A stretch of DNA of 64,000 nucleotides from Octopus vulgaris (taxonomy: Eukaryota): the NCBI GenBank assembly GCA_951406725.2, contig OX597814.1:145824001-145888000 (forward strand). Reading direction: 5' to 3'. The position numbers and the translations under genes are program-made. The notes under the pieces are model-generated. The model searched no databases and had not been told where the DNA came from. It worked only from the letters and a program-made list of their open reading frames with translations. Below are positions 1 to 64,000 of this stretch, one piece after another. Position 1 is the stretch's first letter, and each line of letters begins with the position of its first letter.

Positions 1-1083
1 AAAAGAAAGAAATATATTATGGAGGAAAAGGGGATTTTTAATTGTCTTCGTATAATAAATACACAAGGGACAGAACACTTAAATTATTTCCCGTATTTAT
101 TGTGTAAATATTTAACAGCAATATATTTTCCATTAAAACTATAAATTCGGGTTGTGTTTGTTTTTTTAATTTTAAAATTATATTTCAATTCTGTGTCTTC
201 TGCAAAAATGAAATGGAAATCTATATACATCGTATTTCCATATATATGTAATAATTTACCACAACAGATGTTACAAATTGAAACCGCCCACCTTGGCTTT
301 TCACATAAATACGCACACATACATACACAAGCTAATACATCACAAATTTGAGTTTTACTATTTGTGTATTTACGTGTGTATATGTATGTAGATATATAAG
401 TTTATAGATAAAGGCATTCAAGTATGTAAGTGAAAAGAGAGTGCACAATACTGAAATGAGTGTTTTATATTACATTTCATAGGCAGTTGAAAGTTTCTAA
501 ATTTACTCCTACTTTCACGTTTCAGTACGTCGAGGTCTACGAAAAATGAAATATAAGAAATATGTTTAAACGACATATAGTGGAGATATATCAATATCTA
601 AAGGCGTTTTCATTGGATAAGCTGGTTGTTTGTAATTGTCGTGTGCAAATTACATAAGGGGTTAGAGGGGAAATACACCTTTACGTTACAAAAGTGAAAT
701 TGAGAAATAGTAGAGATGTAGAAGAAATTAATCCTCGTAAAATATATGTGTGTATGTATGCATGCATGTATGTCTGTATGTCTGTATGTGAAGACGTCTA
801 TGTCTGCTCGCGACTAAATGCATACATACACATATGTAAGCATATGTAAGTATACGTTCATACATACATATATACGTACACACACACACACACACACACG
901 TATATATATATATATATATATAGGTATATATGAATATATGTGTATATGAACAAGAGAGGTGGAGCATCAGCACTCTCTTGGTACACAATTACGGTTTCAC
1001 AGATTGGAGCAATGAAAAAAGTCGTACCTTGTTTAAGGAAGCAAATCATCGAAGGATCTTGGAATTAAATTTATGACTTATAT

Positions 1084-1260
1084 GCGTAGGAGTGGATGTG
1101 TGGTAAGTAGCTTGCTTACGAACCACATAGATCCCGGTTCAGACCCACTGCTTGGCACCTTGGGCAAGTGTCTTCTACTAGAGTCTCGGGCCAACCGAAA
1201 CCTTGTGCGTGGATTTGGAATTTGGTAGAGAGAACCTGAAAGAAGTTCGTCGTATATATG

Positions 1261-1323
<63 letters not shown>

Positions 1324-1474
1324 ATAATTGTGTGTGTGTCTGTGTTTGCCCCCCTCCCCCAACGTCGCTTGTTAAGCGATGCTGGTGTGATTACGTCCCC
1401 GTAACTTGGCGGTTCGGCAAAAGAGTACGATAGAAGAAGTATTAGACTAGCAAAGAATAAGTCCTGGAGTCGAT
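1084..1474 (+). mobile_element. tRNA-derived SINE, family A (octopus-type), with internal (TA)/(TG) tract
   Basis: Head GGAGTGG-TGTGTGGTAAGTAGCTTGC...GGTTCAG (A/B-box-like) and body GGCACCTTGGGCAAGTGTCTTC; matches copies at 3.3, 18.4, 22.2 and 60.5 kb. Confidence 0.85.
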
Positions 1475-2299
1475 AGACAAATAGTAGGAAGGTAGGTAGG
1501 TAGGTAGGTAGGTAGGTAGGTAGGTAAGTAGGTAGGTAAGTAGGTAGCCAGGTTGCTAGGTAGATAGGCAGGCACGTAGGTTGGTATGAATATGAGGCAA
1601 GAGTTTAGCACGTCTTTACTGACTTGTTCCAATTGTTTCAGAAACACTCTGTTACTGACGCCATAACACGATAAAGTTGCATGTGAAATGTCACGTCATT
1701 TTAGCAGTTTTGTACATTTATACGTAAGACTGCTAATATTACATAATTTTTTCACACAGACACACATACACGCGCGAACGCAGAAACGAACATAAACTCA
1801 TATATTTAGAAAGAGATAAGTAGATAATTGGTTTATAGAACTAGAAGGAATTATACTCAAATCTTAATACATCAGGGGTTACTGACTGAAGGTGCATGTA
1901 AATCAGTCAGTAGCTATAATAGCATTCTTTTCTTCTACCTACCTCGCTATTTGTATTGCTTTTCGTTCATTACTCGATCTGTTCTGAGGGAAATATATCC
2001 ATACCGACATTTTTGATACCGTTCTCGAAAAACTTTACTTTTGACAAAAATACTACTCAAATCTTATTTTTCACATTGTATATGTAAATTAAATGAATAA
2101 ATTTATTCATTCATGTTTTGTTTTTTTTTCTGTTTTTTTCTTCTCCGGGTTAACTGCTCGAGAATGATTGTAACGAAGTGTAACCCGTTATAGGCAGACA
2201 GGGTAAGGTAGTTTATTTTATTGTAATAAAGGCTTCATTCAATTTTCTTTATAATATCTACAGTGATGTCAACAGTTTTTGCATATTTATCGACTGGAT

Positions 2300-3070
2300 A
2301 TACCCTTCTAAATATAGTTGCATATCTAGACATGCTCATATATACTGAAATGATAAACACCTGGAAAGTTTTACAGATTTTTACTGTTCCAGTGATGGAA
2401 TGGATCTATAGTTTTTGAATTTGCTTTCTCTTTTCTGGTTTCGATAAGCCTAATTTCTCAAGATTGGCGTTTAGGCAGTGTGTTACATATCCGAGCACCC
2501 CAATAATTACAAGTATAAACCTGACTTGTAATCTGGATAGGGTAACTGCAGATTTCTCAACAGTGCAGCCTAGGTATTCTGTTTTTCAATGATCTTCAAC
2601 TTTATGTTAACATCCGCTTAGAAGATAATTAACGCAACTGTACATAGTTTCTCTTCTCTGTCCCAAATCATTATAGCAGGTCTCTTTTATTGAGGCCTTC
2701 ACTATGACATTCCACCGGTACTCCTTTTTATTATGAGTGATTATGGCTTCTAACATATTGTGGGTTCTTATTTCTTTGTCATCGGAATTTTCCTTCTGAC
2801 TGATTTCATTGTAGAGTATCCAAGCTACAACATCATGTCTCATCGGTAGATAATACCATGATGACATATTCTGACAACTGGTTATGATGTGATATCTTCG
2901 ATGCTAATTCCACAAAGTTTGCATCGCTTGTCATATTTTACTAATTTACCTGCATATCTATCCTTTTTGTGCATCAGGTATTTGGTTGATATTTCCTGTT
3001 CCTGGATTGCAAATGCATACCATACAAGGTAGCAGGTAGTAATTCGGCTATTGGTCCATGATAAACTGCT
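2300..3070 (-). mobile_element. Degenerate 3' fragment of an RLE-type non-LTR retrotransposon (R4/Dong-like)
   Basis: Minus-strand peptides FAIQEQEISTKY...RCKLCGISIEDIT (zinc knuckle) and YYLPMRHDVVAWILY (RHD motif), broken by stops; boundaries approximate. Confidence 0.65.
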
Positions 3071-3130
3071 TTGATAAATGTATATATGCATGTATTTATA
3101 TGTATATGTTTTAATTTATCAATCTATCTA

Positions 3131-3165
<35 letters not shown>

Positions 3166-3300
3166 ATCAGACAGATTCAAATTAATGGAAGTGGGAAAAG
3201 GAAGTTTCAGAATTCACATGAGAAGGAAATGCCTACTGAAGAGCGAAGTTTCAGTTGTATCACATACTACAAAATAAAGTGGCAATTTGAAAGAAATATC

Positions 3301-3443
3301 AACTAGCTTGGTAACCAACCACATGGTTACGGGTTCAATCCCACTGCGTGGCACCTTGGGCAAATGTCTTCGACTATAGCCTCAAGCCGACCAAAGACTT
3401 GTGAATGGATTTGGTAGTCGGAAATTGAAAGAAGACCGTCGTG

Positions 3444-3500
<57 letters not shown>

Positions 3501-3730
3501 GTGTGCATGTGTGTGTGTGTGTTTGTGTGTCTGTGTTTCTCCCCACACCATCACTTGAAACCGTAGGATTGTTTACGGCCACGTAACTTAGCAGTTCAGC
3601 AAAAAAAAATACCGATTGTATAAGTACTAGTCTTACAAAGCCCTGGGATCGATTTGTTCGACTAAAGACGGTGCTCCAGCATGACCGCAGTCAGAATAAC
3701 TGAAGCACATACAAGAATAAAAGAATAAAG
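3301..3730 (+). mobile_element. SINE family A, 5'-eroded
   Basis: CCCACTGCGTGGCACCTTGGGCAA...GGTGCTCCAGCATG...AAGAATAAAAGAATAAAG tail; homologous to other copies. Confidence 0.85.
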
Positions 3731-4549
3731 GTAATAAGAAATATGTACTGAGAATTTATTGTTCTAAAACATGGGTTTTCGATTATGCATATGCATGTAT
3801 TTGGCTGTATATGTGTGTTTGTGTGGATCTTTAAACGTGTATGTTGTTGTTGGTCCTAAGTTCATTGCTGGACCTAGGTCTTGAGTCTGGCGATCGATAA
3901 GAATAAAAGTGAGCATCACCAAAAATTTGAGGATAATATAGCTACAACGATAACATCAAACAGGAAACTGTTTTGTTTTACAGGTTTTGCTGCAGTTTCT
4001 AGCATACCAAACGACTACGCACAAGTCTCCTCTGTAGACATATTTTTATTTTGAATTTTCTTGTTTCTTATATACATTTTAAAGCATGATTGTGTATACG
4101 AACGCCTCTGTCTAATTACACATACACTTTTTTGTGATTGGATATCATGTGATGGTGTATATGTATGCCTATAATTATCAATATATTCATATTTCATTTT
4201 ATATATATTGTTGAGCTTAATATTTTTATATGCTTGAATATGATATATTTGTGGTTTGTTTTTTTCTTTTGATATTTTTTTTTTGCACAAGTTTCTGTAT
4301 GTATGAGTGTTTCATTTCATGTTCATAATTTCGATTTTCTATGATTATGTACGTCAGTGTGTATGTGTGCATAAATTCGATTATGTATATCATTAGATAT
4401 GTTTGCGTATCTAACAGTGTGTTGCTGCATATGCAGTAGTTTTCTTCAATAATTTACGTATCACTGCACTATTTACCTTTCTCTTATTCAGAACATACGA
4501 ACTAAAACATTTTATTGTAAATGCAATGCAAGCATGGCTCTCTCTTTCT

Positions 4550-4591
4550 CTCATATACATACATACATACATACATACATACATACATACA

Positions 4592-4627
<36 letters not shown>

Positions 4628-4916
4628 TGTATGTAAATATATATGTATGTATGTGTGTATATATATATGTGTGTGTGTATACTTATATATAATATATATA
4701 TTTATATGTGTATACACATACAGACACATACACATATATTTATATAAACACATGCATACATACGGACATATATATATGCATGCATATATAAATGTATATA
4801 TATCTATATATATATATATTTATACATACACACATATATATATGTCTGTGTATATATTTATATATACACATATACATGCATATATATGTGTGTGTATATA
4901 TCTATATATCTATATG

Positions 4917-4975
<59 letters not shown>

Positions 4976-4976
4976 G

Positions 4977-5010
<34 letters not shown>
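4550..5010. repeat. Compound (CATA)n/(TA)n microsatellite
   Basis: Directly visible; source of the YI/HTYI pseudo-ORFs. Confidence 0.95.
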
Positions 5011-5011
<1 letters not shown>

Positions 5012-6049
5012 TCGAATATAACTATCCATCGATGTATATGTACACAGCTGGTAGCTACATAGAAGTCAAACGTTTTAGTTAAAGGATGAGATAACATTTT
5101 TAAGTAGTAACCAAAAGATGTCTGCAATTAATTGATACAGTTTACCAGTTTGCATAATGATGTACTTCAACTGTTCGCATACACAAGCACAAGCGTCAGT
5201 TAGCATGTCCTGTGTGTGTTTATCGGCATATTAAATCATATGTGAGCATGCATCTTTCTTACATAATGATGTACGCAATTTGAGACCACATACGGATAAA
5301 TTACGCGTAAGAATCGGCATATACATGTGTGTATAAATCTTAACATACACGAACATTTACACATAGACATATATATGTGTGTGTGTGTATGTGTGTATGT
5401 ATGTTTATATGCCATGAGTGTATTCGTCGTTTTGTTTGTCTCTATTCTTTCGATAATAGGTTACCACCAACACGCACAATTACACATACATATTTTTACT
5501 TTGTTCATCATTATAACGAAGGGTATTCGTTTGTTACAAATACCGTAGCTATGCAGTGTAACAACGGCTGATGTTTCGTAATTGATTTGAAAGTCAAAAT
5601 ATATGGAAGCCAAATACAATTACGATGTGATTTTTTAAAAAAAAAACCTAAGCGAAAAAAAAAATCGCTAAATTTTCAAAAACGTAAGATGAACGATTAA
5701 GTTTATTTGAGATTTTTTCTCTTTTCGTTTACAACATAACTACATTGTTTGATGAAACGAAGGAAACCGGTATCATAGTTTGATAGAAATGTAAATAAAA
5801 GTTAAGAGTAGATATATCATACTGAAGTGATTACCAAATTTATGCATCTAATAATTGATGAATATCGGATTTGCATTGTGACGTGTGTAGTGTGACAACA
5901 ACGACAGTATCGCACATATAAAAATATGCTTATAGGGTTATGTTCTAACTTAAATATGTAGATACATGCTTTTATATATTTATGAAGGTAGTTTGAATAC
6001 ACGCAAAAATACACACATAAAACACGAGTTCAGATGTGAGCATATGAAC

Positions 6050-6530
6050 ACAGGGTACATCAGCAATTTGACTACAGAACATTTCAGAAACATAAGTGAC
6101 CCAAACTTTAAATAAATAGCCCTTCGCTTTTTTTTCAGACGCAATATAGAAGTTTCGAATCTATCGCAGACGAAGAAAAGATATCTCGTTCACGTCGTCT
6201 TAACCACCAACTAGTGATTCTGGGATTGCAAACTTCATAAATGCCGTCATTTCAGAACAAAGAAAAATGTGTTCTTGAGATTTCGCTTGCGCTCAGCAAG
6301 TCCAGGGCAACGAGAATATACTAGGATCTCGGCACGTTAATGGAGACCATAGCCAATCATCTAAATGTGCCGGCGCCAAAATCTTATTTTATGAGCAGAG
6401 CGCGGTTCGTGTCACATGAGACCAGGGGAAATTCTCTGATCCTGTCGAAGCGCTGGCTGAACTAACTCAAACACCTCGAAGATCAAAGTGTCTGGCTTGC
6501 TGTTGTTCTTCTCAGATGAAAATCTTTGTT
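6050..6530 (+). mobile_element. Degenerate Tc1/mariner-like transposase remnant
   Basis: TTCTTCTCAGATGAAAAT near 6507-6524 encodes FFSDEN, resembling the first catalytic-D motif; upstream frame is broken. Confidence 0.4.
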
Positions 6531-9500
6531 ACTAAATCCCTCTCTCTGCCTTGTTACACAGCCTAACAATTCCAAAAGTTGGTAACGACCTGCACGTGGC
6601 ATTGTCCTACCTTCTTTGGAAGAGGAGATAATTCAATAACTTAATAATTGATCATTTATGTTAGTTGTTATACTTTTATTCATCTTCCCTGTTCAAATAC
6701 ATGACACTAGCCACTCTGAAAAATCTCTCCATCTCTCTTGGCTTAATTTTGTGTTATTTATGCAAAGTTACCTGTATCATTAATACTTTTAATTCTTTTT
6801 TGTATATATCTGAAAGAAAATTATTGTGATCAATATGATTACCCAAAAACCCTTAAATGTAGCACATATAAATGTCGCACGTATTGTGAGAGGAAAGTGA
6901 AGAATGAAAATTAAGGTCTAAGATCTAATTTTTAACTCTTGAAGCATCTCATATCAGAATATCATGTTTATTTTAAACCATGTAGTGTAGTCTATTATTC
7001 CATCTGTTTATCGCGTCTGTTAACACATGAGATTTATACTATAATAACATTATACTATACTGAATGGTATGAATTATGCAATATTGCAATTTTCCACATT
7101 CTGCAAGGTAATAAACAATGAGTGTTTGATTTCACAGTCAAACTGAAACTTACATAAATGTGTATAACCTACTCTCTAACGATATGAAGACAATGTGTAT
7201 GATCAGATTTTTATACAACCTAACAATATAAATTTCTAGGATTGGAAGTAACCATTCAATGTAAACCATAATATATGTAACAATATGGACAAGTTAAACA
7301 TTTTCAGATGTGTAAAATAAAACAACAAAAATTATCAACTCTGTATATTGCATAACAAACATGAAATGTTATGTGACATAACTTACTGAGTGAATCATAA
7401 GACTTGTTTGAAACAAACTGCGAATTATCGAATATCCAAAATATCTAACAATGAATAATCAATTTTGAAATACACTACACTACATATGCTCATGTATTGC
7501 ACATGAAAATGCATTATCATATTTCTGGGCAAAAATTACAAAACAAAAGAAATACTGGTTAACTAGATGCATAACATACTTTAAAATATGAGGCATTATT
7601 AGATTTATGTCAACTTATAATGTTTAGGTCACTTTATGAATTATGAAAATGGAAAACATATCGGAAGGAAACTGATCAGATGTGTATTTAACTTACAATG
7701 TGAAACATCAGATGTGTAAGAAGATTTTGTATGAAAATCATTAAATATTTTACTTGCCTATGTACATTATCAGACATATAATATACATCACAACGCATGA
7801 ATCAGATCTATCTAATTCAAAATAATTCTCAAGTAGGTCTCCGTATAGGTGAAAAGAGATTCTTACCTTATAAAATATGAAGACACAAACCAGAACGTTC
7901 CACCCTAAAAACTACTGAATATAGAAACGAATCTCTTTATTAGATCTCTCGGTCTTAAATGAAATATATACAATCATTCTTTTCATTCACCTTTTTCCCT
8001 GTCGTATTCTAGTCAACACGCAATCAACGTTTCCATTAATAAATTGGAAAGCACATATGTCTGAAGGAATTCGAGATTTTACGAATAAATCATCAATGCC
8101 TTGAAAAGAATAGCCACTTTATCAATTTTATTTCCAATAGTAGGGCAACAAACATTCTTCCTCTAGATGCAACCAGAAGCATTTGAAAACCGCCCATTAC
8201 AAAAGCCCTCTTGCGATTAGATATGACGATGCTTTCATCCACTAGTAAACTATCGTATGCTGCTTTCCCTAACAATCTCATTGCTAGACAATAATGTATG
8301 CAGATATTTTCACTTATTAAAGAAGCATTTATGATAAATAATGAAATCAGTTAAAAGTTAATAACTATTTTCTACTTACTAATCTAATTTTGAAAAACAA
8401 ATTAATCTCACGAATGAAATACTTCTCATTTAAGTATTTATTTGGTCTCTATAGTCATCTCTTCATCTCCGTGGTTTCTCTTTTGTTTACATGTTCTACT
8501 TTTTGTAGGAATGAGTTTATTTAGTATATCTTTGGCGTAGAGATAGCTTTCATCAATGATTATTATGTAAATCATTTTTACACATACAGTTAAAAACCTT
8601 CACATTTTGTCCAGTGATTATCTGAACGTATTATTACTCACACAATAACGTGCAAAGTAAAAATATCACAAATTTGCGACTTTTCAAAACTTCCCAAGAA
8701 ATTGACTTAGCTTTCATTATCTGCTGGAAAAGCTATACATTGTTAAAGATAAAGTTCTTGTAGCGCCCATCAATAGAAGTGAAATTTAAACACAATGAAA
8801 TCTTATTTGAAACAATTAAACCTTGATACTTCCCGACCGTCAATCTCGATTCATTAAACCATAACGACTTGTCGCTTTAAATAGTGCTCTGTAAAAACAC
8901 GAAATTATCTTATAGTATTATCTTCGCGAAAAAATTTTGTTACATACATTATCATGTCTCAATTGTTTGTTTTTAATCCATTAAAATTTAAATAGTGAAA
9001 ATAGTTTAACATTGTTCACACAATTATAGTAATAACCGGGATGAGGTTTATTGAATAAGTACGTTTTACCAAAAACTAAAAGTTTTGATCAATAGTCTAT
9101 AGCAAGCCTTATGGTCACAAACAGTGGTTACACTCATATTTTTGGCCTCAACCCCAGGCGATCATAATCTACGTTGATGCCCACTGTTTTAAGCATATTA
9201 CTATATGGAACTTCTAAATTTTAAATCAGTTTAATTTATTCTAAACCACGGCGATAAAATTTTCAGAAACATTGAGAATTTATTGGAAAAATAATATAAT
9301 GTCTGATTCTCATGAAACACAAATTCATATTTTATTCAGAGAGTATGATATAAGAGATAGACAGACGATTGTTAATGGCATCAATGCATTTATAAATTGG
9401 GTTTACAGTTGTGAGGAATAAAAACAATTAAGCATAAAAAAGAAAACAATAGTAAAATGGAAGTCCATAGCAGTCCTTAAGTGATAGGTGGATATCTTGC

Positions 9501-10764
9501 TAGTGAAGAACAAAAATGAAGGCTTGTCTGAATTCGTCTCTTTTTTATCTATGATACTGCAGCGTTAATTTTCCAGATATCAACTTAAATTACTATGCAC
9601 TTTCGATTTCATGTTTATTTCCCTTCTCTTTGTGTTTAATTATATTTTGTACTCATTTCTGTATAACTAATTTTTAAATGCTTTTATTGTCTTTTGATTT
9701 ATTATACTTTCTTTAGCTTAACTGCCCCATTTCCTAGAGGTATTACTTGTTTGCCTTGATTCCGTCATATTGTTTGACGTTGGTTTTTACGTATTTGTTC
9801 CGGACTGAGCACTAATTTTCTATCTATTATTTAGCTTTTGACGAATATCATGCAGAAAGAATATATTTAATGCAGTACTGAAATGATATATACAATAGTG
9901 AACTGAAAACAAATGAAACACTAGTATATTGGCTTGTTTAAGTTAGCTATAGATATGTTGGTACGCTTAAAAATTTATTACTTATACATGCACCAAAAAT
10001 TTGAAATTTGCTCCGTTGAGTTATAATATCAGTTTTCATTATCATTGAATGATTCCAATATTTGCATGCTTTACCTTTGAGTATACGCTATAAGATTTCT
10101 TTTCCAAACACGTTAGAAAAGGTGCATAAAACGGAAATCGAATGCAATAATTTCCGTTATTTTTAGTATTTTATTACGTAATGCATGAAAGGGAAAACTA
10201 GTGCGGAAGAATTATCTTCCTTGGAATTGTATGGAACTGCACTCACTTAATGCAGGATTTACCCATAGAAAAATGCAAGTAAAAGAGACAAACGGGACTT
10301 AATATAGTTATTAGAGATATCCAATACCTGAAAACATAGCCTTGTGCTTTTTTTTTCAATGCAAGCAGGCCATTCCAGTAAATCATTATGTGTATACATG
10401 CGCTCGCATGTGCAACATGACATGTAAAATCAAGTACAACATCACTATTCAATTCTATGTACATTCATGCTTCTATTGATTGCATCGTTATAACATTATG
10501 ATTCAGATTTTGATATTTCTAAAACATTCTTTTTCGCTGGATCCAATTCTGTTATTTTCAGGTATTGCAATATAACGTATTTCATTCAATATTGCCTTCC
10601 TCTCTCTCCTTCCATTTCATTTAATCTGGCTCGGTGGAAAATAAAATAAAAACGTCCCTGCAATAAACAAGAATCGAATCAATTAAGAGAAAAATTTTGC
10701 AACATTTACTTAAAAGGAATACATGTGAATGTTGGCTTCCAGTAATATCATTATTATTAACAAA

Positions 10765-11757
10765 CGCTGTGGACTGGCGGAATAGTTAGAGCGTTGGACA
10801 AAATGTTTGGCGGCATTCCTTACGGCTCTGAACATTCAGAGTTCAAATCCACCGAGGCCAATTTTGCCTTTTATACTTACGTGTTGATTAATATAAGGTA
10901 TTATATTTGCAGGCCGTATGCCAAAATTTGAAACAATTACAAAACGGGCAGCTAGTACAATCGTAAGTGAGGTGGACGCAATGATTAGTGGCACTTCTTC
11001 TGGTTCTATGTTATGCGTTCAAATATTGCCGAGGTTAGCTTCGCCTTTCATCACTTCGGTGTCGATAAAATAACTGACACTTGAAAATTGCCGCGCATAT
11101 AATCAACTTGCTTCTACCATCTGTCAAAATTTGAAACAGTTACTATTATTACCTTCAAAGGCTGTGGATTGGAGGAAATATCATGGCATTAAACAAAAGG
11201 TTTAGCAGAATTTCTTCCGACTCTTTACGTTATGATTTCAAATTCTGCCGGAGTCGACTTTGCCTTTTATTACTTACAATTCCATATAATAGGATCTATG
11301 TAATCGACGAACTCCATCTCCATAAAACTACTGACTATGCGCCAAAATTTGAATTAAATATTGTTATTAATTAATGATGTGGATTGGCAAAATCGTCAGA
11401 ATCAGTAAAAATGTCGAGTGGTATTTATTTTATTTACTTAAGTTTTAAGATACAAAAGCACCAGCTACTCACCTGGACTCAAAATTGCTGGACAGTGACG
11501 AAATAAGACAGAACCATCATTTATATTACTATTATTTTACTGGTCCTAAGGCGGCGAGCTGACAGATTTGTTAGCACCCAGGGTAAAATGCTTCGCGGCA
11601 ATTCTTCCGTCTTTACGTTCTGAGTTCAAATTCTGCCAAAATCGACTTTTCCTTTCAGCGTCGTTAAAATAAGCGCTAGTTGAAAACTGGGGTCGATGTA
11701 ATTGACTTAGCTTTCTCCCAAACTCTGCTGGCCTTGTGCCAAAAATTGAAACCATTA
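10765..11757 (+). mobile_element. Head-to-tail cluster of about five degenerate family B SINEs
   Basis: Recurrent TGGC(A/G)GAAT-GTTAG...GTTCAAAT...TTTGCCTTT...CCAAAATTTGAAAC units at about 200-bp spacing; best copy 11547-11757. Confidence 0.7.
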
Positions 11758-12332
11758 ATGTAGTGATCCTTTTACCTCCTCGGAGTCCTTTTAATTCGCA
11801 ACTGTTTACCACATCTTTTTAATTTGGTAAAGGAAGCAGGATTCCATGTGATGATACGCATCTACATTATATAGGCGTGACAGCCAACAATTCTACGGCA
11901 TTATACGCGCAACACAAAAATTCGAAGATAATCCGAACGACATCTCCAACAATGAGTATATCTGAACATTTTAAAAGCTTTCTCTGGATTATCGTTTCTA
12001 ATTTAAGCAATTACAATCTGGTTATTTCTATTTGTTTTTGTTTTTTTAATATTTTAGTAAAATTCTTTCTTTATTAAAATAGATTCTTCTTGAATTGATA
12101 CATCGACTGTGTTACATTTCTTTTTCGTGTTGTCGTTGATTGATATATCTGACGATTCTTCTTCATCTCCTAGAGTTTGAAAAAATATGATGTATTTTCA
12201 TTTTTTACCATTATTTGTGAAGATAGAAATTGTTAGTTTGTGCTTTTCCCTTTATCTCGATATTTTATAATGCTGATATAATTTTCAATATAAGACAGCT
12301 GCAGCTTAGTTGTGCGGATGTCTGGCTGTCTG

Positions 12333-12386
<54 letters not shown>

Positions 12387-12834
12387 CATCACTCTGTTTT
12401 TCTGTATGTATATATGTATGTATATGCATAATATTTCTGCCACTACTATTAACGATTGTGGAATCGTTCCATCATCGGTAAACTTATTTTAATATATTTT
12501 TACGTATATTTACACAAGTTCAAAACCAGTGAGACAAGTTTGTATTCAAACAAGTACTGACATCAATGAAATCAACTAACATACTTTTGATAAAATTGCT
12601 GGCCTTGTACCAAATCTAGAAACAATTATTTAGAAAGCTGTGTTGGCAAAATCGGCTATAACTTGTTACAATTCTCTATGCTCTGAATGTAAATCCCGTC
12701 AATAACAGAAAGACGTACTATATTGGGATCGATATAATCTGTTATCCTCCTTTTCAAATTTCCAGGCCTTTTGTCTATAATGGGAATATTTTAGGGGGTT
12801 TATATTGGATCCAAATTTTTGCACAAAGGAGGGC

Positions 12835-13008
12835 CAAAGTCGATTTAATCGACCCCAGTCTTCAACTGGTACTTATTTTATCGATCCCAAGAGGGATGAC
12901 AGACGAAGCCGTTCTTCGCGGGATCTGAACTCAGAACGAGATGACGTGCGAAATGACGCTAAGCGTTTTTGCTCGGTGTGCTAACGATTCTGCTAGCTCG
13001 TCGCCTTA
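12835..13008 (-). mobile_element. SINE family B
   Basis: Reverse complement of the 14028 copy (GCTAACGATTCTGCTAGCTCGTCGCCTTAA end). Confidence 0.8.
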
Positions 13009-13064
13009 AAAGACAAAGACCTATACAACTGGGCACCAGTGACTTCCCAACTCAGTTCTACAGC

Positions 13065-13193
13065 TGAATCAGCTGGAGCAACGTGAAATTATGTGTCTTG
13101 CTCAAGAACTTAACACAGAGTCGCGTTCGAGAATTGAACTCACATCCTCATGATTGTAAATCCCAAACCCGAACCACTGAGCCATGCCCCTTC
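13065..13193 (-). mobile_element. CORE-type SINE fragment, family C
   Basis: CTGGAGCAACGTGAAAT...GTGTCTTGCTCAAGAAC...AACCACTGAGCCATG; related to 17497-17606 and 34100-34165. Confidence 0.55.
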
Positions 13194-14027
13194 ATATCTC
13201 TCTTTTTTGTTAGTAATATTATACATTATATTTCATGGTTGAGTAATATATCGAGAGTTACGTTCCTTTGAAAACAATTAAGAGCGTCTGAGAGCGTATG
13301 TATAAATATGTTGAATTACAATAGATGCTGTACAAAAATATATCAACAATATTTACAAGGTATATATTTGCTATTTGCACACTCTGGAACATCCGTATGT
13401 CTATTTGTATAGGAAATATGACAATAAATTTAAGGAAATAGATGTTTCAATCCAGTCAAACCTACTACAACTTGTATGAAAGCCTCGTCACTTACTGCCG
13501 TAGTGTTTCAGTTCAGCATTTAACACAGTAGAATTTCTAAGATTTCCGTCTGGATTCTTGACAATATTACGTGCTAATTGACTGTCAGACTATGCTAACC
13601 ATTGAAATAATGTTTACATTGTTATTCTATAAAACAGCGATATACATTTGATGGTTTTCACATATATTGTACAGTACGTGTTGTTTTGAGAATTGCATTC
13701 TCAGGAAATTTGATATACTATATCGTTATATGATATTTTACGTCGCTGGCATGGCAAGTCATTCACTCCCTCAAGTTAGTTTCTTTATCATCCATATCGC
13801 TCTACACACGTAGTTTTACCTTTATATGTACTCTAATACTTGCACCTATGTTACCCTTTTTTCTTTTTTTTTTCTATTTAAATGTTAAAATCATGCGATC
13901 GTCTTGCTAGTTCGCTTCATAGGGTTTTCACTGTCTTCAAATTCTTGTTTAGTTTACACGAAATTTTCATGTCATTTTTATACTATTTGTTTATAGACTT
14001 CTGGGGTCGATAAATGTCTAGATTGCT

Positions 14028-14260
14028 TAAGGCGGCGAGCTGGCAGAAATTTTAACACGCCGGGCGAAATGCGTAGCCGTATTTCGTCTGCATTTACGTT
14101 CTGAGTTCAAATTCCGCCGATGTCGACTTTGCCTTTCATCCTTTCTGGGTCGATAAATTAAGTACCAGTTACGCACTGGGGTCGATGTAATCGACTTCAT
14201 CCGTTTGTCTGTCCTTGTTTGTCCCCTCTGTGTTTAGCACCTTGTGGGTAGTAAAGAAAA
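14028..14260 (+). mobile_element. Full-length SINE family B with 16-bp target-site duplication
   Basis: GGCGGCGAGCTGGCAGAA...GAGTTCAAATTCC (B box); AAATGTCTAGATTGCT flanks both sides (14012-14027 and 14261-14276). Confidence 0.92.
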
Positions 14261-14616
14261 AAATGTCTAGATTGCTAGCTTAGCAGGTGTTAGTGTCATA
14301 TAGTGTAAACTGTGATATTTAGTGGCCTTGACACGTTACATTTAGAGTTCAATTTCCCGCATGGTGTACATGCCACGGTTTAACACCAACATCTGTTCCT
14401 TGGGTTCCTTTAGCGGAGTCTACAGTATTACATGTATTTGGACTCGTTTGTCCTCTTAACTAAACGATAAAAAATATAGACTACCAAGTTAGGAATCATT
14501 CGGGGCATATGTTATGTAATATATGCAGAGGAGATGAAAGATAAGCGATTATTTTCAGTCTATCTGTCTGTATGTCTCTCTTTACGTACATACATACATA
14601 CACACTTGCACACAAA

Positions 14617-14647
<31 letters not shown>

Positions 14648-15031
14648 GCGCATGCACAAACACGCGTGCATACAAAAAGTTATACATGAAAATATTTTGA
14701 TGGACTTTTTTCACAATAATAAAAATCCTAATATTACGACAAATTGTTTCATAACGCAAAAATAAAAACGCAAATGGTTCATATTATCATACGTAATAAT
14801 AAATAATTTTTTTAGATGTCTGCACTGATGTGAAATGCAAATAATTCGTTCAAAATAATGCAGAATTTGAGCTATATCATCTTGTATATTGCTATATATT
14901 TTATATGGTTTATAAAATGACACATTAATGAGCAATTTTAATGAGTACTACTGGAGTACTTGAAACCATATATTGTGACTGAACTACTGACTATGCACCA
15001 AAGTACATACATACCTATCTACATACATACA

Positions 15032-15098
<67 letters not shown>

Positions 15099-15315
15099 TA
15101 ATAAAACGAATGTTTTACTGGTAAAGCACGATCATTTTTACAGTGTTCATTATGTATATAGTAAATGAAAGACGGAAGATGGAATATATACGAGAATTTA
15201 TTATTAATCACGAAAATCGTTTCAACACATCTAGTATTGATGCATCACGGGTAGGACACTTAACAACTGGCTCAGGAGCATCTAGTGCTGCATATGTGTC
15301 TCGCATTTTTATAAT

Positions 15316-16050
<735 letters not shown>

Positions 16051-17496
16051 TGTTGTTGTTTTTAGTAAATGTATAACTGTGAGTCAGTATAGACTTGAAT
16101 TTTCAGAAAAATCAATCAACCAGCTAACAAACACATTACAAATAAAATATATAGGTAATAAAGTTGGACAGTAAAAAATAATGAAGTTTTGTCTCAAATG
16201 CAATATCTGTCATTGTTTCTGTTATCTACCTTCCTTACAGGAAGAATTCAATTGACAAAAGATAAAGCATGCATACATGCATATAACCCGGCATTCACAT
16301 ACACAGACACACTGAAACGTGCATTCAGGTACAGAAAAAACTAGATGTTTTTGTCGTGTGAAAGAGTATTGTTGGCCATAGATAGGGCTCAAGTAGAGAC
16401 AGAGAATTATGCAGACTTGTATACGTTGAAATGTGCATAAATGAATTTTGAATTAAAGCTAAACAGGTTAACTTCTTCTAAAATTAATTGTTCCTAAAAT
16501 ATATAGGCAAATGTTGACAGAGGAGAGATTCAGTTTCTTTCTCTGATTAAAAAATCAAATTGAAGATAAATCATATACACAGCTGCACAGATGTGTAATA
16601 TTACGCAAAAAGTCATATAGTGTAATGAAATATAAGGTATTGTAAAGTAATATAATAACGATAAACAGCAGAGCACAATGGAACATAAATTAATACAAAC
16701 GTAATACTGATAAAAGAGGTGATACAAAGTTCACACCGTAAGTACATATATAACTGTATGCCTTTGAGAATAAAACGTGAAAAAATTTGAGATTTGTAAA
16801 TAGGTGATATATAAATTTACGTATGTGTACAGGTACATTCTGAAAAGGCTAACACACATGAGACTGTATGCACATATATGTTGCGAATCAATCTGATGCA
16901 TTGCATTGAGATAATTTCTATAAAAATGGGTTTGTTTCCGGTTAAATGTGATTGATTGTGCATTGTTTCTCTGTTACTACATTTGTATATATGTTATTTT
17001 TTTAAACATTTTTTTCTTGGTGTGGGCATATATATATTAACATCTATATAATTGTGCTACAATATTCGTTACATCGAAACAAAATACAAAACATACGCAC
17101 ATAGACAAAATTACCAACACAGAGACACACAGAAACACACATATGTAGAGACGAACGAATAGATAAATATACGATAAGATATACAGCATTTACCTCAGTT
17201 ATAAGGATAATTTCCTTTACTGTATGTATGATACTCTTTATAAAAAACATTAAAATGCATGTGAATGTCAATATGTGCGCGCGTCACGAACGGGTATGTC
17301 ATTCCAATCGCGAGCGAGTGTGATGACGTGGTATATACGTGTATGCTTAGATTCATTCTTAGATATATGCAAAATTTATTGTCTGAAGCTTTCAAGCTGC
17401 ATGTGTATGTATGTATGGAGGATGGATAGATGGGTGGATATATATTCCTATAGATGAATGGATGATTTTATGCCTGTAGGTATATGAGAGCGAATA

Positions 17497-17606
17497 GCTG
17501 AATGGCTGTGGTGTTGCCCAAAAGTTTTTCGAGATCGTGGATTGAATTCCTGGCCCTGTTCCTGCGTTGTGTTCTTGAGCAAAGCACATCATCTCATATT
17601 GCTTCA
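17497..17606 (+). mobile_element. CORE-type SINE fragment, family C
   Basis: GCGTTGTGTTCTTGAGCAAAGCACA core-like segment after a tRNA-like head. Confidence 0.5.
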
Positions 17607-17830
17607 TGATTATTTCCACACTTGACGTGATGTACCCTGTGCACCTCTACAAGCAACGTGGATTTGATGGAGAGGAAGTTACTGATGTAGAGTACAAACG
17701 TTTAATCTGCATAAACAAATCATATGTGCATGTTGTTCAGCAAGGATCGAAGTACCTTTTTTTTTCGAAATACGAGAGACTACTCAAAATACCCTTATGC
17801 ATATATCTACGTACGTATATGTGCATTATA

Positions 17831-17888
<58 letters not shown>

Positions 17889-17967
17889 TATAAACAAGAA
17901 TGCTGTTGACATTTGCAAATCTATGGTAAATTCATGTTTATTAATTGCAGGACGGAATTTAATAATG

Positions 17968-18180
17968 GCTTCAGATTTTGGCGCAGAGTCGGCAATTTTA
18001 GAGCAGGAGTAAATCGATTATACCGACTCCAGTTCTCTCCTGGTACCTATTTTACCGGTTCTGAAGGGTTGAGAGGCAAAGTCAATCTCGATGGAATTTC
18101 AACCCAAAACTTAAAAACCCACGAAATGCCACTAAGCATTTTCCCGTCTTACTGATGATTCTGCAAGGTCACCGCCTTAA
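17968..18180 (-). mobile_element. SINE family B, diverged
   Basis: GAGGCAAAGTCAATCTCG...GAAATGCCACTAAGCATTT...CACCGCCTTAA. Confidence 0.75.
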
Positions 18181-18356
18181 CACAGTACTTGATAACTAGA
18201 TGAACCGCTATACATATTTACGTAATGAAACTGAGTATTTATGAACGATTAGTTCTTGTGTTTCCCCTATGTGAAATAGTTAATTTGAACCAAAGCATAA
18301 ACAGGGATAAAAATAATCGTTCTTGATATATTAAAACACATAATTGATTTTATCTA

Positions 18357-18752
18357 TTTTACTCTTTTACTTGTTTCAGTCATTTGACTGCGGCCATTCT
18401 GGAGCACCGCCTTTAGTCGAGCAAATCGACCCCGGGACTTATTCTTTGTAAGCCCAGTACTTATTCTATCGGTCTTTTTTGCCGAACCGCTAGGTGACGG
18501 GGACGTAAACACACAAGCATCGGTTGTCAAGCAATGCTACGGGGACAAACACAGACACACAAACACACACACATATATATACATATATACGACAGGCTTC
18601 TTTCAGTTTCTGTCTACCAAATCCACTCACAAGGCATTGGTCGAACCGGGACTATAGCAGAAGACACTTGCCCAAGATGCCACGCAGTGGGACTGAACCC
18701 GGAACCATGTGGTTGGTTAGCAAGCTATTTACCACACAGCCACTCCTGCGCC
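18357..18752 (-). mobile_element. Full-length SINE family A
   Basis: Complete reverse-complement copy from the TTTTACTCTTTTAC tail to the CACAGCCACTCCTGCGCC head. Confidence 0.92.
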
Positions 18753-19314
18753 TATATTTATTTTGTTTTATTTGTTTTGAGTATGTAAAATGATTTTATT
18801 ATTATTATTATTTAGACAAACACATCTTAGAAATTACAATTAAAAATATGATGAATACACACTCATATAACACCTGTTCGTCTGCTCTTTTCACATTTCA
18901 CAAAATCAGTAAATTATGTACATGTAATTGTTAAATATTTAATAGAGCCATTTACCAGTACTGAATTATTGAGTGCCATCGTTAAATTGACTCTTTGCCA
19001 ATAGTTTAAGAGAAAATTTTAATATTATATTATTAATGAGTTATTTAGTATGTATTAATTAGATTACTCGAAGGAAAAATAAAACCTTTTTCATTCTGTT
19101 TGTTCAGTTTTATATTAAAATATATAATTTTAAGGAAATTGTCAATCACTGTAAAATTAGACAAGAAAAGAATTGAAAGGTAAGTAATTTGGTCATAGAC
19201 ACAATGCAAGTGACGATTTACAATGTAGAAGTCAATAGATTAGCGAGGTTCATTTGCATATTTACGACGAATATGTTTTCAATTGTTGGTGGTATATATA
19301 TATATATGTGTGTG

Positions 19315-19349
<35 letters not shown>

Positions 19350-20099
19350 ATAGACGTACTTAGAGTATACCACCAACAATTGAAAACTAAGAATTTCTTT
19401 CACCTCTGTGAGGTCGGTACTAAGTACCCAGCCATCCCAAGTCTCAGGTCTCTCTGTACACACAAACACACACACACAAGCACACATACACACACAATGA
19501 ATATGTATAAGCCAAGAAGTTGTATATCTCTGATATCATGAGTAAGCAGATTATTTCAATAGGATATTATTCCCTAATTTCTTATCCCAGTTAGCATTAT
19601 GTGGGAATGAAGGGTCATGTGAAATCACTTGAGAGTGTGGGACGAAATGTTAACGATTTTTCTGTACAAGATATTGAAGCTCTTTGTTTAATATGGTTCA
19701 TCATTTTATAAACAGAAATATAAACTAACATGCACGCACATTTACAGATGTTTTTTTTTTTCAGTCGATGTCCATTATTGGCAAATTCGTATCTAATTTT
19801 TGGCGATGCTGTTTACAGTACTTTGGATACTCAATATGCAACTTCTGTTGCAAAGAAGGTATGCGAATATCTGTCTCCTGGCTATCGATGCAATTTTAGG
19901 TACCTATTCCTATTCGTAATTCACTTTGTTTTATTAAGAACATGTTTCTCCGTTAATTCAATCACGATTCCATAAAGGAACGGCGAAAACAGTTGGAAGA
20001 CTAGCAAAGGAAATGTTAGCCTACTCACATCATACAAACTCTCGTTATTCACCTGTCAATCTGGCACATCTCTAGTGTTTCTATTCGTATAGTATAGCA

Positions 20100-20587
20100 C
20101 AGGGGTCGCCAAATTGCGGCCCGCGAGTCCATTTCATTGGGGCCGCCGCTGCACTGTACCTTTCGTGTGAGTACCTGCAATGAGAGTTCATTTGCCTCTG
20201 GTATGGCATCAGTATTTGAAACAACTTATGGCTGTGAGCAAACATTTTCAATAATGAAGTATGTGAAGTCAGCACATCGAACGAGGTTGACCGATGAACA
20301 TTTGAAAGTAATTCTTTTGGTTGGATGCAGCATTTCCAAAGCAAATATTGATGATATCTTAACAGCTAAGCACTAGTTTCACAAATCTAATTATCCTTTT
20401 GTGCAGCTCAATTTATGAGATTCGGATACGTGCGCATTGAGTGTGATATGACTATCTTACTGCTGACGTCGCCTTTGATAACTTTTTGGTAAATAAATAT
20501 GTTGTATTGAACCAATTGTTTATGGAGCCTGCGTTCGTCATTTTGTCAGTTATATGTCCCGCGGTGAAGAAAGTTTGGTGACCCCTG
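20100..20587 (+). mobile_element. Internally deleted hAT DNA transposon (Charlie/SPIN-like)
   Basis: TIRs CAGGGGTCGCCAAA / TTTGGTGACCCCTG; 8-bp TSD GTATAGCA/ATATAGCA; hAT dimerisation-domain peptide SVFETTYGCEQTFSIMKYVKSAHRTRLTDEHL. Confidence 0.9.
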
Positions 20588-21290
20588 ATATAGCACAATG
20601 TGCACCACATTGTTATAATAATCTCATTTGACACACTTCATCACATTACGGCTACGCACCCATGTGCATGTAAAATACATGTACATGTGTGTCTGTGGTA
20701 TATTTGCCGTATGTTTAAGCGTATGTACACATATGTGTGAATTTGTATTCGTAGGTGAGATAAACATCTATAAGCACAACGGGTAAATAGAAAAATGTTA
20801 AATCACAGACACAGGCACATGTACAAACAACACAACTGTAAATATTAAAGACAAATAAGAAATTAGATTGTGAGCGATTAGAAACAGGTGACATGTTCAC
20901 TAGCGATATGAACGCAGACCATGATAAAACGACTATGAAGAATCAACTGATTGTCTGATTGATTATATATTTGATAAATGACAGAGTCCATTATTTAAAA
21001 GATAGCTATGTTTTAACAAAATCCCAATAAAACAATACTCCCCTTTTCATATGTGTGCGAACGTGTAGAAAGAGTGTATAAATCCGATCGAACTTACAAG
21101 ACAATTACATCTCCTACATTTTTTAATAATGACATGCAAATTAATTTGTTCCTACGTAAAACAGTCATTGTAGAAGAAAAATTCTACAAAATATATCAAG
21201 CGCAAGATACCTTTCATTTGTACATATATAAGCAGACACATACACGTAAAACAACTATGATATATATATATATATATATATATATATCAT

Positions 21291-21336
21291 CAGAACACAC
21301 GTTATACTTACATATGTAAGTATAACGTGTGTTCTG
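21291..21336. repeat. Perfect 46-bp palindrome between (TA)n tracts
   Basis: CAGAACACACGTTATACTTACAT|ATGTAAGTATAACGTGTGTTCTG. Confidence 0.95.
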
Positions 21337-21372
21337 TATATATATATTTGTACTTAAGTGCCCATTTGGTAT

Positions 21373-21431
21373 ATTCAACTGATGAAGGCAGAGCTTATTT
21401 GAAGCAAAGCTAGAAATCCAGGATCTTCAAT
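21373..21431 (+). ncRNA. Putative type I hammerhead ribozyme, solo, non-canonical stem II base
   Basis: ATTCAA-CTGATGA-A-GGC(...GCTT/AAGC...)GCT-A-GAAA-TCC-A-GGA-TC^-TTCAAT; AUC site, stem I 5/6 pairs. Confidence 0.6.
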
Positions 21432-21575
21432 TATCCAGTAATATCTTTTTGGTAGTTTATTTTGTCTCTCTGTCTTGTCTCATGGTGCGATGTGAACATT
21501 TAAGATGGGCTTTGGAGTCAAGGTTTTGACTGCTATTTCGGCTTGGTGGTGTGTCTCAGATACCCTTATTTATAG

Positions 21576-21649
<74 letters not shown>

Positions 21650-22200
21650 GAGATTATGTTGAGATATGTATGTATATATATATATATATATGTACATACT
21701 TAGCTTATGTGAATGCAGGAATATTATGTGTCCAATGGGGTGACCAGGACCTCCGAATTTCTGAGTTGATTGAGCTTGATAATCAGCGTGAATTTCTGCA
21801 GGTAAGTTTATATATGCTTTAACGCATATGTATTTACATATTTATAAATATGTATATATGCATACTTATATCAGTAGAGAAGTTGCTTATTTCAAGTTTT
21901 GAATCACAAACAGTCACAGATATATAGGCAGCTCATGTTATAGCAATTCAGTGTTGAATAAAACATGTTTCTCTCTTGTAACTCTGAAGTTGCGATCTTA
22001 TCAATTATGAAAATCTTCTCAGTACGAATGTGTGTAGATATTAAGTTATGTAATAGTCCGGAAGGCAGAAATATTAACATGAAATAAATAGGTATTAAGA
22101 GAGAGAAAAATACATTAAATGAGAGACGGGGTGCACAAATACCCTTTATTGAAAAATGAACAAAAATGTATAAAATAAAGAAAATGTAATATCCAAATAT

Positions 22201-22555
22201 ACAGGAGTGGCTGTGTGGTAAGTAGCTTGCTAACCAATCACACGGTTGCGGGTTCAGTCCCACTGCGTGGCATCTTGGGCAAGTGTCTTCTGCTATAGCC
22301 CCGGGCCGACCAATGCCTTGTGAGTGGATTTGGTAGACGGAAACTGAAAGAAGCCTGTCGTATATATGTATTTGTGTGTTTGTGTGTCTGTGTTTGTCCC
22401 CCTAGCATTGCTTGACAACCGATGCTGGTGTGTTTATGTCCCCGTCACTTAGCGGTTCGGCAAAAAGAGACCGATAGAATAAGTACTAAAAGGTGGTGCT
22501 CCAGCATGGCCGCAGTCAAATGACTGAAACAAGTAAAAAGAGTAAATAAAAAGAG
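22201..22555 (+). mobile_element. SINE family A with a short internal deletion
   Basis: CAGGAGTGGCTGTGTGGTAAGTAGC head to AAGTAAAAAGAGTAAA tail. Confidence 0.9.
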
Positions 22556-22599
22556 TATACTTACACAGACAGACAGGCACACAGACACACACGCACTCA

Positions 22600-23126
22600 C
22601 ACAGCCACACACACTCCCAAAAACAAATAAGTATATATACTTATATACATATATATATTGCATATATCTATATATAGATATAAGTGTATACGCACACAAA
22701 TATTTATATATATACATACACACGCATATATATGCAAATGAATAAGTATGCATAAATGTGTACAAATAGAAACAGGTATGAATATAAATACATCTACATA
22801 AATGCATATACATAGATATATATACGCACATATAGATATACACATAGGTATTATATATACATATTTATATATATATATATGCATATATAAATATGTATGT
22901 GTATATCTATATGTGCGTATATATATATATATATATACGGTATAAGTATATGTATTTATATTTGTACATATTTATGTTTACTTATTTATTTGCATACATA
23001 TATATGTGTGTATGCATAAATACATGTTTGTGTATATATATATAAATGAAATATATATACGTATATATATGCATATATACTTATTTGATTTGGAGAGTGT
23101 GTGTGGCTATGTGAGTGTGTGTGTGA

Positions 23127-23193
<67 letters not shown>

Positions 23194-24039
23194 CATATAT
23201 GAACGAATTCCATTTCTATGCCTGTTAAACTTTCATATATATATATATACATAAATATGCATAGAGCGGGGACGCAGAGAACTTTTTTGTTTCCTCTATA
23301 TACAAACACTTATATTGGCAGTTAAAAACAAAAGAAAATAATAAAAGCTAATCAAAATAATCCTGTAATTCTGAGTTGGATGAAATATTGAAAAACTTTA
23401 GAGTTTCAATGACAAAAAATCGATTGCATACAATAAAATATAGAGTGGATTCCAAGAGTATGATGGGATGTCTGAAGTAGTTTATATTGATTGTCCGTCA
23501 TTTTACTCGCAAACAAGACGATATATATATATACATATACATATATACATACATACACACACATATATATATATGTATTTATGTATAAATATATTTTTGA
23601 ACATCCCACTTGTTTACTTCCTTTGTTGCTCAGCTACTGAACTACACCCGTAACATAGCAGAGTGAAATATATATATATGAGATATATCAAGAGAATGAA
23701 AAAAAGGAAATGAAGAATGAAGTATAGAGAGCGCGCAATAGCTGCGAATTAAGAGATGCAGCGACACATACATACTTTCAAACATACATACACAAACACA
23801 TACATGCATGGATATATATATATATAGGAACGCAGACACTCACATACATATAAATGTACGCTTTCTGCATGAATGTATATACGCATATATATGTTTATGT
23901 TAATGTAGACGCACATTCGTAGGTATCTAGAGATGTTGTTTATCCATTTTAATATTAATTCAGTTTCGGAGCGAACTATTAATTCCTGACCCCTGTCTCT
24001 CACAGAATCTCAATTTTGTTTTTGTCGGACTAAAATCAA

Positions 24040-24107
<68 letters not shown>

Positions 24108-24147
24108 ATGTATGTATGAATGTGTATATATATATATATATATATAA

Positions 24148-24246
<99 letters not shown>

Positions 24247-24387
24247 CTGTGTGTTTTCGTGTGCGTGCGTGTTTGCATGTATGTATGTATCTATCTATCT
24301 GTCTTTATATATATACCTACATATATGTATATATATATATATATCTCAATGGAGTTATGGTGAAGCCGTATGTTATATTACATTACC

Positions 24388-24419
<32 letters not shown>

Positions 24420-24450
24420 AACACACACATACACACACCTATGAATACGC
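22600..24450. repeat. Extended degenerate (TA)/(TG)/(CA) low-complexity region
   Basis: Directly visible. Confidence 0.85.
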
Positions 24451-25569
24451 GTGTACAATACGCATATACGCATATGTGGTGAACTTAATATTACTTTCAC
24501 TTTGTTTCTTTGTTATAAAATGTCTTTCCAATCGGCTCTTATGATATTTAATATCCTACTTGTTAGTATCCGTTTCTCTACATTACATTAATTCGTCTCT
24601 GTAGTACTTCATATACACTTGTAACTATAGAAACACATTTATTACGCACATAAATGCTTGGCGTTTACTGGGTGCATCGACAGAAAATATTCATATATGT
24701 GCGCGCGTGTGTACGCGTGTTTGTGTGTGTTTTAGTAGCATTTCACATTGTGGTACTTGACAGTTTTTGTTGTTCTTACATAATCAATTAGCATATGCAT
24801 ATCAAAGTTCAATTTTAAATTTATAGTTAGATTTCTTATGTGAGTACTAATTTGTCAAACTTTACTAGTTTATTGCATATTACGTTTCTAGTTCAACTTC
24901 TTATTTGAGTCTTAATTTATCTACCACTAATATTATAATAGGAAGTATAGTATGCATATGTAAGTAAATGCGTTTATGTACATCAGTGTGAGTGTGTATA
25001 AATTTATAAATGATAGAAATGTAGTAAAGCTTCCATTTGTCATGTACAATATCGTTAATCTTCTCTACATTATCATTTCGAAAACCATATTTTCTAAATT
25101 CCTAAGACTATTACTCTGTTATTTTCTATTCATCAACTCCTTTCCTTTTTCCTTCAGCTTTAAGCAACAAGGCATTTGCATTTCATGGTTCCTTAGCAGC
25201 TTTAAAATTCCTGGGTAACTGAGTGCATTTAGCCCTATAGTATGTATTTTTTAGTCAGCAAGCCTCAACATACATATATCAGAATTGTGCCCCTAGATCA
25301 ATGAAGCAACTGACCTCCATAAAGGTACATACTATTTCAGAACTACCAATATAACTTGTTGATATTTGTGTATGTATTAAATAAACGGAGGGATCCTGTA
25401 TGTGTGTGTGTATGTAGTTAGGCATGTATGTAATATAGTGATGTCTTCTGTTTCTCTAAATTCTTTGACTTAAATCACGAGGGATTATGTGTGTGCGCAC
25501 GCGTTAAATAAAATGAGACAACAAAGCCAAGAATGTAGAATTTTCAGCACATTTATAAATAGAAAGTTA

Positions 25570-25617
25570 GTCTTACAGCTGTTTCTGGGATATTAAGGGT
25601 ATCCCTTCATCAGAGAC
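25570..25617 (-). ncRNA. Putative type I hammerhead ribozyme
   Basis: Minus strand GTCT-CTGATGA-A-GGGATA(CCCTTAA)TATCCC-A-GAAA-CAGCTG-TA^-AGAC; palindromic stem III, GUA site, 4-bp stem I. Confidence 0.75.
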
Positions 25618-25741
25618 GATGTGAGATGATTAAATAGAGGGAAATATTAGAGTTCAATATGAGCAGTTATTTAGAAAAAGAAAGCACATAAGGAGTATGT
25701 AGGGAAATAGGAGAATGATGTAGGAACAAAAAGAAAAATTT

Positions 25742-26541
25742 GAGGCTAATGCAGTTTAGCATCTCTCCTTGAAAAATGCATTTTTTGGAAAACTGTTTTC
25801 CGATTCCTACGTTTTAGATGTTGGAGATTACGAATATCCAAAAAAATTCTTAAATTTCATCCCCACTCCCCCACAATTAAAATTGTTGATTTTGTTTACT
25901 TTGAAGAGATCGTAGCGAATTGACGTATATATGCAAAACGAAATTAAATAAAGACAAAAACATTAAAGCGAAAAGAATTTGCGTTTTACTTGTGTTTGTC
26001 TTAAATGATCGTAAATGATAATTTAATGCAAATTAAATATACACCATTATATGAGAAACAAACATTAATGTTTAATAATTAACGTTATAAAGCTTAATAA
26101 GGGATCAAATTTCACTCCCTTTCTAATTATAAATTTTGAAATTTTTAATCCATTTATTTATGTATCTGCCTATCTATTTATCCCCGTCCGTTTATTCATA
26201 AAATATATTTGTCAACTAAATGTGGCGGTCCTATAAAAGACGGTGTTATTGTTGTTTTTAGCCCCAGGAAGACATTCATATCTATCTCTCTCTTTATACA
26301 CGTATCCATATGCTTATTGAATTTAAAACTATGAAAACGTGGTTTGTTGCATATTCGGAATCTTTGTCATCTAAAAGATAGCGGAAAAATTTTGTAAAAG
26401 TTTAAAATTTTAATTGGTGGGGTTAAGAATTTTTTTTTTTTGCATATTCGTAAGGTCCGACATCTAAAACGTAGGAATCCGAAAAAAGTTTTTTCCAAAA
26501 ATTGTATTTTTCAAGGAGGGGTGCGAAACTGCATTAGCCCC
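25742..26541. mobile_element. Non-autonomous DNA transposon (MITE) with about 130-bp imperfect TIRs
   Basis: GAGGCTAATGCAGTTTAGCA...GATTCCTACGTTTTAGATGT mirrored by ACATCTAAAACGTAGGAATC...TGCGAAACTGCATTAGCCCC; superfamily not assignable. Confidence 0.8.
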
Positions 26542-27571
26542 CCCCCCAATGAATAAAGATGTTATAGTTGCAGTTCCATTATTCAAGAAGTGTAGAAGTG
26601 GTAGCAAAGCTTCCTGTCCGTGGTATGTTATTTCCAATAGGAGTTCATATTTTGTCATCACAAATGGAAAGTATGGAGACGTACATTCCATGTGCTGTTC
26701 ATTCAAAGGAGTCTTGTAGTGTGAAGGAAAATTTGAGAATGCAGTGGTAGTATTAAGTGGATAGAGAGGTGAGAAGAGATGTGTATGTTAAAATGAAGAG
26801 AGAGGTTAAACGAAAAGGTGAGAAGAGAAGGAAGTAAGGGAAAGAGAAAATGTGTAAGGAGAAAAAAGTGAAGAAAGAGTGTTAGTTGGTGGTCAACATA
26901 TTGTGAAGAGGGATGGGCGCGGAGTAGAATATTCTTCCCTTCTAATTTGTGGTTTAGTACACATTTTACAAAACCCCTACTAATTCCTTCTAACGTATCA
27001 CTGCACCTCACACACTTCACACATATTCATTACTTACATTCTTATCTCATTCCACTCCTCCCCTATTCCTCTCCCATCCCCCTCCTAAATTCTTGACCAC
27101 CAACTAACACGCTTTTTTCACCTTCTTACACTTTTTCATTTTTTTCATTTTCTTTTCGTTTCCATATTCTCTTCCTCTTTCTTTCCTTCTTCTTTTCTCA
27201 CCTTTTCCTTTGACCTCTCTCTTCATTTTAATATACACATCTCTTCTCCCTCTCTATCCATTTTCATTCACACCAGAAGACCTCTTTGAATGAACAACAC
27301 ATGGAATCTACGTCTCCACACTTTCCATTTGTAATGACAAAATATGAACTGAGATTGGAATTTACACGCCTCGCACAGGAAGCTTTGCTACCACTTCTTT
27401 ACACCACTTTCCTTGAATAATGGAACTGCAACTGTAACATATTTATACATTGTTCTTTTTATTTCTACATTCATTCTCCTATTTCCCTGTATACTCCTTA
27501 TTTGCTTACTCTTCCTAAATAACTCCTCATATTGAACTTTAATATTTCCCTCTATTTAATCATCCCACATC

Positions 27572-27619
27572 GTCCCTGATGAAGGGATATCCTTAATATC
27601 CCAGAAACAGCTGTAAGAC
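27572..27619 (+). ncRNA. Putative type I hammerhead ribozyme, mirror copy
   Basis: GTCC-CTGATGA-A-GGGATAT(CCTTA)ATATCCC-A-GAAA-CAGCTG-TA^-AGAC; one stem I mismatch. Confidence 0.7.
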
Positions 27620-29129
27620 TAACTTTCTATTTATAAATGTGCTGAAAATTCCACATTCTTGGCTTTGTTGTCACATTTTATTTAACGCGCGCGCACACAC
27701 ACACACATAATCACTCGTGATTTAAGTCAACGAATTTAGAGAAACACAAGACATCACTATATTACGTACATGCCTAACTACATACACACACATACAGGAT
27801 CCCTCCTTTTATTGAATACATACACAAATATCAACACAAGTTATATTGGTAGTCTTGAAAAAGTATGTGCCTTTATGGAAGTCAGTTGATATGAATATCT
27901 CTTTGAAAATCAAATAGAATGAGGATAACTATGAGCAACTGTTTCGAATCTTCCGGTTTCTATTTCCAAATTTTAAATTCACATCTCTATTAATAATAAT
28001 TGGTGCCCTTGGTTTTGTGAGTAAATGCCGAATTGAAAATCTGTTTGAGGAAGGGATTTCAGAAAAAAGATATCAGCCAACTAACTTGCACATTACAAAT
28101 ATAATCTGTAAGTGGAATAGTAGAAATATGCAAGACTTTTCTGAAGTTTAAAATGTGTCAATATACCAACGATAGATTTTTGTACCGTTGCAAGAAAGAA
28201 ACTGCTTCCTCAGAGAAAAGACTTAAATAATTAAAAACTAGAGAGAACATGAGCACACACACATGTGTATGTGTGTGTGTTTGGCTGTGTCTTGTGTATA
28301 CATGTGTTAGTCATAATTTTCGTGTGCATGTGTTTCAATTTGTAGGGTGAGATACTTTTACAAAAACACAAAAATATAGACATGCAAATTTACAAGCACA
28401 CTCATATACACATGCACATGACTATGTTTACATTTCGTCTTAGATAAACGTATATATATTTTGCTTGATATACATTTTTTCCCGATGTTCAATATAATTA
28501 TGTCCTCCTCTGCTATTTATTTATGTGTTATCTTAATATCATTATATCTTTATATCATTTATATACATATATATATATATATATATATACATCAACTTCA
28601 TTGGTATTTAGTTCATTTTTATACTTTTTCTACTTTGATTGCTTCAGTTATTTTGATAAGCATACTATTAGTTTATTTATTACATTATGAAATATTAGCA
28701 TTCAGATTTAATTATTCATAAAGAGAAATATAAATATATATTCGTTTCGCATAACTTCTCGATTAATAATATATCATTTTCTCCAATCTATTTTGTATAA
28801 TATATTCCGATGCAGGAACATCGGAATATATTCACGGTATGATCAGTAATAAATTCTAGGATATATTTACAGCATAAAGATTATCAATTAATCTGCAAAT
28901 ATAATCATAAGTTATAATAAAATTGTAATAATATCTAACAGATTATTTGTACAGTTGCTCTTCTTTATCTATACCTAATATACATACGTATACATATGAT
29001 GCACACCTAAGCACACACTCACGCACATGTACATGTACGTGTATATGTGTGTGTGTATGTACATACAAAAGCGGGCATATTTCTCTATATATTACATACA
29101 CGTCCATATATACATATGAAACATCATCT

Positions 29130-29800
29130 CATTCATCGCCACTTATTCCTAGGATCGTTGTGGAGGCAGAGTATTCAAGTATGTTTTCCATTGCGTCTTA
29201 CCAGAAGCATCTGTATCCAACCAATCCGATTGTATCCCTAAGCAAGACCAACCAACTTCTGGATGTTCTCCCACTAACTTGTTCGCGGTTTTCCTAAGAG
29301 TTTCCCATTAGTTGTTTTTTTTTTATCCATAAAATCTATCCAGCGATTCCTTTTTTCCTTTCTGAGTTACTCTTGCCAAACATCCTTGGTTTTGAAATTC
29401 TGATCTCTCGATTCGGGGAAGTAGCTGAAAAGTAGCATCTCTACTTGGTACGCCTCCATTATCTCCGCGCTACGCACTCTATTAGGGTTGCTCTTGTGAC
29501 CCTTAAAGGGATCCCATTTCTTCAGCAGCTCCTGCAACTTTTGCACTTCATTCAGCTTCTTGCCTTCCATCACTTGTTAAAACGGCTCCGTGTTACTTGA
29601 AATGTCTTCAGCTGCTTCAGTGGAACTCCCTCACATATAGATTGCATTGCGCCGGCTTCCTTCAGAGGACGAATGTCTCAGTCTTTGCAGCCCTGATTTT
29701 CGTTCCTGCCGAACAGCATTCGACCACAAACTTATCAAGTGCAGATCGGAAATCACCTTTCGACGAGTCGAGTGGTATTTGCAGCATTGTTACAGACAAT
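29130..29800 (-). mobile_element. Degenerate RTE-like LINE 3' fragment
   Basis: Minus-strand remnants LDKFVVECCSAGTKIRAAKTET and GVPLKQLKTF resemble the RT C-terminal region; ends WKTYLNTLPP. Confidence 0.5.
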
Positions 29801-29870
29801 AAAAGCGTTCATATGCAATATGAAAGACTCTATCATTACATATACATATACGTATGTGTGTTTGTATGTA

Positions 29871-29920
<50 letters not shown>

Positions 29921-29928
29921 TATATATA

Positions 29929-29964
<36 letters not shown>

Positions 29965-30604
29965 ATCAAACCCATTAGCAACTGCGCACTCACATACACA
30001 TGTATCTTAAAAGCATGGTTCGAGGTGGTTTCTTCTTTGAAACGTTATGAAAAATATTATATAAACTCTGCTATTTATCGCGTTGTGATCATTACATTTT
30101 GCAATCTTGTTTCTAACGTCTATGAATAAAGACACATGACTCTATATGCCTGTATGCATTTATACATGCATACATAAATACATATATACATACATACATA
30201 TATGTGTGTGTATATAATACACACACACACGTATATCAAAATGTGTACAAGGACATGACTAACTGTGTCTAGGTGTTCCAATTTGTATTTGTGCGCGCTC
30301 CTTATCTTTCTCTCTCTGTATATGTGTGTTTGTGTGTGTGTGTGTATGTGTGTGTATGTGTGTGTGAGTTTAATTTAATGTGAAAGATGAACAGATGTCA
30401 TAATTGTAGGTAGTTTTTGGGATTTAGGGAGTATGGCAAATCGTAGGAGTCGTTAGAATTTTGAGTCTGTTGTCAGTTGATGGCTACAGTGTTTACTGCA
30501 GTACGGTAGACCATCAAAATTCTTCCCGCTCCCCTTAATGCATTTTCTTTCCCTCTTTTTCTTCATTCTTCTTTATCGTTCATATATTTAATGATTGCTT
30601 TTAC

Positions 30605-30822
30605 ATCTAGCACAAGGCTAGCAATTTCAGGGATGGGATTAGGTCAGTTATATCGACTCCAGTGAGTACTGTAGTACTTACTGAGTTCTTATTTTATCGG
30701 GCCCGAAAGGATAAAACGCAAAGTTGACCCCGGTGGCATTAAAATCAGAACGTAAAGACGGATAAAATACCGCTAAGCATTTTACCAGGTGTCCTTAACG
30801 ATTCAGCCAGTTCGCCGCTTTA
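30605..30822 (-). mobile_element. SINE family B
   Basis: CCGAAAGGATAAAACGCAAAGTTGAC...GCCAGTTCGCCGC. Confidence 0.75.
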
Positions 30823-31553
30823 GTAATGCTATAAATACACCAATGTCTCACATTCCGCCGATCCGCTTTATGAGATCCCGGGTTTACGGGTTTTATTTTT
30901 TAACCAGAAGATACAAATTTTGAACGAAATGCTTCTGCGTGTTACCGAGAAATTTATGGAGAGCAAAAACAAGTTTCTTTTAAGCAAACAACTCTGAGTT
31001 GTTTATTAAAATGAAATCTACAAGTCCGTGTACGAATGCTTGCGAATCGGCGATCGTATCTGTTTGTGAATCGGTGAAGGGGAGAGCGAGTCGAATGTAT
31101 GTAATTTTTCCACCGGAAATTCTGTCCCCGGTGTTTCAGAAAACGATAGTAATAATAATATTTTTAATATAAATGATCTTGAAAATCTTGTTACTTTACA
31201 TAAAATATTTATTACATTCTACTGTTGTTTTATTGTCATTTATGTACGAGTATTGTAAATTTTATAGGTAAAATATTTTTCCGGGAACAATTTATAACAT
31301 TGCTACTATGGGGAGGTGTTGCTCTGCTTTACGAGTTTTCGCCTTACGAGCGGTCTCTGGGAACAAATTAACTTGTATACCGAAGTATTACTCGATTGTC
31401 TTTTCCCTCTCCGTTGTTGGCATTATCATTATGATTACTGGTAATCTTTGCTACTACTACACCTTCGGCATTTGTCATTTCTAATATTACCACTCCTGCC
31501 ACCATCACTACGACTAGAACAACTGCCTCTTGAACTGCTGTCACCATGCGACT

Positions 31554-31783
31554 GCGGCGAACTGGCAGAAACGTTAGCACGCCGGGCGAAATGCTTAGCA
31601 GTATTTCGTCTGCCGTTACGTTGTGAGTTCAAATTCCGCCGAGGTCGACTTTGCCTTTCATCCTTTCGGGGTCGATAAATTAAGTACCAGTTACGCACTG
31701 GGATCGATCTAATCGACTTAATCCCTTTGTCTGTCCTTGTTTGTCCCCTCTATGTTTAGCCCCTTGTGGGCAATAAAGAAATA
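31554..31783 (+). mobile_element. SINE family B, full length
   Basis: Near-identical to 14028-14260. Confidence 0.9.
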
Positions 31784-32241
31784 TATTATCGCAAGAATAA
31801 AAATTACTGCTACTGCTATTAGTACTACTACTCACACTTGCCACTCCTTGAAGCCTTCAGCCTTCCGACTCATTGTATTCTTCAAATAACGTGGCAGAAG
31901 GAAGAGATAATGAAGGGAGGAAGAATGAAGTGATATATGAAACCCAGCTGATTCCAAATATCACTGACAACTGACCAGTTAGGCGCACCCAACTAAAACG
32001 AATGACCAATGCAAATAAAAATAAACACAAAAACACCCCGATAAACATACGCGGTATTTTTGTGAATTTTTATAATCAGATGAAATTTTTGTCGGAGAGC
32101 TGGTTGCAGTTTCTAGCGACAAAATTGCTGACACCATATAACAAATAAACGTCCAAGTGAAGTTGACGGTCTTTGTGTGTTTCTAAATGGCTAATTTACG
32201 TCTTCGACACTGCAATCACTATCTTCCCATTCCCTCTCTCG

Positions 32242-32288
32242 GACAGTCTGATGAGGGCTAAGCAGGCCAAATCTTCTAAGTCACTATC
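32242..32288 (+). ncRNA. Decayed hammerhead ribozyme remnant
   Basis: GACAGT-CTGATGA-GGGC(TAAGCA)GGCC-AAAT-CTT-CT-AAG-TC^-ACTATC; stems I and III and a GUC site are present but GAAA reads AAAT. Confidence 0.5.
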
Positions 32289-34194
32289 GATACTATTGAT
32301 AAAACGCAATAAATATGTATTCAACAAAAAAAAGTAATCAAAATTGCTTTTACTATAACTTGACATTAAAAAGTCCATTTATTTGTATGTGAATGTATAC
32401 ATGTGTGTGAGTGTGTGTGTGTGTGTGTGTGTGCTTATAGAGAAACAAGCGTGAGAAAGTCTGGGAAAGCGCAGAACGAAAGGAAGTTGTAAATGTGTTA
32501 TAATTTGTCATATCACTTAGAGATATATTTAAGGTAACAGAAAAAGAAAATATAAAGGTAAAAACAGACTTATCTTTCCTTTAACTTGTTTCCAGCTGAC
32601 CGTCGTTTGCCCGTCGGAGTATTATTTGATTGCGTGCCGATAATGGCAGCAAAATTAGACGTTTAAAATAATTACTAAATGTAGAATAAGTACTGAGGTC
32701 AAATTGATCTTATGACGCCCTTAAAGAGATAGCAGAACATGACGAAAGACTTATACTGGAGACCATAAAAATATAAAATCTGCAGCGGATTTGAAATATA
32801 TTAGACTTCATCGACAGGTACCCGAAATACCAGAAATAATACTGATTAACGGCTTGTCTTTAAAGATATCCTTAGTTTTCTATATTATTTGATTGTGTAT
32901 TAAATCTATATAGCTGAATATTGTGACTTAATATATCCTGTGTGAAAATAGAATTATTTAATATAACAACGAGAGAAACCAATTTCACAAGACCAAATGA
33001 AAACTGGCTTCTGTCGATGTGAATAAGCACAAGTAAAATATAATGTCATAGGCGTCAAATAATCTACCGCCAGAATGTCTATCGCATGTAAATAAGATAT
33101 TATTGAAAAAGACCGTAAAATATCCTGTTAGGGTAGCCATTACAAGTAAATCTTTCTAAATATTTTCTAAAGAAAATAAAGGTTGTCAATTTAGATAAAA
33201 ATGCTTTATTTATTTCTCATCATTTGCTCTCGCTTATTACTATCGTTATTATTATTGCCATTATTATTACTATTACTACTATTATTATATTGCACATAAA
33301 TGAACAGTTATCTATTTATGACCTATCGTGCCATATAATATATCGTATTTCAGAATATGACGTTTATATTGTAAATCATATACATATAAGTCCTACAAGT
33401 TGCGCACAGAAAGGAGAAAATTTTTATGTTTGATTGGTCGTTCACTGGTAATAAAATGAATTGCACATTGCTTTCAAGACGTCCCTATTTTAAAATGTTC
33501 TATTTATAAAAACTTAGAAAGTCATAATTCCTAATTGTATAATCTTCCTTGCATTCATCTGTACTTCTAGCATAATAATAGAGATACAGAGTAAAAGAAT
33601 TTCCTATATAAAATATTTTCGTTGGTTAATGTTACAAACAACTTGTTACCTTCAAGCAATTTTCATACCATTTTCCATGCACTTACAGTCCTTGCATCGA
33701 CTGTGGATCGTAATGAAGAATGAATCGAATGTCTTATCGTTAGTGCAACAAATAATGGCATATAGTAACGCCTAGACCAAGTAGACCTATAGTTAAACAC
33801 ACATTGCTTAGATCTTCAAGCCTGTCTGGAATGACATAATCCAGTTTGTCTATGTTTATGAAATGTCTAGAGATTGATCAGTGATATGAATGTTTATGAA
33901 TGTATTTATCGGGAATAGTTTTCTACCGTTCGTACATCAGCACATATATCAAAGTCCTGATATAGTCCATTCCGGCTCGTTTACCTTTCTTCATATCCAT
34001 CAGTATGTGTGTGTTTGCGTGGGTCTGTTTGTGTTTGTTTATGCATATGTATTGTGTGTTTGTGGAAGTCGGTCGGCTGATGATCATAGGTTTGTGAGTT
34101 AGAATTGCGGTGGTGCGTTATTTCCTTGAGCAGGACACTATTTAACGTTGCTCCAGTCAACTCGTCAAAATATGTTTCTTGTATTAGTTACAAA

Positions 34195-34390
34195 TTTTCG
34201 CACAAGTTCCGTAATTTCGAGTGAGGCTGTGAGTCGATTACATCGTCCCTAGTACTTAGCTGGTACCGATTCCAAAGGGATGAAAGGCAAAGTTGACATC
34301 GGTGAAATTTTAACTCGGGAGTTGAAGACGGAGGAAAAGCTGCGGAGCATTTTCACCGGCGTGCTAACGATTCTGGCAGCTCACCGCCTT
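34195..34390 (-). mobile_element. SINE family B, diverged
   Basis: GGATGAAAGGCAAAGTTGAC...GTGCTAACGATTCTGGCAGCTCACCGCCTT. Confidence 0.75.
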
Positions 34391-36414
34391 GCGCTTACTC
34401 TTATATGTATGAAGTTGTTGATATCTGCATAGAAGAATATTCAATATACTTATGTATGGATTATGATATATTTCTGAATGCAATTTAAAATATTTTATGT
34501 AAGGAGCGTGTTGATAAAATATTGCAAATTCTAGTTACATGAGTAAGATTGTGAATAAGAATGCACATATATTTGATATTCATTTTGTACATTTTAATTT
34601 TTTTATCATCTCCTCCAATATTTCAATAGTTAACCGAAATGAATTAGACGTTAAACCTCACCTAGATTCATACAGTGCTTGATTTCCGGAACATTATATC
34701 AAATATATGTTTTGTCTTATTGTTTCATTGGTGTGATATTAATAGATTATTGTTGACAGGTCAGGATTTGTGTGTGAAAACATTTGTTCTCTAAAAACAT
34801 ACATGGTTTTCGCAGTTCGGCTAATTATTGAATCAGTATAGAACAAGTCGCAAAAGTTTTCAGATTTATATTTAGTATTTATCCTAAATTTATGAAGACA
34901 CATCGATAGTTAACACACATACAAATATATATACGTACAAAAATGCATGTATATATAATTTTCTTTTTAGAAGCAAAAAACTTGTAAAGTCTTTTAAATT
35001 TTATAAAAATCATTCTACGCTGTCAAATGATACATACTTATGAAGTGCATTTTTCAGTTCACATCATTCAATTACGCTTAGCAACATATAACTATAGTAC
35101 ATGAACATACAAACGTTTCAAATACTTGTTGTATAAAATTATCGTAACCTCACTACACAAAAAACAATACATATTCCTGCAACTTTATTTTTATTACAGA
35201 TACACTTACATACATGTATATATTTTTCCCGACTACTAGCTGACATAGTTCTATATTTAAGAGACGATGAATTATGTACATTATTTAAATTATTTACATT
35301 ATTTATATTTGACGGATATTTGTCCTCATCCTGTTTGTTGTTAACACAATGCAGAAATAAAAGGTCACTTACAATTAGGCGGTTAATATTTAAAACCAAA
35401 TCACATGTTAATTATTATCAAATAATGAAACTCACAAGTTCCCATAGTCTATAAAATATGCTAAATAAGCTTTACATAGACATTAAAGCTATATAGTTCC
35501 TATTATTGTGAAACAATTTAAAAGAGTATATTGGGTACAATATATGCTCGGTCCGCTAGAAAATTAATACCATGAGTAAAGATTCTTTAATTCAAACAAT
35601 TTATTAGACATACTTAAAAAGAAATAACAAACTACCCTAAGATAATAATGAAATACTAATTAAATCTAATCATTAAAAATAATAAACAAAAGTATATTAA
35701 CTAAAAGTCGGTGCAAAAAATATTATTACGATCAAGTTTGTGCTTATATTACATTATCCTTAAATTAGATTATTCCTATCAATAAATCTAATAATTCAAA
35801 AATTATAGTCAAATAATATATTAACTTTAAGTGGGTGCAGCCATCCAATTTCAATCAATGGGCAACACTTACGGTTCTATACAGTACAACAAATTTATAC
35901 AAATATCACCTGGTAAGCGCAGCTAACATAAATCTAAAACAAACAGACACATACAATTTAAGGTGGGGGAGGGTGGACATACAGTGCAAAAATGAATAGA
36001 GAAATAATAACATATAATAAGACATAAACAATAAAATGAAAAAGATGAATAAATCAACCATGAGGTTAATATTGTTCGCAAATATGTAGGGCTATTAATG
36101 TACATTAAAATGGGGAAAGGCAGTGAGTGCAGGAAAGAACAATAAGTTAATAGCGAAATAAGTTCAAAATCAAGTAAGTGTCGACAAACACATGAATGGT
36201 ATAAAGGGTGCTAGAGGGTAAAGAAAATAAACAAGTTAGAGAAAGCTAAAATTTTAATTTAAATAAGATTTAGGATCTGAATTAGTTATTAGCGGTAAAA
36301 GACTACATCGTAAAAAACTAAGACCTTTGTGTTCTTGGATCAGTTATGATTGAAATAATAGGCATTAATATAAGTGGATTTGTTAGACGGAAACTAACTG
36401 AAAGACGCTTGTAA

Positions 36415-36488
<74 letters not shown>

Positions 36489-39400
36489 AATTTAAAGTGA
36501 ACAGAAAATGGAGAAATATTGATCAACAACAATTGACTAACATCAATAATTACTTCTTTACTTTTACATCCAAATAGGTTGTATTCCATCTGTTTCCAGT
36601 GTTGCACTGTATCACCATTGAAAATTCTGAAAATAATATTCATGGTATTTAGTAACACATCCGATCTGGAACATGGAGCTTTATCAGAGTGAAGAAAAAT
36701 ACATAAAAGAAAAGAAAAGCCTCAAGAAGAAGAGCCTCGAGAAGAAGATGAAAAGTTTAGTATATTTAAATCATACCATTTTGCATATGTTTCGCTTCAG
36801 GATGTTGAGTAAATAACTAAACTTAAAATATTAATTCGTGGGTTAATTTTACTATGGGGGTAACAGGGTGTATAAGTAATGAAAAAAGTAAAATTAAAAA
36901 ATTACCAGAACGGGATATGCCGATAGATTTAGGCAAAGAGGCAGTGAGAGTGCCATAATAGTTCTTAAAATTATGCTAATAGTACTAATTAATAAATTAT
37001 CATAATAAAGTGCTCATCAATTAATTACAATTACTTACTGATATGTTGTAAAGACCAACTACCTATTGTCCGTAATGGAATTGACCAAGGTCTAGCTTTC
37101 GATATAATGGGTCAGTTAAATTTAAAAGCAACAGGCAAGCTATTATGACCGTTATACGGGTAGGTATAAATAAATACAAATACAAATATGGAAAAGTAGT
37201 GTATGCCATAAGTGGCCCAAATCGCTTAGGACATTGTATATATAAAAAAAGTAAACATTTAAACACGCACAATGCGAAGGAATGAACAACGCCAGAGAGG
37301 GATTTCTTTGGACAGTTATGAATTAAGGCGGTTGATGGGACGGGGAATAGACAAATGCTTTATAAAATAGGAGTGTGAAATTAGTAGAGAAAGAAAGGAA
37401 TTAATTAGTAGAAAAGGAAATAGAGAGGTAGTTAAAGGCGAAAACAAGAAAATTAAAGAAAATATTAATTAAATAATTGAACTTACATGATTTAAATTTG
37501 GAATTATTGAAATAATTGAACTTTCATGATTTTAATTTGGAAATTTAAAATCTCAGTATAATCTTTACTGAATGCTTAACCCTACAGGAAGTAAAGCTAG
37601 ATAAGTTAAATAAGATGTGTTATGCAAGTTATATGAGGAAAAGCACCTCAGAAAAGTATCTTTCTACCTTTCTCTAACTTCCTGTTTTACACACACACGC
37701 ACAAACACATACATACACATACATACGCACAGAAACACACATTTTATATCCATTCTGACTGAGACATCATCATACACATTGAATTGCTTTCTCCAATTGA
37801 TATCCTGCTGTGAGAATTTTGCCAAGCTATTCAGTGTTACACACTTACAATGACGTTGGAAAAAGCAGCATGTGCACATCATCTCTGCAGCCAGTGATTT
37901 CCTCTCTAGATCGCGTTATGACAGTGTGAAATCATAGAACACTCTGACGAACACTATATCAACTTTTGTGTGAAACTGGGCTCGGTTTTATCATGTACTA
38001 TCCTCATCTTAGTTGTCACCGATTTAACTGCTGTCAACTTCGGCAACGAAAAATTTTATGCACCACCATCCACAAGTGACATAGACACCTCTTGGCGTAT
38101 CTGCTATGACACCATGACCACGAACATAAAGGGCAACCTCCAGCAGGCTGATGATAGTTCATTTCACTCGCAGAATAAAACTCAATCATTACATATGATC
38201 GCAGTTCTATGAGTCCGAAGATCATGAAGATATGTTGTACGCCTTCAAGTGGCTATGTAAACCGATTCATAGGGATTTCTTCTTGCTTGCGCTTAATTAT
38301 TTTAAAATTAGAGTCAGTCTGACTTGTAGGTTTGACCACAGTGGCTTAGCGACCTAAGACGGCTTCCTTGCAGTGATGAAGAGCTTCATAAACACTGGAG
38401 TTAACGGAGGGGTGTCAAAGAAAGCATCGGGCCACTTGAGAGAATTTACTTTTCGACTTGCCGTCGAAGCTGATTCCCCATGCCTTTTCCTTTACCAAGG
38501 CACTCATAATGTAGTGAGGGTTTGTGCTTGGAGAGTCTTCTATAATATACATGCTAATTCCCTCCTAGCTGGGGCTCTGACAAGTGCTACTACTATGTCA
38601 GAGTAGAAGTGCGAATAATAGCGGCTAAGAGGTGGTTCCAGCTTCTCAAAACCTTTGGACTACCGAATTAGGGCCTCACTACGGTATGCAGTTCAAAGCC
38701 ATACGGAACATACCATTATATATATATATCAGAAATAATCCATCTAATCATGAGCCGATGCGTTAGTTTCAAATTCTATCCTTCATTATTCTAAGCATAC
38801 TCTGTGATAGCAAACGAATATCCTCATCAAAGCAAAGATTCCGACTCAAATGCAGCCTTTCTTTTCAGTATATGAAGATAATTCTGTACTTATCCATAAA
38901 ATATTATGCATCAATTAAAAATATCAAATAAGTAGTTCCAGAAACACAAACACATGAACTACATCAAGAGAAAAAGTTACTCGACTTATCTAAACGCAGC
39001 AATATCAAATAAGTATTTTTCTAACACTACAAAGAATTCTTTCAGTCAGGTTTGCATTAGTGTTGTGTATTTTCTTTGTGGTTTAGTTAAGTTTGCATAT
39101 GCTGGAAAATGTTTTCTCTGCTGACTTAAAAAGAAAGCTTCAAGAAGAAACTAAAATCACTTCGCATTTTCATGTTACTTGATGTTAACGCCGTACATAA
39201 AACATTTGTTACTTTTGACAATTTCCTGTATGTTGAAATAAGAAAAAATAGTTCTATCCTTTTGTTATTTAAGAATGAGGTCAACAAAAGTTTTGTAGCG
39301 AGATGCCGTTAAGAAGGTACTGAAGTTTTATTGTAATCTAAGTTTTCTGTACATTTAATAAGAAAATAATATTCTGCCGATTGTTAGGATCGTAAGGACG

Positions 39401-40517
39401 CTAGAACTTCTGAATTGGTTTATTTGTTCCGGTTATTGCATACTGAATTCAAAACTCAGCATATTTGAGATGACCAGTAAGCTTCATCGTCACCTAATTT
39501 AGCGCTACATCCGGGAACTTTTGTTACTTTTATTGGAGTCTTATGGAATGTAACCTGGTCAAATCTTAAGCTTAACGGCACCTTCCTCTTTCCTCCTAAC
39601 TAGTCTTGGTAGACATGAAATGCAAAGCTAGTACTTCAATAATACTTATTTAGTCAACCAAAAATATATTTAAAAAAAAAATACAAAGCCAACCTTGGTT
39701 GGATTTGAAGTCAAAACGAGTTGGTACGCAACTAAAAAGATGCAAATTACAGTCTTAGACCCTCTACCAAACCTGTTAATCCAAAGCATTTCGAAAAAAC
39801 CGTTGCTATTGTTATCGTAAAATATTAATCAAATTTAACATCATACCATTAACAAATTCATTGATTTGTAAAGAAAGGCTAGTCTAGTTTATTTTGTTTT
39901 CCCTCGAACTATGTGTAACGTATTCCACATCAAAGAGTTAATCGCCAGCCACTGGAAATGAGCGTATTGCGAACAGCCTGGGATTAGATAAAGTTCTGTT
40001 TGAAATTTACATATGCTTATAATCGCTTCAAAATTACATTAAGAAATTAATAAAACATGCAGAAGGAAAATCTCCACGGAAACACTGACTGACTGATATG
40101 AAAATAGGATAAACGGTTCAATAAGCACAAACTTACCAAAAATGTAAAAACAAAAAAATACAAAGAAACAATTAAAAACAAAATAAAACTAACTAAATAA
40201 CTACTGAGACTTACGAACGATTCGTCATATGCAAATACACAGTTAATATTACACGAATATTATATATTCTTTCTGCACACACACAAAACCACATACATAC
40301 ATACACACACATATACACAAGCACACACTCGCACTCACAAAAACACTCTCATACATTTACAAATATATGCTTATCTCAATTCGTCTCCCTGTATCTGTTT
40401 GTCTCAGCTACTCTACATATATCTCTCTTGATTTCATTTTTTCTAGCTGTATATTTTCACTCTCACATATATGCGCACACACATACACACACTTACACAC
40501 ACATATATAGGCACATT

Positions 40518-40548
<31 letters not shown>

Positions 40549-40608
40549 TTATATATATATATATATACATATATATACACATTTATATATACATATATAT
40601 ATATATAC

Positions 40609-40686
<78 letters not shown>

Positions 40687-42174
40687 GCATATACACACGA
40701 ATACACATACACACGCACACAAATATGATTACACTCACATATATACGACATATATAAATACATATTCGTATATATCTACACATATTTATATGTGTGTGCG
40801 TGGGTCTGTTTGTGTGAGACTGTCTTGTTGTATCTGTATGTGTGTACATATATCATCTGTATATGAAAGAACGTATACACATACATAATTACATATACAA
40901 CAATCTGTGTGAGATAAAAATACGTTTACGCCAATATTAGTACTAGATATGATATTTCCTGACGGCAGAATGACTATAAGCTTATTAAATGTGCCAAGAA
41001 GACATTCATACTAAATGTCTGTTATAAGATGAGATTAAATTATTTAATCCTCAAATCCTGAAGCTTTTTCATTTATGTCTTTTAAGTTAGAGAACATTTT
41101 ACTTCAGATTGATGTCATTTTGCTGTTTCAATGTAATGAAGCTGGAAACAAGATAGCAGGAAAGGAAAGTAGAGATAGAAAAAAGATCCATGCGTACGCA
41201 GTACTTTCTATAAAGTAGAGTATCTTTCTAATAGAAATACAAAAGCCTCTCTCTCTCTCTCAATAGAATTAAGATAAAAAAGTTTAATGCTGACTTTTAA
41301 ACAAGTTTTGCTTTCTGTTACTATTCTACTTACAATTTAGAATTGGAAAGAGCGTGTTAGTAAGTCATGCCCTTCCTTCGGCTCTAAGGGATTGTTCTTT
41401 GGGGTTGTTCAACATAGAGAAGACCCTCATGGATTGGACAGGTAACAACACAGTGACCCTGCTTCACATGACAGAAAATAGATGCCAGTGATAATGGCTA
41501 ATTACGAAAGCGCCTAGAAGGGCACCCGAACGAGTGTCCGCATCAGTTAAGGGATATTTATGATGGTGATTGTATGGCACTGTGTTTTATTGGAAGCGAG
41601 ATCACACTGTTGCTTATAAATAGATAGACTGACCTGAGAAGATCCAGGATTCAAAATGTCTCTAGAGACATTAATTTTCTCATTGCATGGAAATATAGGA
41701 TTTCAAATGAAGAAAACTTGGTTTCTATAACTGAAAATAATCTTTTCTTTCCTGTCTGAAAATACTGCATCAGGAATGAGTTACTTTTATCTATAGGCTG
41801 AAACAGCTGTAAGTTATTTTACCAATTTATATTAATGTTTTTTTTTAAAATAATTAGTGGTATCCTTATCTTATATACAACGAATAATATGCTATATGTA
41901 TGTATGTTATTATAATTATCAGTTTAATAAATAAGTTAACATTTTTAATGTCCAAAAGTTGATGAACCACCTATTGTTCAGCACCATTTTCTTATTTGCA
42001 ATATAAATTAATGGTTAAATATCTCTTTACCTTCACTCATTTACTACAGTAGGTAATGTAATTGCAATGCAATAAAAAACACTGTGTATTAATAATTGGG
42101 TATCCTACCAACAGTATATTGGATAAATATTAGTGGGTTGGATTCACAGCCCCTAACTTTCTTGGAGTTATATA

Positions 42175-42248
<74 letters not shown>

Positions 42249-42465
42249 TAATGTAGGATAAAATTGTTTTCGTGAACAATTTTTTATCAATGGCCAGCGT
42301 ATCAAAAAATACCTTTAAAGGTTAAATTTATAAATAATTTACAAGATAAGGGCAAAAGAAAAATTCTAATGCCAAATATGCCGAAAAAAAGACAATTATT
42401 GTCAATAACCATTATAATTTATGCCTCTCGAAACAAACCGATAGAAATTTCTAAAAAATCCGTTA

Positions 42466-42525
42466 TTACCGTATTGGTCCAATTTCGGGGTTAATTCATA
42501 AGAATTTTCCCCTCTTCAGCGATAA
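42466..42525 (-). ncRNA. Type I hammerhead ribozyme with canonical core
   Basis: Minus strand TTATCG-CTGAAGA-GGGG(AAAATTCTTATGAATTAA)CCCC-GAAA-TTGG-A-CCAA-TA^-CGGTAA; all three stems pair, AUA site. Confidence 0.85.
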
Positions 42526-42923
42526 ATACGTGGGATATAAGTGAAATACTTATTCATACCCATGGAAAAAGCAAGCACTAAGTCCTGAGCAGACCTAAGT
42601 AACCCAAATATATCCAAAATAGAAAATCTTCGGCACATCTCGAGACACGTGATTCGAACTAGAAACTTTCACAGAGTGAGAGAATCCGGAAGTGAACACT
42701 ATTCAATTTATAACTAATGTAGGATAAAATATCCAAAAAAATGTTATCCTACATTAGTTGGATTCTCTCACTCTGTGAAAGTTTCTAGTTCGAATCACAC
42801 GTGTCTCGAGATGTGCCGAAGATTTTCTATTTTGGATATATTTGGGGTACTTAGGTCTGCTCAGGACTTAGTGCTTGTTTTTTCCATGGGTATGAGTAAG
42901 TATTTCACTTATATCCTACGTAT

Positions 42924-42983
42924 TTATCGCTGAAGAGGGAAAAATTCTTATGAATTAACCCCGAAATTGGACCAATACGGTAA
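42924..42983 (+). ncRNA. Type I hammerhead ribozyme, mirror copy
   Basis: TTATCG-CTGAAGA-GGGA...CCCC-GAAA-TTGG-A-CCAA-TA^-CGGTAA; predicted cleavage after 42977. Confidence 0.82.
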
Positions 42984-43285
42984 TAACGGATTTTTTAGAA
43001 ATTTCTATCTGTTTGTTTCGAGACACATAAATTATAATGTTTAATGACAATTTTTGTCTTTTTTTCAGCATATTTGGCATTAGAATTTTTCTTTTGCCCT
43101 CATCTTAGCCGAAATAAGATTAAGATTAATGTAAAAAATAAATAACACTGAAGCAAAGTAACACCAAATATATAGTGCGTGTGATTTTATTGGCTAAACT
43201 GGCAAAATGACCGTTCCGAAATATAACAATATCTGTTTCAACACACGACTTCACATAAAAGATCTTGCACAACAAATATATAAAC

Positions 43286-43336
<51 letters not shown>

Positions 43337-44684
43337 ACACACGCAGTGTCATAAATATTTTCTATAATTGCCAAAGTTCCCCATTTGCTTTCCATTAACT
43401 TCTAAACTACTGCACCCACAATAGCACGTTGCATTGGAAGGTAGTAACCTAATGTATTTGGCAGCTACTGATCACATAGTACTGTTTTCAACAGAAATAT
43501 GTCCTCGGAGCATCTTGCGGTTACAACCATCACAAAAAAAGCTATATGTGTATATGTATGTATATATGCATTATATATTAATGCTCATTTTTATATGAAT
43601 TTCAATATAAAGATAGTTGAAAATTCAACTAAAAATTCATTCAGTACTTTGTAATATTTTATGCAATTATTGATTTTAATATGCTGAATGTTTTCAGTTA
43701 CGCTGAAGTTTCCACTTTCTAGCCGTCATCATATACTCTAATGATATCTACTAAACTGAATCTTCGAAGTCACTATCAATCTTCGCCTCATTCTCTCTAT
43801 CGGCATCTAACTATTTATGTATATTTATGTATATGTGCATGTATGCATGCTTGTGTGCATTTTTGTGTGGTGTGTGTTCGTATGCATATGTATATACAAA
43901 TGAAGAAATATAGAGAGAGGATTGAAAGCACACATAGCCTCGGTAAATATAAAGTTTAAAACAAATACTGTAGAAAAAGAGAATGCAATTATTATTGCGT
44001 ATTTATTTCCACGATGCAAAATTTATACCATCAATCATAGCAGTGGTTTAACATTTGACAAATCAATAGGCTGAGTTTGAGACAAAAGTGAGTTTGTCGT
44101 TAAGTATTTTCGAAACCATGACATATCAATAACTTCACAATTCATCTCAGTCATTTTGATTTCAAGTAGAATCATCACAGCGTGAAGATAAACACTTTTT
44201 ACGTTTAGATATCATCGGTATATTTATTTACTTCTGTCGAGCTGCGGAAACGACCCCATTATCATTTTTTGTTTTTTACTTTCCCGATAAACTCACTTTC
44301 AAGCAGTCGTTAATGCCCGGGAAGATAGCTTCTACAATTCTTCTAGAAAAGGAAGTTAAAGAGATCCTTTAATAACGATATTTTTTCCGACGTTGATTAC
44401 CACTTATCCCTTTTTACGTATGTCCGTGCTATCTCTATACTACGTTGAAAAACTTGAAATATATTTGACCACTTACTCTTTTACTATCAATATATTTCAT
44501 TCTCTTCATTTATATACGCACAAACACACGCGTGCACACATGCACACATACACACACACACAAACAAAAACACTCTCACACGCACAAATACACAAACACA
44601 TATGTACATAAATATATATAAATATATACACTATATTATGTCTCTATATATACATGTGTATATAAAATTCAAAATACATATGAA

Positions 44685-44747
<63 letters not shown>

Positions 44748-47553
44748 ATTCACATAGCCACGAGCACGCACACACCTACACACACAAGTACACACAGACA
44801 TACACATGTTTACTGAGCAATATATATTATAATGTATGCACCTCTGCTTGCATTTATATCTGCGTTTGCAACCGATATTTTTAGTCAATAGACACCTTAC
44901 ATTCTCAAACGTCTAAAATTTATATCTGCGCCTATGGATATGCGTCTCTCTGTCTCTATATATGTGTGTGTGTGAATGTGTATGTGTGTCTGTATGTGTA
45001 TGTATACAAAAGTGCGTTGTTGTGATGGAGGTGTGTTTGCTTGTCTATTTGTGTGCATATTTCCAAACAGATTTGACAGAGTAGCTATAGAAAACAACAC
45101 TGAAGACAATAACAAAATATTTCCCCTTTCAAAATGGCTGACAACGTACGGTATAGTGTGCATTCGGATCAATATCAGATGTTTATGGTGTGCCTGCAAT
45201 TCTGTGCATGGATAAATACTTACAGAGTGAACTGTTATTATTATGATTAATGTTCTGAAACAAGCGAAGAACTTTGACATGAAATTATCTGACCGGTAAA
45301 GAAAATGTGATAAGAATATATATAATTAAATCTTTCCTAATTTCAAGAATGAATGAACTAAGAGAGAGAATATTTTATAGACACATTTCATATCTCTTTG
45401 TTAAAGAAGTATCTGTCTTATATTTGAAGATGGATAACAAGCTCTATAGCATATAAACACGTGAATAGTAAACTCAATTGATATTTGAATCTCTTTGGCT
45501 ATAGGTATAGCTCACTGTGTCTATATTAGAAATGATCAATGATAGGATTTAGCAAAACAGAACAGCGGCTTCTTGAAGCTATAGTTTTCCTCGTACCAAA
45601 ATTGCTTTTACTTACTGTATTTATTGTAAGAAAAATTGATTTTGATTTGTTACGTATGATGGACACATAATACAAACTGATGTAATAACTAAAGAGTTAT
45701 AATTTACATTTATCACTACTGATATTATTTAGGTCAGTCTGAACAAATTTGATTATGCTCTGTCTAAAATATTCAAACTTTTGACAACTATATAGAGAAC
45801 TATTTTTTTTAATAGAATCAGTATCGTGTTTCTAGGAATTTTCTAATTTAAAATAACACATCAAAGACGGTCTTTTCGAGTTTAAATCAACGTTGTAGTA
45901 GGTGTTTTAATGTTTATCTTAACGCTTTTAACTTAACTGAAGTCCAGCAAATATTGATTTCGGCGACCAACTGAAGCCAACACTTTTATAAGAAGTGGGT
46001 GTATAATCTATTCAAACAACTCTAGTTCTTGTCTGTCAGGAAGGATAAAAGTCAACATTAAAGAGTTCATTAAGTATTAGTGTCAATACTAATTGTTCGC
46101 CGTCATATGTCAATCTTAGAATATTATAATCAAGAAGAAAATATAAATAGCAGATATAAAATTTACTGTTTGAAACTCAATATAAAGTGCTTACACACAC
46201 ACACACACACACACACACGCACGCACGCAGGCACACACACACACACACACATACACACACACTCATTACAAATAAAAATATATGCAAACAAGAAAAATTT
46301 CAGGTTAGTGCATCATCTGGATGCCGAGAAATCTAATCTATATTAAAACCAATACGAACCTTATGATATAGGCCCTTGAAGATAGGAGGTAGCAGACAGA
46401 CCTCTGTCAGAAAATAACATGCTTTTATAATGAAAATAAGACAATTTCAAGTTTCACAATAAAATTATTTGAATCATGAAACATACAAAATTGTAGCATA
46501 TAATATTCACGTTGATTTGCTACTAAGCTAGTATGGAGAATGCTTACCATAACTGAAATGAGAAATGATAGAGAGAAAACATTTATTCACAGGATACGAA
46601 AGGCATCGGAAAGTTCTTGTTAGTATTTAAGAAAGAAAAAGAGCTAAGTTGAAACACAGGCACGGAGAGAATGCAGTAACTGATTTGCTACCACATCTGA
46701 TGGTTCACGAAATGCTGTTACAGTTCCGGCTCGAAATGCCAAATCATCATCTGCTGACATCAATTTGTATTCGTCAAGGATACATTAACGATACACGATC
46801 TTTGAGACGTAATCATTTTATATCTGAAAATCCATATACGTAGGATGAGAGGGTTGCACTACATCCATACTGGATTACTAAATTAGCGAGTTCTGTTTCA
46901 TTCTATCGTGCTCATTGCTTTGTCTGTTACATCTTATAAGCATTTTAAGTTGTGGAAATGATAAGTCAAACGGAAAACGAGAGGCCGTAACCAGTGGGTA
47001 AAGAAATGTACAACGATTACAAAGGCTATATTTTTGATAATAAACATCAACAATAAACGGTTAATTTTTTTTAACAATTTGATTATGTCTGAAATTTAAG
47101 CGGTTTTGTACAAAATGCTGAAGATATAGCGACCAAGTAAACAGATCAATAGTTACAATTAAATATAAAATAACTTGTTCTTCTGAAATTCCAATGTTAA
47201 CATTGCATCAAGTATCAATCAGACGAATATCATAAGTAAGAAATTGTAGATTTTGGAATATCATAAATTAATATTCTGAAAAACAGATACGTTTCTTTAT
47301 CCTTGAGACACACAAGTGTCCATGTCAATACAGTCTCTGATATATATATAGCCGTACACATGCCAATAACAACAGTCTAAGCCGTCGCTCAACAAATATC
47401 AGTGTTATTACATGAATCTATACAATGAAATACAACCTTATGTAAATGATACATTTTTCTTGATAAAATGCGAAATTGCCATACTTCATCATAAATTTGT
47501 TCGCTGAGATCTGACTTTGACATTTGTCAGCGAAAAAAACGAAACATATGTTG

Positions 47554-47620
<67 letters not shown>

Positions 47621-49190
47621 GCGGGCTACCTAATAACTTCTATTCACTAAATTCCCTCAAAAGTCATTGGTGATTATGTTTGTCCCCACTCTTCAATAAT
47701 AGATTTACTTGAAGTTTGTTATTTAGCAAAAACTTTGATTACGAGTTACAAATAATCGTTATAAAAATCGTTAATAAAGAATTATATTTAATCCTACATC
47801 TCATCACTAGCATACATAGCTGCATGGGGAATAAATGAAGATTTGAGTATTAATAGTATTGAAATATTATAGGTTAATTCAACCTGAAGTAGACAATATG
47901 AAGCAAAATTTCAATTTCTAAAATGTGTTCTCTTCTACGCGCAATACAGAGAGAAGACTCTTCATATGTACATGCTCTTTGAAGCAAATATATCCTTCAT
48001 TTCTTGTCTTGTGTTGCCTGTATATCTGTTTTGATCGTAACGCCAGAATGTGTATTTTACTTGAAATCGGTGAGACTAAATATCAATATAGAATTTAATC
48101 TTTGTACAAAAGCTCAGTCGGTGTATCATAATAAAAAGTATAACACGATGCCTCATATCTATAAGAAAGAAATAGATGCAATATCCTAGGGGTGGCTCAT
48201 ACGTAAATAATATGGTTAGAATCAGGAAATGGAACATATTAGGTGTCTGTGATTTGGTTTGGCAAATCTATCAATGCTTATAATTGAAAGGTAATAATTG
48301 TACTCAAATATAAATGTGATGAATGATTACCTAAACAAGATTGTCAAATAATGAGTCATAAATTATTAAAGTGATTTCTACTTGTTTGCAATGAGAACTG
48401 TTATCAACGTTATGCACTTCACACATTATAACTTTGGCGAAAGGGTAAACTAATTTTTAGAATAACACTTTAACGTATTTCCATTTGAATGGTTACAGCA
48501 AAGTAGATAATTCTCTCTAGATAGTAAGTTGAAATGCAAAATGTTTTTACTGCAGAATGTATGGTAAATATTCAGCTTTCATCCGTTCTCTGTAATGGCA
48601 TTTATCTGAGGTGGAATGATGATTGAGGAGAAGGTAATATATGATTAAGTATAAACAGATTTATGCAGCTACAGTTAATAACAAGAGTTTGCTGTGTAAC
48701 ATTTTGTGATATGTATCTATGCTATTATTTGGCAAGATTATCAGATTATCTGTGTATATTCCATAAACGAATTAAGGTTGTATGACGATATGTGATTGAA
48801 TCCTAGAGAGTAAACAATTTTCCTTCAATAAGCTTTCAGAACAAATCATTTCCATTCAGGCACTTTAATGAATGATGCAAATAAATGATTTCTAACATAT
48901 TTTTGAGCATGAGATGAAGTACTTATCTTTCTAGACATTTACGATGTCAACAACCTTCTCTTCGAAATACGTGTCTGAAACACTAATATATACAACTCGT
49001 AAAATTTGTTCCGGTGATAACAGGAACAATCGCAGACTAATATATGTCGTCTTTGACGGTTGTGTGTGCGTGTGTATGTGTCTGCGTGTATGCATACATA
49101 CATACGTATATATATATATATATATACATTTATTTATATATTAATATATATAAGTAGGTATATATGCACACACACATGTATATATATATG

Positions 49191-49241
<51 letters not shown>

Positions 49242-50106
49242 GTATATATATAGTTATCTATATATATACGTATATATATGTGTATGTATATGTGTGTGCA
49301 TGCGAGTGTGTGAGTGTGTGTACATATTCACATACGCACAAATATATGTATGCATAATTGCATATATGTTAGTACTTGTTTATGCATATATAAATATGCA
49401 TTACCGCTTAGGCAGGTTGTTACATACTGGAATTAATTTGAAGTGCAACAAATCCCCTTATGTCCAGTATTTCGACAATGTATTTGTTATGGCCAACATA
49501 CTGCAAACGTCACAAATGCAACATCTTTTTTTTTTTTTTAAAAGAGCCAACGTCGATTTCAGAATAAAAAAAAATAACAGATCAAATACAATTCAAATGG
49601 AACATCTACTTCAAGATCATTTAAAAGAAGCTATGCATTATAAATGAAATACGTGTAAATGCGAATATCAAATAACTACTTATATATCAGTAAACAACAT
49701 AGGAATTGTTATTCACAATGGACGCTTCGCTCCAATGAAGAAAATCTAAACAATTAAACAAACATTACTCAACAAGAAGTACATGATAAAATAAGTAGAA
49801 CAAGCTCTAAAACAATACAAAACGAAATTCATCCCCGGAATTTTAGCAGTTACAGCATGCAGTAAAAGAGAGAAAGCATGCTGAGAGTATAAGACATAAA
49901 CTAAAATTATTCTAGCTACAGTATGTATGAATGGGTTATCAAAATCTCATAAAACTGAACTTAATATGAATTAAATCTAACCACTAACAATCAGTAAACA
50001 TATATTACAGCAACGCCCGTATTAACAGAGAGTCATAAGGATGTAAACCATGAAGGCGTTTGTATGGGTAATGCGTTATAAGATTACACTTCATGGCAAA
50101 CACACT

Positions 50107-50587
50107 GCTATTATGGATATACAGGCAACAGTTCGTTGTAAAGGCTATAATGGATATATAGGCAACAGTTCGTTGTAAAGGCTATAATGGATATATAGGC
50201 AACAGTTCGTTGTAAAGGCTATAATGGATATATAGGCAACAGTTCGTTGTAAAGGTTATAATGGATATATAGGCAACAGTTCGTTGTAAAGGCTATAATG
50301 GATATACAGGCAACAGTTCGTTGTAAAGGCTATAATGGATATATAGGCAACAGTTTGTTGTAAAGGCTATAATGGATATATAGGCAACAGTTCGTTGTAA
50401 AGGCTATAATGGATATATAGGCAACGGTTTGTTGTAAAGGCTATAATGGATATATAGGCAACAGTTCGTTGTAAAGGCTATAATGGATATACAGGCAACA
50501 GTTCGTTGTAAAGGCTATAATGGATATATAGGCAACAGTTCGTTGTAAAGGCTATAATGGATATACAGGCAACAGTTTGTTGTAAAG
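50107..50587. repeat. 37-bp minisatellite, 13 copies
   Basis: Unit GCTATAATGGATATATAGGCAACAGTTCGTTGTAAAG repeated head to tail with few variants and no spacers. Confidence 0.95.
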
Positions 50588-50854
50588 TTTTCATACAAAA
50601 ACAACACGGATCCGCTCGTACGAATGAAATAATATAACCTAAAAAGAAAAATCAGAAGTTAAAAATATTAGATGATATTACACATATGGAATTCTATTTT
50701 TCAAACACAAATAGTTCCCGAAACTTTCTTCGAAGCCAATTGCAGACTTAAAGGGCATAGATGCACAAATGCACAGAAATACATATACATACATACATGC
50801 ATGCATGCATGTTATTGCATACATGTACAATCATCAACTAATAGTTTCACGTGA

Positions 50855-51360
50855 GATTTTTGATGGATCACCAGGCCTGCACAACTCAAATACCTCCTCC
50901 CACAAATCACACACACGAAAAACTGTACTCTCTCCCCTTCCACAGGTTCCCTCATAAGCCCCTCCTAGTTCTCTCATACTTCACTTTCTCCTTCTCAAGC
51001 TTTGAACAACCATCACGCACTATCTTCTTCCATCCATCACGGTCTTGTGCCTCCCTCTCCCAATCACCAGCTGCAATTCCTGTCTGTATAAGAGCATTTT
51101 TAAGGAAAAACTTAAGCCTTAGTTTAGGCTTATGCGCTGGTCTCCTGCCATTTTCCAGCTCACCATACAATAGCTGCTTGGACAGTTGCTCATCACTCAT
51201 CCTTATCAAATGTCCCCACCCCACTTCAAACTTCTACTCCACTCCTCTCAAGCACCTCCACATTACTAGTGACCATTTTCCAGTTTATCCCCCAAATTTT
51301 TCTGAGGCAATATTGATGGTATCGTTCCAATTGCCTTACATGCCTACGGTAAACAACTCA
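50855..51360 (-). mobile_element. RTE-clade LINE 3' fragment
   Basis: GHLIRMSDEQLSKQLLYGELENGRRPAHKPKLRLK...WEREAQDRDGWKKIV is typical of the RTE ORF C-terminus. Confidence 0.85.
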
Positions 51361-51442
51361 TGTCTCACACACACACATATACATACACACACACGTACAT
51401 GCATATGTGTGTGTGTCTGACTATATACACATACCCATTAGT

Positions 51443-51494
<52 letters not shown>

Positions 51495-51899
51495 GCATCT
51501 TTCATTCAATTTCCGTCTACCAAATCCACTCAGAAGGCTTTATTCGACCCGGGGTTATAGTAGAATATGTTTGACTCAAAGCTAAATGTCTATCTTATTA
51601 GAACAACATATGTTCCATACCCATATCTTCTGATTTTCTAAAATGTACAAAATCAGAGTGACAAGAATTAAAAGAATTACGAATTTGCCGAAAATGAATA
51701 ATACACGCAATCCTAAAACTAATATCGATATGTGCTACTTACCAAGGAAGAAGAAAGAAAATGTTTGTTATTAAATACAGTAATCATTAGCATTGTGATA
51801 ATGGGTCCCAAAATCTATGTCGTGCTTTTGCCTGTAGCCAGAAACTTTTAAAGTCATTGAAAAGTCAATAATAGTCAATAAAAGCCAGAAAAGTCAATA

Positions 51900-52400
51900 A
51901 AAGAAAGAAGCACGACAGGGCAATTTGAAGGCAGCTGATGCAAAAAAACAAAACCTGAGAATTTTTGAAGTAACGAACACTAGTTGCGAATCACTGTTGG
52001 GATGCTGGAGCAAAAAAGTGAATCGCTAATTATAACTGCCCAGGAAAAAGCCATTAAACTACATTAATATTGACAAAGACTGATAAAACTCAACCAGAGC
52101 ACAAACGCAGAACGTGTGGAAAAACGACTCGGCAATGAAATATTTCTTAGGTGAATATTATAAGCCAGCACAAAAGTTTAAAGCAGCGCATATGATTATA
52201 TCGGGAAAAATAAAACATTGGGATGTTAGCCGTGATTGTGGGTTAAAAGTGAAATAGAATGGGCATGAATACGAGCCAAAGGCTCTGGTGAATGATAATT
52301 ACATAATTTTAGGGGATTATAACGACAGTTGGGAGAAATATACCATGTATGATGGTAAAGGAAAAAAAAAAGAAGAAAGAAGAAAAATGTCATAAATCAA
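51900..52400 (+). mobile_element. Highly degenerate RLE-type LINE fragment
   Basis: Peptide remnants SESLIITAQEKAIK and RRTCGK resemble the pre-zinc-knuckle region seen at 2.9-3.0 kb. Confidence 0.4.
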
Positions 52401-52614
52401 AAATTTTGCAGTGCCAAAGACTCAAGCAATACACCTACTTATTGCCGCAGGCTTGTGTTCCTGATTTGTTATTCATTTCGAGATGGGAAAGAAATAATAA
52501 TTTTGAAATTAAAATAAATTTTGACGGCTTCAAAGGAAATTCGGTGAAGTACACCAAATAAATATTTTATTAGCAATAGTTATGATTATATATATATATA
52601 TATATATATATATG

Positions 52615-52668
<54 letters not shown>

Positions 52669-52747
52669 GGGGGAGAGAGATGGTTGAAATAGATAAAGAG
52701 AACAAGGAAAGCAAGATACGGTATGAGAGATAAATGAGCTGGTTGAA

Positions 52748-52805
<58 letters not shown>
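52615..52805. repeat. (GA)n microsatellites
   Basis: Directly visible. Confidence 0.9.
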
Positions 52806-52807
<2 letters not shown>

Positions 52808-53236
52808 GTATGGTACAGGATAGAAAAGCTATGCCTATAATCTTTGCAGATTTAGTGTTTTAAAATGATATTGTAATAAACTATTTCTTTTTTCGGTTTT
52901 TGGTTTTTATTTTGCTAGGAATTCCTCTTTTGAAAGAAAATGAGATATTATTTTAAGTACACCTAGAGGCGTTGTGATAAAGAAACAGATTTACTCTTAC
53001 AAGTAATAGTAGATTAAGATGGCAAGATATAATTGGCTGATAGCTTCAAATCCCATTCAACTAAATTCAATCATATTCATGTAATATAATTGATAAGAGG
53101 CAATGGTTATCAAATACGAAATCCTACGTGTTTCGTGTTGCTCATTTACAAAATATAGAAAAGATTTCGATACGTTTTGGTGGATCCTCCTTCAGTTTCT
53201 ATAATGAATATTCTCTTATTCGATCAAGTGAATTTA

Positions 53237-53922
53237 CGAGGGGTTGCTGAAAGTTCCAGACGTTAAGGGTATCGCAACAAGCCTGTTTGGAGCCCTAATC
53301 TTCCGAGTTTCTTTTTTTTACAAGGCTTAGAAAAAACTGAAGTACAGTTGTAATATGTGGTATCAAAAGGTTCACGGACCAGTTATATTTAATTAAAGAA
53401 ATAATAACTTATTTACTTAGTTTTAAAATAGTTTCCTTCGAAATAGTCACTTTGCGCTGCAATTCACCGGAATCTTCTCCACATTTTCGGGAATGGTCCT
53501 TGTGGCAACTCTTCCAGATTTCTTATCGTCTTTCACAGATGTTCTTCCCTTTTGAAGAGCCGGTGCCACTGGAAACATTGACTCCTCACCGTAAGATTAC
53601 CAAAGCATGCTCAATGTTTTTGTAGCAGACTTCCCGAACTTAACATACATGTAATCCCAAAAACACAAATTTCACAACTTGTGAAGTAAAAACAGAGATG
53701 TTTCTCAGGACACTACATCATGAATGTTATTGCTAGCTCTCACTGTGCACGCAACCGTATGCAGCCATCTGTTGGCGCGCTATAGAACTAAATCGGGAAA
53801 GTTTTGATATCACTTCGTAAATGTGTGAATCTGAGAGTGGACTATATTGAACAGAATTGTAACTAATTGATTCTCCTGTATTTTCTTTTGCCCAAAGCGA
53901 GGAACTTTTCAGCACACCCACG
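53237..53922 (+). mobile_element. Non-autonomous mariner-like element (outer)
   Basis: TIRs CGAGGGGTTGCTGAAAGTTCC / GGAACTTTTCAGCACACCCACG with TA flanks; rejoined halves give CNKCVNLRVDYIE, like a mariner transposase C-terminus. Confidence 0.8.
53354..53819 (-). mobile_element. Second mariner-like element nested in the first
   Basis: TIRs GTGGTATCAAAAGGTTCACGGA / TCGGGAAAGTTTTGATATCACTTCG; minus-strand IAAQSDYFEG remnant. Confidence 0.75.
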
Positions 53923-54625
53923 TATGTGTAAGTGGCTAGGTATTTCACAGACTCCAGTACGCTTTATATATTCCCCTGCAAGACCACGTGCACTATAAAA
54001 CTTCAACTTTGAATTTTTGGTAAAAATAAAGCCAGAGAGGATATGCAGTTAGATAAAGAAGAATGATAAATCTTATTACTGAACTTGGACTTTATATCGA
54101 ATCATAAAGTAATGAAGTCAAAATATGATTCCGTGGGATTTGAATTTTGTGTTTAGAAAGCCAGAACAAATACTGTAACATGTCCTATCCAACGTTCTAA
54201 TGAATATGACAATTATCTATATATATTTACCTAATTATAGTTTTATTTACCCCCAAAATCCTAACATATTGTTCTGTTAATTTTCGGGAACCATAGGTTT
54301 TTAAAAAGAATTCTGTCAATGACCAAGGAGTAGATTATACTAATGTTCTCTTCCCTATATCTAGTAAATTCAGGAAATAGAAACAACTGTACAGTCATAA
54401 CGTTGCTGAAGTCGAAGTTAGTTTGGTTAAAGTTGTGAGATGGAACGATATTTTATTGGCTACATTAATGAGTTATATTTTAACAAACGAAGTAGCGACA
54501 AACATTTTCCGCTTCTTGTTCAAATTTTCTCACTAACTACCGATATACACTGATCACATTTCAACAGCATTTGCATAATATAGTTCTTTGCATAATTTAT
54601 TCTGTGTGGAATACACACAGAAGCA

Positions 54626-54656
<31 letters not shown>

Positions 54657-54662
54657 AACGAC

Positions 54663-54706
<44 letters not shown>

Positions 54707-56173
54707 CACACACGATGGCCCCCTGCAGTGATACCGCAAACTTATTGCATTTCAAAAAAGATTGAGTAAATTCGAATTGTGTAATAGGAAACAATTATTG
54801 CTTCGTTCAAGGATCGAAAGTCAAACGGCTCTTTTTAAGAAGGACCAGTCTTAACCAAATCCTAGAGCTACACCAATGCATTTTAGTTATCCTATTTTAT
54901 TAAAGCATTATTAAACAGCATGCCAGCATTTTCTTTGTTTTTTAGACATTCCATGGACAATAAGATTATTATCCTTCCCCTATTACAGCCACGATACGTC
55001 GCAATAGCTCCACTCAGTAGAAAGATGTTTTTCATAGTTTTTAAGGTGTCATTCTTTTTATTGATCTCGCACCTCTTATCTACACTCTTCATCCTTTCGG
55101 AAGAGCCTGACAACGACGTCCCAGAACTATTCCGCCTGGTGGCATTGTATTCCTGTTCAAGCTTCATAAATGGGTAGCTAATTAACATTTTCAACAGAAT
55201 TCTAATTTGTTAACGAGAAGATCACGCATACTGAAAAAATCATACTCTACCACAGACTTCTAACTCAAATATTTAATGCTCATTCATTATCAAAAAATGG
55301 CATGACGAAAACTGTAAAACGAAATTTAAAATCAATGAACTAATTTCTTTGAAAGTAATAAAAGAGTATGATACCTAAGCTGAACATAATACTTTATATA
55401 ATGAGGAAGTTTAAGAAACACACGCACATTTTTTAAAACAAAGAAATAAAAGATATAAAAATTATTGTTGACAATTGAAAATATCGAAATGGTTTTGCAA
55501 TTGCTGGACTAAAGGTATAGAAATAACAATACAAGAAACAGCTAATAACCATGGTAAAGAATATCTAAAAAGTGAGTAAGGTAAAAAGAAAAGGAAGAAG
55601 GCAAAATAGCATAAAATAAAATACAGAGTATTCAAATCATCTCAGAAGAATTTGAATTGTATTCAGAAAGCAAACGCAGCAAGGAAATTGTCAACAAGAG
55701 AATTGTATAAACAGAGCAGAGTGGTAGAAATCCGCAATTAAGTATTTTTCCAGTGGGAAATTGTTAGTCAAAAGGAATCCCGGATGTTCTATGTGTAATA
55801 CACAAGCTGGAAAGTAACAAACAAATTGGATGCTTCTGCTGTGGTATCATTAGATTGTTTTGGATAATTTCACGTTTCATTGGATAGAAGATAGAGACTG
55901 GAGTGTTCAAATAAAATCTGTCGTGTTTCATACTCTTTCATCTTTCAAGAACACGCATTAAAATGATGCATATTCTCTGCAGATAGCCTCTCTCTTCCAA
56001 AGCATTGCAATACTTGTTATTGGATATAACATTTGTTATTGGTGCAATTAAACTAACGTGGAATTCAGTGAATATAGTCAGAGATCGAGTAATTCTACGA
56101 ATATTTTTATCATGTACACCTTTCTGAGTCCCGGCATTCATATTATTAGTAATAATTATTATTAATATTGCCA

Positions 56174-56762
56174 AAGCGGTGAGCTGGCAGAATCATTAGC
56201 ACGCCGGGCAGAATACTTAGCAGCATTTCGTCCGTCTTTACGTTCTGAGTTCAAATACTGCCGAAGCCGATTTCATCTTTCATTCATTCGGATATCGATA
56301 AAATATATACTAGTTAAGTTTTCGGGTCAACTGAACGTTCTTCCAAAATTGCTGCCTTGTGTCAAAACTTGAAACCAATATTACTATCGCCATTAAAGCG
56401 GCGCGCTGGCAGAAACGTTAGAGCGACGGAGAAAATGATAAGCTGTACCTCGTTTGAGGTCGACTGCGCTTTCCAGCTTTTCGGACCCGATAAAATAAAC
56501 ACTGATTGACTATTGGAGTTGATATAACCGACTTGACCTATCCCACAAAATTTCAGTCCTTGTACCTATAGTAAAAAGGATTATTATAATCATGATCATT
56601 ACAATAGTTCATATTATTGTTGCGATCTGAGTTAAAATTCAGCCGAATCCACTTTACCATTCATCCTTTCAGAGTCGAGAAAATAAAATCCAGTTGCGTA
56701 CTGTGGTCGACTATCTAACCTACTTAGACGAAATTGCTGGTCTTGTGCCAAGATTTGAAATC
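56174..56762 (+). mobile_element. Three tandem degenerate family B SINEs
   Basis: AAAGCGGTGAGCTGGCAGAA (56174), AAAGCGGCGCGCTGGCAGAA (56395) and a 5'-truncated third copy near 56627. Confidence 0.75.
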
Positions 56763-57387
56763 TATATTACTGTTATCATCTTAGTCTTTATCATACTTTG
56801 CACAAATGTACCACAAATTTCCTAATATGATTTTCAACTAAAAATTTGTAACGAATCAATATCACGCCTATAAAAAATATATTTATCTATACATGTATGT
56901 GCGGGTGTGCATAAAAACAGACTTATTATACGGGGGATAAGAATCAAACCTTATTTCCAGCAGGGTTTTCTTTGACATACCGATATTAGTCTATATTATA
57001 GAAATACCTGTCTTAGCTCACTTCTTTTCAAATTATTCAAATTATCTCGGTGATAAAAGTCTTCCACAATTTTTTGTACATTCTAACTCCTCCTCCATTT
57101 CGTGATTTCGGAGAACAAAAATTGCTTTTAAACTTCTCAGTACTTTAAAATGCAGTCTGAAAAAAGAATAGAATCTCTACATTTTGCATGATCAAACATT
57201 CTAATTTAATTAGTAAAAGTTGTCAATTTTCTCCGTGAAATATCGTCGCGTCTTACTTCAAAACAGTCTTCGATTTCCGCGTATGACCACCCATTTTTGT
57301 CTGTGCGCGTATATATATATATATATATAAAACATTATTGGTGAATTGAAGAAATGGAGCTGAACGCAGATTGAACAGAAATCGTTT

Positions 57388-57481
57388 TATTTCATTCTAC
57401 ACGTGTTTCGAAAGGCACAAATTACCAAAATCCGATTGAATAATGGGACCACATTGTGTCTTTCTCTTCAGGAAGAAAATA
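57388..57481 (-). ncRNA. Type I hammerhead ribozyme, mirror copy
   Basis: Reverse complement of 57651-57744. Confidence 0.82.
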
Positions 57482-57650
57482 GGAAATCCGTTGGAAAAAC
57501 AAAAACAGAACAGAGGCGAAGCAAAAACAAATCGAACTATGCTCCTAAGAGCCCATGGCGAAACATGGTTTCGCCATGGGCTCTTAGGAGCATAGTTCGA
57601 TTTGTTTTTGCTTCGCCTCTGTTCTGTTTTTGTTTTTCCAACGGATTTCC

Positions 57651-57744
57651 TATTTTCTTCCTGAAGAGAAAGACACAATGTGGTCCCATTATTCAATCGG
57701 ATTTTGGTAATTTGTGCCTTTCGAAACACGTGTAGAATGAAATA
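57651..57744 (+). ncRNA. Type I hammerhead ribozyme with long stem II
   Basis: TATTTTCTTC-CTGAAGA-GAAAGACACAA...TTGTGCCTTTC-GAAA-CACGTG-TA^-GAATGAAATA; palindromic stem III, GUA site after 57734. Confidence 0.85.
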
Positions 57745-57953
57745 AAACGATTTCTGTTCAATCTGCGTTCAGCTCCATTTCTTCAATTCACCAATAATGT
57801 TTTAATTTCAATTATCCGCACCAACGCACGGTTGCAACACCATATGGTTGTACCTCCAACCGTGCTGTTTACTGCTGTGATTTTTGCTACTAAGGTATCG
57901 GTTAAACCTTTGATTAATCTACTACAAGATTATTCATCTTTCTATTTCACATA

Positions 57954-58003
<50 letters not shown>

Positions 58004-58652
58004 AATGCTTATAGTTGTATGTTTACACACGTACCTAAATCCATTTGTTGTTTCGTTTAGTTTTCTTAGCTACAATATCAATCTCTTTCAGCCGACTAGG
58101 GCATGTATCGGGGTGAGTGAGATCAACCTCAAAACACAAGTAATTAAAATACAAGCATATGAGAAACCAAGTTTGACATTTAAAAATCCCATTCCTAATT
58201 TTTATTTAAAGTTCTTTTTTCTGGATTTCAGGAAAAATATATATCTTGCTCAAATGTATGTGGTTTCTGTAATGTCGATAATATTCGTACTCGCCTGATT
58301 CAAACGGATATTCAACAAAGAACCAAAGTGAATTTCTAAGCATCGGCATGAAAATTATTTCATTCTAATAGACTACAAATCATTGAGCAAGGCTAATATG
58401 CTCAAAATATTGAATACGATTGCTTGCCTTAGCCTTTGTCCACAATACATAGGAATACGTGGTTTTCTCAGATGCTTAGAATAAAGAATATTTCCTTATA
58501 ACTCTTTCAAAGTATTGAGTACAATCATATATGAATCAGATATGGTGAATGATGTGTGATACACACACACACACGCACACGCACAGGCATACACACACAC
58601 ACGCACACGCACACGCACACACACACACACACATACACACACATACACACAC

Positions 58653-58700
<48 letters not shown>

Positions 58701-58898
58701 TTCAGGGTAGGAAAACATTTAGAAATGTTTGCTACAAGTGTCCTAGCATGTAGACAACTAGACAATAAACTATATATTATTTTGTTATGTTTTTCTTTTC
58801 CTTCGAAAATACCCTTAATAGTGGTTTGGATTTTGACTACTTTTTCTAGCGTGTAGAGATGTTCTACTATGGCCACTTTTTATGTGTTTAAATGTACA

Positions 58899-58996
<98 letters not shown>

Positions 58997-59011
58997 GTAT
59001 ATGTATGTATG

Positions 59012-59051
<40 letters not shown>

Positions 59052-60499
59052 AGGAAAATTCACAAAAAAACAAAAGACGAAAAGGTATTTTCAGTATAAT
59101 TCCTGTTGAAAAAACACTAAGAAACTGATTCAAATCTTGATCCTTGCCACTTGGCACTCTCTCATGTATATATATATATACTCTCTCATGTATATATATA
59201 TATATATACTCTCTCATGTATATATATATACATGTGTAAATGTCGAACGACGAGAATGACTACTGAACTCAACGCCACATTGGTAGATAGAATTGGATTT
59301 ATGTTAAGAAACATTATCTTAATGTATTAACAATTTTTCAAGCGGATTCACACTGGAGTCGAACAGCATTCTTCCATGTGATTGGCTTGTAAAATTGCTA
59401 ATATTTTAAACTATTTTTGTTAACATGAAACCAATGGTAGACTTTATACAGATCTATCTATCTATCCATCTATCAATCAACCTATATGTATATCTATCTA
59501 TATATATATATATAACAGCATACGTGCGCGCACACACACACACACGCGCAAACATACACGCATCCATTTATTACTATTACCATCATTATTACGATATATG
59601 TATATATGTATGCAGTTAGGTATTTATGTGAGTTTTTGTGTACAGGTGTGCGAGTGTTTTTTCTGTGTTTTTGATTAAAATGATAAAATATCCATAATAA
59701 CATATTCAGTGTTAATTAATGAAATCTTAAATTTTCATTGATTTAAGCGATAAAATTGCAAAATACATCAACTAAGTTTTGAAATACCTTTTATTTCAAT
59801 ATAGTACGTATATCCACACGCACAATATTCGACATAACGCATCATACAACTACCTGATGTATTGAATACATTGAAATTAATCTGATATTGTAATAGATAA
59901 AATTTCATTTAATATTGAAATTACTCGATACAATATTATATCATTGAAATTAATGTCTAAATGAACATATAATTGGCAATCATTTTCAGATCCAATTGAT
60001 AAATTATTGGATAAGCTGTAAGATAGTCGAAATGAAGAATATTTATAATCTTGACGTCTAATGATGTCTAACAGTACACTGTATATATTTATGCTATGTT
60101 TACCAATAAATGTTCACTTGTGTTTCATTGTGATTTCAATTTTAGGACATAACGCAGTTTATAATATGCCATGTTCTCGTATCGTATGTTTTCATTTAGG
60201 AATATATTTAGGTTGATGAAATATAAATGAACGAATTGAGGATGCATGTACACTTACAGGGTTGCACCATTTCTCGTAGACATATTGTATGAAATAGTAC
60301 CTGTTAAATCCAATATCGTCTCGTGGCTTGTCAAAAGGTGTTTGCTGTAAACAAGTATAATATTGGAAAGAAGATGTACTCGTCAATTATATTTTTAGTA
60401 CTTACTTTGCGTGAGCGTAGAGTAGAAGATATAGGGGAAGTAATTAGTGGCATATATTACTCAGTAAAAAAGTGACTCATAGTAAATTTATATAGATAT

Positions 60500-60704
60500 T
60501 CTTTTATTCATTAATTTGTTTCAGTCATTTGACTGCGACCATGCTGGAACACAGCCTTTAGTCGAACAAATCGACCCTAGGACTTATTTTTTGTAAGCCT
60601 AATACTTATACTAACGTACTGATAAGTTACGGGGACGTAAACACACCAACATCAGTTGCCAAGCGATGATACGGGGGACAAACATAAACACACAAACACA
60701 CACG

Positions 60705-60743
<39 letters not shown>

Positions 60744-60903
60744 GACGGACTTCCTTTAGTTTCCGTCTACCAAATCCACTCACAAGGCTTTGGTCAGCCC
60801 GAGGTTATAGTAGAAGACACTTGCCAAAAGTGCCACGCAGTGGGACTGAACTCGGAACCATGTGATTGATAGGCAAGCTGCTTACCACACAGCCACTCCT
60901 GCG
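60500..60903 (-). mobile_element. SINE family A
   Basis: Reverse-complement copy ending CACAGCCACTCCTGCG. Confidence 0.9.
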
Positions 60904-61918
60904 CTCATATATATAATACCATATTATCATTTACTTGTTACAATCATTTGACTGCCGCCATGCTGGGGGTCCACCTTGAAGGCGTTTAGTCGACAATGTT
61001 AATTTCTTTGCAGTTTGGGCAGTATTTAAGGTTTTGCGCTTTGTAGTTCATATCTACATTTATTTTGACAAAGGATGAGCCCTTGAATTTTATTTGGGAA
61101 CCACTTTCTAAGAATTTAAAGTTGTTGTTGTTGCATGTTCCCTGGAGATAGGAGATGTGGATCATATAACAACAACTTTAAATACTTAGAAAGTGGTTTC
61201 CACATAAAATTCAAGAGCGGATCTGTTTTATATAAATGGACAAGCTATTTGTACATTCACATAATTCTATTTGAAAAGTTCGGGAAACGAACGAAAGCGC
61301 TCATAATGAAAAAATAAACAGGTTTTCTTCCAAAATTCTGGCGACCTTTTTCCTCAGTATTCAATATCTATACACCACACCTAACACTCTATACACACAC
61401 ACACATACACACACACACACACACCACACCTGACACTCTATAGAAACACACATACATATATATATACATACACACAACACAACACACACACGTTCCCATA
61501 CAATTATATGAATTTAGTCTTCTATCTGCCAAATTGTCTAATCGAATGATTTCGTTCTTGTAAAATTTTTCCTCTATCAGGAGAATAATCAAACACTCGT
61601 TAGCCATGAGTGATCGGGTAAGTAGCTGAAGTTCTTTCGTACAGGCGATGATTTCTTCCAAGCCGGCTAACGAGCCACTGACATTATACAAAAGGATTGC
61701 AAAACATATTGGAATGGAATTTTGAAGTTTTACCACACCAGACCTCTATTTATTCGATTGATCTTTCTGGTCATTGTCCAACCTTCCAGCAAGCTTCCTC
61801 AATTATATGTGACGATGGAAGAGCCTAATTGTGAAATAACGAGATTGACGGAGCAAGAGTGGGTTAAGGAGTGTAAGCGGAAGTAAAAAGTAGAGAGTAA
61901 TTGTTAACGTGTAACTTG

Positions 61919-62134
61919 TTTAACCCTTTAGCAATTATTATTTCTGTGTCACATGTAATGCTTATATATCCACATTGTTTTAATTATTTATGCATCATCT
62001 GATAACTTTTAGATTTCGATGACGTGATTGTATATTTTCAAAATGACACTGTAGGGTAGATGTGAGAAGCCAGATCTAGCTAGTTTGAACGTAAAAATGC
62101 AAAAGATATTGGTCGGATATGGCCGGGGTGAATG
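61919..62134. mobile_element. Possible piggyBac-type MITE remnant
   Basis: TTAA followed by CCCTTTAGCA resembles a piggyBac terminus; no matching right terminus visible. Confidence 0.3.
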
Positions 62135-62136
62135 TG

Positions 62137-62923
62137 CATATTCTCAATGGGAGATAAACATTTATGGGGGGAGTAACATTTATGGGGAAAGTAACATGGT
62201 GGCCAAAAGTTGAGAAAATGTTTTTTGTCAGCTTGGTCGTCATTCTTATCTTTCGTTCTGATGGGTTTTTTTAATTAGCAAACTCCCTGTGATTCATCGA
62301 CAGAATGAAATGTTTAAGAACTCAAGTACGTTTTCCTTTCAGAGTGGCTATCTCTGACTGGTAATATATATTTTTCCTCTCTAGAAAGAATTTGTTAGAA
62401 CATGGGTATTTAAAACCACAAATTGTGTGTTTATTTGAATCAATTTATAATACGCTTTCATCAATACGTTCATTTTATTACCTAAATTTGGAGTATAGTC
62501 TGCTAACGTTGTGAAAATTCCTCTTCCAGTACATGCATACATAATACACACAGACACACAGACACATAAGTGCCATGTGTGTGAGCGTGTATATATATAT
62601 ATATATATATATAACAAGGGATTCAAATAAACACACAATTTGTGGTTTTAAATACCCATGTTCTAACAAATTCTTTCTAGAGAGGAAAAATATATATTAC
62701 CAGTCAGAGATAGCCACTCTGAAAGGAAAACGTACTTGAGTTCTTAAACATTTCATTCTGTCGATGAATCACAGGGAGTTTGCTAATTAAAAAACCCATC
62801 AGAACGAAAGATAAGAATGACGACCAAGCTGACAAAAAACATTTTCTCAACTTTTGGCCACCATGTTACTTTCCCCATAAATGTTACTCCCCCCATAAAT
62901 GTTTATCTCCCATTGAGAATATG
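62137..62923. repeat. Inverted repeat with about 305-bp near-identical arms
   Basis: 62137-62441 versus 62620-62923; one homopolymer indel seen. Confidence 0.93.
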
Positions 62924-63144
62924 GTTGTGCGTGTATGCATGTGTGTGAGTGAGTGTATATGTGTATGTGTATGCAATTGTGTGTATACGTCTGTGTAGAC
63001 ATAAGCACACCTATGCGATCCTGTGATTATTGATTATATATGCCTTTTTCTGTACGTTTATGCATTTAATTTTGGAGTAGACGTCGATAGATGCACGTGT
63101 TATATTTAGTTTACATAGACATACGCATATATAGATATATGTGC

Positions 63145-63194
<50 letters not shown>

Positions 63195-63259
63195 GCACAT
63201 ATATCTATATATGCGTATGTCTATGTAAACTAAATATAACACGTGCCATGTGTGTGAGC

Positions 63260-63299
<40 letters not shown>

Positions 63300-63523
63300 G
63301 CACATATATCTATATATGCGTATGTCTATGTAAACTAAATATAACACGTGCATCTATCGACGTCTACTCCAAAATTAAATGCATAAACGTACAGAAAAAG
63401 GCATATATAATCAATAATCACAGGATCGCATAGGTGTGCTTATGTCTACACAGACGTATACACACAATTGCATACACATACACATATACACTCACTCACA
63501 CACATGCATACACGCACAACCAT
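62921..63523. repeat. Inverted repeat with 228-bp arms and an internal short duplication
   Basis: 62921-63148 versus 63296-63523; 63191-63246 repeats 63296-63351; 63243-63263 repeats 62570-62590. Confidence 0.93.
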
Positions 63524-64000
63524 CACTGTTATGGACCAAGGTTTTTCGTCTAATTCAGTCTGCCTTCGAAGTAATATGTTACCTTTAATTTCCCCCAATT
63601 TGCTGTATCCTATTCTCAGAATATTTCATAAATGCAAGTATATATATAAGATATTTCTCGATATTATTACAGGTGCGACTAGCTACTGATTAAATATCGA
63701 ATAATCCTGTACTTTTTGATATAACATACGCATTTTATTACTTTAATCGCATTGTAGAGTTGTATATTTAATAATATTCTCTCATGCTTAATAATTTCTG
63801 GCAAACACACACAGACGCGTTCACACACACACACACACATACACACACACACTTGCACAAACACAACTATATGTAGCTTGAAAATTTAATCTTTAATATA
63901 TATATAAAGAATAGTTACATACATAATATATACATATATATATATATATGAATGTCTATATATTTATATGTATATATGTACTTATCTTTCTGTCATCTGT

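Follow-up and report, generated by a model that had tools for sequence, protein, structure and literature searches.

The window, a stretch of 64,000 nucleotides of the Octopus vulgaris genome (contig OX597814.1), carries a composite insertion that lies between two (TA)n tracts and consists of two inverted arms of a 466-nt repeat unit followed by the 3' end of a second element (Table 1). For numbering, the reverse complement of 42246-42729 was taken as q1-484, with the unit spanning q19-484. An earlier note on this DNA had described the left arm as one 466-nt unit plus a short repeat of its own end, and this was confirmed: the first and last 18 nt of the 484-nt arm are the same, and the 19-mer AACTAATGTAGGATAAAAT occurs twice with a spacing of 466 nt. 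The inverted arm was also found as described, beginning with the same motif, TTATCCTACATTAGTT (42744-42759), joined directly to GGATTCTCTC, and the deficit put at about 24 nt was exactly 24 nt (q19-42). The right arm begins upstream of the start given in the note, at about 42731, in the end of a preceding unit, and so this arm also spans the unit junction. Over 345 nt, the arms differ by 14 substitutions and one 2-nt indel. The right arm terminates at q387 (43106), where it is fused to the 3' end of another element, a Penelope-like element (PLE) here called family 3. The 86 nt between the two 3' ends of the family, B and A, are referred to as the tail (q399-484); the hairpin at q442-473 within it was a frequent stop point for arms already past the junction.

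Table 1. Features of the composite insertion (positions are those of the window)
Feature	Position	Strand	Basis
(TA)n target tract at the A end of the left arm	42172..42245		Sequence
Left (A) arm, q1-484: full unit (42711 to 42246) plus 18 nt of the preceding unit (42729-42712)	42246..42729	-	Sequence
19-mer, copy 1: A end, inferred reverse-transcription start at the TA tract	42246..42264	+	496 exact genome matches of A end plus TA
Hairpin upstream of the A end, q442-473; candidate binding signal (function inferred)	42257..42288	-	Fold prediction
B site (~q398, GTAAATT/AT), second 3' end of the family; read through in the left arm	42325..42340	-	Family copies
Hammerhead motif of the left arm (CUGAAGA, GAAA, AUA); predicted cut after 42472	42466..42525	-	Motif and stems
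19-mer, copy 2: A site met again after one round (unit junction)	42712..42730	+	142 exact junction matches
Start of the right arm: last ~30 nt of the preceding unit (~q455-484), apex with the left arm	42731..42759	+	Sequence
Right arm, q43-387, joined to q484 with q19-42 missing; found at the window locus alone	42760..43106	+	Sequence, genome pattern search
Hammerhead motif of the right arm; a private G>A cuts stem II to 3 bp; predicted cut after 42977	42924..42983	+	Motif and stems
3' end of family 3 (other PLE, probably autonomous); no TA at the fusion	43107..43289	+	Starts 1-2 nt from the predicted hammerhead cut of family 3
(TA)n tract closing the composite insertion	43290..43334		Sequence

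Hammerhead motif and predicted fold

A type I hammerhead motif is present in both window arms, with CUGAAGA at 42519 (- strand) and 42930 (+ strand) together with GAAA and AUA, and its core is kept across the family copies. Stems I/II/III measure 6/4/4 bp in the left arm and 6/3/4 bp in the right. Canonical metazoan hammerheads usually have a helix III of 1-2 bp (PMC4209133); the sizes of helices I and II of the unit match theirs, whereas its helix III is longer. Forcing the hammerhead fold on the window arms was predicted to cost 1.0-1.4 kcal/mol over the minimum free energy structure. Rfam returned no hammerhead match at the gathering score or at E<=10, and the assignment therefore rests on the motif and the stems. 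The Rfam matches at E<=10 were all to hairpin-shaped miRNA models far under their cut-offs and were dismissed as matches of shape. A second candidate hammerhead at q440-470 (UUGAUAA...CGAAA) was dropped on inspection, having no stem I and folding as a plain hairpin.

The unit is predicted to be strongly self-paired. As a circle, the window copy was predicted to fold at -109 kcal/mol (z = -3.6) and the family majority sequence at -123 kcal/mol (z = -6.6; 30 shuffles each), with weaker folding of the antisense strands (-83 and -85 kcal/mol, respectively); the predicted linear fold of the unit gave z = -4.3 against shuffles. Covariation among 21 full units, in a tested structure that lay outside helix III, was not above that of shuffles and is uninformative on the fold because the copies are too alike. 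In about one-fifth of the arms, loop III of the hammerhead carries an extra base (4 nt rather than 3 nt; q250-252, window 42478-42480), which is a subfamily change that could alter cleavage.

A dispersed repeat family with two 3' ends

A DNA search of the genome (2.8 Gb, 227 contigs) gave 3342 first-look candidates, of which 40 were scored. Exact patterns were found 339 times for the hammerhead, 142 times for the junction and 496 times for the A end followed by TA, with no match to any reversed control. As the exact A pattern is present in only 23 of 66 A-ended loci, the genome holds roughly 1,400 A ends. The unit is a dispersed, non-coding 466-nt repeat family with a hammerhead motif; its longest ATG-started frame has 41 codons, its GC content is low (<50%) and it has no LTR. 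Copies were analyzed in three samples, pooled to 210 loci. For sample one, the first 100 of the 339 hammerhead matches were taken, which amounted to 85 distinct loci. Sample two drew on the first 100 of the 496 A-end matches; its 84 loci are biased to short arms, as nearly all of the 16 positions dropped had already been seen. Sample three consisted of sets picked by length or by junction.

Copies finish in (TA)n at one of two 3' ends, A (q484) or B (~q398), 86 nt apart. Across the 210 loci, 238 A-motif matches were found, of which 147 run into TA-rich sequence, 74 into a next unit and 17 into other sequence. Head-to-head pairs made up 58 of the 85 loci of sample one (39 A+B, no A+A, no B+B and 19 with a clipped end), and a further 10 of the 85 were lone B-ended arms. 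For the 84 A arms of sample two, the partner was an inverted B arm in 42 cases, an A arm in 2, a clipped arm in 7 and a direct piece in 2, while 31 had none. The pooled loci contained 136 head-to-head pairs, comprising 91 A+B, 3 A+A, no B+B and 42 with a clipped end. SINE-like inserts or PLE ends often interrupt or adjoin the element in common (TA)n tracts (L051, L094, L183, L133, L312), and these neighboring repeats account for many of the clipped ends.

Inserted PLEs show an inverted, 5'-truncated arm and a tail at one end only (PMC8557442, PMC3846280). The family copies have the same anatomy, with a tail, an inverted arm and a partial tandem, and their (TA)n target is common to the PLEs of this genome. 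Mobilization in trans by a PLE reverse transcriptase-endonuclease is very probable. The A/B end pairing, the (TA)n target and the standard PLE anatomy of tail and inverted arm were all absent from the earlier note. The 19-mer was rejected as a target-site duplication, since it lies inside the element in all 30 top copies and the flanks differ.

The suggestion that the two window arms came from two template variants was not upheld. The junction that is 24 nt short has a single match in the genome, at the window locus, with up to 1 mismatch allowed, and five subfamily alleles plus one rarer (9%) allele are common to the two arms; 10 of the 14 substitutions between them involve alleles present in at most 6% of copies. 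Throughout the family, opposite arms of pairs agreed at 1058 of 1136 subfamily sites, and rare alleles were shared by opposite arms about 10 times as often as by unrelated copies (0.88 versus 0.09). The allele comparisons thus indicate a single source for both arms and both rounds of a copy, and the 24-nt gap would reflect either a single event in which the enzyme slipped back onto the A site or a deletion that came later.

A second non-coding hammerhead family is present in the window at 57310-57960, with the motif CUGAAGA...GAAA CACGUG UA and 1633 first-look candidates in the genome, the top matches being 94-98% alike. Its head-to-head arms lie in (TA)n, with a short end on one side and a longer end of ~150 nt on the other. 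Both arms halt at a single, constant 5' end and are separated at the apex by filler that varies, and this apex pattern was seen in 19 of the 25 top matches, a set selected for full length. By its sequence, this family resembles what the 466-nt element would be if copied from a linear template.

Template, priming and possible partners

The proposal that a one-hammerhead monomer of ~466 nt was copied past its own junction was borne out in the wider family, with 28 of 143 arms crossing the junction in a sample not chosen for it and with no parental 5' flank. In total, 96 in-register crossings were observed, of which 40 came from samples picked without regard to the junction, and arms passed the junction with neither a stop nor a scar. 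Arms longer than one unit re-enter the unit itself and never an ORF. The longest arms measured 1223 and 1144 nt, with a maximum of 2.6 units, and the median length of A arms was ~190 nt. Between 50 and 300 nt, the stop rate was 0.16-0.28 per 50 nt, and it peaked at 0.5 in the interval of 300-350 nt. Two hammerheads within one arm, sufficient to release a monomer, were present in 13 of the 20 long copies fetched and, by a strict pattern, in 1 of 169 loci from samples not chosen for length. In the longest copy (L041, 2.6 units), one junction (760-810) contains 30 nt of filler composed of short echoes of A-end sequence, which suggests re-priming at the A site.

Fixed linear ends attached to a PLE ORF had been named as the alternative. 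Two fixed 3' ends do exist (A and B), but no copy ends an ORF, and a shared parental 5' flank, sought in the 86 free 5' flanks of the 210 loci, was not found, the flanks yielding simple repeats or local duplications only. With two PLE proteins as queries and family 3 excluded, a PLE ORF fragment was found near 7 of the 210 loci, none with a junction common to another copy. A PLE fragment head-to-head with L193 is ~400 nt distant and degenerate and was not counted as a chimera.

Successive rounds of one arm agreed at 593 of 621 subfamily sites, against an expected disagreement of 47% for a random pool. Between rounds, 369 differences were found in 9832 sites (3.75%), split 187/188 between the rounds. 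Rounds were thus identical at insertion, which excludes jumps within a mixed RNA pool and old tandem masters. Taken together, the sequence signals are probably best fitted by a circular RNA template, which would account for all of the template observations without extra assumptions. Of the circular or tandem RNA template put forward in the earlier note, the in-register reading through the junction stands; the circle is the best fit only, as a young, uncleaved tandem transcript also fits. Of 24 sequencing runs, 20 contain part of the stretch and none is registered as RNA; contigs from 8 of them carry no information on ends, strand or circularity and were given no weight. With respect to tandem arrays among the copies, in-register arms of up to 2.6 units were found, but when a 2.6-unit query was searched, long arrays were absent from the 40 best of its 4033 candidates; the assembly could lack arrays.

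The same two-primer PLE insertion could have used an uncleaved linear partial-tandem transcript, a mini-PLE with a pseudo-LTR in which the hammerhead is dispensable and no circle forms. If young, such a master would leave the same sequence signals as a circle, and copies of 1.7-2.6 units exist as potential masters. Partial tandems are moreover a normal form of PLEs (PMC8557442, PMC3846280), and the Anolis PLE protein was found to copy unprocessed, uncleaved RNA in vitro with no requirement for the hammerhead (PMC11167929). However, the family shows no common 5' wall, and junction-crossing arms end throughout the second round, while the fixed 5' end of the family at 57310-57960 indicates that such a wall is visible where present. 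Differences from unit to unit also lack recurrence between loci: 5 locus pairs share two round differences, compared with 3 in the reversed control, and the most recurrent site was seen 6 times, compared with 2 in reverse. In addition, with a median A arm far shorter than one unit, linear copying alone would erode the family. This template is regarded as a serious but doubtful alternative to the circle.

The inverted arm might be the product of a single cDNA that folded back and primed itself, or of an antisense template, in which case B would be a resolution cut rather than a priming site; either form of template would be compatible with this. An antisense template has been proposed for rotifer PLEs (PMC3846280), the B arm is contained in the A arm in 64 of the 91 A+B pairs, and in 21 of the 91 the stops of the two arms fall no more than 12 nt apart on the template (mean 6.9 and maximum 16 on permutation), often, as judged by eye, close to short palindromes (CCATGG, TCGA, AAATTT). 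On the other hand, 21 of the 91 pairs have more than 20 nt in each arm that are absent from the other. As neither arm contains the other, self-copying of one cDNA is ruled out for these pairs, which need two cDNAs, and together with the lone B-ended arms they establish B as a real start site. The coincident stops fit annealing of two cDNA ends or fold-back of one, and a mixture is possible. Fold-back as the general origin of the inverted arm is considered unlikely, and it is likely that there were two primings, one per DNA end, at A and at B.

Should the template have been a linear monomer, reading through the junction would have required jumps between RNA molecules at the ribozyme cut or the A site. 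In favor of such jumps are the right arm of the window, which passes from q43 to q484, the 30-nt junction filler of L041 and the family-3 fusion, which begins at the predicted cut of family 3. The last of these is only suggestive, because 29 of 30 family-3 copies read through their own hammerhead, the remaining one joining its own inverted arm at the junction position of the window copy. For a hammerhead-cut linear monomer, arms stopping at the predicted cut (226 nt) or scars at that position would be expected, and neither was seen. Of the A arms in sample two, 32 of 84 extend past the cut, among the 34 at risk only 2 terminate 5 nt or less from it, approximately the background rate, and among ~250 arms there was 1 insertion and no deletion at the site. 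Moreover, the 96 in-register crossings compare with 2 irregular ones (the right arm of the window and L041), and the 95% agreement of rounds at subfamily sites would confine any jumps to one source. A linear monomer is thus disfavored and is judged very unlikely.

For the PLEs of the genome, a search for GIY-YIG sequences gave 6136 candidates, of which 150 were scored and 50 loci examined. One family encodes a 781-aa protein with RT and GIY-YIG (L152-L157, e.g., L157:1706-4048), with many intact frames and a CxxxxCxxC linker, by which criterion it appears Neptune-like. It has a degenerate hammerhead core, with UUGAUAA replacing CUGAUGA, and targets (TA)n. Its two ends are separated by 38 nt, and a single A+B pair was observed; between its terminal repeat and the RT frame lies ~1.3 kb of mostly open sequence resembling an ORF. 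Family 3 is an abundant PLE-like element (4571 exact 20-mer matches; L334, L339, L349) with a minimal hammerhead and two ends ~60 nt apart, and 11 of its pairs, two of them possibly duplicates, comprised 10 A+B and 1 A+A. Its ORF is divergent and RT/GIY-YIG-like, its PLE nature resting on tblastn matches of 25% (E ~1e-6), and a fragment of the ORF had no match in Pfam. Homology of the 466-nt unit to PLEs was found neither in the 50 GIY-YIG loci nor in 25 family-3 loci. The fusion at 43107, a single case in the 210 loci, involves the last 183 nt of family 3, joined to the arm 11 nt before B is reached. A later insertion and a template switch would both explain this fusion; if the right end of the window copy had primed on hammerhead-cleaved family-3 RNA and then jumped to the circle, this copy would name the partner.

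That the unit is simply the truncated end (pLTR) of a so-far unseen autonomous PLE and no element of its own, as other hammerhead repeats of the genome (family 3) are and as coverage of only part of the PLE diversity might allow, is highly improbable and already largely refuted, given that arms beyond one unit run back into the unit, that none of the 86 free 5' flanks shares unexplained junction-adjacent sequence and that the unit is practically devoid of coding capacity.

Proposed cycle and relation to known elements

The account that we lean towards is a PLE-mobilized insertion of a non-coding 466-nt hammerhead repeat, probably copied from a circular monomer RNA. In this cycle, a rare copy with two hammerheads would be transcribed, and self-cleavage at the AUA site would release a 466-nt monomer to be ligated into a circle. 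A PLE protein, probably a dimer, would cut both strands of a (TA)n tract. Internal priming would then take place at A from one DNA end and, 86 nt further upstream, at B from the other. Each cDNA would run for a random length, ~200 nt on average and at times more than one full round; in the window copy, the A arm would have gone once round plus 18 nt. The two cDNA ends would then be joined, often at short palindromes, leaving head-to-head arms with a one-sided tail.

In L1 twin priming, cDNA is primed from both ends of the target, resulting in a 5' inversion. The arms of the 466-nt family differ in that they copy overlapping sequence from two fixed sites, as the majority outcome. A plant LTR retrozyme was rejected as an identity for the unit, those elements having a type III hammerhead, true LTRs and a 4-bp target duplication, whereas the unit has a type I hammerhead, ends in (TA)n and lacks an LTR pair.

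The family would work both like an animal non-LTR retrozyme and like a non-autonomous PLE. Animal retrozymes form circRNAs (Cervera and de la Pena 2020, PMC7229834), and the non-coding, low-GC unit with one type I hammerhead of canonical size, strong self-pairing, copies longer than one unit and co-existence with PLEs resembles them as described there. At 466 nt, the unit is just over the 150-450 bp given for them (PMC7229834) and within the 51-972 bp of a 2026 bioRxiv preprint in which retrozymes and non-autonomous PLEs are argued to be identical (10.64898/2026.07.22.740005). Unlike those elements, the family is dispersed and mostly shorter than one unit, and, in contrast to the retrozymes as described in these two sources, each copy has the full PLE anatomy of two ends, tail, inverted arm and TA target. 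For the 466-nt family, circles and cleavage are predictions from genome sequence. Against them, cleavage failed in 8 of 9 dimers of Xenopus retrozymes (Li, Clavereau and Pollet 2026, 10.64898/2026.07.22.740005).

With insertions of EN+ PLEs (Arkhipova et al. 2013, PMC3846280; Craig et al. 2021, PMC8557442; Frangieh et al. 2024, PMC11167929), the family shares 5' truncation, a partial tandem, an adjacent inverted arm, a one-ended tail, an AT-rich or (TA)n target and two internal start sites. On AT-rich DNA in vitro, the Anolis PLE protein cleaves both strands and extends each of them, with two internal RNA start sites that bound the tail and with no difference between strands in the start site (PMC11167929). 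The EN+ PLEs of these reports have a tail of 30-40 nt, whereas that of the unit is 86 nt; the unit also differs in having no ORF, and hence no RT and GIY-YIG ORF between pLTRs as in an autonomous EN+ PLE, no homology to the PLEs examined and a strict, counted A+B pairing. Non-autonomous Chlamys PLEs such as MRC1 are likewise non-coding PLE dependants with pLTRs and head-to-tail copies (PMC8557442). However, according to the same report, their 3' ends are generally similar to those of the autonomous partners and canonical hammerheads are missing from most Chlamys elements, while the 466-nt unit has a hammerhead and no partner match. In the literature, no description of the 466-nt family or of counted A/B pairing was found; supplements could still list the family.

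A circular template for PLE tandems was hypothesized by Cervera and De la Pena in 2014 (PMC4209133), and PLE-driven retrozymes and circle-derived PLE tandems are standing hypotheses based on shared hammerheads, co-occurrence and terminal-repeat phylogeny (PMC7229834, PMC4209133, 10.64898/2026.07.22.740005). To these, the octopus family adds evidence at the level of the insertion, in the form of an ORF-less hammerhead unit with the same two-ended, TA-targeted footprint as the PLEs of its own genome. Tentatively, its genomic copies may directly document the copying of a ribozyme-made circle by a PLE enzyme, in which an asymmetric dimer used two fixed priming sites and went more than twice round, with two-hammerhead products regenerating the circle. 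The pairing of A with B, and almost never of like with like, is a countable rule that any mechanism must explain, and the 466-nt unit with its known start sites offers a small, cheap substrate for tests of circular versus linear templates. The family thus provides a genomic test case for the published circle hypothesis, with an unusually clear record of copying.
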